From contig JAHHIM010000009.1 of the NCBI GenBank assembly GCA_019358915.1, positions 81,223 to 145,222 on the forward strand: a stretch of 64,000 bases of DNA. The letters run 5' to 3'. The notes below the pieces were generated by a model, which was given only the letters and a program-made list of their open reading frames with translations, searched no databases and was not told the origin of the DNA. The DNA is from Trichormus sp. ATA11-4-KO1 (GTDB lineage: Bacteria > Cyanobacteriota > Cyanobacteriia > Cyanobacteriales > Nostocaceae). Shown here piece after piece: positions 1 to 64,000 of this stretch (its first letter is position 1; every line of letters begins with the position of its first letter). The translations under genes and the position numbers were made by a program.

Positions 1-1446
1 GGGGAAGGTTTCTTTGAGAATTTTGGCAACTTCTACAATCAGGTGTCTCATTTGTAAAGTAATGCGCTTACCCTCTACACCCCTAGCAAACGACAGCACC
101 TGCTTGACTAAATCGGCTCCCCGTTTAGCGTTAATTTCCAGAATTTCCAACAACCGCCGAGTTCGTTCATCAGCATCGGGAAATTTTAGTGGTAGAAGTT
201 GCGCTCCTGCCAAAATCGGTGTCAGAATATTATTCAGGTCGTGAGCAATGCCACTAGCTAGTGTACCGATACTTTCTAGGCGTTGAGCGCGGAACAATTG
301 TGCTTCTAAGCGTTTCTTTTCAGTAATGTCCGTATCAACAATCAGAATTGATTTCGGATTTCCCTGGGCGTCGCGTACCAAACTCCAACGGCTAGCTACT
401 AGAACTTCCTTCCCAGTTTTGGTGATTTTAGTTAACTCACCCTGCCACTGACCGTTAGTAATAATATTCAATAAAGCTGTTTGAATTTCCTGAGATGCTT
501 GGTGATACAGAAGCTGACTGGCATTTTTGCCCAAAGCTGCTTGAGCCTGCCAACCGTAGAGATTTTCTGCACCTTTATTCCAAAAGAGAATGTGATTTTC
601 TAAATCGCATACACAAATTGCATCAGTAGCAATGTCTAGTAAGGCTGCTTGTTCGCGAATTTTTTCTTCAGCCAACTTGCGTTCGTGCAACGCGGCTTGC
701 CGTTCGCTGATGTCGATACTGGCGCAAGTTATACCGATAATTTCTTGCGACTCATTCCGCAATGGCTCGACAGTCAAGTCATAATAGCGAATTCCTTGAG
801 GTGTGGTGATGGATACTTCCTCACGAGTCCCTATGCCGTTGGTCAGTACACTATGTTTAATAGCCATGAGACGCTGGGCATCTTTAGCTGGGATGAGATC
901 AAAGTCATGTTTACCCAACATGTCCTCACCCGTCCACCCAGACATGGAATTATAAACCCAGGTATAACGTAAATCTTGATCTTGGTTGAAAACAAAGATA
1001 GGAGAATTTTTCAGAGCCACCCGAAATCGCTCTTCACTCTGCCGCAGGGCATTTTCTGACCGTTGACGCTCAATGGCGTAGCGCATGGAACGTACCAACA
1101 AGTCACCAGTCACTTGTCCTTTAACCAAATAATCCTGTGCGCCTTCCTGCATTGCCCGGAGTGCCAGGGTTTCATCATCTATACCTGTCAGCACAATAAT
1201 CGGAGTTGCTTTTGCCTGACGAGCCACTTTGATAAAGGTTTCTAGTCCCTGGCTATCAGGCAGTGAAAGGTCTAATAGTATGACATCAAAGCTGTCGTTA
1301 GCTAAACACTCCAGTGCTTCCAAGAGCTGCTCAACTGGCTGCAACTCAACTTTAGCTGTAGTCACTTCTTTTAATAACTCTTGCAATAAAAAGACATCAC
1401 CAGGGTTATCTTCAACTAACAAGACTTTAATCAGTTTTCCTGCCAT
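1..1446 (-). CDS. Hybrid sensor kinase (N-terminal receiver, PAS domains, HisKA); runs off the window start
   Basis: Manual minus-strand translation from ATG at 1446: [25 protein letters not shown]...FDVILLDLSLPDSQG (receiver), then PAS segments, then AQRLESIGTLASGIAHDLNNILTPI (H-box). Not in the ORF track because it has no stop inside the window. Confidence 0.9.
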   Translation of the reverse strand, partial: MAGKLIKVLLVEDNPGDVFLLQELLKEVTTAKVELQPVEQLLEALECLANDSFDVILLDLSLPDSQGLETFIKVARQAKATPIIVLTGIDDETLALRAMQEGAQDYLVKGQVTGDLLVRSMRYAIERQRSENALRQSEERFRVALKNSPIFVFNQDQDLRYTWVYNSMSGWTGEDMLGKHDFDLIPAKDAQRLMAIKHSVLTNGIGTREEVSITTPQGIRYYDLTVEPLRNESQEIIGITCASIDISERQAALHERKLAEEKIREQAALLDIATDAICVCDLENHILFWNKGAENLYGWQAQAALGKNASQLLYHQASQEIQTALLNIITNGQWQGELTKITKTGKEVLVASRWSLVRDAQGNPKSILIVDTDITEKKRLEAQLFRAQRLESIGTLASGIAHDLNNILTPILAGAQLLPLKFPDADERTRRLLEILEINAKRGADLVKQVLSFARGVEGKRITLQMRHLIVEVAKILKETFP

Positions 1447-1451
1447 TTTTA

Positions 1452-1898
1452 TTACTCCGGTGGCAGTTTTACGATCGCAAACCAGAAGTTTTCGATGGAT
1501 TGTACAATTTTAACGAATTGGTCGAAGTCCACTGGCTTAGTGATAAAACAATTAGCAGACAGGTTATAAGCTTTGAGAACATCTTCTTCTGATTGAGAAG
1601 TTGTCAAAACAACTACAGGTATTCGCTTAAGACTCTGATCGGCTTTAATTTCTGCCAGCACCTCTCGCCCATCCTTTCTCGGTAAATTTAAATCGAGCAG
1701 TACAATATCTGGATGAGGCGCACTAGCATAATTTTCCTGTTTTCGCAAGAAGGCCATGGCCTCTACACCATCTTCAACCACATTTAGATTAACGGAGATT
1801 TTGCTATCTTCCAGGGCAATGCGTGTTAGTTGAGCATCGCCGGGATTGTCTTCTACTAACAAAACCTCTATAGGCATAATTGCTATTGTCGTCTTCAC
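1452..1898 (-). CDS. Single-domain response regulator, Rcp1/phytochrome-partner type
   Basis: [10 protein letters not shown]...[19 protein letters not shown]...KPVDFDQF...FWF. Lies directly downstream of a phytochrome-like histidine kinase. Confidence 0.9.
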
Positions 1899-1915
1899 GA
1901 TTGTTTACCTTTCCC

Positions 1916-1939
1916 AGTGCTGAGTGCTGAGTGCTGAGT
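1916..1939 (+). repeat. Short tandem heptamer repeat (GTGCTGA)n, STRR-type
   Basis: cagtgctgagtgctgagtgctgagt; the same unit recurs near 31925-31970 and 50424-50479. Confidence 0.85.
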
Positions 1940-2132
1940 AGAGTAAAAAGGACGTACTTGGTACATCCCCCTGGTTTTTCAACTCAGTACAAGCTTTAAG
2001 CGCAGCTATGCCCGCAGGGCTGTACAGCACTTTCAACGATCGCACTTTTTACAGAATTTGGGATTGGGTACTGAGATGAAAAACTGAGATTTTTGTATAC
2101 AGTTTTCTTCATCCCTAATCCCTAGTCATGCT

Positions 2133-4706
2133 CTAAGCACTTTTACCTGCTTTTTCTGGAATTGTGAAGTAGAAAATCGAGCCTTGACCCGGTTTCGACT
2201 CAACCCAGATGCGGCCGCCGTGGCGTTCTATAATCTTCTTACAAATTGCCAACCCAATTCCAGTACCTGGGTATTTACTTCTACCATGCAAGCGTTGAAA
2301 AATGACAAAAATACGTTCAGCATATTGGGTTTCTATACCAATTCCATTATCGCGCACGGAAAATAGCCATTCATGGGCAGATGTCGGGAGTTGGGAGTTG
2401 GGAGTCGGGAGTAGTTCATCTGCTTCCTCTGCTCCTCTGACTGCACCGACATGAATTTTTAGTGGTAATTCCCCCCGGAATTTGATGGCGTTACCAATTA
2501 AATTTTGTAACACCTGTGTGAGTTGGCTAGGATCAGCTATGACTACAGGCAAAGGGTCATGGGTAATGATGGCACCACTCTCTTCAATGGTAAATTTGAG
2601 ATTAGCGATCGCCTGGTCAAAAACGGTCTGAAAATCAACTTCGACAAACGGCTGTCCCCGACTGGTGACACGGGAATAGTTTAACAAATCGTTGATCAGG
2701 TTTTGCATCCGCCGTGCCCCATCTACGGCGTAGGTGATAAACTGTTCGGCATTAGTGTCTAGTTGATTTTTATATTTGCGCTCTAACAACTGTAAATAAC
2801 TAGTCACCATCCGCAACGGTTCTTGCAAATCATGGGAAGCTACATAGGCGAACTGTTCTAACTCGGCATTGGAACGAGCCAGTTCTTGACTTTGACGGGT
2901 TTCTTGTTCTAAAAGTTGTGCTTGGGATAAGGCAATACCAATTTGGTTTGCTAGGTGTTCTAACAACTCCAACTCAAAGTTGTTCCACTGTCGAGGTGTT
3001 GCACATTGATGAGCAATTAACAAGCCCCAAATATTTTCCCTGACGAGAATTGGTACTACAAGATTAGCTTTGACTCCCAGCTGCTGAAGAAATTGCCGAT
3101 GGCAGTCTTGAATATTAGCTTGTTCAATATCTACAATCGCACTTACCCTGCCTTGGCGGTATTTTTCCACATAGCCTTGCTGAAAGCAGGGTTCGAGAAT
3201 CTTTTTTCCCAGAACTACAGGCCAACCAGGTAGTACTGCTTCTTGTACCACAGTTCCCGAACCATCAGCCCAAAGCCGAAAAATCAATACTCGGTCAGCT
3301 TGTAGTAGTTGTTGGACTTCATTGACAGTAGTTTGGAGAATTTCATCTAATTGTAAACTTTCGCGGATTTTTAGGGTAATTTCGGCAAATAGTTGCGATC
3401 GCCGATTCTGCCGCTTTAATTCTGCTTCTGCCCGCTTGCGATCGGCAATATCAGTATACGACCCTACCATGCGGACTACATTACCTGCCTCATCCCAAAG
3501 CGCTTGTCCGCGATCTAAAATCCATTTATAAGTGCCGTCTTTACATAAAATTCGATGCTCGGTGACATAAAAAGGTGTTTTTTTCGCAAAGTGATTCTCA
3601 AAAGCTTGAAGCACATGATCTAAGTCATCGGGATGAACTCGTTTTTGCCATTCATCCCAATGATGAGAAATTTCGTGGTCTGCATATCCCAGCATTTCCT
3701 TCCAACGAGTTGAATAAAACACTTCATTGGTCTGGACATTCCAGTCCCAAATGCCATCGTTATTACCATGTAAAGCTAATTGCCAACGTTCTTCACTTTG
3801 TCGCAGTGCAGCTGCTGTTTGCTGCCATTCGGTAATATCCTGGAAATATACAGATAAACCATCCCGTCCTGGATAAGCATGAACTCGAAACCAGGAGTTG
3901 AGCCGTGGATAAAATTCTTCAAATTCTACGCTAATTTGTTCAGCGATCGCTCTACGATACTCGTGATAAAATTTTGTTTCTATCAATTCTGGCAGTGCTT
4001 GCCAAATATTTTTACCCAATAGCTGATTTTGGGTTTTCTGCATTAGCCGCGCTGCTTGGCCGTTAATATAAGTAAATCGCCATTCTTGATCCAAGGCAAA
4101 AAACGCATCAGTAATGCTTTCAAGTATATTAGAGATCCGATTTTTCGCAGCTTCCGTAGTTGCCCTGGTCGTTTGCTCCTGAGTGAGTAAGTCCTCAGTA
4201 ATGCGCGCTACTTCAGCTACATTACGCCTCAATTCTAGTTGATTAATTACTAAGTGACTCAAAGCCACCAGTGCGTCTACTTGTTGTTGACTCAGTTCCC
4301 GTGGTACTCGGTCAAGTACACAAAGAGTTCCTAGCATATATCCCTTAGGAGTAATCAGGGGTATACCTGCATAAAACCGCACATAGGGATAAGAAGTTAC
4401 TACTGGATTTTTTGCCAACTTTTCATCAGCTAATGCATCTGGTACTACTACAACATCCCGTCGCTCTTGGCAAAGGTAAGATAACCCAACATCCCGAGGC
4501 ATTTCCGAGACATCCAAACCTAGTTTTGCTTTAAACCACTGCCGATTTTCATCAATAAAATTTACTAAGGCTATAGGTGTACCACAAATGAAAGCAGCTA
4601 GCTGGGCAAGATTGTCATAGGCTTCTTCCGGTTCCGTGTCCAGAATTTGATACTGGCGGAGAGCTTCCAGTCTCTCCGCTTCATTATAAGTAAATTCAGT
4701 TTTCAT
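2133..4706 (-). CDS. GAF-PAS-PAS-GAF(cyanobacteriochrome)-histidine kinase
   Basis: N-terminal GAF (EAERLEALRQYQILDT) and two PAS domains. CBCR GAF: DRVLIFR...EPCF...DCHRQFLQQLGVKANLVVPI. HisKA: FAYVASHDLQEPLR. HATPase: DNGIGI...GTGIGLAICKKI. Confidence 0.92.
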   Translation of the reverse strand: MKTEFTYNEAERLEALRQYQILDTEPEEAYDNLAQLAAFICGTPIALVNFIDENRQWFKAKLGLDVSEMPRDVGLSYLCQERRDVVVVPDALADEKLAKNPVVTSYPYVRFYAGIPLITPKGYMLGTLCVLDRVPRELSQQQVDALVALSHLVINQLELRRNVAEVARITEDLLTQEQTTRATTEAAKNRISNILESITDAFFALDQEWRFTYINGQAARLMQKTQNQLLGKNIWQALPELIETKFYHEYRRAIAEQISVEFEEFYPRLNSWFRVHAYPGRDGLSVYFQDITEWQQTAAALRQSEERWQLALHGNNDGIWDWNVQTNEVFYSTRWKEMLGYADHEISHHWDEWQKRVHPDDLDHVLQAFENHFAKKTPFYVTEHRILCKDGTYKWILDRGQALWDEAGNVVRMVGSYTDIADRKRAEAELKRQNRRSQLFAEITLKIRESLQLDEILQTTVNEVQQLLQADRVLIFRLWADGSGTVVQEAVLPGWPVVLGKKILEPCFQQGYVEKYRQGRVSAIVDIEQANIQDCHRQFLQQLGVKANLVVPILVRENIWGLLIAHQCATPRQWNNFELELLEHLANQIGIALSQAQLLEQETRQSQELARSNAELEQFAYVASHDLQEPLRMVTSYLQLLERKYKNQLDTNAEQFITYAVDGARRMQNLINDLLNYSRVTSRGQPFVEVDFQTVFDQAIANLKFTIEESGAIITHDPLPVVIADPSQLTQVLQNLIGNAIKFRGELPLKIHVGAVRGAEEADELLPTPNSQLPTSAHEWLFSVRDNGIGIETQYAERIFVIFQRLHGRSKYPGTGIGLAICKKIIERHGGRIWVESKPGQGSIFYFTIPEKAGKSA

Positions 4707-5045
4707 CTATTTTTATGAAAAAATTAAAAAATTAAAGTTTATTAAAAATTTGCGTTGTATTCTAAATTACTTAATACTCTCCCCACCTATAGCTTTTCAG
4801 GGGAATTTTTTTAATTTGTGCTGTTAACAAACTATAATTCCAGTCTAGCTTGACGAAAAAAGAATTTCTCCGCCCACGCAGAACTTAGAGCATCCCAACT
4901 TTTTCAAACACAAAACACAAAGCTTACATTCAACCTTTGCGCCCCTTGGCGTTTAAAAATAAACATTTGGAATGCACTCAGCACTTTGTTACAAGGGAGC
5001 ATACGTCACCGCATCTCCCTTTTTTAAATCATCCGTCTGCTCAGT

Positions 5046-5558
5046 CTATTTTGGCAATTGAGCGAAATTTTGCGGGTAAATTTCGATCTCCATATCTGAG
5101 TCCTCACGGCTAGCCAATGTCCGCTTGATTTGACCCAAATAAACTGGTACAGAAATTCCTGGTTCCGGATGGATAATGGTACGGGCGCGAATCGTCAGTT
5201 GATTGTCTCCCCGTGTACCTAAGCGACCGTAAGAATAAAGATTACTAGCTGCTTGACGTAGAGTTGCTTCTAATGCCGAAGGTGAGATTTCCGGTGATGT
5301 AGCAATCACCGTTTGCGTAGAACCATTATCATAAACTAGAGTATATTTCACGGCTCCCGGAATGACAGTGCGACTTAAAGGAACCAACGAGAGAGCAAAT
5401 AACCCCCCCGTCAGCACCAGCATAAAGCCAGTTGTACCTACCAGCCGAAAGCGAATACCCCACTTGAGAATAAAAGCCAGGATTGCTAGGGCAGCAAATA
5501 CCAATGTGGCAATACCCGACCATTGGGTGTACTGAAGAAAGTCAGCTGTTGTGAGCAT
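5046..5558 (-). CDS. ycf51: Ycf51 family protein (DUF2518)
   Basis: Two N-terminal TM helices, WGIRFRLVGTTGFM, YDNG, LEATLRQAASNLYSYGR motifs. Confidence 0.8.
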   Translation of the reverse strand: MLTTADFLQYTQWSGIATLVFAALAILAFILKWGIRFRLVGTTGFMLVLTGGLFALSLVPLSRTVIPGAVKYTLVYDNGSTQTVIATSPEISPSALEATLRQAASNLYSYGRLGTRGDNQLTIRARTIIHPEPGISVPVYLGQIKRTLASREDSDMEIEIYPQNFAQLPK

Positions 5559-5732
5559 ACAGATTGGCTACTTAGGCGTTTAATTGTTGATTACCGACAC
5601 ACCCATTTTACCGAGTGCTTACATTGTAGAGGTGGTCATCGGCATCTGATTTAGATTTTGTGTTTACCTGCTGTGTTCTGTTTGCCTAAATTTAGGTTCA
5701 ATAATGCTTAACTGTCGAAAAACTCAAAAAAT

Positions 5733-5865
5733 ATAAAAGGGCATCTAAATGTAGATGCCCGTTATGCAGGAAAACCCCAAAAGGGTTGTCCCTACACCTT
5801 CCCAACTATCAGCAACAGTGGCTAATTGAGGTTAGCCACACTCACAGTCACAAATGTGAATAATG
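5733..5865 (-). ncRNA. Candidate small RNA with three hairpins ending in an intrinsic terminator
   Basis: Minus-strand stems GTGGCTAA-cctcaa-TTAGCCAC, GGACAACCC-ttttg-GGGTTTTCC and GGGCATCTA-catt-TAGATGCCC followed by TTTT, in an ORF-free intergenic region. Confidence 0.45.
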
Positions 5866-6056
5866 TAATTTTAGTAACTAAAACTTATAAATGACTCCAG
5901 TGTAAATACTAGATGGTTTAGCTGATTTTCATGCCATTAAACGACAAAATTGTCTACAAAACGCAGTAAGTTTTCTATCAGTGTCAGTTGAAAAGCTGCG
6001 TTAAAGTTTGAGGGGTTAGTTTTTCAAAAAGAGCAAAATAAATCTGAGCGTAACCA

Positions 6057-6824
6057 ATGGCAAGAAATTTGTTTAGCGTTGAAAACAAAGTTGTTTGCAT
6101 CAGTGGCTCTAGCCGAGGGCTGGGAAAAGCACTTGCTCAGGGATTTGCAGAGCGAGGTGCAAAGGTAATTATTTCATCCTGGAATAGCGAAGAATTGACA
6201 ATTTGTCAACAAGAATTTGAGTTACAGGGCTTAGCTGTTGATTCGATTGTTGTAGATGTGAGAAATCGGGCTGAGTGTGGAAATTTTGTATCGACCGCAC
6301 TCAAATTACATGGAACCCTTGATGTGATGATTTGCAATGCAGGAATTGATGTCATCAAGCCTGCTGAACAGTATGAAGAAAACGAGTGGGATAAAATCCT
6401 CGATATTAATCTTCGTGGTTACTACTTCTGCGCTCAATTCGCTGCACAACATATGCTAGATGCAGGAAGTGGAAGCATTATCATGACCTCATCAATTGCT
6501 GGAGCTTTAGGAATTCCGGGACTAACACCTTATGCTGCCTCGAAAGGTGGTATTAATCAGCTAGTTCGCACAATGGCTGTGGAATGGGCACAGAGGGGTG
6601 TACGAGTAAATGCGATAGCACCTGGCTATATTGAGAACATCATGGTAGATGTCAAGTTTGATGAGAACGATCCCTACCAGCAGCGTGTAACTGACTTTAC
6701 GCCAATGGGACGGCGAGGCGCAGTTCATGAATTCTTGGGAGCATATCTGTTCTTGGCAAGTGAAGCGTCTTCCTATATTACTGGTGAGGTCTTATACGTT
6801 GATGGTGGTTACCATGCTGCATAG
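6057..6824 (+). CDS. SDR family oxidoreductase (gluconate-5-dehydrogenase/FabG-like)
   Basis: ISGSSRGLG, CNAG, YAASKGG, VNAIAPG, YITGEVLYVDGG motifs. Confidence 0.92.
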   Translation: MARNLFSVENKVVCISGSSRGLGKALAQGFAERGAKVIISSWNSEELTICQQEFELQGLAVDSIVVDVRNRAECGNFVSTALKLHGTLDVMICNAGIDVIKPAEQYEENEWDKILDINLRGYYFCAQFAAQHMLDAGSGSIIMTSSIAGALGIPGLTPYAASKGGINQLVRTMAVEWAQRGVRVNAIAPGYIENIMVDVKFDENDPYQQRVTDFTPMGRRGAVHEFLGAYLFLASEASSYITGEVLYVDGGYHAA

Positions 6825-7059
6825 CATCCTGAAATCGAGTTTTGGGCTGATTTAGCTACTATTGTCTTTACATAGTTCTAAATATTCGTGCATACTTACT
6901 CAGCGCTCTTCCGTCACTCTGGGATGAAACCTGAATTTTTCGTTGGCTGAAACAGCGAAAATTCGTGAAGTTTTCTAAGACTGATGAAAGAGCGTTAGTC
7001 AAAAGTCCTTAGTTTATAGTCACTTTTTTTATGTAAAAGTACTAATGACTAATGACTAA

Positions 7060-9216
7060 TTAAGGTAATGCCCTAGAGGTGACGGCTCGTTGCAATTGAG
7101 CCAAGGCGCGGTTGTAATCCAAAATTGCTTGGATACGATTACCTTCGGCTCTTGTCAAGTCGTTTTCGGAGTTAATGACATCAGTTTGAGTACCTACACC
7201 GGCTTGGAATCGCAAACGCGCTAAACGGAGAGCTTCCCTAGCTTGTTCTAAAGCAGCATTGGCAGTTTGCACATTTTCCAAATTAGATCGCTGGGTAGAA
7301 AAAGCTTGTTCTACCTGAAAGCGGATTTGGTTGCGCTGTTCACCAAACTGAGTTTCTGCGATCGCCACATTAGATTTCGCCTGAGATGCTCTAGCTCTTG
7401 CTGCTCCCCCGTCGTATAAATTCAAAGTAGCTCTGACTCCTACAGAATAGCCATCGGTAACGCTGATACTATCGTCGAACTGATCTAGCAGACTATAGCT
7501 AGCAACCAAGCTAACTTGAGGCCCTAAAGTGGAAAGTGCCTCCCGTCGTTGTTGCTCACTAATGTTGCGTTGTGCCAACTGCTGTTGTAGTTCTGGACGA
7601 TTTTGAAAAGCTAACACAATGCTACTTTCTAGGTCTTGGTTCCAAAGTCCTGCTAATTGCACTGGATCTGCGGCACTGATATTTACCGATTGCGGCAAAC
7701 TTAACCGAGCGGCTAGACGGCGACGAGCAATCTGCTGCTGAGAAAGGGCATTAGTCAAGTCTTGTTGCGAATTTGCCAAATTCACTTGCGATCGCAGCAC
7801 ATCAAATCGCGTACCTACCCCAGCTCGCTCCAAGGCTTGTGCATCGCGCAAACTAGCCTGGGCATTCTCTACAGATGATTGGGCAATGCGTACTTGTTCA
7901 TCTGCTTGTTGCAAATCATAATATTCAGTGGTGACATTCAAGCGAATTTCTTCAGATTGGCGCTCTACAGCCAACTCATTGAACCGCACTTGCTCTTCCG
8001 CCTGTCTGATGTTAGCTCGCCGTCTCCCAGAAGTAAAAATGTCATAGGTTAGTTGTGCTTGACCGCTAAACCCTGTACTAGCCTCAGATCCTGGCGATGG
8101 AATACCTGTCTGCTGTTCTTGTTGTCTCAGTTGTAGCTCACCGCCCGCAGAGCGGCTGCGAGTGATATCAGCACTCAAACCAACATTGGGCAATAAAGCT
8201 GCTTGGGCTTCGCGTAGAGCTGCTTGGGAGCGTTCTAGCTCCAATAAAGACACCTGTAAATCACGATTATTTCGCCGTGCTACTTCCAAAGCTTGTGCCA
8301 AACTCAGAGGCTGATTTTCCTCCAGTGCCACTTCCTCTGGTTTGGTGGGAAATAGCAGAGGATTGGCGCTTGGGATGAGGTTATCAGGAATTTGTACAGC
8401 ACCTGCTGGTGCAAATTCCACAGTTTCTGGTTGTGTGGGTATTTGCCCAGTATCAGCAGGTACAAATTGCGTGGGAGTTATTACCCCATCAGCATCTCCA
8501 GGGTTTGAGGTGAAATCAGGCGTATTGGGATTTTGAACTACCAAATTCCTAGTTAGATGTTGCGGTTGGCAGGCACTAGCCAGCGATATCTGTGCCTGTG
8601 AACAACTTGGTACCACTAGCAGCCTTGCCGCTCCTGTACCTCTAATCGCAGTTGGTAAAACTGTCTGTAACTGAGTTTGAGGAATTTTTGCAGACGCTGC
8701 TGGCTGCCGTAAAGCAGACAGGGAAAAGCTTGCTGTTTGAGCAGAAGTTTGTTTGGCTGTGGCAGTAGGAACGATTATTGGCTCTATTTGCTCAGAAGTA
8801 GCAATAGTGCTGTGTTTTTGGTTGCTTTTAAAAAGATGCTGTTGTAAGCGTTGGGTGGAATTTAAGCTAGGTGTGAAACGTGAAAATTTACCTTGATCTT
8901 TTTTAGATCTTTGTTCTATGGGTATAACAGTATTTCCTGTCAAGATCACTGGGTTACTATTACTACTTAAAGATGGCAAATTAAGTGTAGCTAATCCAGT
9001 TTCGGGTACTATATCTGGAAAACTCTGTGCCACAGTATTAGACAGTTGGGTATTAATATTACCCACAACTAAGGTTCGACTATCAGTAGCAGTCAAAACA
9101 CTAGGAGAAGACGCTAATTGTACGCCACTTACTGTGCCAGCCAAGGCAGGCTGGGTTGTTAATACTGCTACTGTGACACCAGGTAAGAAACTATGGAATA
9201 AGTATTGTCCTTTCAC
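7060..9216 (-). CDS. tolC: TolC-family outer membrane efflux protein (HgdD-like)
   Basis: Signal peptide, long low-complexity N-terminus, two OEP repeats (LSLAQALEVARRNNRDL...RLRFQAGVGTQTDV). Position downstream of kaiC matches my recollection of Anabaena hgdD. Confidence 0.9.
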   Translation of the reverse strand: MKGQYLFHSFLPGVTVAVLTTQPALAGTVSGVQLASSPSVLTATDSRTLVVGNINTQLSNTVAQSFPDIVPETGLATLNLPSLSSNSNPVILTGNTVIPIEQRSKKDQGKFSRFTPSLNSTQRLQQHLFKSNQKHSTIATSEQIEPIIVPTATAKQTSAQTASFSLSALRQPAASAKIPQTQLQTVLPTAIRGTGAARLLVVPSCSQAQISLASACQPQHLTRNLVVQNPNTPDFTSNPGDADGVITPTQFVPADTGQIPTQPETVEFAPAGAVQIPDNLIPSANPLLFPTKPEEVALEENQPLSLAQALEVARRNNRDLQVSLLELERSQAALREAQAALLPNVGLSADITRSRSAGGELQLRQQEQQTGIPSPGSEASTGFSGQAQLTYDIFTSGRRRANIRQAEEQVRFNELAVERQSEEIRLNVTTEYYDLQQADEQVRIAQSSVENAQASLRDAQALERAGVGTRFDVLRSQVNLANSQQDLTNALSQQQIARRRLAARLSLPQSVNISAADPVQLAGLWNQDLESSIVLAFQNRPELQQQLAQRNISEQQRREALSTLGPQVSLVASYSLLDQFDDSISVTDGYSVGVRATLNLYDGGAARARASQAKSNVAIAETQFGEQRNQIRFQVEQAFSTQRSNLENVQTANAALEQAREALRLARLRFQAGVGTQTDVINSENDLTRAEGNRIQAILDYNRALAQLQRAVTSRALP

Positions 9217-9320
9217 CGCATCCCCTCACACAAAAATCAATCTAGCGGCAGAAAACCCTTCTTCTCCACAGAATATAGCATGATCCTAAATTTAGAAATG
9301 AATATAGCACGATACTAAAT

Positions 9321-10880
9321 TTAAGAATCAGAACTTGGTTTGTTTTCAAAACGTTGGACTATGCGAGAAAGTTCCGCCTTTTCGTCGATACTAACGCGGG
9401 TAGGAGCCCCACTGACAATTCGTTCGTAGTTACGGAAAGAATCTTTAATTTCGGGACCGTCAGCAGTGATATTGTACTCACGGATACCTTTGTCATGCCA
9501 CGAACCTCGCATTTTAAATACGTTGATTGCTCGTGACATTTCACCACGAATTTCTACGTACTGTAACATCAAAATTGTGTCTGTAATTGTGGAAATATGA
9601 GAGTCAGTAATTGAATGTGACCCCATGAATTGGTCAGTTGTGTTGGTAAAAAAACCAGTGATCTCTTCTTGTTTTGCATAACCGGTCACACCGATGACAA
9701 ACTGGCGGAAGGCATTATTGCTTACTCCTCTAGCTAGGGCTGAGAGCGAGTCAATGGCAATACGAGAAGGTTTAAAAACTGCAATTTCTGATTTAATAAT
9801 TTGCAAGTGGTCTTCTAAACCAGTTGATTCAGGATATGTACAAATTATTTTGAGTAACCCTTGACGTTCTAAGTCCTCAAAATCTATTCCCCAAGAGTAG
9901 GCATTGCGAGACAATTGAGCGCGTGATTCTTCATAAGCAAATAATATTGCTTGTTCGCCATTGATACAGCCATCTTGGAGAAATTTGCTAACCAACAGAG
10001 TTTTTCCTGTACCAGTGGCTCCGGTTGTCAAAATAATAGAATCTTTAAAGAAACCACCGCCACACATCTCATCCAGGGTTTTAACTCCAGAAGATACCCT
10101 GACATTAGAAGAACGCTGAGTCAAGCGCATTGCCCCCAAGGGAAAAATATTGACTCCTTCATTAGTAATTGTGAAAGGATACTCACCTTTCATGTGTGTT
10201 GTACCACGCAATTTGAGAATTTCAATGGTGCGGCGGCGGCGTTCTCCTTCTAAAACGTTACGCACAATTACTACATTATCGGAAACAAATTCTTCAACAC
10301 CAAAAGAAGCAACAGAGCCGTATTCTTCACTACGTTCGGTGGTAATAATAGTTGTGACATGTAGTTGTTTGAGACGTGCTACTAGGCGAAAAATTTCCCG
10401 CCGCACTACTCCCATCGCTTCATATTGCTGAAAAACTGCTGTTATTGAGTCAATCGAAACTCTTTGTGCTTTGTATTTACGAATCGCGTATTGCAAGCGC
10501 TCAATGAGTGCTGAAAGGTCAAAATTACCGACAATATCTTGACCTTCTGGATCAGGTGAAGCATCGAGAATAAACAACTTGCCTTCATCAATGAGACGTT
10601 GTAAATTCCACCCAAAAATATGGGCATTTTTAATAATGTCACTAGGAGATTCTTCAAAAGTAACAAATACACCTGCTTCATCAAAGCGGGTAATACCGTT
10701 ATAGAGAAATTGCAGAGATAATAAGGTTTTGCCTGTGCCAGAGGTACCACTAACTAAGGTAGTTCTGCCAATAGGCAAACCACCATGACTAATATCGTCA
10801 AAGCCCTCTATCATCGTGCGAATTTTTTCTACACCACCAATTTGGGTGTTGTTTGGCGCTGGTTGGTCTTTTTCGCTCAT
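9321..10880 (-). CDS. kaiC: Circadian clock protein KaiC
   Basis: Two P-loops (GTSGTGKT, GATGTGKT), HISTITDT phosphosite region, DSFRNYERIVSG C-terminus. Confidence 0.99.
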   Translation of the reverse strand: MSEKDQPAPNNTQIGGVEKIRTMIEGFDDISHGGLPIGRTTLVSGTSGTGKTLLSLQFLYNGITRFDEAGVFVTFEESPSDIIKNAHIFGWNLQRLIDEGKLFILDASPDPEGQDIVGNFDLSALIERLQYAIRKYKAQRVSIDSITAVFQQYEAMGVVRREIFRLVARLKQLHVTTIITTERSEEYGSVASFGVEEFVSDNVVIVRNVLEGERRRRTIEILKLRGTTHMKGEYPFTITNEGVNIFPLGAMRLTQRSSNVRVSSGVKTLDEMCGGGFFKDSIILTTGATGTGKTLLVSKFLQDGCINGEQAILFAYEESRAQLSRNAYSWGIDFEDLERQGLLKIICTYPESTGLEDHLQIIKSEIAVFKPSRIAIDSLSALARGVSNNAFRQFVIGVTGYAKQEEITGFFTNTTDQFMGSHSITDSHISTITDTILMLQYVEIRGEMSRAINVFKMRGSWHDKGIREYNITADGPEIKDSFRNYERIVSGAPTRVSIDEKAELSRIVQRFENKPSSDS

Positions 10881-10968
10881 TGCTTCATAACAGATGGGTA
10901 TTAAACCCAGTTTTTATATTACTAAAGTTGGTAATTTGCCATCAAAGTTTTGAGGATTAAAGGTATTT

Positions 10969-11283
10969 TTACTCTTCCCAATCTTCTTCAATCAGTTCTT
11001 CGTAAAGTAAATCTAATCCAATTAACACTCTTTCTCTGTCTGATAGGTCACCAATTATTTTACGAACAGGTGGAGGCAAAATTTTAGATAACGTTGGCGT
11101 CGCTAATATTTTATCTTCTTCGGCTAGCTGCGGGTTTTTCAGCACGTCAATCACTTTCAAAGCATAAACACCTTGAAACTCCTGTTCTAAAATATTTTTG
11201 AGTATTTTTAATGCCCGTACTGAGTTTGGTGTGTTCCCTGCTACATAAAGCTTGAGAACATAGGTCTTTCTGGCTTTATTCAT
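10969..11283 (-). CDS. kaiB: Circadian clock protein KaiB
   Basis: [20 protein letters not shown]...[13 protein letters not shown]. Confidence 0.99.
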
Positions 11284-11388
11284 AAAGGTACAGGCTAGAC
11301 GTGAGAATTGAAATGTAGGATGATCAGATGAATGGGGAGAAAGTTACATCTATTGAGTAGGATCATCTTAAACTATTATAAATTTAAT

Positions 11389-11970
11389 TTATTTAGACAT
11401 CGAACATCTATAGAGTTCGCAAAGGTGGGCGAGAATATCTATCAGTGCTAGGCGGTAATCAAGTAATGTTTCATCACTCCTTCCTTCTAATCTTAGCTGT
11501 ACGGAAAAGTCTTCAATTAGTTCCATATGAAATTCTATGATTTGCGGCACAGGAATATTAGCACAAAATACCGCATTGATAAATTTATCAATTTTTTCTT
11601 TCAGTGTTTTGTCCGTAGTAAAGTAATGTATAAGAATTTGGCGATAATCTGATTTGAGTTGTTGCAACAATACCTGCCGATCAACTTGAGTCATCTGCTG
11701 AAAGAACTGCTGTGGTTTTTGCTTATGACACGTAAATACATAAAAATATTTATTAGTGAAATTTTCATTAAGATATTGTTGCCACCATGCCAGTAGATAG
11801 TAAATTTTAGCAGTAGTGGTAGTAACTATAGGCGAGAGGTAAAATTGGTTGGTAGTGTAATGTCTAGAACTCCACATTGGCCAGATTAATTTGGGTTTAG
11901 TGGCTAGCTTAGTGGGAGTATCTAAATTTTTTTGAACATTCGATGGAAAAGTAAATATGGGTAGTAGCAT
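11389..11970 (-). CDS. kaiA: Circadian clock protein KaiA (short Nostocales form; start uncertain, alternative ATG at 11694)
   Basis: C-terminal KaiA domain LKSDYRQIL..YF...IIEFHMELIEDFS.QLRLEGRS...LLDYRL.LIDILAHLCELYR; upstream of kaiB. Confidence 0.95.
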   Translation of the reverse strand: MLLPIFTFPSNVQKNLDTPTKLATKPKLIWPMWSSRHYTTNQFYLSPIVTTTTAKIYYLLAWWQQYLNENFTNKYFYVFTCHKQKPQQFFQQMTQVDRQVLLQQLKSDYRQILIHYFTTDKTLKEKIDKFINAVFCANIPVPQIIEFHMELIEDFSVQLRLEGRSDETLLDYRLALIDILAHLCELYRCSMSK

Positions 11971-12663
11971 CTATATACATGGGATATTTTCTGACTAATC
12001 ACCCTCACCAAGAGTGATGGACTAAATAGATGTGGATCACACTTCTCAGGGATGACTGGAGTCTCTAAAAGTTGTAAGTTAACTTCCAGAAAAAACTTTG
12101 GATTAACTTTACTTAGCAACGCCAGTTACTACCGTGCGGGAAGACGTAGAAGCGTCTACAGCATTCAGCACTTTCAACTTAGGTTGTTGAGCAAGCGTTT
12201 GTTGTCAATGAAAATACACAACTTAATTGATGATTTGCATATGCATATCTCTCCCGATATAGATATTTGGATTTCACACCTTGATAAGATACTTAAACTA
12301 ACTTAAAGTATTGTCGCATTCTAAATCATTATAATTCCTCAAGGTTCTAAAGCGAATCTTTGGGCCCATAATTGTTTTAGTTATCACGATCAAAAAGGAG
12401 TTTCCACACCAATAGGATACTGACAAGAATATTTCCCCCAGTTCAAAGTGGCAAAAGGAAGCACTGCTACTTGGAAGAGGAGTAAATCCCAGCAACCGTG
12501 TCTCTTGAGAACCAATCTCATTGTTTTAATGGCGTTGAAGCTGTAACAAGAATTGCTTAAATGAGTCTTCTTAAAGGAGATTGCTTCAGGCGCAAACACT
12601 ATTTGCCGAAGAGCCGATGGTGAAGCCGCAGGCTTCCACAAGAAGAATGACCCCCAAAGCCTT

Positions 12664-15600
12664 ATGTCAATGCTACAGTACCCGCTTTATGACTTTCTAG
12701 CAACCGTACCCAACTGCGTAGAAACAAGTACTCTGGCAATGGTGCTAGAGATTTTTGAGCAAGAGCAGTGCGATCGCTTGGTAATAGTGAATCAGCAGCA
12801 ATGCCCCTTAGGATTGCTGCACTCTGCCCGGTTAACACAAAAATTATTGGCAGCATCTGGTGACGAGCAAGTTTTAAATTTGCAGCAGCCATTATTAACC
12901 TGGGATCAAACCATTATTGAGCCACTAAATACATTACCAGCAACCTATGGTTTAGAGCAATTTAAGCTATTTTTGCGGCACCAACAAATCCCAACAAACA
13001 ATAGCGGGGATTGGGCATTGATTGATGTCGATGGCAAATTTTTGGGGCTGCTGAACAGCGCACGTCTGTTAGGGTTATTGGCTAAGGAAAAATTGGCAGT
13101 CAGTAGAGTGGGAAATAAATATGCAGCCAAGAAAATCTCCCCCAGTCATGCAGACAGACCTGGTAAAAGAGCGAAAACTCATTGGCGAACTGACAAGCCA
13201 GCGCTGGGGCGATCGCGCCGCGTCAATCAACGTCAGCCACTGGTGCAGCTATTGGAACTACTGCCTTGGCCTTTGATGCTGCAAACTGGAACGGGTGAGG
13301 TAGTGGCACAAAATCCGGCTTGGTGGCAGCAATTGGGAGCATTTAAAGATCCAGAAGCAGTCAGGCAACAGGTAGAGGCAATATTAGCCCCCGTCCGCGT
13401 TCAACAACCAGAATATGCTGGATCAGGAGAACATACCTTATCTGTCAGGAACGAAGCGCCACCGCAAAAAAGCTTGTTCCCTTTATCGTCAGTATCTACA
13501 CCACTGATTGATCACCAGCACCAGCAGTCGGCAACTACAATCACTAAATTCAGTCGCTGCTTTTTGGATAGTCAAATGGGTACTTGTACTTGTGTCGTAG
13601 AAGTGCAAAATGGTCAAGAGCGCATCTGGCAGTTTGCCAAAATCCCATTAGATAGTCCTGAGTCAGAAGTTATACTCAGTAAGGAGTTGACTCACGATTC
13701 AGAACTGGAAAGTGACTTATGGTTAGTATTAGCTACCGACGTCACCGAGCAACAGCAGATTTGTAAAGAACTAGCCGCGAAGAATGCTGATCTTATTCAA
13801 CTAAATCGTTTAAAAGACGAGTTTTTAGCTTGTATTAGTCATGAACTCAAGACCCCGCTCACTGCCGTTTTGGGATTATCGCGGTTGCTCGTGGATCAGC
13901 AGTTGGGAGAACTTAACGAACGTCAAGCCCGTTATGCGGGACTGATTCATCAAAGTGGCAGACATCTGATGAGTGTGGTCAATGACATTTTGGATTTGAC
14001 CCGCATGGAGACCGGACAGATGGATTTGGCCTTCGTCCCAGTGAAAATTCGTGCCGTGTGCGATCGCGCCCTCACAGAAGCCAAAGCTATTCACACTCAA
14101 ACCACCAAAGCGACAACCAGCCAATCTCCACCAGCAAATTCTTTACCTGAATTTACCATCTCCATTGAACCAGGCTTAGACCAGATTGTCGCAGATGAAT
14201 TGCGCTTACGTCAGATGCTGGTACACCTACTTTCTAACGCCTTTAAGTTCACCGAAAACTCTGGGGAAATTGGTTTGCGGGTGAGCCGTTGGGAAGGCTG
14301 GATTGCGTTTACAATCTGGGACACAGGCATTGGCATTCCCGAACATCAACAACATTTAATTTTCCAAAAATTCCAACAATTGGAAAATCCCCTGACTCGC
14401 CAGTTTGAAGGTACTGGTCTGGGGCTAGTCTTAACTAGGGCTTTAGCTCGCCTCCACGGAGGTGATGTCAGCTTTTTGTCTCGTGAAGGTAAAGGTAGCC
14501 AGTTTACATTACTTCTACCACCCAGCCCACCCACAACAGGTTTCACCGAGCCAGGTGTGGAAGAAGAAATCCCCATGACTGAGACACAAGGAGTTACAAC
14601 CTCAGCACGTCAGCGCGTCACCGCTACTGCCCAACATCATCCCACTAGTTCACAACGGTTAGTGCTAGTAGTCGAAGCAGTAGCTAGATATATTGAAGAT
14701 TTGACCGAGCAACTTAAAGGTTTAGGTTATCGGGTGGTAATTGCTCGCTCAGGCACAGAGGCGGTAGAAAAAGCCCGGCGTTTACAACCAAAAGCGATCT
14801 TCTTGAATCCTTTATTACCCTTACTTTCGGGTTGGGATGTACTGACCTTACTAAAATCTGATGCCGCAACTCGCCAAATTCCTGTAATGGTGACAGCGAC
14901 AGGAGCCGAAAAAGAGCAAGCATTTTCTCACCGAGCCGATGGTTTTCTGAGTTTGCCAGTAGACAATCAAGCCTTAGCACCACTCCTAGAAAAGTTATGT
15001 GCAACACCAGAAATTCAGCAATCAGGATTAGAAAATCACGAAATCACCCCACCTCAAACTCTACTGCGAATTCTCAGGTTGGTGAATCCTCACTTAGAAT
15101 CAATTCACCCCCACCCTTCACTGCAAGAACATCGGGTAATTGAGGTAGATGACTTAGATCAGGCAGAACTCTTAGCACGGGTTTGGCAATTCGATGTCAT
15201 TTTGCTGGATGTAGAAAGTTCTCTGGCCCAAACCTATCTGCAACAGTTAACTCACTATCCTTTATTGGCTGATCTCCCTCTGGTAACTTGCGATGTAGCC
15301 ACCACCTTGGCAGCTTCCCAGATACCTGGTTTGTCTGTGTTTCCTTACTTAACACCATTCACTCAAGACAATAAAAACCGCACCGATAAAACAGACCCAT
15401 TATTATCAGTTCTGCAAATTGCATCTGGTATCTGCTGCCCACCCAGCATTTTAGTGGTAGATTTGGCGATGCTGCACGACTTACCACAGATCAGACGCAA
15501 ACAAATTAGGGGGCATAGAACAACAAAAAACTCCTCACTCAGTAGTGATTATACTGAACGGGGATCTGAGTGGTTCCAAGCTTTAATTCAGTACTTACAA

Positions 15601-16023
15601 ACCGCCGGCTTGAAAGCAGCCATGGGTCGCTGTTGGGTAGAAGTGCTACAACAAATTCGGCACCAAAGCGTTGACTTACTACTGATTTGCTTAGGAGAGT
15701 CTTCTATCCATAAAGATGTACTAAAAGCATTGAAAGCATTGGCAGATTTACCGTTCGATTTACCACCAATTTTGGTGATTGACCAGCGCTTAAATCACAC
15801 TCAAATTAATTCCCTACCTGACATTTCCCAGACAGCAACTGAGCGACGAAAAAACGGCAGATTAGATACAGTAGAAACTGTCATGAGTACTTTAGCTCAG
15901 CTTGTCGAAGACACTGCCATCCAGATTTTACCTCGTTCTATATCAATGGAAGATTTATTGCATCAAATCAATCAAGCTTTAGCTGTCAAAGATGTAATGC
16001 GTAATTCTAAAAAGGTAAGGTAA
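12664..16023 (+). CDS. Hybrid histidine kinase/response regulator with CBS-like N-terminus and degenerate receivers
   Basis: H-box FLACISHELKTPL; HATPase DTGIGI/GTGLGL; receiver-like domains lacking canonical acidic residues (VVEAVAR, IFLNPLLP). Divergent from kaiA. Confidence 0.9.
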   Translation: MSMLQYPLYDFLATVPNCVETSTLAMVLEIFEQEQCDRLVIVNQQQCPLGLLHSARLTQKLLAASGDEQVLNLQQPLLTWDQTIIEPLNTLPATYGLEQFKLFLRHQQIPTNNSGDWALIDVDGKFLGLLNSARLLGLLAKEKLAVSRVGNKYAAKKISPSHADRPGKRAKTHWRTDKPALGRSRRVNQRQPLVQLLELLPWPLMLQTGTGEVVAQNPAWWQQLGAFKDPEAVRQQVEAILAPVRVQQPEYAGSGEHTLSVRNEAPPQKSLFPLSSVSTPLIDHQHQQSATTITKFSRCFLDSQMGTCTCVVEVQNGQERIWQFAKIPLDSPESEVILSKELTHDSELESDLWLVLATDVTEQQQICKELAAKNADLIQLNRLKDEFLACISHELKTPLTAVLGLSRLLVDQQLGELNERQARYAGLIHQSGRHLMSVVNDILDLTRMETGQMDLAFVPVKIRAVCDRALTEAKAIHTQTTKATTSQSPPANSLPEFTISIEPGLDQIVADELRLRQMLVHLLSNAFKFTENSGEIGLRVSRWEGWIAFTIWDTGIGIPEHQQHLIFQKFQQLENPLTRQFEGTGLGLVLTRALARLHGGDVSFLSREGKGSQFTLLLPPSPPTTGFTEPGVEEEIPMTETQGVTTSARQRVTATAQHHPTSSQRLVLVVEAVARYIEDLTEQLKGLGYRVVIARSGTEAVEKARRLQPKAIFLNPLLPLLSGWDVLTLLKSDAATRQIPVMVTATGAEKEQAFSHRADGFLSLPVDNQALAPLLEKLCATPEIQQSGLENHEITPPQTLLRILRLVNPHLESIHPHPSLQEHRVIEVDDLDQAELLARVWQFDVILLDVESSLAQTYLQQLTHYPLLADLPLVTCDVATTLAASQIPGLSVFPYLTPFTQDNKNRTDKTDPLLSVLQIASGICCPPSILVVDLAMLHDLPQIRRKQIRGHRTTKNSSLSSDYTERGSEWFQALIQYLQTAGLKAAMGRCWVEVLQQIRHQSVDLLLICLGESSIHKDVLKALKALADLPFDLPPILVIDQRLNHTQINSLPDISQTATERRKNGRLDTVETVMSTLAQLVEDTAIQILPRSISMEDLLHQINQALAVKDVMRNSKKVR

Positions 16024-16128
16024 ATTTTTGTTTGTAGTGAGCGATTTGTCGCTTTCTTAGGAGGTTTTAAAGGGCTAGAGCCGCTGACTACGAAATTAAG
16101 TCTTACTACTTAATTCGTAATTATTTTG

Positions 16129-17997
16129 TTAGCTAATTTTGGCTAGTTTAGTTGATGATATTTTTAGCTTTTCTTTGTCCATTTTCCTAAAAGAAACTCG
16201 AATTAATTGATAGGCACCTTTAGTAGCTAAATTATCATAAATGTCTGGTGGCAAGTCCATTTTGACAAAAGTTTTCGGTTCAGCTAAGACTAGCAAAGAG
16301 GAATTTTTGTCTGACTGGGCACCCCGGTTTTGAATATGCTCTACAGCGTCTTTTGTCAATTTGATGAAATTTATATGTTTTTGGGTGTAAAATACTACGC
16401 TTGGCTTTTTGAAACCCACCATAACTAGTTCTTCCTGCGGTTTTTGCACTTCCACCACAACAGCAGATAATTCCCTTAAAGGTAGCTGACGTTGCTGATC
16501 CATCAAAAATAAAGCAGGCATCAAAACAATCATTAAGAATGCCACAAACAACGCTAAATTCACGTTGATAATAGAGTACCAACGGCGACTTAAGATTAAA
16601 ATTGCCATGATGATGGCACCAAATAGCCAAATGAATCCCCCTAGTCCTGGTAAACCAGCATTTTGAATTAGTAGGCGGAAGTCTGGTGCCACTGAATTAC
16701 TACCTAGTAAATAAAATATATGAAACAGTGCTACTGCCAGTACCGTGACAAATCCAACATTGATCCAAGCACTGACTTTGAGGAAAGAGGAAGCAGAAGC
16801 AGTGTTTTGGTTCTTGTCCTGGAAAAAGTCACTCCATAACAGCGCCACGAGAATAGCGGCGGCTGGCATTAAAGGTAAAACATAGCTAGGGAGTTTAGTA
16901 ACAGCAATAGTAAAAAAGCCAAAGATACTAATAAACCAGATACAGGCAAATAAACCCAATTGCTGAGAGCGTTCTTGGGAGCGCCAGTGCGATCGCTGCC
17001 AAAATTTTAGTCTCACCATGGCTACAGGTAAGTAAACTGAGTATGGCGCAAAGCCCAACAGCACCACGAGAAAGTAAAAATACCAGGGTGCTGAGTGACC
17101 ATTAACTACTTCTGTGAAGCGTTCCAGGTTGTGATAACCAAAAAAGGAATTAATGTAATTCCAACCATTATGCCAAACTACTAGCAAATACCAGGGTGCT
17201 GATAAACCAAAAATAATCAGCATCCCCATGAGGGGACGCATTTCCCGGAATACTTCTCGTACCTTGCCTACATAAAATAGAAATCCAGCGATAATTAGCC
17301 CCGGCAAAACAATTCCCACAGGCCCCTTGCTCAAAATTGCCCCAGCAATTAGCACGTAACAGGCCAAATACCATTTGTTAGGTAATAGGGATCGGGAGTG
17401 AAGCATTGAGGAAGTAACATCTACTTCTGCTTTTTCCTGTGCATATCCCAGAAAAAAGCATAACAAGGCTGATGCCATGCAACCAGTCAGCAGCATATCT
17501 GAGACACCCGTTCTTCCCCAGACAATCATCTCGGCATTGAGTGCCAACATCGCTGCGGCAATGAAAGCTGTTAAGTAGCGGCGAGTAGGATGTGAAACCT
17601 GCTCTAAAGCATCTTTTTGAGAGAAATACCATTGTACGGTGTAAAACGTTAAACCAATGACTCCCAGGGATGCGATCGCTGAAGGCAGACGTACTGCCCA
17701 TTCATTCACCCCCAAAATTGTATAGGCGATCGCTTGACACCAGTAAATTAAAGCAGGTTTATCAAACCGCGTTTCGCCATTGAAAAAGGGAGTGATCCAG
17801 TCACCTGTAACAAACATTTGACGGGAGGCTTCAGCAAACAAGGGTTCTGTTTCATCAATCAAGCCCACGCTGCCTAAATTCCACCCATAAGCAATCCAAC
17901 CAATCAGGAGTAATACAGTCACAGCGAAACTGGGACTTTTCACTAGATTGTTGAACCACTGGTTAACAGTACGCGGAACACTCAATTTCATCCTCAT
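16129..17997 (-). CDS. ArnT/PMT-family (GT-C) membrane glycosyltransferase
   Basis: DETEPLFAEASRQM...GDWITP.FNG..RFDKP, KGPVG, TKLPSYVLP; many TM helices. Confidence 0.9.
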   Translation of the reverse strand: MRMKLSVPRTVNQWFNNLVKSPSFAVTVLLLIGWIAYGWNLGSVGLIDETEPLFAEASRQMFVTGDWITPFFNGETRFDKPALIYWCQAIAYTILGVNEWAVRLPSAIASLGVIGLTFYTVQWYFSQKDALEQVSHPTRRYLTAFIAAAMLALNAEMIVWGRTGVSDMLLTGCMASALLCFFLGYAQEKAEVDVTSSMLHSRSLLPNKWYLACYVLIAGAILSKGPVGIVLPGLIIAGFLFYVGKVREVFREMRPLMGMLIIFGLSAPWYLLVVWHNGWNYINSFFGYHNLERFTEVVNGHSAPWYFYFLVVLLGFAPYSVYLPVAMVRLKFWQRSHWRSQERSQQLGLFACIWFISIFGFFTIAVTKLPSYVLPLMPAAAILVALLWSDFFQDKNQNTASASSFLKVSAWINVGFVTVLAVALFHIFYLLGSNSVAPDFRLLIQNAGLPGLGGFIWLFGAIIMAILILSRRWYSIINVNLALFVAFLMIVLMPALFLMDQQRQLPLRELSAVVVEVQKPQEELVMVGFKKPSVVFYTQKHINFIKLTKDAVEHIQNRGAQSDKNSSLLVLAEPKTFVKMDLPPDIYDNLATKGAYQLIRVSFRKMDKEKLKISSTKLAKIS

Positions 17998-18131
17998 TAG
18001 TCATTAAATAGTCAACAATTAAACATAACTAGTCAATAGTCGTTGAAGAGCTATGTTTTGTTCTTGTAAAAGGGAATGGGGCATTGGGCATTGGTTATTT
18101 ACCTTGTCCCCCCATCCCCTTCCCAGTCCCG

Positions 18132-18755
18132 TTAAGGAGTCAGTACCAATAACCATTCGCGATTTTGCGTATTCCATTTAGGCAAGGAAGTTTCTCCAAC
18201 AACATACGGGCCCCAGTAGCGCCGGGAACCATCTTGTGCAAAGGCAACTATAATATCTCCCTTCTCCAATTTGAGGTTCCCATGAGGCAGGGAGAGAAGC
18301 AACCCCTTTTCACTACCTTCTTGGGGATCAAAATCCCAATGAGCAGGAATATCATAGTTAGTTGGTTTATTACTAGAATCTTTCTCTAGTGGCTGCCGTG
18401 GCAGTAAAGCTAACCGCACAGGTTGGTCTGTTTGATTGCTTATGCGTAAAGTTCCTTGATTTTTGGCATCAGCAACCGAGTTTTGACGCTCTGCCAAGAT
18501 GTGAGTACTGCTAATTCCCACTTGATTAGTTGGAGTGGTTGCTGGACTTGAGGTGCTAGTAGAAGTAACTGTTTCATCTGGGACAGGTGATGCTGAAGTG
18601 ACATCCAATTGTGATGTGTCTTGAGATACTCGTGAAGATGTATTGGAATTGGTTGACTCAAAAGACACACTCATTTCCCAACATCCTAACAGTAATCCCA
18701 GTAGCCCCAAAGCACAAGCTGTAACAACAGTGTGACGATATACTGAAGATTTCAT
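18132..18755 (-). CDS. Hypothetical lipoprotein
   Basis: Lipobox-like LLLGC, Ser/Thr-rich linker, conserved-looking C-terminus (AHWDF.PQEGS...RRYWGPYVVG). Confidence 0.75.
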   Translation of the reverse strand: MKSSVYRHTVVTACALGLLGLLLGCWEMSVSFESTNSNTSSRVSQDTSQLDVTSASPVPDETVTSTSTSSPATTPTNQVGISSTHILAERQNSVADAKNQGTLRISNQTDQPVRLALLPRQPLEKDSSNKPTNYDIPAHWDFDPQEGSEKGLLLSLPHGNLKLEKGDIIVAFAQDGSRRYWGPYVVGETSLPKWNTQNREWLLVLTP

Positions 18756-19313
18756 ATTGATAGTGATTAGTAATAATATTTTGTTTAGGCTTGACCAAAT
18801 ACTAGCCTATTATTTGCAGCAGTAATCTGGGATATGTAGCTACTCACTTACTAGAGATTTTCGTGAAATTAGGATATGCAATGTATCATAAATATCATTA
18901 TTTTGCAAAAAAGTAGAGCATAAAAAATTACCTTGTTTCTCAATCAAAAAAGGGTAGAAAAGCCTGCTTATTCGTGAATTAATTCAGAACAACAGCCAAA
19001 AATTGCAAAATATGATACATAAATCTGAAAAGATTTGTAGAAATACAAAAAGCTGCTTTTCAGAATTAAGTAGTGTGAGCAACAAGGTATTTTTTGTAAA
19101 TCCCCAGATTTTACAACTGTAAATTTTTCATAATTCTTAATAATTTACAGTGAAGTTAAAATTTAGTAGCTATTCATACCAATTTTGTGTGAAGCTGTGC
19201 TTGATTTACCCCAGGCTCACAAGCAAAATCTGCCAGGCAGACTAATTGGCATATCTTTACCAAAAAATGGTATCACAACAATATTAAAAGTTTCGCAAAA
19301 ATCCTCACCTCAG

Positions 19314-19646
19314 ATGCAAAACACTCGTCTCACAAACTTATTCGATGCCATTGCTAGGCGTTTGAGGCAATGGTTTTTAAATCCTTGGCGACGTCTATCG
19401 CTATTAATTATTAATTTTTTATTCGGCTTTTTTCTAGGAACAGCAATTTCCACCATCGCTGGACAAAGAGGCACATTAGACATTTTGATAGCTGGTATTT
19501 TAGTGGCGTTGACAGAGATTACTAGCAGGATATTTTATAGTCGCAGCTTTTTGGCAAGGCAAGCACTTTGGGTAGAATCACTCAACTTACTGAAAGTGGG
19601 TTTCATCTACAGCATGTTTGTTGAAGCCTTTAAACTGGGTTCATAA
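19314..19646 (+). CDS. Ycf20/DUF565 family membrane protein
   Basis: MQNTRL...WFLNPWRRLSL...FVEAFKLGS. ATG at 19314 preferred over the ORF-track start at 19185. Confidence 0.85.
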   Translation: MQNTRLTNLFDAIARRLRQWFLNPWRRLSLLIINFLFGFFLGTAISTIAGQRGTLDILIAGILVALTEITSRIFYSRSFLARQALWVESLNLLKVGFIYSMFVEAFKLGS

Positions 19647-19732
19647 AGCCTTCTAAATTTAGTAGAGCTATGTTGAGTATTTTAACTGGTTGACAAAAAG
19701 AACTCACTCTTGTCATTTCACGGATACATTTC

Positions 19733-20575
19733 TCATGTAGAAAATGGCTGAAGATGCTGCTTAAACCATGACTGAAGACACTGCCAGCCTTGCTTGGCTT
19801 CTGTTTCGCGGTAGGAGGGACGATAATCGGCAAAAAAGGCGTGGGGTGCATCGGGGTAGACAATGATTTTGGATTGGCTACTGCTGGACTTGAGGCGAAC
19901 GCGCATCTGCTCTACAGTATCCAGAGGAATACCTGTATCCTGACCACCGTAGAGTCCGAGGACAGGGACTCGCAAATCAGAGGCAATATCAACTGGATGC
20001 TGGGGTGTAAGTTCGGTCTTATCGCCCACCAATCGCCCGTACCAGGCCACACCTGCCTTGACTTGAGGATTATGTGCTGCATACAGCCAGGTAATACGAC
20101 CGCCCCAGCAGAAGCCTGTAATTCCCAACTTATCCGCGTTGCCCTTAGCTGATTTCACAGCCCAGTCTACCGTGGCATCAAGATCGGATAGTACCTGCGC
20201 ATCTGGCACTTTCGCGACTATCGGACGAATTTCATCTATGCTGGTTAACTTTGAGACATCACCTTGACGCACGAACATTTCCGGTGCGATCGCTAAATAC
20301 CCTAAATTAGCAAAGCGACGACAAACATCCTGGATATGCTCATGCACGCCAAAGATTTCTTGAATCACCAGCACAATGGGGAAATTTTCTCCCTTTGCAG
20401 GTACAGCTCTGTAAGCAGGAATTTCACCATCTGAGACGGGAATTTTCACCGCACTTGCTACCAACCCCTGAGCGTCGGTGGTAATCACTTGAGCCGAAAT
20501 GGGCTGCACGGCGAGGGCAAAACCAGTCGCCAAGGTGGCAGTTGTGATAAATTTGCGGCGTGTTATTTCTTTCAT
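19733..20575 (-). CDS. Dienelactone hydrolase family protein with Tat-like signal
   Basis: TRRKFI N-terminus; [16 protein letters not shown] nucleophile motif, [11 protein letters not shown]. Confidence 0.92.
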
Positions 20576-20697
20576 GATTTTGATAGTTAGCTATACAACC
20601 TAGATTCCGCAGGCAAGTGATGAGATTAATAGTATTTTTGACGAATGACACTATAAGTATCAGAAATAAGAGTACAAGATATTGAGCAAATAATTAC

Positions 20698-20737
20698 TAA
20701 TTCGTAATTCGTAATTCGTAATTCGTAATTCGTAATT
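20698..20737 (+). repeat. Tandem heptamer repeat (TAATTCG)x5-6
   Basis: taattcgtaattcgtaattcgtaattcgtaattcgtaatt. Confidence 0.9.
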
Positions 20738-21016
20738 AAAGAGGGTACAAGCCCCCACTGATTGTAACTACGTACAGCCTGGCGGCATCTGTAGGCTCTA
20801 TTATCAATTACGAATTATGTTGACCACTGTGGGATAGTGGCAGGTATCATAGACCAGATGTGTTTGGTAGAGCAACACAAGAATATACTGACTCCAGTTC
20901 CAGGCTCCTCAATCAGCGATCGCCATTAAAGAATTAAGAAAATTATCAGGCAGTGACGACAATGGCGCTAAACTCTTATGACGAATCAGCCCTTAGAGTC
21001 AACTTGATAGCTTCTG

Positions 21017-21338
21017 ATGAAATTAGCCGATATCCTCAAAGACTCAAATTACAAGCTGTCGCAGTTTACGATCGCTGAAATTGAGCAGTTAGAGCAAACA
21101 ATTACCCTCAAGGCAACCAAAAACGGTGAGGTTCCTTATACGGTTTGTTTGGTGCGCCAAAAAGCAATTAAGCTCACGCCAGAGGAGTCAATCCGGCAAT
21201 TATATTTACGAGTTTTGCGCGATCGCTTGCACTATCCCCTCAGTCGCATTCAGGTTGAGTATGGGGTGAATTTTGGGCGCGAGGTGAAACGGGCAGACAT
21301 CGTGGTCATGGATAAAGACCGTCCCAACACAGTTTATA
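21017..21338 (+). pseudogene. 5' fragment of a restriction-modification gene (HSDR_N-type nuclease domain of an R/M fusion), truncated by an IS remnant
   Basis: CLVRQKAIKLTPEESIRQLYL...IQVEYGVNFGREVKRADIVV is typical of HSDR_N_2. Homology ends where the IS terminus begins, and no methyltransferase domain follows. Confidence 0.75.
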
Positions 21339-21620
21339 GAACCCATTTGACATCTAAGAAGAGGCTGCAAGCCTCTGAACCATTAGCCGAATAAAACAAA
21401 GATTAACTTTGGCGGTCGCATTAGCTAAAGTTCGCTCAAAGTTCTTGACGAGAATTTTGCATCTCTCCATCCAAGCATTTGACCGTTCAATCACCCACCT
21501 GGCTGCAACCGGAACAAACCCAGATAGTCGTCAAGCGAGATGCCTGCTTTGGAGACTGTTTCACTCGTTTGAGAACTTGTTTTCCCCCTTCTCGTTCACC
21601 CATACTGGCAGATGTGACCC
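21337..21620 (-). mobile_element. Chimeric remnant of IS5-family transposases plus one terminal sequence
   Basis: Minus strand reads VTSASMGEREGGKQVLKRVKQSPKQASRLTTIWV, then in another frame SGFVPVAARWVIERSNAWMERCKILVKNFERTLANATAKVNLCFIRLMVQRLAASS* (RW.IERS.AW signature), ending ATGTCAAATGGGTTCTA. Confidence 0.8.
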
Positions 21621-22290
21621 TGACCCGGCTGAATATTACCAGCCAAAACAGCAAAAAGTTATGACAATCATGCGTCAGTCTGGTCTTTGTATTGGCAATG
21701 TTGTCTCACTTGCAAAGCGCAAATTTCAGCCTGATAAACAAGGCACTTTTAATTACATTGAAATTGGGAATCTCAACGGAGAAGGCTTTGCTAATAGTGA
21801 AGTAGTAGCAATGGAAGAAGTCCCCAGTCGAGCGCAGTGGATTGTCAAAACTAACGATGTAATTACGTCAACCGTTCGCCCCATTCGCCGACTCTCAGCC
21901 CTGATTGAACCAGAGCAAAACAATTACATTTGTTCATCTGGTTTTGCTGTTCTCAAACCAACCAAAATAGAGCCAGAAGTTTTACAAGTTTATTTGCGAT
22001 CGCCCATTGTATGCGAAATCCTTGATCTTCATACAACTGCCAGTATGTATCCGGCAATTTCCACTGAAGACTTGTTAAATATTCCGATCACGTTGCCGAA
22101 AGAATCTACTCGCCAGAAAATCACAGAAAAGGTCAGAGCATCTCGCAAAGCGCGGGAGCAATCTAAACAACTGCTAGAAATTGCTAAAACTGGAGTAGAA
22201 CGGGCAATTGAGACTGATGAAGCCGCAGCCACAACTTGGATGAACCAGCAACTTGAAGCATTAGGCATCACCCTAACTGCTACCACTTAA
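21621..22290 (+). pseudogene. 3' part of a restriction-modification specificity (HsdS-like) subunit
   Basis: AEYYQPK, FNYIEIG, PSRAQWIVKTNDVITSTVRP, CSSGFAVL, SMYPAI, C-terminal helix SKQLLEIAKTGVERAIE. The N-terminus is replaced by IS sequence. Confidence 0.8.
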
Positions 22291-22307
22291 ACCATCTGGG
22301 AGTAATC

Positions 22308-22550
22308 ATGAAAGCACTTAAAGTTATGGCAACGATTAACGATCAGGGACAACTAACTTTAGATTATCCGCTTTTAACTGATAAAAATAGCCGAGTAGAA
22401 GTCATTGTGCTAATCCCTGAAGTAGAAGAAGTTCTGGATGATTCATCTCAAGCAGAAGTCTTAGCAGATTTCCAGCAAGCTTGGCACGAAGCCATGACTG
22501 GGCAAACTATCCCGGTGGCTCAACTTTGGGAAGGTCTTGAAGATGGTTGA
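22308..22550 (+). CDS. Putative type II TA antitoxin (RelN-like), orphan
   Basis: MKALKVMATINDQGQLTLD.PL...RVEVIVLIPE...QAWHEAMTGQTIPVAQLWEG. No toxin follows; the next repeat starts immediately. Confidence 0.65.
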   Translation: MKALKVMATINDQGQLTLDYPLLTDKNSRVEVIVLIPEVEEVLDDSSQAEVLADFQQAWHEAMTGQTIPVAQLWEGLEDG

Positions 22551-22643
22551 TCAGCTGAAGCCACAGCAACAACTTGGATAAACCAGCAAGTTGAAGCTAT
22601 TAGCATTAATTTATCAAATTAAACTTAATTTAATGGAGGCATA

Positions 22644-22853
22644 ATGTCTGAAATTACTTTAAACCCAGAACAACTCAAGGAAATCTTGAAAAGCGCGATC
22701 GTCGAATTGATTCGTGATAACCGTGAGGAAGTCTCTGAATTTTTGACGGAAATTATTGAAGACATAGCAATGGAACGGGCGATCGCAGAAGGTGAAACAA
22801 CTGACCTGATTAGCCGCGACTCCATTTTTCAACTTTTGGAGCCGAAATCGTGA
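22644..22853 (+). CDS. Putative antitoxin
   Basis: Good RBS (GGAGG); EIIEDIAMERAIAEGE motif; GTGA overlap with a RelE-like gene. Confidence 0.7.
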   Translation: MSEITLNPEQLKEILKSAIVELIRDNREEVSEFLTEIIEDIAMERAIAEGETTDLISRDSIFQLLEPKS

Positions 22854-23116
22854 AAGTCGAGTTCAGAAAAAGCTTTGAAAAGGATTTGGGTAAGATTTAA
22901 GATGAGGACTTGCTCCTGAGAATTAAAACTGTAATAGAAGAAATGGAAACTGCTGAAAGTCTCTTGAAGATCAGCAACATCAAAAAACTTAAGGCAGATG
23001 GAAATTACTACCGTATCCGAGTTGGTGACTATCGAATTGGTTTTGCCGAAGACGAAAATATAATTACCTTTGTTCGTGTATTACATCGCAAGGAAATATA
23101 TCGATATTTTCCATAA
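22850..23116 (+). pseudogene. RelE/ParE-family toxin with an in-frame TAA at 22898-22900
   Basis: GTG at 22850: MKVEFRKSFEKDLGKI*DEDLLLRIK...IKKLK...YYRIRVGDYRIG...RVLHRKEIYRYFP. Confidence 0.85.
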
Positions 23117-23233
23117 TGAATAACTACTGCTAGAAATTGCTAAAACACAAGTAGAACAGGCGATAGAGACTGATGAAGCGATCGCCACAACTTGGATAAA
23201 TCAGCAACTTGAAGTCTTGGGGGTAACGCTGAC

Positions 23234-23815
23234 ATGATGATGCAGGCTGAAGCAAAGAAAATCTATACACCCGAAGAGTATCTCGATTTTGAGGTGAATT
23301 CAGATATTCGGCATGAGTATATCAATGGAGAAATCATCCCTATGACTGGCGGCACTCCCGAACATAATGAAATTGCCAGTATTCTCAATGCCGCCTTAAG
23401 AGTCAGTTTGAAAGGGAAACCGTACAGTATTTTTGTAGCGGATCAACGGCTTTGGATTCCCAATCGCACGCTTTATACCTACCCGGATGTCATGGTTGTC
23501 CCCCGCCCACTTGAACGACAACAGGGACGAACTGATACAATTACTAACCCGGTGATGATCGCCGAAGTGCTTTCAAAATCAACCAAAAGCTACGATAGAG
23601 ATGAAAAATTTTCAGCGTATCGTACCATTCCAACATTTCAAGAGTATTTATTGATTGATCAATATACTGCTCATGTTGAGCAATACTCCAAAGCTGACTC
23701 CCATAGATGGATCTTTACTGAATATGACGATACAGAATCTTATATTTCACTCTCATCGATTCCCTTTGAAATTCGTTTAGCAGATATCTATGAAAATATT
23801 GAATTTGAGCCATAG
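23234..23815 (+). CDS. Uma2 family (DUF820) endonuclease-like protein
   Basis: YTPEEYL...RHEYINGEI..MTGGT..HN, YPDVMV, IAEVLS.ST..YDR..KF..YR. Confidence 0.92.
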   Translation: MMMQAEAKKIYTPEEYLDFEVNSDIRHEYINGEIIPMTGGTPEHNEIASILNAALRVSLKGKPYSIFVADQRLWIPNRTLYTYPDVMVVPRPLERQQGRTDTITNPVMIAEVLSKSTKSYDRDEKFSAYRTIPTFQEYLLIDQYTAHVEQYSKADSHRWIFTEYDDTESYISLSSIPFEIRLADIYENIEFEP

Positions 23816-23920
23816 TGGAAATTGCTAAACCACAAGTAGAACGGGCGATAGAGACTGATGAAGATAAGGCAACCACTTGGATAAATCAACAGCTTAAAGC
23901 ATTAAATGTTGAAATAAGAG

Positions 23921-24181
23921 ATGAAAGAAATTCGCTTTAGCGATCATGCTCAATTAAAAATGGAGGTTTTAGCGAGTCATGAAATAAGCGTCGATCCCAA
24001 CTTTGTAATAGAGACAGTGCGATCGCCAGACAAGCTAGAAACTGGTGAAGTGGATAAACTGATTGCACAAAAGCGTTTAGACGAAAATTTAGTGCTTCGA
24101 GTCGTTTACCGAGAATTCAATGCTTTCATTTTGATCGTCACCCTTTATCCTGGCAGGAGGTCTAGATATGAAAAAGATTAG
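23921..24181 (+). CDS. DUF4258-like putative toxin
   Basis: IRFSDHAQLKM...LRVVYRE...IVTLYPGRRSRY; overlaps a DUF2283-like gene. Confidence 0.7.
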   Translation: MKEIRFSDHAQLKMEVLASHEISVDPNFVIETVRSPDKLETGEVDKLIAQKRLDENLVLRVVYREFNAFILIVTLYPGRRSRYEKD

Positions 24182-24362
24182 CTACAGCAAAGATGTTGAT
24201 GCTCTATTAATTGAACTTTCCAATGAGCCAATTGCCTATGCTGAAGATGAAGGACAAGTGATTTTGCATTATTCTCAAGATGCCAAGCTAGTTTTAGTTG
24301 AAATACTAGACTTTCGACGCTTGATGTCAAATGAAACTGTGACTGCATTGTTAGCCTCCTGA
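24168..24362 (+). CDS. DUF2283-like putative antitoxin
   Basis: MKKISYSKDVDALLIEL...VILHY....LV.VEILD. Confidence 0.75.
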   Translation: MKKISYSKDVDALLIELSNEPIAYAEDEGQVILHYSQDAKLVLVEILDFRRLMSNETVTALLAS

Positions 24363-24464
24363 GAAAATTGCAAAAATAGGAGTAGAACAGGCGATAGAGA
24401 CTGATGAAGCGACAGCCACAACTGGGATAAACCAACAACTAAAAGCCTTTGAGGTAGAAATGCC

Positions 24465-24761
24465 ATGAAGATTACTGCAATAGATTTGCCAATGGATCAG
24501 ATTCGTGAGTTTTGTTACAAGTGGCAAGTTACCGAATTTGCCTTGTTCGGCTCCATTTTACGCGATGACTTTCGCCCCGAAAGCGATATTGATGTGCTGC
24601 TCACCTTTTCTGCAACTGCGAAACGGGGCTTAAGCGAAACTCTGCAAATGCGCGATCAATTGCAAGCTATTTTCAACCGCCCTGTAGATTTGATTGTAAA
24701 AACCGCGATCAAGCGCAGTGAAAACTGGCTCAGACGTAAAAATATTTTGAATCCGCACTAG
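24465..24761 (+). CDS. Minimal nucleotidyltransferase (MNT) antitoxin
   Basis: FALFGSILRDDFRPESDIDVL...RPVDL; the C-terminus may be frameshifted. Confidence 0.85.
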   Translation: MKITAIDLPMDQIREFCYKWQVTEFALFGSILRDDFRPESDIDVLLTFSATAKRGLSETLQMRDQLQAIFNRPVDLIVKTAIKRSENWLRRKNILNPH

Positions 24762-24767
24762 TCATCT

Positions 24768-24840
24768 ATGCCGCGTGACCAAGAATCTCTGATCGACATC
24801 GCCAATGCCATCAGGCGCAGCTTACGCTATGCAGATGGGG
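24768..24840 (+). pseudogene. 5' fragment of a HEPN/DUF86 toxin truncated by a repeat element
   Basis: MPRDQESLIDIANAIRR follows the MNT gene; sequence then switches to a CTTTGCGC repeat/MITE-like end. Confidence 0.65.
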
Positions 24841-24844
24841 TTTT

Positions 24845-24912
24845 TTCTTTGTACCTTTGCGCCTTTGCGCCTTTGCGCGAGATAAATTCATATTTTCAAT
24901 CAGCAACGCCAA
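24845..24912. mobile_element. MITE/REP-like element end (...TCAGCAACGCC family)
   Basis: ctttgcgcctttgcgcctttgcgcgagataaattcatattttcaatcagcaacgcc; similar to 49015-49064 and to the terminus at 53632-53713. Confidence 0.6.
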
Positions 24913-24999
24913 AAATTGTTGGGTGGGATGTTTGCTTTAAGTTTTTCAGAAAATAATTGTATATCAAAGATTGAGTAAGAAATTGAGCCACTGGACTAC

Positions 25000-25245
25000 C
25001 TAAATTTCCACCAAAGAGCGAACACTTAAAATTTCATGATTTCGCAGTGGTTTAATATCAGATATGGGAACAATGACAACAGCTATTGATTCACCAGTTG
25101 CATTGAATACTTCTAAAACACATCCTTGTTCACCATTACTAGGATGAGGAACAAAATCAATTAAAGTTGCTACATCACCTTTTTTTAATTGATATTCATC
25201 TAAGTCACGATTTAAAGCGACACGCTGATATAGTTCAAAGTTCAT
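25000..25245 (-). CDS. DUF4926-like protein
   Basis: MNFELYQRVALNRDL....LKKGDVATLIDFVPHP..GEQGCVLEVFNA.GE; ATG at 25245. Confidence 0.75.
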   Translation of the reverse strand: MNFELYQRVALNRDLDEYQLKKGDVATLIDFVPHPSNGEQGCVLEVFNATGESIAVVIVPISDIKPLRNHEILSVRSLVEI

Positions 25246-25576
25246 TTGCAGACTCCTTGTTAGGTTTGAGGGTGATAAACTGAAACTTACCGTCAACAGC
25301 CCTTTGCAGCCAAACTGTAATCACTGCTAGGTTTCGCTGGTTTACCCCGATTAATTCACCAGTAACGCGATAGAACACCCCATATTCATTATCTCTATCT
25401 TGTATTGCTTCTGTTGAATCTGCCAGTTGCCGAATTGCTACTTTCAATAGTTCTGGGTTGTCTTGTGTAAATCCAGCTTGGGCGAGAAACTTTGATTGAT
25501 CGTCTTGTTCTCTCGGTACTAATAAGTAGCGGGTGATTTTTTCGTCGGCAATAATTGCATCAGGGGGAATTTTCAT
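25235..25576 (-). CDS. DUF6883-like protein (putative toxin partner of DUF4926)
   Basis: AIIADEKITRYLL...SKFLAQAGF...NEYG..Y...G.N...VITVW...FITLKP; overlaps the downstream gene. Confidence 0.7.
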   Translation of the reverse strand: MKIPPDAIIADEKITRYLLVPREQDDQSKFLAQAGFTQDNPELLKVAIRQLADSTEAIQDRDNEYGVFYRVTGELIGVNQRNLAVITVWLQRAVDGKFQFITLKPNKESANEL

Positions 25577-25622
25577 CTCTCATAACACCACAGCTTCCGG
25601 CAACACTTGATCTCTAATCAAC

Positions 25623-26258
25623 TTAAGTTAAGTCTCTTCTAATACGAGATAGTGCCTGTTGTAAACCTTCAGAGTGAATCCAACCAACAAAACCGCCGTA
25701 AATCATTCTGTCATTGCGATCGCCTAAAAAAACATGGTCAACACCAACGGGGTTTTTCCATGTTCTCACTACAGTTCCATCCCTCAGCCTCATGATGGGA
25801 TGAGAACTTACAAAATCTCTGTGGTGTGCGCGAGTCATTCCAGGAACACTTTCTAAAATGGCGATCGCTTCATTTGCATCATCTGTGGTACTAGAATTAA
25901 CCACCGTTGCACAACCGCATCCGTCCGTTACAGTCGTCTTGAGCCTATCTTTCATGTCGCCGTCGAATAGCGATAAAGACTCAATCTCTTCTAGCAATTT
26001 GCCATGTGGTTCAGTCTGTCGGCGCTGGCAGTAAATTTCTGTCAGAAAATCTTCTAAACTAACTTTAGCTAAAGCATCAGTAATCAAACCTGTCAGCCCC
26101 AAAACAGCAATTCCACCCAGCATCCCCGCAGGGCCACCCAGAAATGCTAAAGCTGCGGTAATAGCAGCAGCACCTGTAAAACCTGTAGTTGCCATTGTGA
26201 TTACCAAAATTACCCCAGGCAGACCCAATGCAGCTACTTTTTTGACGACTTCATCCAT
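25623..26258 (-). CDS. Hypothetical membrane protein with Gly/Ala-rich hydrophobic N-terminus
   Basis: ORF with probable start MDEVVKKVAALGLPG at 26258. Confidence 0.65.
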   Translation of the reverse strand: MDEVVKKVAALGLPGVILVITMATTGFTGAAAITAALAFLGGPAGMLGGIAVLGLTGLITDALAKVSLEDFLTEIYCQRRQTEPHGKLLEEIESLSLFDGDMKDRLKTTVTDGCGCATVVNSSTTDDANEAIAILESVPGMTRAHHRDFVSSHPIMRLRDGTVVRTWKNPVGVDHVFLGDRNDRMIYGGFVGWIHSEGLQQALSRIRRDLT

Positions 26259-26417
26259 TTCCTGCCACCTCAAGACAAGATTTACTCTGATGGTAGGGGT
26301 CACGCCAGTAGGAATACCATGCACCCATACCCATAATCTCGAACAGTCCATTTTGAATCTTGATGTAAATCCGTGGAATTAGACGCTGTTTTTGCTTTCG
26401 TGAAAGTTTCGTCAGTC

Positions 26418-26632
26418 AAAGTTACATTTTGTGAATATTTCACTAAAAATTGCGTCGCTTGACCGCTACCACAACATAAATCTAAAACGTGAGTATCTGA
26501 GTTAATTATTAAACCTTGTAAAGGTAGTTGGCGAAAACGGACTTCACCGCTTACAGTCAAGGCTGCTAACCAGGCGATCGCATCATATAGCCACTAATAA
26601 CGGTAACTTCAATCTCTGAAAATTGTTGCCAT
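26418..26632 (-). pseudogene. Class I SAM methyltransferase 5' remnant (two nonsense codons, truncated)
   Basis: MATIFRD*SYRY*WLYDAIAWLAALTVSGEVRFRQLPLQG...VLDLCCGSGQATQFLVKYSQNVT, after which homology is lost. Confidence 0.8.
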
Positions 26633-26725
26633 TGCATCTTTCCTGACTATAAAGCTTTATATTTAATAAAGATATATTGTTAACATTAGTAAAAAACCTG
26701 AAAAGATTGGGGGAAAGTAACTGCT

Positions 26726-27892
26726 ATGGGTCGTGTAGGCGTCTTATTACTCAATCTCGGTGGGCCTGATAAGTTAGAGGATGTTGGGCCGTTTTTGTAT
26801 AACCTATTTTCCGATCCGGAAATTATTCGCCTACCATTTCGCTGGTTGCAAAAACCCCTAGCCTGGTTTATTGCCTCACGGCGAACCAGAACATCTCAAG
26901 AAAACTATAAGCAAATCGGCGGCGGTTCCCCTCTACGGCGGATAACAGAAGCTCAAGGGGAAGCACTGAAACAACAATTGGGTGATCTGGGACAAGAAGC
27001 CAATATCTACGTGGGAATGCGTTATTGGCATCCTTATACCGAAGAGGCGATCGCTCAGATTAGTCAAGACAACATTGAGCGTTTGGTAATTCTACCACTG
27101 TACCCGCAATTCTCCATTAGTACGAGTGGTTCTAGCTTCCGGCTGTTAGAAAAACTTTGGCAAGAAAACCCAAAACTTCAGCCCATTGAATACACTGTTA
27201 TTCCCTCCTGGTACAAACAACCAGGTTACCTCCAGGCAATGGCTGAACTGATAGCCCAAGAACTGGAACAATTTCCCAATCCCGATGAGGTTCATATCTT
27301 TTTCAGCGCCCACGGCGTTCCCAAAAGCTATGTTGAAGAAGCAGGTGATCCCTACCAGCAAGAAATTGAGGAATGTACTGCTTTAATTATGCAGACCCTC
27401 AATCGACCCAATCTCCATACCTTGGCTTACCAAAGCCGTGTGGGACCAGTAGAATGGCTCCAACCCTATACTGAAGATGCGCTCAAAGAACTAGGCGGAC
27501 AAGGTGTCAAAGATTTAGTCGTCGTGCCTATCAGTTTTGTCTCAGAACATATCGAGACACTACAAGAAATTGATATTGAGTATCGGGAAATAGCCGAAGA
27601 ATCAGGAATTCACAACTTCCGTCGCGCACCTGCTCCCAACACTCACCCGGTATTTATTCAAGCACTGGCAGACCTCGTGATTGATGCGCTAAAAAAACCC
27701 AGTTTCCAGCTTTCGCAAGCTGCCCAAATGAAAAAAAGGGTGAAAATGTACCCCCAAGAGAATTGGGAATGGGGTATGACTACTAGTGCCGAAGTTTGGA
27801 ATGGTCGTATTGCTATGCTGGGCTTCATTGCCTTAATCATTGAGCTAGTTACTGGTCATGGTTTACTGCACATGATTGGCTTGTTGCATTAA
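26726..27892 (+). CDS. hemH: Ferrochelatase with C-terminal CAB domain
   Basis: [44 protein letters not shown] motif [13 protein letters not shown]. Confidence 0.98.
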
Positions 27893-27925
27893 ATCAAAAA
27901 TAAAATAGACATCTCCGACAAAAAA

Positions 27926-27953
27926 TGTAGAGACGTTCATGGAACGTCTTTAC
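27926..27953. repeat. GTAG-type REP-like palindrome
   Basis: tgtagagacgttcatggaacgtctttaca. Confidence 0.6.
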
Positions 27954-28048
27954 AAAGGAGATATAAATCAATTACCAAGCGTCACAGAACACCAAAATAG
28001 AGTCAAGCCTACTGTCAGCTACGCCAATGCCAAGGAGATGCGATCGCT

Positions 28049-28606
28049 ATGACTCAACTAAAACCTCAACTCACACTACAAGAATTCCTCGCCCTACCAT
28101 CCGGGGATATTACCTACGAATTAGTTGACGGCGAAGCAAAAGCAAAAATGGCACCAAAAAGATTCCATTCCAGATTAACCCTTGCTATTAGTCAACTTCT
28201 CATACTATGGGCACAAAATCGTGGTGAGATTGGTATCGAATGGGCAGTTACTTTAAAACGCCAAGGTCGCGATTGGGTTCCCGTACCAGACTTACTTTAT
28301 ATTTCCTATTCTCGCCTTTCTAATGAAGTAATTGAGGATGAAGCTTGTCCCATACCTCCAGACTTAGCCATTGAAATTATCTCACCCGACCAAACCTTTG
28401 GACAAATGAGCGCCAAAGCCACAGATTACCTCGATGCTGGTGTGATGAGAGTTTGGGTTGTGGATGCAAGAGCTAAAACAGTCACGATTTTTTATCCTGA
28501 TACCAGACCTCAAACAAAAACTGGTGTAGATAGTTTAGAAGATTCTCTATTTGAAGGGTTGCAAATTACACCACAACAAATTTTTCAACAAGCGGGAATT
28601 CCTTAG
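28049..28606 (+). CDS. Uma2 family endonuclease-like protein
   Basis: LTLQEFLALP...YELVDG, PVPDLLY, PPDLAIEIISPDQ, YLDAGV.RVWVVD. Confidence 0.92.
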   Translation: MTQLKPQLTLQEFLALPSGDITYELVDGEAKAKMAPKRFHSRLTLAISQLLILWAQNRGEIGIEWAVTLKRQGRDWVPVPDLLYISYSRLSNEVIEDEACPIPPDLAIEIISPDQTFGQMSAKATDYLDAGVMRVWVVDARAKTVTIFYPDTRPQTKTGVDSLEDSLFEGLQITPQQIFQQAGIP

Positions 28607-28714
28607 CGATCGCCTATTTCAAATTTCAGCAATAATTAAATTATTTAAAATCTAATATCCTATGGTTACGCTGCTGCTCAGACAGATTCGATTGCCTCTC
28701 ACATTAAGAAATGT

Positions 28715-28741
28715 AAAAACCCTACTCGGTATTGAGTAGGG
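28715..28741 (-). terminator. Intrinsic terminator downstream of the small ORF
   Basis: Minus strand CCCTACTC-aatacc-GAGTAGGG followed by TTTTT. Confidence 0.7.
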
Positions 28742-28782
28742 CTGTGTAAATATTTGTTTACTAAAATGAGCAGTTTTGATTT

Positions 28783-28887
28783 CTAAAACACGTTCATGAT
28801 GGCGATGATGCTGACACTGGTCAACATAATTAAAGCACCCATAACCATAGATACGCCCAACTGATTAGGAAGTTTTGAGTTATTCAT
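28783..28887 (-). CDS. Small 34-aa single-pass membrane protein, absent from the ORF track
   Basis: MNNSKLPNQLGVSMVMGALIMLTSVSIIAIMNVF*; upstream AAAGGA RBS; downstream terminator. Confidence 0.6.
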   Translation of the reverse strand: MNNSKLPNQLGVSMVMGALIMLTSVSIIAIMNVF

Positions 28888-29189
28888 TTTTAGTAAAATC
28901 CTTTTTTTGATGATTCTATTAACGTTATCAGTAACAGCATAAATATCTATAAAAGTACTATAAAACTTAAGAGATTGTAAATTTTCTTAGTAAAAACCGT
29001 AGTATTTACTTAAAAATTCGGTCATGTATATGTCTGAATTAGCAAAACTGACTTGAGCCTTTGTGTAATTACGGTTGACAAGTATCTAATGTATCTTTAA
29101 ACCCAATTGTGTAGAGGCGTAAAGCCAAATAATCAGTTCTCAGAGGTTATTAGTATGTTAGACAAAGAACAACTGACATCTGAGTAAAT

Positions 29190-30443
29190 ATGATTAAAAT
29201 CCTCCATCTATCAGATATCCACATGGGAAGCGGTTTCTCCCACGGACGAATTAACCCAGCCACAGGATTGAATACACGATTGGAAGATTTTGTCAATACA
29301 TTATCTAAGTGTATTGACCGAGCGTTAGCAGATGCAGTGGATTTAGTGATATTTGGTGGTGATGCCTTCCCAGATGCTACACCGCCGCCATATGTGCAAG
29401 AAGCCTTTGCAGGTCAATTTCGCCGTCTTGTAGATGCAGATATTCCCACAGTGCTGTTGGTAGGTAACCATGACCAACATTCTCAAGGAATGGGAGGAGC
29501 GAGTTTAAATATTTATCGCACCTTGGGCGTGCGGGGGTTTGTTGTGGGTGATACGTTAATTACTCACCATATCCAAACCCGTAATGGTAAAGTGCAAGTT
29601 ATTACCCTGCCTTGGCTCACCCGTTCGACGCTGATGACTCGCCAAGAAACTGAAAGCTTATCTTTAGCGGAAGTCAATCAGTTATTAACAGAACGCCTGC
29701 AAGTTGTTTTAGAAGGAGAAATTCGCCGTCTTGACCCTGATGTACCCACTATACTTTTAGCACATTTGATGGCTGACAATGCAACCTTAGGAGCCGAGCG
29801 TTTTTTGGCAGTGGGTAAAGGCTTCACTCTACCTTTATCTTTGCTGACGCGACCTTGTTTTGATTATGTAGCATTGGGACACATTCATCGCCATCAAAAT
29901 TTGAATAAATCTAATAACCCGCCAGTGATTTATCCAGGAAGCATTGAGCGGGTAGATTTTAGCGAAGAAAAAGAAGACAAAGGCTATGTGATGATAGAAC
30001 TGGAGCGAGGAAGCGCCAATTGGGAATTTTGTCCCTTACCAGTTCGGACATTCCGCACAATAGAAGTGGATGTCTCCAAAGCAGATGATCCGCAGGTTGC
30101 ATTAATGAAAGCGATCGCTAAACATGATCTTCAAGATGCTGTGGTACGACTAATTTACAAACTGCGATCGGAACAGATAGATATGATTGATAGCGCTGCT
30201 ATCCATCAGGCCTTAAGTCCGGCTCATAACTACACCATTCAAGCCGAATTAGTCAGTCAGTTAGCTAGACCAAGGATTCCCGAATTGAGTGCTAGTAGTA
30301 GTATCGACCCTAGGTCAGCTTTGCAAACTTACTTAAATAATCGCGAAGACTTGAAAGACATAGCTGCATCAATGTTAGAAGCAGCAGAAAAGTTATTAAC
30401 AGATGATGTAGAAATTTGGCTAGAAGGAGCCGCTTCTGATTAA
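29190..30443 (+). CDS. sbcD: Exonuclease SbcCD subunit D
   Basis: LHLSDIHMG, GGDAF, GNHD, YVALGHIH, YPGSIERVDFSE metallophosphoesterase motifs. Confidence 0.95.
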   Translation: MIKILHLSDIHMGSGFSHGRINPATGLNTRLEDFVNTLSKCIDRALADAVDLVIFGGDAFPDATPPPYVQEAFAGQFRRLVDADIPTVLLVGNHDQHSQGMGGASLNIYRTLGVRGFVVGDTLITHHIQTRNGKVQVITLPWLTRSTLMTRQETESLSLAEVNQLLTERLQVVLEGEIRRLDPDVPTILLAHLMADNATLGAERFLAVGKGFTLPLSLLTRPCFDYVALGHIHRHQNLNKSNNPPVIYPGSIERVDFSEEKEDKGYVMIELERGSANWEFCPLPVRTFRTIEVDVSKADDPQVALMKAIAKHDLQDAVVRLIYKLRSEQIDMIDSAAIHQALSPAHNYTIQAELVSQLARPRIPELSASSSIDPRSALQTYLNNREDLKDIAASMLEAAEKLLTDDVEIWLEGAASD

Positions 30444-30506
30444 ATTAAAGGTTTGTAGTGAGGGCTTTAGCCCTCAAGATAAAACCAAGGGTGTGCAATT
30501 AATTAT

Positions 30507-31559
30507 TTAATCAAACCCCTTCACCCCCGGAATATCCAGGACAAAATCTGCCCCATAAACAGCAGCCGGAGTTTGAAATCCCACCTTAGTTTCACCTTGA
30601 ATGATGCGTTGCATCACCGCCACAGCTGATAAGGCAGTAAAATCATAAGCCTCTGGCCCAGAAAGCCTAGCTGTGACTGTTTGACCAGACGCATCTTCCG
30701 CAAAACCAATTACTCTCACCTGACCTTTCGCGCGTTCCTCCGGACTTGGCCCAGTGGGTAAAGTTTTAATCAGACGAGCTAAAGCACTTTGGAATAGTGC
30801 TGATTTAAACAACCATCCCACATACTGGCTAATTTCCATCAGGAAGCGTACAGGGGCGGGAAACACCGTATAAACCTCAATGTTGGGGATACCAGTACTA
30901 TGGAACGCGGTGACAAGATCCGCTCGCCAAGGGTTAGTGACTGCTGTGACTGCACCAGCACCTAAATCTATTTTGCGCCGTTTCCCGGCTGGTCGAGCCG
31001 GGATCAGCTGACCTGCTTCTCTGACTACACCCATCTGATGTAGGCTAGGCAATACAGTGTTTGCAGTTCCTTGAGATACACCCCCCACCGTTTCATAGAT
31101 TAATATCAGTCGCTGGGCAGTCGGTAACTGATTTTTGAGGTAAACAGCTACGCAATCAGTAGGAACAACACCAAACCCCACACCAGGAAGCAACATAATC
31201 CCGGCATTTTTAGCTTCCAAGTCTCGCGCCTCTAAAGTTGCAAACTCTGGGACTTCCCCAGCTATATCTAGATAGTGGGTTTGAGTTTGTAGACAAGCAT
31301 CTACAAGTGGCTTTGAGGTTTTGGAGAAAAGCCCGGCGCAATTTAGTACAACCGTCACATCTGCAAGAGAGCGAGCGATCGCCTGCTGATCATCCAAGCC
31401 AAAAACCCGAAAATCCAAATTTAATTCTTTAGCTACTGCTGCTAGTGAATTCTGACTGCGTCCAGCCAAAATTAATTCAATTCCCTGACTTTTAGCGAAT
31501 TCAGCAATCAGTTTCCCTGCATAGCCAGTTGCACCATACAATAACATCTTTGATGTCAT
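30507..31559 (-). CDS. Saccharopine dehydrogenase-like NAD(P)-dependent oxidoreductase
   Basis: LLYGATGYAG, LAGR, HYLDIAGE, GFGVVPTD, GFQTPAAVYG. Confidence 0.88.
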   Translation of the reverse strand: MTSKMLLYGATGYAGKLIAEFAKSQGIELILAGRSQNSLAAVAKELNLDFRVFGLDDQQAIARSLADVTVVLNCAGLFSKTSKPLVDACLQTQTHYLDIAGEVPEFATLEARDLEAKNAGIMLLPGVGFGVVPTDCVAVYLKNQLPTAQRLILIYETVGGVSQGTANTVLPSLHQMGVVREAGQLIPARPAGKRRKIDLGAGAVTAVTNPWRADLVTAFHSTGIPNIEVYTVFPAPVRFLMEISQYVGWLFKSALFQSALARLIKTLPTGPSPEERAKGQVRVIGFAEDASGQTVTARLSGPEAYDFTALSAVAVMQRIIQGETKVGFQTPAAVYGADFVLDIPGVKGFD

Positions 31560-31573
31560 TATTTATCACCAAA

Positions 31574-31882
31574 TTAAGTATTATTCGCAGTCTGCTGCCA
31601 TAATTTCACTTCTGGAGGTTCAACTAAAAATTCCTCTGATTTTGCCCCCAACGCCTTGATGTAAGGCTGTTCCATATGCTGTGCCAAAATTTCTTGGCTC
31701 ACCCAATTTTCGTGCAGCAGAAACCAAGAGGCATCTTCCAATGATTGATGTAAGTCATAATTAATACATCCCTCTTCCGCCCTTGTGAGATCAATAACAG
31801 GCTGGAATTCCTGCTTAAACTTTTCCTCCAATCCTGGCTTAACTTTCAAACTAGCGGTAACAGTGACTTGCTGATTTGACAT
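31574..31882 (-). CDS. ABM-family (putative quinol monooxygenase) protein
   Basis: TRAEEGCINYDLHQ...FLLHENW.S...L..H...P. Confidence 0.88.
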   Translation of the reverse strand: MSNQQVTVTASLKVKPGLEEKFKQEFQPVIDLTRAEEGCINYDLHQSLEDASWFLLHENWVSQEILAQHMEQPYIKALGAKSEEFLVEPPEVKLWQQTANNT

Positions 31883-32019
31883 TTTTTTCCTCTCTTTTTG
31901 GTAGTTTCTCAGTGCTTTTATAAGTGCTGAGTGCGCTTGCCCTGAGCGAAGCCGAAGGGGAGTGCTGAGTGAAAATACTACTTCCTATTCACCAGTTTCC
32001 AGTCCCCAGTTCATGACGG

Positions 32020-33666
32020 CTAGGTATTGATACTGTTAATAATTTGAGAAGGCTTGAGAAAGTTGTAAGGTATGGGACGAGTTTGATTTCTAATGTCTAT
32101 TTGTCGCTCTATTTCGTGTAAATCATGCTGGAACTGTACCAGAATTTCTTGCGCCAAACTATCAGCAAATTTTTCATCGTAGAAACCTAATTTATCGTAA
32201 TGGTAAGATGTCAAAATATGCGTCCACATTACCTGATCAGCAGCTTGTTTAAAAGGTGGCAGGATCTTCATGATGGTTTCCATATCCACACCCTTCGTTT
32301 CTGGCATAGGTTGGTAGGCTGCATAGGGCATATTGGGGACAAAAGCCATATATTCGTACTGGGCAAAATTCAAAGCCGAATGCAAAGGAGCGCAAGTGAA
32401 AACTACTACACTGATAATTTCAATCAGTTGTTCTAGAGTATCAATTCTCCCAGGCATACCCTTAACTCTACCACCATCTTGAGCCACTAATTCCTTCGCC
32501 CAGTTTTGTAGTTCCTGGTCTTCACTGAGGTCTTCTGGGGTTTGATAATAAAGTTTCAGGTATTGAGTAACAAACTTTTCAATGGCATTCCAAATTAATA
32601 TTCCATCATCCCGGAAAGGAAAGTGCGGCAAAACTTCGGCATCATCCATTTGGTTAGCTTTCATTAACCGGGGAAAGACAAACTTCTCTACACTCCATTC
32701 ATCGTAGGTTTTCACAATAAACCCTAGAGACTCTTCCAAAGCACCAGCCATAAAATTATCAACTGGCCCTCCCGGCTGTAAAAAGTAAAGACGACCCAAA
32801 TCGTTATCAAATAACATGAACCGGAAATGAGGTTTAAGCAGTAAAGCGATCGGATGATTTTCTGCCAATTGACGTGCTGTGGAAATAGCAAAAGGTGCCA
32901 TAACTGCATGAGTATAAGCAAAATGGCTGCCTAACTCTTGATGATTACCATCAGCAATTTGCACACAAGTTTTGGCGAGAAACCAATCTAAATGCGGATC
33001 GTTTGGTGTATAAACTAGGCTATTTGTCCCATAATCACTATTAATTTGAATAGCCACAGGCACTAATGAACCACCAGTCTGACTATGATTAGTTTGCCAA
33101 TAAAATAGAGCCTGTGGCTTAGGAAGATACTTCTTACTATTTTGATAACTACCTCCTTTAACATCAACCAGTAAAGGGTAATCCAAGAAATACAACTTAC
33201 CTTCTTTCAGAGCCTTTTCTAAATCATGTTCTCTACCTACAGCTTGCTGAAAATGATAGTTATTTACCCCAAAATTTCCAGGTAATACATCAATTCTGCG
33301 AATTGCCAACGGATTAGCACCAGAAAGCCTTTGTTCAGCAAAACAGGCATCTGACTTGTAATTTCTTAAAACATTTGGCTTTGGTAGAACCGACAAAAGA
33401 TTTTCATATTCTTCCAACTCATCAAGCGGGTCAAATAAATTTTTTACTTGAGCAGCGAGCATATTAGGGACAAGATTCGCCATACTCCCCAAGCGTCCAG
33501 CAGTATATTGTGTCGAGAAAAGTTCTTGAGGAGGAACCTTATCAATTACTGGTACAGGAGCCAGATAATTATGATTATATTGATAATCTTCTCGGTTTTT
33601 ATTCAGCCAATTTGTTCGAGTGTTAGGCTGAGGATCATTTTGCGGCAAATATGGTTTCATAGTCAT
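32020..33666 (-). CDS. Lipoxygenase
   Basis: FAEQRLSGANP, W.LAK..VQ.AD.NHQELGSHFAYTH (Fe ligands), FRDDG.LIW, HSALNF.QY, C-terminal NSINT. Confidence 0.95.
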   Translation of the reverse strand: MTMKPYLPQNDPQPNTRTNWLNKNREDYQYNHNYLAPVPVIDKVPPQELFSTQYTAGRLGSMANLVPNMLAAQVKNLFDPLDELEEYENLLSVLPKPNVLRNYKSDACFAEQRLSGANPLAIRRIDVLPGNFGVNNYHFQQAVGREHDLEKALKEGKLYFLDYPLLVDVKGGSYQNSKKYLPKPQALFYWQTNHSQTGGSLVPVAIQINSDYGTNSLVYTPNDPHLDWFLAKTCVQIADGNHQELGSHFAYTHAVMAPFAISTARQLAENHPIALLLKPHFRFMLFDNDLGRLYFLQPGGPVDNFMAGALEESLGFIVKTYDEWSVEKFVFPRLMKANQMDDAEVLPHFPFRDDGILIWNAIEKFVTQYLKLYYQTPEDLSEDQELQNWAKELVAQDGGRVKGMPGRIDTLEQLIEIISVVVFTCAPLHSALNFAQYEYMAFVPNMPYAAYQPMPETKGVDMETIMKILPPFKQAADQVMWTHILTSYHYDKLGFYDEKFADSLAQEILVQFQHDLHEIERQIDIRNQTRPIPYNFLKPSQIINSINT

Positions 33667-33702
33667 ATCTTTATATAGTCAGTAGCCATTGCAGTAACTT
33701 GT

Positions 33703-35145
33703 TTACAACGTTTTCAGATACTCAATTAATGCTTGCTTCTCCTCACCAGATAAATCAGTTCCATAAAGATGGCCTTGATTGGAATTGGCAGTAACGGTGG
33801 TATCGTATTTAAAACCTACACGTTCCGCTTCCTCACCATCGGAAACGAAGCCAACTTTTTGCGGATCATAGACATCGTATCCCCGATAAAAAACAGCAGT
33901 CCGATTTTCGGGTTTTTCTAATAAATCTTGCAAAGATGGTACAGAACCATTATGCAGATATGGCGCTCTCAACCACAGTCCATCCAGAGAAACAGAGACA
34001 TAGCCGTCGGTTTTACGTAAGTTGTTGAAGTCCCAAGGATAACCCTCAGCAAACTTGTTGTAAGTATCTGCTGCTTCCTGCGTCCACATATCTAAACGAT
34101 GGCGGTCAGTACCCACCTCATCCACAGGAATCACTGTACCTGTTCTTTCCCCACCAAAGGCGTGACAAGATGCACAGGTATTAGCAAAAACTTGATTACC
34201 TTTTGCAGCCAATTTTTCATCCACCGCAAACGGATATTTAGGTGGTTCTAGTTGTGTAATATATTCCTCTACCTTTTGCAAATCTTCTACAGGTAGCGAC
34301 TCTTTAGTTGCACCGTCACCAATGGCCCCAGTTTGCACAGTTTCTGTCAACGAAGTTTCTAAACCATCCCAATGTAGTGCAAATCCTGCGTGCATCTTTT
34401 GATTCCACAGAGGCATCATATCAGAGTTACCGATGGTGTCATCTTTAGCCAACTGTAAGGTATTGAATTTCACTGGATTAAAAGGATCAATGCGACCAGG
34501 CCCCCAGTTGGGACGAGAATCCATCCACGTAAAACTTTCTTTTTGTGCTAGTAATTCTTTCTTGGTTTGCGGAATAATCAAAAAGCGATAAAGTAAGTTT
34601 TCCACCCAAGAAAGTTGATAGTTATATTTGATTTCATCCAAGATATAGTCTGGTGTAAATCTTGGATCACTAGCAGTTGCACCCAGAAAGCGAATATATC
34701 CTTGCAAATCAAATTTATTGGAAGGCCCTGCGGCGACAATTGTGGGTTTATCTTTTTGGGTGGTTCTATAGGTAGCAGTATGACAAACAGCACAAGTGAT
34801 TCCTACACGAGGAAAACCAATTGTTTTTTTCGTAAAGCCAATTGGTGTTTCTTTACCTTCTTCCCATGTAATACCTAAAGAAGTGTAACCACCAGGCCCC
34901 GGTAGCTTATCAGGAAATATACGGGGTAGTACCAGCCAAATCCAATAAGGCACACCTTGTGCATTTTCTGTACCGATAGAACCATATTTAAAGTGATCCT
35001 CAGGTGATTCGTAAGACTCGTAAGGGATAGGAACTTCCCGAAACAAGTTGTACCATCCTACATAGCCAACTACTCCAACGACAAGAACAAAAACTACAAC
35101 AAGGCTGGCGATAATTCTACCTAATTTATCTTTGAAAAATTTCAT
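33703..35145 (-). CDS. Membrane-anchored dihaem cytochrome c, RoxA/MauG-like
   Basis: N-terminal TM; CAVCH and CASCH; GPGRIDPF; GTD..R; LDGLWLRAPYLHNGSVPSL; HLYGTDL...ALIEYLKTL. Confidence 0.85.
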   Translation of the reverse strand: MKFFKDKLGRIIASLVVVFVLVVGVVGYVGWYNLFREVPIPYESYESPEDHFKYGSIGTENAQGVPYWIWLVLPRIFPDKLPGPGGYTSLGITWEEGKETPIGFTKKTIGFPRVGITCAVCHTATYRTTQKDKPTIVAAGPSNKFDLQGYIRFLGATASDPRFTPDYILDEIKYNYQLSWVENLLYRFLIIPQTKKELLAQKESFTWMDSRPNWGPGRIDPFNPVKFNTLQLAKDDTIGNSDMMPLWNQKMHAGFALHWDGLETSLTETVQTGAIGDGATKESLPVEDLQKVEEYITQLEPPKYPFAVDEKLAAKGNQVFANTCASCHAFGGERTGTVIPVDEVGTDRHRLDMWTQEAADTYNKFAEGYPWDFNNLRKTDGYVSVSLDGLWLRAPYLHNGSVPSLQDLLEKPENRTAVFYRGYDVYDPQKVGFVSDGEEAERVGFKYDTTVTANSNQGHLYGTDLSGEEKQALIEYLKTL

Positions 35146-35223
35146 GGATTACATTGCTCCTTTGCAGAATCATCTGTTTGTAGAGCAGATAAAATACCTG
35201 CTCTAGGAAGCTGAAGGTAAAAA

Positions 35224-35649
35224 TTAAGAGAATTGCTTCACTGGTTCCGCAGTTCCTAAGTTTTGATTACGCATGGCTAGCGTCAGAAAAATTGCCTCAA
35301 ATACTCCAAAAAACAAGTCTACAAAGGCAATAGATAAAAAGCCTTTATCTTGTCCAAATAAAAATACTGCACAAATGAAAAATGTGGCTCCAAAAGTGCG
35401 TGATGGAAATATTGAAAGCCAAGCCGTTGCTATATATCGAGCAGGATTAATTGCTCCAGGGACATAAAAAGCACTAATAATAAATAACAGCATTCCCGCA
35501 GCCCGAACCCAAATAATCGGCACAGGCACTTGCATTTTGAGAAACCACAACATCAACTCTGGAAAAAAGCAAGAGGGAATGACAAAAAGCATATTGACAA
35601 TGATGCCCAGCCAAGTAATGCGACTAAACCATTTAGCATAAGTATTCAT
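35224..35649 (-). CDS. Four-TM membrane protein of unknown function
   Basis: Hydrophobic 141-aa ORF between the two cytochrome paralogues. Confidence 0.8.
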   Translation of the reverse strand: MNTYAKWFSRITWLGIIVNMLFVIPSCFFPELMLWFLKMQVPVPIIWVRAAGMLLFIISAFYVPGAINPARYIATAWLSIFPSRTFGATFFICAVFLFGQDKGFLSIAFVDLFFGVFEAIFLTLAMRNQNLGTAEPVKQFS

Positions 35650-35663
35650 TAATTTTCTCCTAT

Positions 35664-37139
35664 TTACAGATTCTTCATGTACTCAACTAGGGCATCTTTC
35701 TCATCTGGAGATAGTTCAGTGCCGTATAAGTGACCGCTATTACTATTTCCAGGTTTTGAAGTATCAAACTCAAAATATTTATTACCGTCTTCTTCCGCGA
35801 TTGTCGAAATAAATCCTACTTTTTCTCTATCAATCACATCGTAGCCTCGGTAAAATTTATTGGGTCTATTTTCTGGCTTTTCTAGTAAATCTCGGAGTGT
35901 GGGAACTGAGCCATTATGCAAATAAGGTGCGCGTAACCAAATACCATCTAGTGGCATAGTGGCATAACCATTTGTTTTGCGGAAATCCTTAAATCGCCAT
36001 TCATAACCTGTGTACAAAGTATTTTGGTTAGACATGGTTTCATAGGTATATGAATCGAGGCGATGGGGGTCTGTGCCGATTTCTTGAATTGGTATAACTT
36101 TACCGACATTTGCACCACCAAAAGCATGACAGCTAGCACAATTATTTTGAAATAACTTTTCTCCTGTGGCTGCTAATGTTGTATTAACTTCGTAAGGATA
36201 TTTTGGCGGTGGTAATTCCCACAACCAATCAGCAACTCGATCAATTCGTGGTAAATCTATGGTTGTCGGTGTGACTCCTGCACCTAAAGCGGCACTTTTA
36301 TTGCGTTCATCAACAGATTTATTATTACCATCCCAATGCAGCTGCAATCCCTCCCGGGGTGCTTGATTCCAAACTGAGGGAAAATCAGCAGTACCTATCA
36401 ATTCATCTTCACGCAATTTATCCATTGGAAAATGAAACTGAATGGCTTTATAGGGATTAAATGTGTCTACTCTACCTGGCCCCCATTCTGGTTGTGCTTC
36501 AATAAAAGCAAGTTGGCTTCTCTGGTTAATGAGTGCGTCTCTGGTTTGCGGAATGGCGATAAAGCGATAAATTAATTTTTGGATGGGATTAAGTCCGCCA
36601 CTGATTTTTTCAATTTCTGGTAGCATCCGGTTAGCAGTAAATCTTGGGTCTACAGCTACTGCGGATAAAAATTTGATATACCCCTGCAAATTAACTACAT
36701 TAGCAGGCATGGCTGTAATTACTTGGCGATCGCTCGTAGATGTATCTCTGAGTGTGCCTGTGTGACATACAGCACAATTTAAACCTACGCGGTCAATTAA
36801 TACTCGCCGTTGGGAAAATCCTACTGGTAAGTCTTTGTCCTGTTCTTGAATAAATCCTAGTGAGGTATAACCTTGACCTGGTAATTTATCGGAGAATAAT
36901 TCTGGTAATACTTTCCAAATCCAATAAGGTACTCCATTAATGTTTTCGCTGCCAATTGAACCATATTTAAAGTGGTCTTCAATATCGGCATAATCAACTG
37001 GGGAGTTGGCAAAACTAGGCCAAATCAAGAAGATAGCTGTTACTATAACTCCTACGATGAAAATCCAAATACGCCTGAAAAATCCTTTTCTTCCTTTTAA
37101 TGAGGTGAGAATGAGGGTAGGGTTAGTTTGTTCAGTCAT
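35664..37139 (-). CDS. Membrane-anchored dihaem cytochrome c, RoxA/MauG-like (paralogue of 33703-35145)
   Basis: HFKYGSIG.E...GVPYWIW.VLP, CAVCH, CASCH, RAPYLHNGSVPTL. Confidence 0.85.
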   Translation of the reverse strand: MTEQTNPTLILTSLKGRKGFFRRIWIFIVGVIVTAIFLIWPSFANSPVDYADIEDHFKYGSIGSENINGVPYWIWKVLPELFSDKLPGQGYTSLGFIQEQDKDLPVGFSQRRVLIDRVGLNCAVCHTGTLRDTSTSDRQVITAMPANVVNLQGYIKFLSAVAVDPRFTANRMLPEIEKISGGLNPIQKLIYRFIAIPQTRDALINQRSQLAFIEAQPEWGPGRVDTFNPYKAIQFHFPMDKLREDELIGTADFPSVWNQAPREGLQLHWDGNNKSVDERNKSAALGAGVTPTTIDLPRIDRVADWLWELPPPKYPYEVNTTLAATGEKLFQNNCASCHAFGGANVGKVIPIQEIGTDPHRLDSYTYETMSNQNTLYTGYEWRFKDFRKTNGYATMPLDGIWLRAPYLHNGSVPTLRDLLEKPENRPNKFYRGYDVIDREKVGFISTIAEEDGNKYFEFDTSKPGNSNSGHLYGTELSPDEKDALVEYMKNL

Positions 37140-37244
37140 GAAACACTCCCTATATTGTTGAGGTTATTTATGTAACGTTCGCGCAGCGCAGACTACAGAG
37201 ACGCCGAGAACACAGAGAGAAAGATCAGAGATACTGGATTTAAG

Positions 37245-38630
37245 CTATGGAGCAAATTGAGTGGGATGAAATACTGACATGACTTCTTTCATCATGTCTT
37301 CGTAGCTATCGAAGCGGTCTTGTTCGTAGCAGCCTAGGGGATTTTCAATGACGTTTAACAGGCATTTATTGCAGTAGGTGCATGGTTTATCTGGAAGGTC
37401 TTTACCTTCTTGAAAAGTTTTAGTTAAGTCATTGTTTGCAATTAAGGGGCGAGCGATTGTTACGCCATCACAATAGTCATCATTAATTGCTTGACGGATA
37501 TAAGAGGCTTGCTGAAAACCACCTGTGCATAATACGGGGATATTTACATGTTTTTTAATTTCACGAGAATCTAATAAGTTTCTGCCTTGGTTTTCCGCTA
37601 GAAGCTGGCTCATTTTTACATTTTGGACTGCATCACCGCTAAAGGGTTGAGGTGGTAATTGCTTTTTCACCCGGTTCCATAACAATTTGAAAATGGGATG
37701 CAAAAATGATTTGCGAAACAAAATGTAGTTGCGTGTGGTTTCTGTACCACTTGACAACATTGCATCATAGGTTTTGGTGATGATATCAAAATCAAAACCG
37801 CCAATGGGATTAAGTGGGTGCGGAAATAAGCTTCCTGTTGATACATGCACTGCATCAGCACCAGCTGCTTCCGCCCATTGACAAACTTTAATGGAATCTT
37901 CTAAGGTATTACCTGGTTTTTCCCAAAATGTTACGGCGTTATTATAGTCAACAGCGCTAATTTTAAATTGCAAATGAAAGTCATTACCTACTTCTTTGCG
38001 AATGGCTTTAATTACATCTAATAAAAATCTGGCTCGATTCTCTAATGAGCCACCGTATTCGTCTGTACGGTTGTTAATTCCTGAACTGAGAAATTGTGTA
38101 AATAAGTATCCGTTGCCACTGTGCAATTCTATCCCGTCTAAGCCTGCTTCTCTCGCCCGTCTAGCACCATCAGCAAATTTCTGGATAGTCTCTTGAATCT
38201 CTAATGAGGTCATTGCTTGGCATTCAAAGCCGTGGAATGGTTCAGTATCACTGGTGGAACTTAAAGCTTTTAATCCCTGGTTTTCTACCCCAGCAATGTC
38301 TTGTTGTCGTCCAGAATGACTCAGTTGCAAGATTAATTTACAGTCATATTCGTGGGATTTTTCTCCAATTTTTCGCCAGAAGGGAATACTTTCATCACTG
38401 TGAATAGTGGCGTAATTCGGCATAATTCTTCCCCGGATGGCGACTGGTACAAAAGATGTAATAATCGCTCCTACACCACCACGGGCAAATTTTTCTTCCC
38501 AGTTAATCCGGGCTTGAGTACCTGAACCATCATAGTTATCCCACCGTCCAGAAATACTGGAACGAAAGATACGGTTTTTTACGGTGAGGGTGCGGAATTG
38601 CAACGGTTCAAAAATAATATCGTTTGCCAT
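37245..38630 (-). CDS. NADH:flavin oxidoreductase (Old Yellow Enzyme family)
   Basis: VKNRIFRSS, LQLSHSGRQ, AGLDGIELHSGNGYL..QFLS...N.RTDEYGGSLENRARF, CTYCNKC. Confidence 0.92.
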   Translation of the reverse strand: MANDIIFEPLQFRTLTVKNRIFRSSISGRWDNYDGSGTQARINWEEKFARGGVGAIITSFVPVAIRGRIMPNYATIHSDESIPFWRKIGEKSHEYDCKLILQLSHSGRQQDIAGVENQGLKALSSTSDTEPFHGFECQAMTSLEIQETIQKFADGARRAREAGLDGIELHSGNGYLFTQFLSSGINNRTDEYGGSLENRARFLLDVIKAIRKEVGNDFHLQFKISAVDYNNAVTFWEKPGNTLEDSIKVCQWAEAAGADAVHVSTGSLFPHPLNPIGGFDFDIITKTYDAMLSSGTETTRNYILFRKSFLHPIFKLLWNRVKKQLPPQPFSGDAVQNVKMSQLLAENQGRNLLDSREIKKHVNIPVLCTGGFQQASYIRQAINDDYCDGVTIARPLIANNDLTKTFQEGKDLPDKPCTYCNKCLLNVIENPLGCYEQDRFDSYEDMMKEVMSVFHPTQFAP

Positions 38631-39269
38631 TTTTCTCTCGTATTTGTAATAAGAGTAGGAATCATAATTTGTACCAGTACTGATAACATCCCTAGAAAAC
38701 TGCTGCTGGCAGCGCCTCTAGGAGGGAACTCTTTTGGATCTACAAGTTCACAATGTAGAATTTCGGATGCGATCGCTAAATATTAAGTTTTTGTTACTTA
38801 GATTTGTTTATGCAGTATTAGCCTCAATACTGACCTACTAAGAGCTTTGCCCTTAATAAAAATTTTTACCAGCTTAAATCCACTAAATCTTAAAAAAGTA
38901 AAAATTTTCTGCTTTCATTTCTTGTCAAAAGGTTAAGGTAACCTTAATAAAATGTTTTGAAAATTTGTGACAAATTTAACCTGTGAAATATTTGGATACC
39001 AACATAACAGATTGAATTTGCACCCTGTTGTAAATTTACAATTTTTTAAATTATTGAGTTTTACAAGTATAAAAGTTTCTTAATGACGTTTGGCAGACTT
39101 GTGTAGTAACTTCGTATATGACGGAACCTCGGTAAGGTGCATTTTTAATCACCAAAAATATCTGTAGGATAAATCCGGAAAAAGATGAATTACTAATGAA
39201 GCATAGGTGTGCCTCCGCAAAAGTTGAGATACACCTGCGAAGGTTTAGGCGTTGCAACCAGTGAGTTTT

Positions 39270-41279
39270 ATGAGGAAAATACGTCTAATTTGGAAGGGCT
39301 GTCTGATGTTCCTTACCGTGGCTATATTCTTAGTCTGCGGCCTATACGGAACACCTACAGCACTGGCAAGTGAGTATAGTGAAACACCTACTCTAATTGC
39401 CAATGAGTATAATGATACGGCTACATCTGACTATGCAGATAACTGTGATGGTATCGGATATCTCCCTTCATACACTGATGGAGAATTAACTGATGCTGAA
39501 AAACGGGGTCGTTGCACTTGGTACTTATGGACTGCCGGTAATGATAAGTACTATCGCGATATCGCGAAGCGAACTCATGGCGGTGTTGACTTACTCAAGT
39601 TGATTGACTCCCGCATACATGATGAGCGATTCCAACGCTTTGGTGCAATTAATGATCCTGGATGTGAAAAGGCTACAGCACCAGATGAATATGGGCTGTG
39701 GTTGGATGAGTGTAAAGATCCGCTTTCAACTGGTGTAATTGGGTTACGTAAGTTCCAAAATCCGAACTTCGACCCGGAAAAGTGGAATCCTGTTGAGTAT
39801 GCTAAAAACTCAGAAGTCGAGCCTCCCTACCGGATTGGGCAATCTTGTGCTATTTGTCACGTGGCATTAGATCCCCTTAACCCGCCTAAAGACCCAGAAC
39901 ATCCAAAATGGGAAAATCTTGTACCAGCATTGGGTAACCAGTACATCAAAGAAAGTCGATTATTTGCTGGTAACGTTAGTGACGATAGTTTTGTTAAACA
40001 AGTACTGAACGCCCAGAGACCTGGGACTTCCGACACTTCTCGGATTGGCAATGATCACATCAATAATCCTAATGCGATCAACGCCATATTTAATTTAGGC
40101 GATCGCCCCAAATATCCAGAGGTGATGAACGATGGTTCCATTCAGGAAGTCAATCACATCCTCAAAGATGGTGCAGACTCTACAGGTGTAGCAAATGCTT
40201 CACTGCGTGTCTATGTCAACATTGGCATGTGTGGAGATTACTGGTTAACTCTCCATGAACCTTTGTTAGGGCGAACTCCCCAACGACCTTTTGATATTGA
40301 AAAGGCGAGGAAGGAGTGTGAAGACTGGAGACAGACGGAAGCGCGAATGGCAGATGCAGAAGAATTTCTGAAAACTATCGGGCCGATGCACCTTAAAGAT
40401 GCACCAGGCGGCGAAGCTTTCTTAACCAAAGACGAGAAAATCCTCGATCGCGGCAAGATTGCTTTTGCTAATAGTTGTGCTAGTTGCCATTCCAGCAAAA
40501 AAGCACCTGCGGAAATTGCTGCTGACCCCGACAAGGCTAAGCAGTGGTACATAGAATCTGTGCGTAGTAGTGATTTTCTCGATCACAACTTTTTATCTGA
40601 TGACCAGCGTTACCCAGTCACACTAATTGGTACTAATGCTGCTCGTTCCTTGGGGACAAATGCGACTAAAGGGCATATCTGGGAACAGTTCTCATCTAAA
40701 ACCCACAAAGAAATGCCGTCACCAGGTAAATTGACACTGTACAATCCTTTTAACGAAGCTCAACCGATTGAGTTTCAAATTCCCCAAGGCGGTGTGGGAT
40801 ATTACCGCACACCTTCCCTCGTCAGCATTTGGGCAACAGCACCATTTCTCCATAACAACACCTTAGGAATATACAACGAAGATCCCACGGTGAAGGGACG
40901 TGTAGCAGCCTACACGGACGCTATGGAAAAAATGTTGTGGCCAGAAAAGCGTGAAAACATTATCAGTCGGACGGATCGCAAGACTAGATTAGATCTACCT
41001 CCTGGAGATCCAAATGCTAGATTTAGCCTTCCTGTACCTCAGGGTACGCCAGTGAATTTGCTGGCAAACATCAACATCCGAGAGGCGATTACATCTCTCA
41101 ATCTCGGTAACCTGTTCCGAGACTTAAGGCCAGAAGGTGGAATCAAAGGTAAACTGGCACGAGTGCTTTTAAGAGCAAACAAGTCTCCTGACTTTATTGA
41201 AGACAGGGGTCATACTTTTGGCTCGAGTTTGTCAGATGAAGATAAGAAAGCCCTCATTGAATTCGTGAAGACTTTCTAA
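39270..41279 (+). CDS. Exported dihaem cytochrome c, RoxA-like
   Basis: Signal peptide; CAICH and CASCH; YYRTPSLVSIWATAPFLHNN; GHTFGSSLSDEDKKALIEFVKTF. Confidence 0.82.
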   Translation: MRKIRLIWKGCLMFLTVAIFLVCGLYGTPTALASEYSETPTLIANEYNDTATSDYADNCDGIGYLPSYTDGELTDAEKRGRCTWYLWTAGNDKYYRDIAKRTHGGVDLLKLIDSRIHDERFQRFGAINDPGCEKATAPDEYGLWLDECKDPLSTGVIGLRKFQNPNFDPEKWNPVEYAKNSEVEPPYRIGQSCAICHVALDPLNPPKDPEHPKWENLVPALGNQYIKESRLFAGNVSDDSFVKQVLNAQRPGTSDTSRIGNDHINNPNAINAIFNLGDRPKYPEVMNDGSIQEVNHILKDGADSTGVANASLRVYVNIGMCGDYWLTLHEPLLGRTPQRPFDIEKARKECEDWRQTEARMADAEEFLKTIGPMHLKDAPGGEAFLTKDEKILDRGKIAFANSCASCHSSKKAPAEIAADPDKAKQWYIESVRSSDFLDHNFLSDDQRYPVTLIGTNAARSLGTNATKGHIWEQFSSKTHKEMPSPGKLTLYNPFNEAQPIEFQIPQGGVGYYRTPSLVSIWATAPFLHNNTLGIYNEDPTVKGRVAAYTDAMEKMLWPEKRENIISRTDRKTRLDLPPGDPNARFSLPVPQGTPVNLLANINIREAITSLNLGNLFRDLRPEGGIKGKLARVLLRANKSPDFIEDRGHTFGSSLSDEDKKALIEFVKTF

Positions 41280-41531
41280 CACAACTTGTTTGGATACTTT
41301 GCATTACCTCACCCTGACTTTACCCTGCTGATCAATCTTTCTCTGACTAAGTACAACTTTGCATAAATTCATGGCGAATTGAGGGTGGAAATTTAAACGC
41401 AAAGGATCGCCAAGGTTAGCGCAGAGTCACGCCAAGGTTTAATCAAGGCAATTTTTTTCCGTAAGGAGAGGGTTATCCGCTAGGACAGGGTGGGGTTATT
41501 CCAGGTTTTTAGGTGATTATAAAAAATAGAT

Positions 41532-42971
41532 ATGGAACAGATGAAATATTTACCAATCATTTACGTGCGTGGATATGCTGGTACGGATAAAGACGTTGAA
41601 CAAACAGTTGAAGATCCATTTTATGGATTCAATAGTGGCTCAGCTCATGTGCGGGTGGGAGAACAAGGAAGTCCAGAACAGTTTTTTTTCGAGAGTCCAT
41701 TGCTGCGACTGATAACTGATCACGGTTATCGACCTGTATTTGATCATCACCATTCAAGCAGTCACCCGAAAACTATCTGGATCTACCGATTTTATGATGT
41801 AACTACCCAAAGTTTTGGTTCTTCAACAGCAGTCAGACTGGAGATGGAACAAATAGCAGAGGGTTTAAGAGACCTGATTAATGATGTCAAAGAGCAAACA
41901 GGTGCTAGCAAAGTTTATTTAATTGCCCACTCAATGGGGGGTCTTGTTTGTCGTAGTTTAATTCAAAAGATTTATCCAGAAAAGAACGAAAAAGCGATTG
42001 ATTACATTGATAAGTTATTTACCTATGGCACTCCTCATGGTGGTATTCATTTTCAGATGGGAGGCGGCTTAATCGAAAGAGTCAGGGATACAGTTAGATT
42101 GAATAACGTTGACGACTTTGGCCCCCAGCGCATGTACGAATATTTCACACCTCAAATGCGGCAAAGGGCTGTGTTACCAAATGATTTTGATGCCCAAAGC
42201 CTTGATGATACTTTTCCGGCAGACCGAGTTTTTTGTATTATCGGTACTAATGCCCGTGATTATGAAGCAGCTTTTGGTCTGACACAAAAGACTGTTGGTG
42301 CCCAAAGTGATGGTCTAGTTCAGATTGAGAAAGCCTATGTTAGAGGCTCTCATCGTGCCTATATTCATCGCACTCATACTGGACGTTATGGGATGGTGAA
42401 TTCGGAAGAAGGCTATCAAAATTTGCAACGTTTTTTCTTTGGTGATATTCAGGTAAAAATATCCCTTGCCAATGTCGAATTAAGCGATCGCAATCATACT
42501 TTTTATCAAATGGAAGTCCGGGTGGCACTGCGTGGTCTACCTATTCCCATACATGAACAAGCGATTAATCATTATTGCCCAATTACACTAGAGTTAACTA
42601 GGGATAAACCCATCCCCTTATTTACAGCTTTTTTGGTGCCCCGTTATTCAGCCAGTGGTGATTGTACTTGTAGATATGCGATTAAATTAGCGTTGCATTC
42701 CTTCACTAGAAAAGAGAGGGAGTGGTTGTTTGGTAGCCATATCGACCAATTGCCTCTTTGGTCTGATTATCTCATCGTCGATGTCACGGCAATAGATGGT
42801 GTGTACAAGGCTCAGTACACCTGGAATTATGAAAATGATGAACCGCAACATCCCATAAATCCCAATCCCAATGCCAATGTTTTCTTAGCAGATATTCTTT
42901 TACCTGAACGAGGGCAAAAAGCTTTGGGTAAACAAGCAGCAGTTCATTTGGAGATTTGCCCGTGGAGTTAG
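41532..42971 (+). CDS. Alpha/beta hydrolase (lipase/PGAP1-like)
   Basis: YLIAHSMGGLV nucleophile elbow, YGTPHGG, SDGLV. Confidence 0.85.
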   Translation: MEQMKYLPIIYVRGYAGTDKDVEQTVEDPFYGFNSGSAHVRVGEQGSPEQFFFESPLLRLITDHGYRPVFDHHHSSSHPKTIWIYRFYDVTTQSFGSSTAVRLEMEQIAEGLRDLINDVKEQTGASKVYLIAHSMGGLVCRSLIQKIYPEKNEKAIDYIDKLFTYGTPHGGIHFQMGGGLIERVRDTVRLNNVDDFGPQRMYEYFTPQMRQRAVLPNDFDAQSLDDTFPADRVFCIIGTNARDYEAAFGLTQKTVGAQSDGLVQIEKAYVRGSHRAYIHRTHTGRYGMVNSEEGYQNLQRFFFGDIQVKISLANVELSDRNHTFYQMEVRVALRGLPIPIHEQAINHYCPITLELTRDKPIPLFTAFLVPRYSASGDCTCRYAIKLALHSFTRKEREWLFGSHIDQLPLWSDYLIVDVTAIDGVYKAQYTWNYENDEPQHPINPNPNANVFLADILLPERGQKALGKQAAVHLEICPWS

Positions 42972-43036
42972 GGGAGTGGGGAATGTTTTCTCTAATACCT
43001 GGGAATTATTTTTTAGCTGTTACAAAAGGTAAATTT

Positions 43037-43831
43037 ATGCAGGGTAATCGTCAACAAACCGCTCTTATTACTGGTGCATCTGGTGGGATTGGCTATGAGT
43101 TCGTGAAGTTATTTGCTCAGGATGGCTACAATCTGGTATTAGTAGCTAGAAATGAGCAAAAATTAAATCAAATTGCTGATGAATTCCCGCGAAAATTTGG
43201 CATTAATGTCACAGTTATTGCTAAAGATTTGTCTCTTCCTACAGCGCCAGAGGAAATCTTTGCCCAGTTACAACAAGCATCCATTAAGGTTGATGTGCTG
43301 GTCAACAATGCTGGGTTTGCTACCTACGGATTATTTAACGAACTTGACTTGACTAAAGAACTGCAAATGGTACAGGTAAATGTAGTGTGTCTCACCCATT
43401 TAACTAAGTTGTTCTTAAAAGATATGGTGAAGCAAGGCTACGGCAAAATATTAAATGTAGCCTCAACTGCGGCTTTTCAACCAGGCCCATTGATGGCGGT
43501 TTATTACGCGACAAAAGCCTATGTCTTATTATTTTCGGAAGCGATCGCCAATGAATTAGAAGGTACTGGTGTCTCTGTGACTGCTGTTTGTCCAGGGCCT
43601 ACGGAATCTGGTTTTCAACAAAGAGCCGCCATGGAAGACTCTAAACTAGTCAGTGGTCAAAAGATTATGGATGCGGCAACTGTTGCCAAAATTGGTTATC
43701 GTGGCTTGTTAGACGGCAAAACTGTGGTTGTGCCTGGTGTGAAAAATAAGCTACTCACGGAAACAGTCAGATTCACACCCAGAAAGCTCGTGACTAAACT
43801 AGTCAGAAGTATGCAGGAAAGCAAACAATAG
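43037..43831 (+). CDS. SDR family oxidoreductase
   Basis: ALITGASGGIG, LVNNAG, NVASTAAFQPGP..AVYYATKAYV; ATG at 43037. Confidence 0.92.
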   Translation: MQGNRQQTALITGASGGIGYEFVKLFAQDGYNLVLVARNEQKLNQIADEFPRKFGINVTVIAKDLSLPTAPEEIFAQLQQASIKVDVLVNNAGFATYGLFNELDLTKELQMVQVNVVCLTHLTKLFLKDMVKQGYGKILNVASTAAFQPGPLMAVYYATKAYVLLFSEAIANELEGTGVSVTAVCPGPTESGFQQRAAMEDSKLVSGQKIMDAATVAKIGYRGLLDGKTVVVPGVKNKLLTETVRFTPRKLVTKLVRSMQESKQ

Positions 43832-43930
43832 GTAATACGATTTACACAAAGACTACTCAAAATCCTCAGTGTGGTGTTAGGCTGTAGTATGCAAATAAAC
43901 ATAAATTATCGTTGTGTAAATCCTCACTCT

Positions 43931-44356
43931 ATGTCTAAGTTAATATCAGCGTCATTGCTCGCTACAGCCTTGCTGTTGACATCTACCCATGACTCCAATA
44001 TTACACTGGCTGGAACCTGTGCTTCTCGGTGTGGGCCGCGGCCAATTCAGTTTACACCTGGACAACGTATTCGAGTTCAAGTAGTCAATCGCACACCACG
44101 CCTGATTACATTACAAAAACCTTCTGCTACTGATCCCATCTTCCTACGACCCGGACAGGAATTACAATTGGAACATGGAGATGGTACACAGCCAAATATG
44201 TCTCTTGTTTTCTGGGATGAAACAGGTCGGTCGTTACAAGCCAATGTCTCAAAACCCAACTTTGGCACATTGCAAGTGGAATTTCGTCCCACTTGGCGGA
44301 CTCCAGGCGATCGCTCTGTCTATATTCTCAATGATGGTCGGGTAGATGTGTTTTAA
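43931..44356 (+). CDS. Hypothetical secreted protein
   Basis: Signal-like N-terminus, CASRCGP, beta-rich domain. Confidence 0.7.
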   Translation: MSKLISASLLATALLLTSTHDSNITLAGTCASRCGPRPIQFTPGQRIRVQVVNRTPRLITLQKPSATDPIFLRPGQELQLEHGDGTQPNMSLVFWDETGRSLQANVSKPNFGTLQVEFRPTWRTPGDRSVYILNDGRVDVF

Positions 44357-44447
44357 CTGCTAGCAAATAGTGTTATGAGTTATGAGTTAAGCAACAACTT
44401 TTCATGTAAAACTCACAACTCATAACTGAACGTTTCTATTTTCTATT

Positions 44448-46583
44448 GTGCTAGACCAAGCTTTCCCACAACCTGCAACACCTCGCAAGCGCTTACCTAA
44501 TCAGCGTTGGCAAATTTATCCACAAAAACCAGAATTTGCCCAAAATTTGGCGATGGTGACAAATCTTTCCCCGATTATCAGCCAGCTGCTAATTAATCGT
44601 GGTATCGAAACACCAGAACAAGCACAGGCATTTTTAGATCCAGAATCGTTAATTTTGCCTTCACCCTGGGAAGAATTCCCCGATTTGGCGATAAGTGTAG
44701 AGTTGTTGCAAGAGGCGATCGCATCCCAAGCCAAAATCGCCATCTGTGGTGACTATGATGCTGATGGAATGACTAGTACGGCTTTACTGTTGCGTAGTCT
44801 CCGCACCTTAGGCGCTCAAGTGAATTATGCTATCCCCAGTCGGATGCACGAAGGTTATGGCATTAATCAACGGATTGTGGAAGAATTTCACGATGAAGGT
44901 GTCAGATTAATTCTCACTGTTGATAATGGGATTTCGGCATTTGCACCCATTGCTAGAGCCAGGGAACTGGGTTTAAAAGTAATTGTCACCGATCACCACG
45001 ATATTCCCCAAAAATTACCCCCAGCTAACGCCATACTTAACCCCAAACTAATAGCAGAATCTTCACCTTATCGGGGTGTTGCTGGTGTTGGTGTTGCTTA
45101 TATTTTGGCGGTGTCCCTGGCGCAACAGTTAGGACAAATTAAGGGATTGGTTCAGCCAATGTTAGCGTTATTTACTCTGGGAACGATCGCAGATTTAGCT
45201 CCCTTAACTGGTGTCAATCGTCGCTGGGTAAAACGGGGTTTGAAGCATTTACCCAAGTCTAATTTGCCGGGAATACAGGCGTTAATTCAGATGGCTGGGG
45301 TGCAGGTGCGAGGAGCAGAGGAGCAGAGGAGCAGAGGAGCAGGGGAGAAAATCCCAAATTCCAAATCTTTAAAGCCGGAAGATATCGGCTTTCGCTTGGG
45401 GCCACGAATTAATGCCATTGGTCGGATTGGTGACCCCCAAACAGTGATTGAATTGTTGACTACGGATGATATGGGAATCGCACTGGAACGCGCCATGCAG
45501 TGCGAACAAACAAACACCAGTCGCCAGCAAATGTGTGAGGAAATCGAACAAGAAGCGATCGCTTATGTAGAAACAGAGTTTGTCTCTTGTCTACAGCAAG
45601 ACCGAGTTTTGGTCGTTGTGCAACCTCACTGGCATCATGGTGTGATTGGAATTGTCGCCTCTCGTTTGGTGGAACGCTACGGGGTTCCTGTATTTATTGG
45701 CACTTATGAAGATGAAGCACATATTCGCGGTTCAGCACGGGGAATTCCCGAATTTCATGTGTTTGAGGCGCTGGAATATTGTCACGATTTGCTAGGTAAA
45801 TTTGGCGGACACAAAGCAGCCGGAGGATTTTCTTTACCAGCAGAAAATTTGTTAGAATTGCGATCGCGGTTGTGTGAGTTTGCTAATCAATGTCTGGAAC
45901 CGCAGCACCTCAAGCCACTACTCAAAATTGATGCTCAAGCTCATCTTCATCAACTTAATCAACAGCTTTACCAACAGCTCAATGCTCTCCATCCTTGCGG
46001 TATGGATAACCCTGATCCGGTATTCTGGACAGCTAATGTTCAAGTTATGGAACAGCAAATTGTTGGCAAGGGTCATATTAAGCTGACACTTGCCCAAACT
46101 ATAAATGATCAGCAATCCAAAATTAAAGCGATCGCCTGGCGTTGGCGTGACTACTTTCCTCTACCGCCGCGAGTCGATATCGCTTACAAGCTGCGAGAAA
46201 ATCACTTTAATGGCAATACTACCATTGAGTTGGAATTACTAGGTGTTAGACTACCAAAGGATCATCCCTGTGAAGAGTCTATCAACCCAAGAGGGCTGAC
46301 ACCATCTGACTTATTTTCTGGTTTGTCACCTAATTCATCTAGAACAAGCTTTCAATATAAACAGCGCCACTATACTTGTGGCATCTATCGCAACGATGCT
46401 TTACCTGAATTAAGAATTAAAAATCCTGAAGGCAAAGTTTTAGTCATGCACCCAGGACGTACAATCGGTTTATTAGGCAATAATCGTGAAGATGCTATCG
46501 AGGTTGATATCTCTCAACCACAGTATAACCAAATTATCCAAGCTGCCCTTCAAGCATTATCAGCACTGAGTCCTGATGTATGA
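44448..46583 (+). CDS. recJ: Single-stranded-DNA-specific exonuclease RecJ
   Basis: GDYDADG, TVDNG, TDHH, GTIAD, GPRINA.GR, GSARG, GGHKAAGG. Confidence 0.96.
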   Translation: MLDQAFPQPATPRKRLPNQRWQIYPQKPEFAQNLAMVTNLSPIISQLLINRGIETPEQAQAFLDPESLILPSPWEEFPDLAISVELLQEAIASQAKIAICGDYDADGMTSTALLLRSLRTLGAQVNYAIPSRMHEGYGINQRIVEEFHDEGVRLILTVDNGISAFAPIARARELGLKVIVTDHHDIPQKLPPANAILNPKLIAESSPYRGVAGVGVAYILAVSLAQQLGQIKGLVQPMLALFTLGTIADLAPLTGVNRRWVKRGLKHLPKSNLPGIQALIQMAGVQVRGAEEQRSRGAGEKIPNSKSLKPEDIGFRLGPRINAIGRIGDPQTVIELLTTDDMGIALERAMQCEQTNTSRQQMCEEIEQEAIAYVETEFVSCLQQDRVLVVVQPHWHHGVIGIVASRLVERYGVPVFIGTYEDEAHIRGSARGIPEFHVFEALEYCHDLLGKFGGHKAAGGFSLPAENLLELRSRLCEFANQCLEPQHLKPLLKIDAQAHLHQLNQQLYQQLNALHPCGMDNPDPVFWTANVQVMEQQIVGKGHIKLTLAQTINDQQSKIKAIAWRWRDYFPLPPRVDIAYKLRENHFNGNTTIELELLGVRLPKDHPCEESINPRGLTPSDLFSGLSPNSSRTSFQYKQRHYTCGIYRNDALPELRIKNPEGKVLVMHPGRTIGLLGNNREDAIEVDISQPQYNQIIQAALQALSALSPDV

Positions 46584-46620
46584 CTTTTTCATGTACTCAG
46601 GACTCAGGAACAAAGCACTC

Positions 46621-46743
46621 TTACATATTGCCGTTGCGAAATGCCAGCAAAAAGATGACTGCTGGGCCAGCAATGATGATTAGTGAAACGGAAACTAGCT
46701 GAAAAATAACTTCCCAATTAATACTGGCTAATGCTTCAAACAT
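46621..46743 (-). CDS. psb30: Photosystem II protein Psb30 (Ycf12)
   Basis: INWEVIFQL..V.LI.IAGPAVIFLLAFRNGN; ATG at 46743. Confidence 0.92.
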   Translation of the reverse strand: MFEALASINWEVIFQLVSVSLIIIAGPAVIFLLAFRNGNM

Positions 46744-46872
46744 TTTTTCCCTTGTCCTCCCAAATGTCTTAAAAAATTCAATCACTTCAGTTGCAAAACC
46801 CGCCATCAATCATATCCGGCTATGGGCTGTTACATTTAATTTACTTAACAAAATTATAGGAAAATCAATAAA

Positions 46873-47223
46873 ATGGCAAACTGGCAATGTGTCAAGCAAT
46901 GTGGAGCTTGCTGTAATCTTGACCCCGCAGATCGCCCAGATTTAGATGAGTATCTTTCACCAGCAGAATTAGAACTATACCTGAGTATGGTAGGGGAAGG
47001 CGGATGGTGCATTAACTTCGACCATACCAGCAGAGAATGCCGCATCTACCCCAATCGTCCGCGTTTCTGTCGTGTAGATGCAGAAATTTTTCAAGATATG
47101 TATGGGATTGAGCCAGAAGAACTCAACGATTTTGCTATTGATTGCTGTCGCCAGCAGATAGAGGGAGTTTATGGCGATCGCAGTTTAGAAATACTCCGCT
47201 TTGACAAAGCTATTGGTATTTAA
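46873..47223 (+). CDS. YkgJ-family cysteine cluster protein
   Basis: WQCVKQCGACC...WCINFD...CRIYPNRPRFCR. Confidence 0.88.
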   Translation: MANWQCVKQCGACCNLDPADRPDLDEYLSPAELELYLSMVGEGGWCINFDHTSRECRIYPNRPRFCRVDAEIFQDMYGIEPEELNDFAIDCCRQQIEGVYGDRSLEILRFDKAIGI

Positions 47224-47317
47224 ATAATGTGTTTTGGGCGATGGGGTTGCAATTTATTACAGGAATCTGAGAAAATGAGAAGAATATGAAAGTAACCTAG
47301 TAATAAAACTACTGCCT

Positions 47318-47746
47318 GTGAAACTTGACTCTGCACCTGTAAGTTTTTCTGTCACATCTGAGACTGAAAACCACCCAGAACTAAAAAACGACAACGAATG
47401 TAACTTAACTACCATAATCACTGAGCCACTTCAGCCTGTAGTTGTCGATCATCAAAAAAAGCAGGAATCAGTAGCGGTAATTTTTGGTACTACTTTCATC
47501 ACCATATTTCTCGCAGAAATTGGCGATAAAACTCAGCTATCCACCTTATTAATGAGTGCGGAATCTCATGCACCGTGGGTAGTGTTTCTGGGATCTGCGG
47601 CTGCACTGATAACGACAAGTTTATTAGGTGTGCTTTTAGGTAGTTGGATATCTAGCCGCCTTAGTCCAAAAACCGTAGAAAAATCAGCCGGGGTGTTGTT
47701 GCTGTTCATATCCCTGATGCTGGTTTGGGATGTAATTCGTAATTAA
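47318..47746 (+). CDS. TMEM165/GDT1 (UPF0016) half-transporter
   Basis: IFLAEIGDKTQL motif. Confidence 0.9.
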   Translation: MKLDSAPVSFSVTSETENHPELKNDNECNLTTIITEPLQPVVVDHQKKQESVAVIFGTTFITIFLAEIGDKTQLSTLLMSAESHAPWVVFLGSAAALITTSLLGVLLGSWISSRLSPKTVEKSAGVLLLFISLMLVWDVIRN

Positions 47747-47824
47747 GCAACTCACACTCCCCCTACTCCCCATTCCCTGGTTACTGAGCGCAGTCGAAGT
47801 ACACTCCCCATTTCCCCAAACAAT

Positions 47825-48118
47825 ATGGACTGGCATCTTTTAGGACTCAGCTTTGTTACAGTTTTCTTGTCAGAATTAGGCGACAAAAGTCAGTTAGCTG
47901 CGATCGCGCTTTCCGGTCGTTGTCAATCTCCGCGTGCAGTGTTTTTCGGTACGGCTGGCGCACTTTTACTCACAAGTCTCTTGGGAGCATTAGCAGGAGG
48001 TGCTGTCGCCGAATTATTACCTACTCGTTTGTTGAAGGCGATCGCGGCTGTGGGATTTGCTATCCTCGCCGCACGTTTGCTGTTATTTAACAATGAAGCG
48101 TCGCCGGATTCTGAATAA
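47825..48118 (+). CDS. TMEM165/GDT1 (UPF0016) half-transporter
   Basis: VFLSELGDKSQL motif. Confidence 0.9.
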   Translation: MDWHLLGLSFVTVFLSELGDKSQLAAIALSGRCQSPRAVFFGTAGALLLTSLLGALAGGAVAELLPTRLLKAIAAVGFAILAARLLLFNNEASPDSE

Positions 48119-48145
48119 AAACCGTAACTTACATCGTCACAAAAA

Positions 48146-48180
48146 GAAAAAGAAGCCAAAAGTTACTTGGCTTCTTTTTC
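48146..48180. terminator. Bidirectional intrinsic terminator
   Basis: aaaaagaagccaa-aagttac-ttggcttcttttt between convergent genes. Confidence 0.75.
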
Positions 48181-48235
48181 TTTTTACATGAAACTTAAAA
48201 ATCGCCATTCCCGCAGCTGCATTTGCACATTCTCA

Positions 48236-48727
48236 CTAAACTTGCTGCTGCCAGCACCAACTTAAAAGTGTACCACCTACTACTAGTTTGACTACTTCTA
48301 GCAGAAAATAACCACTGTGTAGTACATTCATTTGTGTTGGAATTGCGGATGCTGCTGCAAATAAATTGAGATGAGTTCCTACAGCACACATTTGTGGAGT
48401 TAAGAAATAAGTATCCATCAAGGCAATAGCGAGCAGTATGACAGCAAAAACAATAATATTAGGATTCCAGCGAGATTTGGTTTTGCTCAAAGCCAGGACA
48501 CCAGTCAAAACTACAGATGCAGACAATAATTCCATGCGATTAAAATTCCAAAAAATCACATAGCCTGCTGTAGCAAAATCTGTCTGACTCATCATGCCAG
48601 AAAGGTAAAGACTAGGCATAATTACCCAATCTAAAACTAAGCTAGCACTCAGCCAAAAACCCAAGGCAAACATAACGGCAGTTTGCCAAGTGGGTCGCTT
48701 GAATTCAACTGTAGAAATAGCATTCAT
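48236..48727 (-). CDS. DUF4149-like membrane protein
   Basis: Four TM helices; FWNFNRMELL, YFLTPQM, LHSGYFLLE. Confidence 0.7.
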   Translation of the reverse strand: MNAISTVEFKRPTWQTAVMFALGFWLSASLVLDWVIMPSLYLSGMMSQTDFATAGYVIFWNFNRMELLSASVVLTGVLALSKTKSRWNPNIIVFAVILLAIALMDTYFLTPQMCAVGTHLNLFAAASAIPTQMNVLHSGYFLLEVVKLVVGGTLLSWCWQQQV

Positions 48728-49143
48728 AAGGATAATTGCTTAGTGTTGTATTTTTAGTGTGTAACTTCAAAAGTTGTTTTGACAACACTTATCAATTATC
48801 TTTTACAAACACATTTATAACTTCAAAAAGTAATGATTGTTATTTTTCACTGGAATAAACATAAAGTTTTTTAAAGAATATTTAATATAACAAAATAGAT
48901 TTGGCTAGTTTTCAGGTGAAAGGGTGAGCGATCGCAATTAATATATAGCAGTTGCCACATTTCCAACTCTTACTCTTTGCTCAAGTCGGGAGACCCTTCC
49001 TGTGCAAGTGTCCTCCTCTGCGTCTTTGCGTGAGACTAATTCATCCTTTCACTCAGCAACGCCCAAATTACATACGAAATGGTACTAGCACTCTAAACTA
49101 ATTATTATTACTGCAAAACCTGCATTACTCCAGAGATACGTCC

Positions 49144-50430
49144 ATGCAAGTACTAAAAACAACCGATAAAGATTTTTCCGTTAAATTCAAAGCACTGGTG
49201 AGCGATCGCCGGGAAGCAACGGTTGATGTTAGTATAACGGTGCAGGATATTCTTGCTAATGTGAAAGTGCGCGGTGATGCCGCAGTTAAGGAATATACTA
49301 ACCGTTTTGATCATTACAGTCCCCCATCTCTACATCTGAGCGCAGATTTTATTGCCGAACATGCAGCACAATGTCCGGCTGATGTCAAGGCAGCGCTGGA
49401 ATTAGCTGCTGAAAGAATCGGGTCTTTTCATCAAAAACAACTACCCCAAGATATTGGCTACACCGACACAGCCGGGGTGAAACTAGGATTAAATTGGGTT
49501 GCGCTCTCCCAAGTGGGAATTTATGTACCCGGAGGACGTGCCAGCTATCCTAGTTCATTACTGATGAATGCCCTACCAGCCAAAATTGCGGGTGTGGAAA
49601 GAATTGTCATGGCAGTACCCATGCCTCGCGGTGAGATTAATCCCGCAGTCCTGGCCGCAGCCCAAATTGCTGGAGTAACAGAAATTTATAGTATTGGTGG
49701 GGCGCAGGCGATCGCCGCTTTAGCTTATGGTACAGAAAGCCTGACCCCTGTAGATAAAATTGTCGGCCCAGGTAACGCCTATGTTGCCGAAGCCAAACGG
49801 CAATTATTTGGGACTGTGGGCATTGATAGCGTGGCTGGGCCTTCAGAAATTTTGGTGGTAGCCGACGACAAAAACAACCCAGAGTGGATAGCCTGGGATT
49901 TACTATCCCAAGCCGAACACGACCCCAGCGCCCAATCTATTTTAATTACCGATTCTGCCAGTTTTTCTGAGAAAGTCATAGCAGCAATTGAGCAAATTCT
50001 CACCAACCTACCCACCAAAGCAGTAGCTAGTGCCAGTTGGCGACAACATGGCGCAGTGATTCTGGTTGACGATTTAGCCGCAAGCATCCCACTACTAAAT
50101 CAGTTAGCTCCCGAACACGTAGAATTGTGCGTAGATCATCCACAGTTGCTTGCCAGTCAAATTAAGTGTGCTGGTAGTATGTTTCTGGGACGTTACACCC
50201 CAGAAGCGATCGGTGACTATTTAGGCGGGCCAAATCATGTTTTGCCTACTGGTCGTTCAGCTCGCTTTGCTTCTGGATTGAGTGTTTATGATTTTCTCAA
50301 GCGGATTACCTATTTGGAATGCAATCAACAGGCATTGCAAACAATCGGTCAAGCAGCAGTGACACTAGCAACAGCCGAAGGTTTACCAGCGCATGGTGGT
50401 AGTGTTTCCATCCGCCTTTCTCAGTGCTGA
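49144..50430 (+). CDS. hisD: Histidinol dehydrogenase
   Basis: GIYVPGG, GPGNAYVAEAK, IDSVAGPSE, LLSQAEHDP, APEHVE, GPNHVLPT. Confidence 0.97.
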   Translation: MQVLKTTDKDFSVKFKALVSDRREATVDVSITVQDILANVKVRGDAAVKEYTNRFDHYSPPSLHLSADFIAEHAAQCPADVKAALELAAERIGSFHQKQLPQDIGYTDTAGVKLGLNWVALSQVGIYVPGGRASYPSSLLMNALPAKIAGVERIVMAVPMPRGEINPAVLAAAQIAGVTEIYSIGGAQAIAALAYGTESLTPVDKIVGPGNAYVAEAKRQLFGTVGIDSVAGPSEILVVADDKNNPEWIAWDLLSQAEHDPSAQSILITDSASFSEKVIAAIEQILTNLPTKAVASASWRQHGAVILVDDLAASIPLLNQLAPEHVELCVDHPQLLASQIKCAGSMFLGRYTPEAIGDYLGGPNHVLPTGRSARFASGLSVYDFLKRITYLECNQQALQTIGQAAVTLATAEGLPAHGGSVSIRLSQC

Positions 50431-50479
50431 GTGCTTTTCTAAGTGCTGAGTGCTGAGTGCTGAGTGCTGAGTGCTGAGT
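50424..50479 (+). repeat. Tandem heptamer repeat (GTGCTGA)n
   Basis: gtgctgagtgctgagtgctgagtgctgagtgctgagtg. Confidence 0.9.
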
Positions 50480-50543
50480 GAAAATACCACTCCCTACTCC
50501 CTACTCTCTTGATATCTTGGTAAAAAAACTGAGGTGAACTCCT

Positions 50544-51182
50544 ATGCTAACGACCTCACCCACTAGTTCCCAACGGGTTTTATTGCCAAACATTAGTTGG
50601 CAGACCTTTGAAACCATTCTGGCAGAAATGGGCGGTAATCGTGCAACGCGACTGGCTTATGACCACGGAACGCTGGAAATTATGACTCCTTTGATGCCCC
50701 ATGAGCATAACAAAAGACTGATAGAAAAATTGATTGATAATCTAGCCGAGGAACTCAACCTTAATCTCAAAAGCACTGGTTCAGTTACTTGTAAGCGCCA
50801 AGATTTACTGCGGGGTGTGGAACCAGATTCGAGTTTTTACATCCAGAATGAACCTGTGATGCGACATAAGCAAAATCTTGACTTAAGCCAAGACCCACCA
50901 CCTGATTTAGTCATTGAGGTAGACTATACCAGCGCTTCTGTTGATAGACTTCCCATTTATCTTGCCTTGGGTGTTCCAGAGGTTTGGCGTTATGACGAAC
51001 CTATGATGCAGATTTACCAGTTGCGAGATGGTGTATATGTTCCTTGTGATGTGTCGCCGACTTTTAAAAATTTGCCAATAACGGCTGAAATTCCTCGATT
51101 TATCCAAGAAAGTCTGAAAATTGGCGAAATAACTATGATTCGCTCATTCCGTGCTTGGGTAAAACAGCAGATAGAAAATTGA
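50544..51182 (+). CDS. Uma2 family endonuclease-like protein
   Basis: ISWQTFE..L, RLAYDHG.LEIM.P...HE, GVEPDSSFY, PPDLVIEVD, LGVPEVWRY. Confidence 0.92.
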   Translation: MLTTSPTSSQRVLLPNISWQTFETILAEMGGNRATRLAYDHGTLEIMTPLMPHEHNKRLIEKLIDNLAEELNLNLKSTGSVTCKRQDLLRGVEPDSSFYIQNEPVMRHKQNLDLSQDPPPDLVIEVDYTSASVDRLPIYLALGVPEVWRYDEPMMQIYQLRDGVYVPCDVSPTFKNLPITAEIPRFIQESLKIGEITMIRSFRAWVKQQIEN

Positions 51183-51241
51183 CACACAATCGCCAAAGCG
51201 ATATACCATATCAAAGTGCATCATACGTAAGCTTTTATCTT

Positions 51242-51622
51242 ATGGCTAGTGTTGAACGCGACGAAAACCGAGAGCATCGCATTGAAACAGAGATAATTGT
51301 CGATGCTGAAGATAAAGAAGAACGGGCGATGGGTTGGTACTACTACCTTGACGATACTTTGAACGTGCCTTTTATGGCTACGTTGAAGAAAAAGTCACGC
51401 AAAACCTCTACTGTTGAAGAAAAACAAGTTGAGGTGCTGGGAATGGCGCCAGATGATGAGTGCTTAAAAGATATGTTTGTAGAAGTGGTTTATCCTGATG
51501 GCAAGGATGAAGACGTATTTTCTGCCAAGTTATCAGATATAGTAGCCATTGATACGGATAGTGACACCAAAGAAGCGATCGCAGACTGGCACTATTGGAT
51601 TGCTAGAGGTTATAAGTTCTAA
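51242..51622 (+). CDS. ccbP: Calcium-binding protein CcbP
   Basis: MASVERDENREHRIETEIIVDAEDKEERAMGWYYYLDDTL...EAIADWHYW.ARGYKF matches my recollection of Anabaena CcbP; ATG at 51242. Confidence 0.9.
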   Translation: MASVERDENREHRIETEIIVDAEDKEERAMGWYYYLDDTLNVPFMATLKKKSRKTSTVEEKQVEVLGMAPDDECLKDMFVEVVYPDGKDEDVFSAKLSDIVAIDTDSDTKEAIADWHYWIARGYKF

Positions 51623-51632
51623 AAGTTAAAAT

Positions 51633-52193
51633 TTAGGACAAATGCCGAATGATCTGGCAGGGATTACCAGCAGCTACAACATTGGCGGGTATATCTTTAA
51701 CAACTACACTACCAGCACCAATGGTAGTATTGTCGCCAATTGTGACTCCTGGACAAATAATAGCACTGCCACCAATCCAAACATTATTGCCAATTTTAAC
51801 TGGGGCAGCAAGTTCTCTCCCAGAAAGACGGATTTCCGGCTCTGTGGGATGATAAGCTGCATAAATTTGCACGTAAGGAGCGCACAAGACATTTTCACCA
51901 ATTTCCACTAAATTACAGTCTAAAATTACACAGCCATAGTTCATATACAATCTGTTGCCAGTATAAATATAGCTGCCATAATCACAGTGAAAAGGCGGCA
52001 CAATGGTTATTTGCTGGCCTACCTGTGCGAATAATTCCTGCAAAATTTGGCTTCTTTGTTCTGTTTCTGCTTCTGTGGTGGCGTTGTAAGTCCGCAGGAG
52101 ACGACTGGCGCGCTTGCTTTCGGCAACTAATTCAGGATCATCTGCAAGATATAACTCACCCGATAGCATTTTTTGTTTTTCTGTTTTTTCCAT
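51633..52193 (-). CDS. Sugar (maltose/galactoside) O-acetyltransferase
   Basis: EKQKMLSGELY, PPFHCDYG, hexapeptide repeats, VVAAGNP. Confidence 0.92.
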   Translation of the reverse strand: MEKTEKQKMLSGELYLADDPELVAESKRASRLLRTYNATTEAETEQRSQILQELFAQVGQQITIVPPFHCDYGSYIYTGNRLYMNYGCVILDCNLVEIGENVLCAPYVQIYAAYHPTEPEIRLSGRELAAPVKIGNNVWIGGSAIICPGVTIGDNTTIGAGSVVVKDIPANVVAAGNPCQIIRHLS

Positions 52194-52441
52194 ACAAATA
52201 AGAATCAAGATGATTTAGGAAACGCAAAATAATTTTATTATTTATTAAACTAATAAAAGTATTTACACGGGTTTTTAAATAAGATAAACCGAATAAGCTA
52301 TAGTAGCAATACTAAAATTTTTGCATTCTTCAGAGGAAGACATTTAAAAATGTAATTCCTAAAAGCAGAGTTTTAGTAAATTGATGAAAGTAATTAATAT
52401 TTAATATTACTTTAAAAAGATTGTAGGAGATTTGATTTAAT

Positions 52442-53623
52442 ATGCCTTTTCGGATTTTAAGCCTGGATGGTGGGGGTATTCGAGGAGTGGTTGCCGCAAC
52501 CATGCTCGCAGAAATCGAGAAGCAAATTAATCAACCTTTAAATCAGTACTTTGATTTAATTGCGGGAACTTCTACAGGGTCAATTTTAGCAGCTGCGATC
52601 GCCACAGGACGCAGTAGCCAAGACATTATTGATGTCTACACACAAAAAAGCTCCATTATCTTCCCTTACAGAAGCCGTTTTTCACTACAGCGCCTTCCTT
52701 TACTACTGAAGTATGGTTTATCGGCTCCCAAGTTTTTCGAGGATGGTTTGACTCAAGTTCTCAAAGACGCTTTAGGTGATACAAGGCTATTAGATATCGC
52801 AGATCCACTACTGTTAATTGCCGCCTACGATACTATTGGACGTCAGCCAATTATATTTAAAAGCTGGCATCAAGATACCAGTTATGGCAATGTCCCCTTA
52901 TGGGAAGCCTGTCTTTGTTCGGCATCCGCTCCAACTTTTTTTCCGGCACATAAACTAGATAAAAGAATTAATGGAGCAGTGAATTGTGGAACTGATGACA
53001 CTATAACCTTATGTGAGCAAGCATCCTCAATCGAAAATATATATAAAAACACACAAATTAGAATCACCAGTGGTACAGGGACAGGTCAAACTCGTACTAT
53101 CAAAAAGTATGAAGGAGCAAAACGACGAGCCTTAATAGATTCCTCATGGGAAAAGATTCCCGATCAGACTTCTACTTACTCAATTAAAGGGATCTATTCT
53201 GCTATTGATGGTGGTGTTGCTGCTAATAACCCTTCAAGCTGTGCCGTTGCTGAAGCCTTAAGATTAGGTCAGAAAGTTGAAGACATTAGCGTCCTCTCTG
53301 TAGGTACTGGGGAACTCACGCGAGTAATACCATTTGAAAAAGCGCAAAGTTGGGGGCTGATACAGTGGGCACAGCCGCTCATCGGTGTATTATTTGATGG
53401 CTCATCAACTGTTCATGAGTACATTACTAAACAAATCATTCAAGAGCGAGTTTTACGGTTGCAGTTCAAACTTGATAGAGATTTAACTGGTAAACGCTTG
53501 AGTGATGATATTGATGATGTGAGTCAAGAGAATATTAGTAATTTAATTGAAGCAGCAAAAGTTTATATCAAACAACCAAATATGCAAACTGCATTGCAAG
53601 AATTTTTGCAGATTAATCAATAA
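52442..53623 (+). CDS. Patatin-like phospholipase with an internal insertion
   Basis: LSLDGGGIRG, AGTSTG, SASAPTFF, IDGGVAANNP, LSVGTG. Confidence 0.92.
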   Translation: MPFRILSLDGGGIRGVVAATMLAEIEKQINQPLNQYFDLIAGTSTGSILAAAIATGRSSQDIIDVYTQKSSIIFPYRSRFSLQRLPLLLKYGLSAPKFFEDGLTQVLKDALGDTRLLDIADPLLLIAAYDTIGRQPIIFKSWHQDTSYGNVPLWEACLCSASAPTFFPAHKLDKRINGAVNCGTDDTITLCEQASSIENIYKNTQIRITSGTGTGQTRTIKKYEGAKRRALIDSSWEKIPDQTSTYSIKGIYSAIDGGVAANNPSSCAVAEALRLGQKVEDISVLSVGTGELTRVIPFEKAQSWGLIQWAQPLIGVLFDGSSTVHEYITKQIIQERVLRLQFKLDRDLTGKRLSDDIDDVSQENISNLIEAAKVYIKQPNMQTALQEFLQINQ

Positions 53624-53631
53624 TTAATGAT

Positions 53632-53713
53632 GGCGTTGCTGAAGCAAGGGATGATTCTTGTGGGGTGGCAAGATGCCCCTCCCACAAAACCAGCAAAATC
53701 ATCCCGTAACGCC
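53632..53713. mobile_element. MITE-like inverted-repeat element
   Basis: GGCGTTGCTGAAGCAAGGGATGATT ... AATCATCCCGTAACGCC flanking an internal tgtgggg...cccaca hairpin. Confidence 0.55.
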
Positions 53714-53721
53714 TAATTTTT

Positions 53722-54165
53722 TTATAAAATTAATGTTTCAAGTTTTGCCTGTACTTCTTCTATTAAATCTTCTGTAACAGTTTCAACGAATTTTATTTTT
53801 CTAGCTCTCCAATCTAGTGTTTTGATTTGGTCGGCTAACACAACTCCTTGTGTTTTCATTCCTTTAACAAGGGTAACTTCAAACCTAAGCCCCTTGGGAT
53901 TAGTAGTTATGGGACAAGCTAAAACCAAAGAAGCCATTCTATTATATTTTTTGGGAGATATGACTAGAACAGGGCGATAGCCAATTTGCTCACGCCCTTG
54001 TTGTTGTAGTTCATTGTTTAGTGTTCTAGCAATATCCTCAAACGACATCCCTGACGTATGAAGGGTAAATGCACGCTTAATAGAATCAGCCGTAAACTGT
54101 TGTGCATCTCCAAATTCTAATTTGACGATATCTCCTCTGTCGGGAAAGTACGGATTAACTACCAA
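53722..54165 (-). CDS. mazF: MazF/PemK toxin with ~35-aa insertion
   Basis: PDRGDIV.L.F ... QGREQ.GYRPVLVISP..YN....L...CPIT, LADQIKTLDWRAR. Confidence 0.88.
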   Translation of the reverse strand: MVVNPYFPDRGDIVKLEFGDAQQFTADSIKRAFTLHTSGMSFEDIARTLNNELQQQGREQIGYRPVLVISPKKYNRMASLVLACPITTNPKGLRFEVTLVKGMKTQGVVLADQIKTLDWRARKIKFVETVTEDLIEEVQAKLETLIL

Positions 54166-54401
54166 TCTTCACTCCCCACAGCATTTCCAGTTTCAAACTC
54201 CGGATGAAAATTATCAGGAGTCATACCCTCAAGCAACTCATCCAGCGTGTATTTCTTTCTTGTTTGTGGTGTCACTATAATAGTGTTACCTTCAACACTA
54301 ATATTTACATCTGTCCCTTCCGTTATATGCGTCTGTTCGGCTACTAGCTTGGGAATCCGGATAGCCAAACTATTTCCCCACTTAGCAACGACTCCCGTCA
54401 T
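54159..54401 (-). CDS. mazE: AbrB/MazE antitoxin
   Basis: VAKWGNSLAIRIPK...YTLDELLEGMTPDNFHPEFETG.AVG.E.W; ATG at 54401. Confidence 0.9.
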   Translation of the reverse strand: MTGVVAKWGNSLAIRIPKLVAEQTHITEGTDVNISVEGNTIIVTPQTRKKYTLDELLEGMTPDNFHPEFETGNAVGSEDW

Positions 54402-54724
54402 AGCTAACTCCTTAAATAAATTTCTTAGTGAGCAACGCAACCCAAACAAAACGATTTCGGAGTTAAGGACTCGTATTTTGTGTAACGTATATACTTTGAA
54501 TATACATATTTTCTTAAAGGGTGTCAACACCCTGACACCGTTGGCATCTATCTATAAGTGAAGGTCAATTGGCACAGCAATAGCGTACTACACATGACTT
54601 GAGACGTGAGTAACAGCAATTTTTCCTAACTCTTGCACAGCAAGGGTTTTAGCCGTTATGTCGTAGTAAACTATTTGCTAGGGAAGAATGGCAGAGAATG
54701 AAAACTAGCTTTAGTTCTGCGGCT

Positions 54725-54895
54725 GCATATATTCCGCCACCCGGAATCATTGAGGTCGTGAGTAACAACTACAAGGACGACTATCTGACAAAACTTGCTG
54801 AATATGTTCGCGTAGCGTCTCGAAGAAAAGACTTGGGCGTTTTCGAGTACATCATAGACTATGCTGCTTTTAGTGGTATTCGGCTCATTGGCTGG
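54725..54895 (+). pseudogene. Internal fragment of a Uma2-family gene
   Basis: IIEVVSNNYKDDYLTKLAEY...LGVFEY.IDY...GIRLIG; no proper N- or C-terminus. Confidence 0.6.
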
Positions 54896-54915
54896 ATTGC
54901 TCCAAAATCAAACAG

Positions 54916-55215
54916 CTATTGTCCCCATTCTAAGGTAATCTCAAAATTGGCTGTGGAAGTACCTTTGACTAGTAAAGGTGTAAGTTTACCCGCTTCAATG
55001 CCTATATCTACACCAAATTTCACACTAGCTTTATCAGGCTTAACTTTTTGCAATGTTTCCGCCACTTCCTTTGTCAGGGATTCAAGCGCCGCAGTTACTT
55101 CGTGAAAAGGTCGAGCTTGAAGACTAACTTTGCGATCGCCAATTGGTGTAGCCTCAACTTTGATGCTTGTCCCATCAGCCAGTTCTACTGAAATAATTCT
55201 AGTTTGGATTTCCAT
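54916..55215 (-). CDS. Trypco1/CU044_2847-like small protein
   Basis: VELADGTSIKVEA...KPDKASVKFGVDIGIEAGKL..LLVKGTSTANFEITLEW. Confidence 0.75.
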   Translation of the reverse strand: MEIQTRIISVELADGTSIKVEATPIGDRKVSLQARPFHEVTAALESLTKEVAETLQKVKPDKASVKFGVDIGIEAGKLTPLLVKGTSTANFEITLEWGQ

Positions 55216-55304
55216 GTTGTTTTAACTGGATTATGCTGTTTCAATAACATTGACTTTTGCCTGAATTTGTAGCATTATGCATAACATTTTGTCTGTCTTT
55301 TCGC

Positions 55305-56141
55305 TCAACTTTCTCCCACATTCATAGCTGCTAAAATGGCTTGCTGACTCACTTCTTTGTAAACAGTATCTAAATATTTCATCACCACATCGCCAGAAGT
55401 TAAATTTACTACAGTTTCTTCTGTTTTCGCTAGAGGAATTGCTCCTAATACATCGAGTATTGTTTCACTACTTGATGGTGCAATCACTACTAAAGAAGAA
55501 TCTAAAGGCTCATTATATTGCCAGAAAGAATCAATGTTTATAGATTTTTGATGATGAGGAATTGGCTGTTGAACATTAGGTATTTCCGGTGCAGCAACTT
55601 CAACTTTAGCACCCCGTAATTGGCGTAAATCGCTGATAATTTGCTCTTTAGTGCGTCCGCGTAATTGAAATAGTACAAACGGGTCTTCACTGAAGCGATC
55701 GCCTAACTGATAGTAAACTGCACCAACATGTTTACAAGGATTTGCTTTATCAGGGCAAGAGCATTTACTATGAACATCAGATAAGGTAAAAGGAAATAAT
55801 GACAGTCCATTGGCTGTGAAGACTTCTTCAATATTTTGCGGCATTTCTCCGGCTAACAGCTTGGCAGCAAAAATAGCCCTTTGGGACATCGTTTCAATTA
55901 CATAACTCCACTCTTCTTCACTAAATGCGTCAATCGATAGAGAAACTTTATAAGGTTCAGGTTCACTACCTTGGACTCTAGCTAATACTTTTGCACCTTT
56001 AAACTCAATACTTAAAACATTACCCTGACGAGCATAATTTCTCGCTCGTTCCAAACGTTTTTTAAACCGATAAGAATCTAGTAACTCTAGCCACTTTTGT
56101 GACCACCATTCTCGACTTGCTTGCAGAGTATAATTAGTCAT
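55305..56141 (-). CDS. SWIM zinc-finger protein
   Basis: RLERARNYARQG, CSCPDKANPCKH, DPFVLFQLRG. Confidence 0.92.
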   Translation of the reverse strand: MTNYTLQASREWWSQKWLELLDSYRFKKRLERARNYARQGNVLSIEFKGAKVLARVQGSEPEPYKVSLSIDAFSEEEWSYVIETMSQRAIFAAKLLAGEMPQNIEEVFTANGLSLFPFTLSDVHSKCSCPDKANPCKHVGAVYYQLGDRFSEDPFVLFQLRGRTKEQIISDLRQLRGAKVEVAAPEIPNVQQPIPHHQKSINIDSFWQYNEPLDSSLVVIAPSSSETILDVLGAIPLAKTEETVVNLTSGDVVMKYLDTVYKEVSQQAILAAMNVGES

Positions 56142-56238
56142 AATTTTGCTTTTTAAATTGACTAGTATTTTTCTTTGAGTCTTTGTGCCTTTGTGGTAAA
56201 AAACACAAAGACACCAAGATCCAAAGAAGCATCAATCC

Positions 56239-59200
56239 CTATTCTTCTTCGATAACAGCACTGCGATCAAGTAGGAGTAAATTACGCAGTTGGTTTGTAT
56301 CCATTTCAGTGAGCCATTCTTCCCCAGCCCCAACTACTTGTTCAGCTAGTTGTTTTTTACTTTCAATCATGTCATGAATTTTTTCTTCTAAAGTCCCAGT
56401 GCAGACAAATTTATACACTTGTACGTTACGGGTTTGACCAATGCGAAATACTCGGTCTGTAGCTTGGTTTTCTACAGCAGGATTCCACCATCTATCAAAG
56501 TGGAATACATGATTTGCTCTGGTTAAATTTAATCCTACACCACCTGCTTTTAAAGAGAGAATCATAATTGGTGGACCTTGGGGATCGTGTTGGAAACGGT
56601 CGATCATTTCCTCACGTTGTTTTTTACTGGTGCTACCATATAAAAACAAGATTTCTCGCCCTAGTTTATTTTCTAAATGCGGTTTTAGTAATTTGCCCCA
56701 TTCCGCAAATTGCGTGAAGATTAAAGCGCGTCCTGATTTAGCAGCGCCTTCTGCTAAAGCCTCATCTAACATTTCCTCTAGCCGTTGCAATTTAGCTGAA
56801 TGATGTTGTTGTAATGTAGCTGCTTTCAAATATTGGGACGGGTGGTTACAGATTTGTTTGAGTTTGATTAGCAAGGCTAAAATCATGCCTCGACGTTGCA
56901 ATCCTGACGCAGATTCAATATCTGTTAAAGATGCTTCCACTACTTGTTGATAAAGTTCGGCTTGTTCGGCACTCAGACCACAAAATACTGTCATTTCTTG
57001 CTTTTCTGGCAAGTCCTGAATGATATTGCGGTCAGTTTTTAAACGGCGCAGAATAAAGGGTTGAACTAAAGAACGTAATTGATTTAATGATGCGGCATCC
57101 CCGTATTTTTCTATTGGCATAGCAAACCGTCTTTGGAAGAATTGCCGATTACCTAAATATCCAGGATTGAGGAAATCTAAAATAGACCACAATTCTTGCA
57201 ATCTATTTTCTACTGGTGTTCCTGTTAAAGCTACACGGAATGTTGCTTCTAATTGTCTGATTGCTTGAGATTGTTTCGCTTCGGGATTTTTCACATTCTG
57301 GGCTTCATCTAACACAATTACCTGCCAAGATACGCCCTGTAATGACTTAATATCTCGGTGAACTAATGAGTAACTGGTGATGACTACATCGTGTTGTTTT
57401 ACCGCTTCCACAAACGCCTTACCTTTAAGACGTTTATCGCCGTGGTGTTGCAATACTTTCAGAGTGGGGGCAAATTTTTTGATTTCCCGTTCCCAGTTGC
57501 CTAAAACCGAAGTTGGACATACTAAGAGTGTCGGATTTTCTAATGCATCCTGTTCTTTCAGGTGGAGAAGGAAGGCAATAAACTGAATCGTCTTACCGAG
57601 TCCCATATCATCGGCGAGACATGCACCCAAACCCCAACGTTCTAGAAAAGCCAACCAAGCTGCGCCTCGTTCTTGATAAGGTCGCAACTGTCCCTGAAAA
57701 TTAGCAGGTGTAGGCAAAGGTGAGATCGCCTGGTTGTTTGTTAGTGCCCCAATCAACTCTTGTAATGCCCCAGATGCCTCAAAACTGACCACGGGTAATT
57801 TTTCAATCGCCTGGGTGTCTCCCGTACTCAAACGTAAAGCATCTTCCAAAGAAAGCGCCAATTGGTCTTTGCGAGAAGCAAAAAATGACTGTGCTGTCTT
57901 AATATCTTGCGATCGCAACTCTACCCATTCGCCGTTAATTTCTACTAATGGGCTATTCAAAGCCACAAGTTTATTAAACTCAGTTTTAGAAATAGTTTGC
58001 CCACCAATTGCCAATTGCCATTGAAAATTTAGCAAACTCTGTAAACCTAAGCGTTCCTGCTTTGTCTTTTGAGTTTCTGCACTAATTTTCAAACCTAAAC
58101 GGTTCGCCCATCCTTCGCGATTCGCTAAACTCGGAGGTAAAATCACTCCCAAACCACTATTTTCAAACCGCCAAACAACAGACTTGATAAATTCATAAGC
58201 TTGTAATGGGTTAAGGCGACAAAATTGAGGATATTCAGTTTCTAAACTGGGTGCCAGAACTGGATACAATCGGGAAGCTAAACCCAATCCCCGCAATAAC
58301 GTTTCTTGGGGCTGATCAATTGTGCGATTTTGATAAACTAATTGCTCAACAGGGTGATGCCAAATAGTTGCCGCATCTACTAAAAATTCCGGATCATCTG
58401 TTGCTTGGAGAAAATAAGCCAATATCCAATCTGTTTCGCCAGACTCTGGTGGACGCAGTTGAAAACAAGTGCGAAACGAGGCTTTTCCTGCCAGTTGGTA
58501 TTGCAACGGCATAGTCCAAGCTGTTAACGCTGCTGCCAAGCGTTCCACTTCCATGGCATCTGCACTCACTGTGTTGGCTGCACTAGTTAAAGCTTGTAAC
58601 CACTGTCGCACCGCAGATGGTAAAGATGCCATCACCCTAGTTTCTATCAGAGGTTGAGAACCTATCATTTCTCGCACTTGAGCATCTATCGTACTGTTAA
58701 GAAACCCCAGCAATAATTCCTGTGGTTCTGTGGGAAAATCTATTTTGAGGAGAGAGGATGAGGTGTTTTCTCCCCCATCTCCCTGATAAGTACGACAAGC
58801 CAAAGGCATCTTCGCGGCAAATTTTTCTAGGCGCGTTCCATCTACAGCACTGTCTAAAAGTACTTGCCACTTAGCCACCATAGAACCATCGGATTGCCGC
58901 TCGATATTTGGTAAGAATTTACACCGCGAAATTAAGTCCAAACTCCAACGGGCAACCTGTGACCAAAAGCGTAAATCTCCACCCAGTAAGGCATCTTCGC
59001 CGTTGGCCGCATTCAGGGGCAGCGAAGTGAGAAATTTCATGGCTGCGGTAGAGTTGAGGCAAAAACCCTCGACTCGCCAAGGTTGTAGGTATTGCCAAGA
59101 GTTGATCTTTGACCCCAAAGTAGCAGAATGCCAGGGGGAAATAGATGTTATTTCTTGCTGATTGTTTTCTCCGACATAAGTTGGTAAAGCAATGATTTGA

Positions 59201-59475
59201 GAGAGCGTTGGCAAAGTTACTGCCGATGTACTTGCACCTTTACGAGTTTGCCCACTGGCAGCTAAAGCCGCTTGGGGTTGCTGCATTGATTGAGTAATTT
59301 TTAGGTTCTGAGAACGCAACCACTCATTCAACTCAACTGGTGTCATCGCCAGTGGATGTGGCGGTAGATATGCACCAAGTTCAAAGTTAACTGCTGATGA
59401 TCGCCAAGTTTCGCCCCAAATGAATAAACAATTGTTTTGATTTTTTAGTAACCAACTACCGTGTAAAATTGCCAT
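56239..59475 (-). CDS. SNF2-family DEAD/DEAH helicase
   Basis: LRPYQ.RG, LADDMGLGKT, LDEAQNVKN, LTGTPVEN, QATDRVFRIGQ. Confidence 0.96.
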   Translation of the reverse strand: MAILHGSWLLKNQNNCLFIWGETWRSSAVNFELGAYLPPHPLAMTPVELNEWLRSQNLKITQSMQQPQAALAASGQTRKGASTSAVTLPTLSQIIALPTYVGENNQQEITSISPWHSATLGSKINSWQYLQPWRVEGFCLNSTAAMKFLTSLPLNAANGEDALLGGDLRFWSQVARWSLDLISRCKFLPNIERQSDGSMVAKWQVLLDSAVDGTRLEKFAAKMPLACRTYQGDGGENTSSSLLKIDFPTEPQELLLGFLNSTIDAQVREMIGSQPLIETRVMASLPSAVRQWLQALTSAANTVSADAMEVERLAAALTAWTMPLQYQLAGKASFRTCFQLRPPESGETDWILAYFLQATDDPEFLVDAATIWHHPVEQLVYQNRTIDQPQETLLRGLGLASRLYPVLAPSLETEYPQFCRLNPLQAYEFIKSVVWRFENSGLGVILPPSLANREGWANRLGLKISAETQKTKQERLGLQSLLNFQWQLAIGGQTISKTEFNKLVALNSPLVEINGEWVELRSQDIKTAQSFFASRKDQLALSLEDALRLSTGDTQAIEKLPVVSFEASGALQELIGALTNNQAISPLPTPANFQGQLRPYQERGAAWLAFLERWGLGACLADDMGLGKTIQFIAFLLHLKEQDALENPTLLVCPTSVLGNWEREIKKFAPTLKVLQHHGDKRLKGKAFVEAVKQHDVVITSYSLVHRDIKSLQGVSWQVIVLDEAQNVKNPEAKQSQAIRQLEATFRVALTGTPVENRLQELWSILDFLNPGYLGNRQFFQRRFAMPIEKYGDAASLNQLRSLVQPFILRRLKTDRNIIQDLPEKQEMTVFCGLSAEQAELYQQVVEASLTDIESASGLQRRGMILALLIKLKQICNHPSQYLKAATLQQHHSAKLQRLEEMLDEALAEGAAKSGRALIFTQFAEWGKLLKPHLENKLGREILFLYGSTSKKQREEMIDRFQHDPQGPPIMILSLKAGGVGLNLTRANHVFHFDRWWNPAVENQATDRVFRIGQTRNVQVYKFVCTGTLEEKIHDMIESKKQLAEQVVGAGEEWLTEMDTNQLRNLLLLDRSAVIEEE

Positions 59476-59616
59476 TTGCTAACTACTCAAGTTTTCGCCA
59501 AATTCAAATAAATGTTTGTTTTTTTTGGGGATTTTACCCAAAAAATAAATTATTCAATCAAAACTTTAAGATAATAATTAGTTTAAGTAAATCATACATA
59601 ATCAAGTTTATTCCTC

Positions 59617-60162
59617 ATGAAACTTCCCTTTAATCAAGTTTTAAAAAATGGGTTAGTAGTAGAACTAGATTATATGCAACCCGAAGAGCAAGAGGTGGTG
59701 AGGTCATTACTAAATGTGGTAATTCTTGAAGATAAAACCTATCCCCAAACAAAACCTCTGTCTGAGGCAGAATTTGCAACTTACTGGTTAAGTCAGGATG
59801 CCTTCGTCGTTAGGGCATGTACTCAAGACACTACACACAAGCCTCAAGAGGTGCTGGGGGCATTTTATTTAAAGCCAAACTTTCCAGGTCGGTGTAGCCA
59901 TATTTGCAACGCTGGTTTTATTGTACAACCAGTATTACGCGGTCAGGGTATAGGCAGGTTAATGGGCGAGGCTATGCTGGAGATCGCCGCGAACCTTGGC
60001 TACGAAGCAGTGATGTTTAATTTGATCTTTGAGACTAATATACCTTCAATTAGACTTTGGCAATCGTTAGGATTTGATGTGATTGGGAATATTCCTCGGG
60101 CGGTGAAGCTAGCAGATGAGCAAGTGGTAGAGGCGCTGGTACTATATCGCGCTTTGCGTTAA
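59617..60162 (+). CDS. GNAT acetyltransferase
   Basis: FYLKPNFPGRCSHICNAGF, RGQGIGR, N..SIRLWQSLGF. Confidence 0.9.
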   Translation: MKLPFNQVLKNGLVVELDYMQPEEQEVVRSLLNVVILEDKTYPQTKPLSEAEFATYWLSQDAFVVRACTQDTTHKPQEVLGAFYLKPNFPGRCSHICNAGFIVQPVLRGQGIGRLMGEAMLEIAANLGYEAVMFNLIFETNIPSIRLWQSLGFDVIGNIPRAVKLADEQVVEALVLYRALR

Positions 60163-60263
60163 ACGACTTGTTTATCTTTGTATGTACCAGAAGTCAGTCT
60201 TAGGGCATAAATGTTAGGATTGCCACAGAAAGAGAATAGCGAAAGAGAAGGAAAAAAAACTGA

Positions 60264-62420
60264 ATGGCAGAAGTTGATAAGTCAATATCCTTCGATGGCA
60301 GGGATATTCGACTGAAGGTAGGCTTACTAGCTCCCCAAGCTGGTGGGTCAGTTTTAATAGAATCAGGGGACACATCTGTTTTGGTAACGGCTACGCGATC
60401 GCAAGGCAGAGAAGGCATAGATTTTCTTCCCCTTACAGTAGATTATGAAGAAAGATTATATGCCGCAGGTAGGATTCCCGGCGGGATCATGCGGCGGGAA
60501 GGACGTCCACCAGAAAAAACAATTCTTACTAGTCGTCTGATAGACCGCCCGATGCGGCCTTTGTTCCCTTCATGGTTGCGGGATGATCTGCAAATTGTCG
60601 CCTTTACCCTGTCAATGGACGAGTTAGTCCCACCTGATGTCTTAGCAGTAACTGGTGCTTCCATTGCTACCTTAATAGCTCAAATTCCGTTTAATGGGCC
60701 AATGGCGGCAGTGAGGGTGGGCTTAGTGGGAGATGATTTCATTATTAACCCCACCTATGCAGAAACCGAAAACGGAGACTTAGATTTGGTAGTGGCAGGT
60801 TCACCCCACGGTGTGATCATGGTGGAGGCGGGAGCCAATCAGTTGCCAGAGCAAGATATTATCGAAGCGATTGACTTTGGCTACGAAGCAGTGCGAGATT
60901 TAATTCAAGCGCAGCTAGATTTAGTCGCAGAACTGGGTCTGCAAATAGTGCAAGAAGCACCACCAGAGGTAGACCAGACATTGAATAACTATATCCGCGA
61001 TCGCGCTAGTCACGAGATTAAAAAAATCCTGTCTCAATTTGAATTCAGCAAAACCGAACGGGATACCGCTTTGGATGCTGTCAAGGACGAAATTGCCAAT
61101 GCGATCGCCCAACTGCCAGAAGAAGACGAAGTACGAGTTGCTGCGACCACAAATAGTAAGGCACTCGGTAATACTTTTAAAGACATTACTAAACACTTCA
61201 TGCGCCGTCAAATCATCGAAGATAACGTTCGCGTTGATGGTCGCAAACTAGATGAAGTGCGTCCAGTTTCTTGTCAAGTTGGTGTCTTACCCAAGCGAGT
61301 CCATGGCAGTGGTTTATTTAACCGGGGACTAACTCAAGTATTATCCACCTGTACCCTAGGTACGCCCGGAGATGCCCAAAACCTCAACGATGACTTGCAA
61401 ATAGACCAATCTAAACGTTATTTGCATCATTACAACTTCCCACCTTTCTCTGTTGGGGAAACTAAACCTCTGCGTTTTCCCGGTAGGCGCGAAATCGGTC
61501 ACGGTGCTTTAGCAGAAAGAGCATTGCTACCAGTGCTACCACCAAAAGAACAATTCCCTTACGTGATTCGTGTCGTCTCGGAAGTGCTTTCCTCTAACGG
61601 TTCCACTTCTATGGGTTCGGTGTGCGGTTCCACTCTATCGTTGATGGATGCTGGTGTCCCCATTCTCAAACCTGTTAGCGGTGCAGCAATGGGTTTGATT
61701 AAAGAAGGTGACGAAGTACGAGTCCTGACTGACATTCAGGGGATTGAGGACTTCTTAGGCGATATGGACTTTAAAGTCGCTGGGACAGATAGCGGTATTA
61801 CCGCCCTGCAAATGGATATGAAAATCCCTGGTCTGTCTCTGGATATTATTGCCCAAGCCGTTCACCAAGCTAAATCAGCCCGGTTGCATATTCTGGAGAA
61901 AATGCTTCAGACTATCGAAGAACCACGCCCTGAAACCTCACCCTATGCCCCACGTCTATTGACCATCAAAATTGATTCAGACATGATTGGTCTGGTCATT
62001 GGGCCTGGAGGTAAAACAATTAAGGGCATCACGGAAGAAACAGGTGCGAAGATTGACATTGAAGACGATGGCACCGTCACAATTTCGGCTATAGATGAAA
62101 GCAAGGCGAAGAAAGCCCGTAACATCATTCAAGGCATGACTCGCAAGTTACACGAAGGTGATGTTTACGTAGGACGCGTGACTCGGATTATTCCAATTGG
62201 TGCATTTGTAGAATTTCTGCCTGGTAAAGAAGGCATGATTCACATCTCTCAACTAGCTGACTACCGCGTTGGCAAAGTTGAAGATGAAGTAGCAGTTGGG
62301 GATGAGGTGATTGTCAAAGTGCGAGAAATTGACAATAAAGGACGGATTAATCTCACACGTTTGGGTATCCACCCAGATCAGGCGACTGCGGCGCGGGAAG
62401 CTGCGGCAGTAAATCGATAA
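60264..62420 (+). CDS. pnp: Polyribonucleotide nucleotidyltransferase
   Basis: [39 protein letters not shown] and S1 domains. Confidence 0.99.
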
Positions 62421-62429
62421 ATCGATTGG

Positions 62430-62495
62430 GGATTTTAGATTTTTTATCTAAAATCCGCGATGCCTAAGTTAAAGGCATCGCCATACGCTTTTTTA
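62430..62495. terminator. Double hairpin terminator between convergent pnp and pyrB
   Basis: ggattttagat..atctaaaatcc and gcgatgcct..aggcatcgc. Confidence 0.7.
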
Positions 62496-62527
62496 ATTGA
62501 GAATTAGAAGCGAACTGCGTAGGTAGT

Positions 62528-63535
62528 TCATATTCCTGAAACCTTACCACTACCTAATAAATACAACAACGCCATGCGAATGGCGATACCACTGGTAACT
62601 TGGGACTGGATCAGGCTAAACTCTGGGTCATCCATTAAATCTGAGCTAATTTCTACACCACGATTGACTGGGCCTGGATGTAAAACTTTGACGTTAGACT
62701 TGCATAGTTGCAACTTTGTCCGTGTGATGCCAAACAACTGATGATATTCTCGCAAACTGGGGAGTAAATGAGCTGTCATGCGTTCCTTTTGCAGACGCAA
62801 AGTCATCACAAAATCAGCATCTTGCAAAGCAGATTCTAACTGCCAATGTAAAAATAGTTGACGAGTTTCGGCTTTTTCTTCACAGACATACTCGGCAAAT
62901 AACTTGGGTAAGAGCGTCGGTGGTGCAGCCAGATGCACTTGGGCCCCACTGGCCGTTAAACTCCAGATATTAGAGCGGGCGACGCGAGAATGTAAAATAT
63001 CTCCAACGATCGCAATTTTTTTACCTTTTAAAAGTTCTAAATGGGGATGATTGGGGTCAATTAAAGTACAGATAGTAAATAAATCTAGCAGTGCTTGGGA
63101 AGGATGCTCATGTTGACCATCACCAGCATTGAGGATGCTAACTCGGACACCTAGACGATCCATTTCCTGGGCGATCGCCTGGGGTACTCCTGCTTCTCGA
63201 TGGCGAATCACCATAATATCAGTTCCCATTGCCAAATAAGTTTTGGCTGTATCTAGAATTGTCTCTCCCTTCGTCATGGAAGAAGTGGCTGCGGCAAAGT
63301 TCAGCGTATCTGCACTTAAGCGTTTAGCCGCCAGTTCAAAACTACTGCGAGTGCGTGTAGATGGTTCAAAAAATAAATTTGCCACCACCTGTCCTTGCAA
63401 ACTTGGTACTTTCTTCGTCCGCCGTGATAGCACTTCCTGAAAACTGGCAGCAGTTTGTAAAACAGTATCGTATTCGGCGGTGGTGAAGTCAGCTAGGGAA
63501 AGAACGTGATGACGATTCCAGGTAGTAGTAGGCAT
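62528..63535 (-). CDS. pyrB: Aspartate carbamoyltransferase catalytic subunit
   Basis: [38 protein letters not shown]. Confidence 0.98.
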
Positions 63536-63565
63536 AAATAGCTATAACAGGGGACAGAGGACAGG

Positions 63566-63603
63566 CTTCGGCGTGAGCGCTCAGTCGAACGCTCACGCCG
63601 AAG
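63566..63603. repeat. 14-bp-arm palindromic REP/SDR-like element
   Basis: cttcggcgtgagcg-ctcagtcgaa-cgctcacgccgaag; related cores at about 31940 and 47782. Confidence 0.7.
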
Positions 63604-64000
63604 TCCGAACGGGGACAGGTGGGAAAATCTCTTGGTGTCCAGGTTTGATGATTAGCTTATGTCCTAAGCTATGTGGCAACTGCTATAAAAACACAAAACC
63701 TTGCGCCCCTACAACTTTTCAATTTAAATATGCAGGGGAAATGATAGCATCTGTCTTCTATTAAATTGACAACCTACTGGGTGTACTTGGTATTGACCAT
63801 CGAGGGATGCAGGTGAGCGATCGCTTGATTAAGGGATGATTTCCTCAAGTTTCCACAAGCAGGAAGTGCTGTTGCTGACTTTTCCCGTTAAGTCTCAAAA
63901 AGCTTGCTCAGAAGGGATTGTAGAAAAAGCACAGCATACACGGTACACTAATTGAAATTCTGTGCTAAAGGTGACAAGCAATGTTGGATTGGTGGGAGAA

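Follow-up and report, generated by a model that had tools for sequence, protein, structure and literature searches.

At one locus of Trichormus sp. ATA11-4-KO1, a run of short toxin-antitoxin (TA) and Uma2 genes follows the end of a restriction-modification gene, and copies of that gene's 3' end (here called tails) stand between them. We asked how such an array is assembled and rearranged, starting from the window, by which we mean the whole stretch of 64,000 nucleotides analyzed. An earlier note on this DNA had described four tails beyond the parent gene, each close behind a stop codon and ahead of a co-oriented cassette, and our searches bear this out. A repeat search returned a 112-nt family at 22166, 23122, 23807 and 24353, the latter three 81, 68 and 70% identical to the first, and a fifth copy at 22556 consisting of the 3' half only (84% over 51 nt); the translations quoted in the note are present in the sequence. 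Orphan tails, those beyond the parent gene, begin 0-5 nt past the preceding stop and end at, or no more than about 20 nt from, the next start. A profile of the four copies, run against the 5.97-Mb genome, found exactly five tails (E 2e-31 to 3.5e-8; next match E 0.13), all at the array, which rules out genome-wide dispersal of the repeat and upholds its proposed linkage to the hsdS locus. The features are as follows, with no strand assigned where none is given.

20916..20923: HIP1 octamer (GCGATCGC), left edge of the element by flank comparison, 100 nt upstream of the R-M-S start
21017..21336, + strand: 5' remnant of the fused R-M-S gene, comprising codons 1-107 (HSDR_N_2, E 2.7e-12); the ORF continues to 21394
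21337..21627: foreign 290-nt piece in place of the middle of the R-M-S gene (~830 codons), by sequence comparison
21628..22290, + strand: 3' remnant of the R-M-S gene, with the second target-recognition domain (TRD2) and the conserved C-terminal helix (Methylase_S, E 6.6e-5)
22166..22290, + strand: tail T0, the end of the R-M-S gene (repeat and profile searches)
22308..22550, + strand: RelN-family antitoxin (NF050107, 109.5 bits, cut-off 70), its toxin deleted (only 22543-22555 remains)
22556..22623, + strand: tail T1, 3' half only, a deletion scar whose end type is that of the RelB-like cassette (repeat search, junction comparison)
22644-22853, + strand: RelB-like antitoxin of an intact pair (PF25734)
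22850-23116, + strand: ParE/RelE toxin of the same pair (PF05016)
23122..23237, + strand: tail T2, which holds a HIP1 octamer; its stop overlaps the Uma2 start (repeat search)
23234..23815, + strand: Uma2 (DUF820) putative nuclease, subtype A (PF05685, E 1.9e-35; PADLOC PDC-S03)
23816..23939, + strand: tail T3 (repeat and profile searches)
23921-24181, + strand: DUF4258-like gene, 86 aa, in an intact putative TA pair with the DUF2283 gene (Atlas cluster lead)
24168-24362, + strand: DUF2283 gene of the putative TA pair (PF10049)
24363..24468, + strand: tail T4; its stop overlaps the MNT start (repeat and profile searches)
24465..24842, + strand: MNT nucleotidyltransferase (PF01909), then HepT truncated after its first 75 nt by a repeated element

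The parent of the tails is a single-chain fused HSDR_N-N6 methylase-HsdS (R-M-S) gene, which is not intact in this genome since its middle ~830 codons are absent. The 5' remnant is 92-94% identical in nucleotides to the 5' ends of long gene copies in five loci, a match that ends at 21336-21338, and the 3' remnant is 92% identical to the G221 copy (L049) over 21628-22262. The earlier note correctly derived the repeats from the conserved 3' end of the specificity domain, but its 'HsdS-like gene' is actually the 3' remnant of the fused gene. Within the foreign piece, the segment 21518-21627 recurs as three partial copies at other places in the genome (74-85%), and 21354-21494 on the - strand may resemble a transposase end from an IS, although Pfam returned no match. 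Relatives carry an intact gene of ~1,170 aa, and 22 of the 90 full-length first tails terminate an ORF of at least 1000 aa. The predicted parent protein combines HSDR_N_2, N6_Mtase and Methylase_S (PADLOC model PDLC03034 MTase_I); its nearest solved sequence is RM.BsaXI (8w0p; E 1.9e-21), and the MADS models MAD2 and MAD5 match it with scores below their cut-offs. Judged by these domain matches, its domain order is that of Type IIB/IIG-like R-M-S enzymes, although the predicted gene here is broken, unlike an active system.

Two of the four TA pairs in the array are also broken, those of RelN and HepT; at 22556, what is left of the RelN toxin, its first 13 nt, runs directly into mid-tail sequence. 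The MNT protein is 98 aa with a differing C-terminus (104 aa in the sister species). Family models confirmed the RelN antitoxin, the antitoxin with RelE, Uma2, DUF2283 and MNT of the cargo list given earlier, whereas its HEPN gene is reduced to the HepT fragment and its DUF4258 assignment is a lead only: the 86-aa protein had no Pfam match, and DUF4258 occurs in 11-33% of the members of its nearest Atlas clusters. Full or half copies of the DUF4258-like/DUF2283 pair were found in 6 of 389 genomes, every one adjoining tails.

The sister species (G001) carries a different array at the same site, composed of RelB/E, a RelN pair, UmaA and MNT/HepT. Its RelN is 87% identical to the RelN here, compared with 96.5-98.2% for host genes, and a single tail lies between UmaA and MNT where our genome has tail-DUF4258-like/DUF2283-tail, a difference that gain or loss could produce alike. 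Across genera the relation is inverted. The RelN antitoxin here is 97.5% identical in nucleotides to that of L061 and RelN is 97.5% identical to that of G289, whose host genes are at 71-81%, and the DUF4258-like/DUF2283 pair is 96-97% identical to those of G297, G287 and G239, with host genes at 79-85%. On these identities, cassettes cross genus borders.

A tail search found the tail in 122 of 389 family genomes, and the arrays vary in number and order between relatives, as the earlier note had proposed. Across 93 loci, the six core cassettes form 26 of 30 possible ordered neighbor pairs, in both directions, with no self pairs (0/6), and 35 multi-tail loci display 26 orders, although these counts do not represent independent events because the loci are related and were partly chosen for several matches. 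Permuted orders also occur in near-complete genomes of 1-10 contigs (G143, G208, G317, G394, G399, G403). Junctions of the hsdS tail with a cassette, which the note had proposed to look for in other strains, are present as well: five of the six cassette types were scored directly behind the R-M-S gene, and the sixth is so placed in L060. Arrays reach up to six tails and persist after the parent gene is lost.

Each cassette meets the tail behind it at a constant offset: -5 for RelE, 0/+1 for the RelN toxin (+12 in two loci), +9 in most loci for UmaA and UmaB, +10 for DUF2283 and -22/-23 for HepT. The junctions of these six are grouped no more than 35 nt from the tail start, which counts against a purely random founding event; in other clades they scatter from -48 to about +78. 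The tails themselves are chimeric, the 5' end tracking the upstream cassette and the 3' end tracking the downstream one. In 43 tails with both neighbors known, the upstream cassette is strongly linked as far as column 18 and the downstream cassette from column 95 onward, while columns 19-50 have no significant linkage and columns 51-86 have scattered weaker linkage, with no single cut point. These patterns point to exchange inside the tail and so agree with the recombination at the conserved tail suggested earlier. They do not agree with the idea that each unit is a different hsdS allele plus its neighbor, stacked once; we find instead a small reusable pool of cassettes. Moreover, a stop or frameshift interrupts 24 of 55 orphan tails but none of 22 tails in intact genes, and rare changes in orphan tails fall 25/17/14 on codon positions 1/2/3, which rules out coding selection on them. 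The open frames that had been taken as kept are inherited, not maintained. Promoter-like sites in the tails were not above chance (7 found, 9.5 expected).

The element as a whole is bounded by HIP1 on the left, exactly so in 11 of 14 script-picked loci with six unrelated upstream flanks, and the octamer is where identity between flank groups rises from ~0.2 to 1.0. Beyond HIP1, this window shares a further ~15-20 nt upstream with three loci of other genera. Some last tails likewise break off at HIP1 itself and give way there to host DNA, with two types of junction. In G217, a deletion of the R-M-S gene runs from the left-edge HIP1 to an internal HIP1; a script listing of parent fragments starting at internal HIP1 returned none, so G217 is the one case of such a start. 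Clean empty sites with a single HIP1 were sought by pattern: the search for the CHAT-gene site matched 6 of 12 genomes, all bearing array remnants, and the one for the EAL-gene site matched 10 of 127, where G315 (88% complete) and G245 are without the element and indistinguishable from deletions. Of 16 other-genus DLH loci compared with the window's own site, one (G014) has DLH, an intact 207-aa gene and adjacent hemH, and this gene matches the window's truncated ORF at 26300-26560; the other 15 have different neighbors. In addition, this genome has at least five further TA loci that sit between 75-146-nt direct repeats, nearly all with HIP1, and the founding step is therefore not special to the R-M-S gene.

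That the array is an assembly artefact or a set of chance repeats is hardly credible. T2 and T4 have about 30 identical bases in common, at which contigs of run X1 break, but the tail copies are only 68-84% alike, and near-complete genomes contain arrays, as do unrelated metagenome runs in which the junction orders differ. Depth over the array is even in the X1 contigs (1046-1214) and their junctions are identical to those here, although X1 is not independent support because it may be the source of the assembly. A loop-forming X1 contig had a depth equal to its flanks, these being assembled contigs, on which excision would not show. The sequencing runs listed for this sequence included no RNA run. 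A biological alternative is that the array is a series of one-way scars, in which each new R-M-S allele displaced the old end together with its own downstream gene and cassettes were never reused. This would equal the model proposed for Rhs (PMC2935791) and fits the better preservation of first tails (0.062 differences at codon positions 1+2, against 0.108-0.193 elsewhere) and one clade (L023, L033) in which a longer piece of another allele precedes orphan tails. Yet the main clade has no TRD remnants before its orphan tails, TRD2 varies among R-M-S alleles while one TRD2-end type stands before differing first cassettes, and decay among orphan tails does not significantly follow position (rho 0.20, p 0.14). 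A cassette also keeps the same junction whatever follows and sits at any position, and reciprocal orders such as UmaA-UmaB and UmaB-UmaA weaken the case further. We therefore consider serial displacement decidedly unlikely as the source of the present orders, though it may account for the founding of cassettes.

Fixed, compact junctions right past stop codons resemble those of integron cassettes, and a site-specific recombinase encoded elsewhere, either an integron integrase or another tyrosine recombinase, could use the tail in trans. The genome has 18 tyrosine-recombinase matches over cut-off, so that such action is conceivable. However, the only intI over the TIGR02249 cut-off, at C5 on another contig, is 5'-truncated and lacks the first ~96 profile positions, with no attC found beside it. 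The contig of the array has no PF00589 match and, in keeping with the earlier observation that no recombinase is visible, none of 136 proteins neighboring arrays belongs to a recombinase family. The R'' box of attC was found in 0 and its R' box in 1 of 54 full orphan tails. Folding z averaged -0.03 (top strand) and -0.21 (bottom strand) in the same tails and fell below -2 in 7 and 8 of them, compared with 2 and 2 of 89 first tails. This rules out an attC-type site, and the arrays, lacking attC boxes, a bottom-strand hairpin, a linked integrase with attI and a single fixed crossover point, do not read as an integron or CALIN; a recombinase acting in trans is in our view very unlikely. The coding sequence proposed as an attachment site stands as a homology target, not as a site of that kind. 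Alternatively, crossovers could be directed to HIP1 or near-HIP1 octamers in the tail by a cyanobacterial activity also responsible for joining element and host DNA. Of 73 orphan tails, 24 have HIP1 at column ~57, compared with 6 of 92 first tails, and the element edges and the G217 deletion are in line with such an activity, as are a gain in Synechococcus PCC 7002 transformation from HIP1 in homology arms (10.1101/2024.09.10.611283) and a HIP1-flanked smtB deletion cited in PMC13756078. On the other hand, two thirds of orphan tails are without HIP1, linkage has no sharp switch at columns 57-64, HIP1 is mostly absent from the tails of arrays in other families, and many right ends are not at HIP1. 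HIP1 is also said to arise by substitution (PMC13756078), so that non-coding copies may have become enriched in it as a by-product. We think direction by HIP1 unlikely.

We consider it probable that cassettes are gained, lost and reordered through homologous recombination within the conserved tail. What speaks for this are apparent products of recombination, namely fixed junctions, chimeric tails and near-complete neighbor permutation, along with cross-genus identity, orphan-tail decay and the lack of a recombinase among the neighbors searched. The last ~110 nt of the R-M-S gene, encoding the conserved helix after TRD2, are nearly identical in all alleles. Rarely, a TA or Uma2 gene behind one allele would become bracketed by a second tail copy, probably through one illegitimate event per cassette with a long target duplication. 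The unit thereafter would be the 3' part of a tail, the gene or genes, the fixed junction and the 5' part of a tail, and any homologous crossover in the ~70-nt core between two tails could insert, delete or reorder it, the two tails lying on one chromosome, on separate chromosome copies, or one of them on DNA acquired from another species. The agent would be RecA-type recombination, proceeding through an excised circle or else through unequal crossover between linear molecules. Efficient recombination by RecA generally calls for more than a ~70-nt core with about 80-85% identity, and exchange rates may therefore be very low. The 3' end of the tail is likely kept because it would bear the cassette's ribosome-binding site and start, TA addiction could let arrays outlive the R-M-S gene, and HIP1-to-HIP1 events may move and trim the whole element.

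Among known systems, the best reading is that the array acts like Rhs C-terminal displacement combined with long-target-duplication insertion, and not like an integron. Integron/CALIN arrays consist of short, co-oriented, TA-rich cassettes of variable order, each ending right past the stop codon; our arrays share this layout but differ in lacking attC boxes, a hairpin, a linked intI and a single crossover. The earlier analogy to Rhs/CdiA is more apt. In Jackson et al. (2009; PMC2935791), Rhs, MafB and CDI arrays have an intact gene followed by strings of conserved gene piece plus cargo, with homologous recombination via circular intermediates, no dedicated recombinase and identity-limited exchange proposed for Rhs; as here, a conserved piece of the parent gene is repeated downstream of it within the same clade. 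In those systems, however, what recurs is an internal core piece of variable length, and its cargo encodes a silent, alternative C-terminus for the same protein. Our repeat, by contrast, is the extreme 3' end, and the cargo consists of whole genes past the stop with their own start codons; unlike in that account, junctions are fixed per cassette and arrays outlast the parent gene. According to Furuta, Abe and Kobayashi (2010; PMC2853133), RM genes insert with long target duplication in several naturally competent bacteria and Microcystis, similarly leaving genes that are flanked by direct repeats >30 bp and unaccompanied by a mobility gene. In that case the RM system is the insert and insertions are single, while here the end of an RM gene is the target, TA and Uma2 genes are the inserts (without the R and M genes that mark an insert in that study), and duplications are reused in permuted arrays; an allele with one repeat and no insert is present in G001. 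Exchange of TRDs in HsdS and Type IIG proteins through conserved regions (TRD1-CR1-TRD2-CR2; PMC12707154 and PMC2853133) likewise involves recombination in conserved regions of the specificity domain, but swaps protein domains, whereas tail arrays use the terminal conserved region to swap downstream DNA. The literature searched, with few subscription papers and no supplements, held no paper describing cassette arrays punctuated by hsdS tails.

When TA and defence-like genes accumulate behind RM genes and no mobile element is involved, the route usually goes unexplained. The tail offers a defined sequence of 70-110 nt, a closed cassette set with fixed junctions and dozens of natural permutations, making this route testable in transformable cyanobacteria, and the sharp HIP1 boundary with six unrelated flanks, together with the HIP1-containing TA duplications, provides natural substrates for the old question of HIP1 function. 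It is possible, though on balance doubtful, that cyanobacteria possess here an integrase-free counterpart of the integron: the R-M-S 3' end would be a cross-genus landing pad that also gives the translation start, cassettes would excise as circles carrying a tail and be reinserted by the host's recombination machinery, and HIP1 octamers would bring the platform to new chromosomal sites, the whole being a high-copy case of a general, undescribed TA insertion route with ~100-nt HIP1-containing duplications.

Between 22166 and 24468 of the window, a repeat search found one sequence five times, as the earlier note had claimed for the end of its HsdS-like gene, and this tail-punctuated array is real.

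22166: full tail (full copies are about 105-112 nt), the end of a broken R-M-S gene
22556: half tail, the scar of a deletion that took out the RelN toxin
23122: full tail
23807: full tail
24353: full tail
Cargo between the copies: RelN antitoxin; RelB-like/ParE-RelE pair; Uma2; DUF4258-like/DUF2283 pair; MNT and HepT stump

Searched with a profile, the whole genome gave these five copies only, all in the array, and the genome-wide dispersal that the note had considered was not seen. Relatives encode the parent as one ORF of 1,155-1,197 aa that combines HSDR_N_2, N6 methylase and HsdS domains, and RM.BsaXI is the closest solved sequence to its protein. Of the window's copy, codons 1-107 survive and, after 290 nt of foreign sequence, the last ~220 codons. 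At another locus, L114 (G217:C1:7821701 onward), the deletion in the R-M-S gene runs exactly from the left-edge HIP1 octamer to a HIP1 within the second target-recognition domain (TRD2), and several other loci retain a remnant beginning at the same residue, about 1108.

Within the family, 122 of 389 genomes matched a 43-position tail-peptide profile (48 of these at least twice), as did 43 of 401 genomes sampled across the phylum, from at least 12 families. The 93 mapped loci, the window and 92 fetched, were taken from the best and multi-match hits and are therefore not a random sample; one tail was present in 42, two in 28, three in 17, four in 3, five in 2 and six in 1. Several of 19 additional tail loci, most of which come from other families, carry two or three tails and hold RelN, Uma2 and MNT/HEPN cargo; two of these, in genomes G750 and G503, stand behind intact parents. 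In three genomes from a distant class, the tail is present once, on a separate HsdS-type gene. Arrays occupy many, differing chromosomal sites; at 1 of 16 other-genus DLH loci, that of G014, the element is absent, and DLH and hemH adjoin a 207-aa gene that is intact there and truncated in the window. Seven loci (L023, L033, L037, L039, L087, L096, L107) form a separate clade whose cassettes (PIN-type pairs) and tail junctions are particular to it, indicating more than one origin of tail duplication. Many loci at a hisS-linked site (L042, L073-L083, L088, L089, L092, L094, L097, L101, L102) have a single tail, then RelB-like, RelN or GIY-YIG genes and fragments, and no further tails.

Six cassettes dominate: the RelN pair, RelB-like/RelE, two Uma2 subtypes, MNT/HepT and DUF4258-like/DUF2283. 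Among the junctions listed, the distance from the preceding tail to the cassette start (113-143) and the junction to the next tail are both constant for each cassette.

Junction offsets among the junctions listed (relative to column 1 of the following tail)
RelE: -5
RelN toxin: 0/+1
Both Uma2: +9 in most
DUF2283: +10
HepT: -22/-23

With automatic labels, 26 of the 30 ordered pairs of different cassettes were seen in the 93 loci, and no cassette followed itself; in G750, from another family, two Uma2 paralogues stand in tandem. The proposed variation in cassette number and order was borne out, with one to six tails per locus (93 loci) and 26 orders in 35 multi-tail loci, some including deletion-fused remnants.

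When two tails have just the upstream cassette in common, they resemble each other as far as about column 20; when it is just the downstream one, the resemblance begins at about column 91. Per column, across 43 tails, linkage to the upstream cassette was strong to column 18 with none significant in columns 19-50, and downstream linkage appeared at scattered columns from 51 and was strong from 95. Since the 5' end is linked to the upstream cassette and the 3' end to the downstream one, the tails are chimeras, and the pattern along the tail places exchange across the core rather than at a single base. The first cassette was not predicted by TRD2 end type.

At the same site, the sister species (G001) carries RelB/E, the RelN pair, UmaA and MNT/HepT, and the window RelN, RelB/E, UmaA, the DUF4258-like pair and MNT. 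RelB/E and UmaA are 95-99% identical between the two genomes and MNT 93%, whereas RelN is 87% identical against 96.5-98.2% for host genes, which argues that the RelN cassettes of both species were acquired separately and not moved in place. Compared with G289, whose long host genes share 71-81% identity with those here, the window's RelN reaches 97.5%; its DUF4258-like pair matches the copies in G297, G287 and G239 at 96-97%, against 79-85% for host genes. Full or half copies of this pair occur in 6 of 389 genomes, every one beside tails; a seventh match, of 32 nt, lies outside this count. Metagenome contigs, from other organisms, hold additional junction orders. Several features lie around the array:

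20698-20737: short tandem heptamer repeat on the left of the element
24843-24890: short tandem heptamer repeat on the right, cutting HepT, with dozens of matches in the genome
25000-25576 (-): DUF6883 and DUF4926 pair just beyond the array, absent from G001 at the site
25623-26560 (-): 242-aa ORF without a Pfam hit, overlapping the remnant of the gene intact in G014 (207 aa), presumably a methyltransferase; G001 has a different fragment here
28049-28606: another Uma2 gene, lying beyond hemH and not part of the array; G001 has an additional three-gene insert ahead of it

The 55 full orphan tails contain 14 stops and 10 frameshifts; the 22 tails that end long intact ORFs have no such lesion, and other first tails have 5 (of 37) and 4 (of 31). 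With 24 of 55 broken and the rare changes spread evenly over codon positions, maintenance of orphan tails as protein is ruled out, and the coding selection that the note had expected of the repeats was not found. The tail 3' end has a purine-rich stretch and its stop often overlaps the cassette start, so this end plausibly serves as a ribosome-binding site; no promoter signal stands out in the tails.

In 11 of 14 script-picked loci, and in 14 of 19 judged by eye, the left edge of the element falls at a HIP1 lying 100 nt ahead of the start codon. Beyond it are six unrelated left flanks, and at the octamer identity climbs from ~0.2 to 1.0; HIP1 density in the window's genome is one per 1.2 kb. 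At the right end, some last tails stop at HIP1 and many elsewhere. HIP1 is present in 24 of 73 orphan tails versus 6 of 92 first tails, these loci being related rather than independent. In the window's genome, at least five other TA loci, their genes named by inspection rather than family scans, are flanked by 75-146-nt direct repeats, nearly all of which contain HIP1:

C10:21878-22773
C10:88041-88661
C18:962-2053, repeats duplicating the 3' end of the upstream gene
C24:47258-48130, repeats likewise duplicating the 3' end of the upstream gene
C65:260175-261946, TA pairs set apart by three repeats, forming a second small array

The study 10.1101/2024.09.10.611283 ties HIP1 to improved homologous integration and PMC13756078 cites a HIP1-flanked deletion.

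We consider it probable that each cassette begins with a rare long target duplication, after which ordinary homologous recombination between tails, with partners within cells and in foreign DNA, would insert and delete cassettes and reorder them (the reordering via circles, or via duplication then deletion), while HIP1 events would move and trim the element. The products of recombination are seen in the loci; its enzymes, rates and intermediates we infer. Exchange directed by HIP1 itself, set beside both the octamers in orphan tails and linkage spread over the core, appears unlikely. Tails left as scars of one-way displacement are a somewhat poorer prospect.

We regard a recombinase acting in trans as more doubtful again. 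The absence of a nearby recombinase, as claimed earlier, was upheld: among 136 proteins encoded beside tails (a subset of the ORFs there), none belonged to a recombinase family and a few were IS transposases, and PF00589 had no match on the window's contig. A truncated intI is present on another contig. This integrase, at C5:123520-124158, lacks its 5' part and exceeds the TIGR02249 cut-off; upstream of it, TA-like genes occupy the opposite strand. Another copy, with an internal deletion, lies at C25:7727-8089, and a simple pattern found no attC at these remnants. The tail as an attC site was rejected, tail arrays having failed the integron tests. That the arrays are an artefact is scarcely credible.

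In their working, tail arrays resemble both Rhs C-terminal displacement (PMC2935791) and insertion with long target duplication (PMC2853133), yet for each of these one defining feature is missing from them. No published description of such arrays was found in the literature searched, which lacks most subscription papers. The combinatorial evidence that tail arrays provide is unusually clear.
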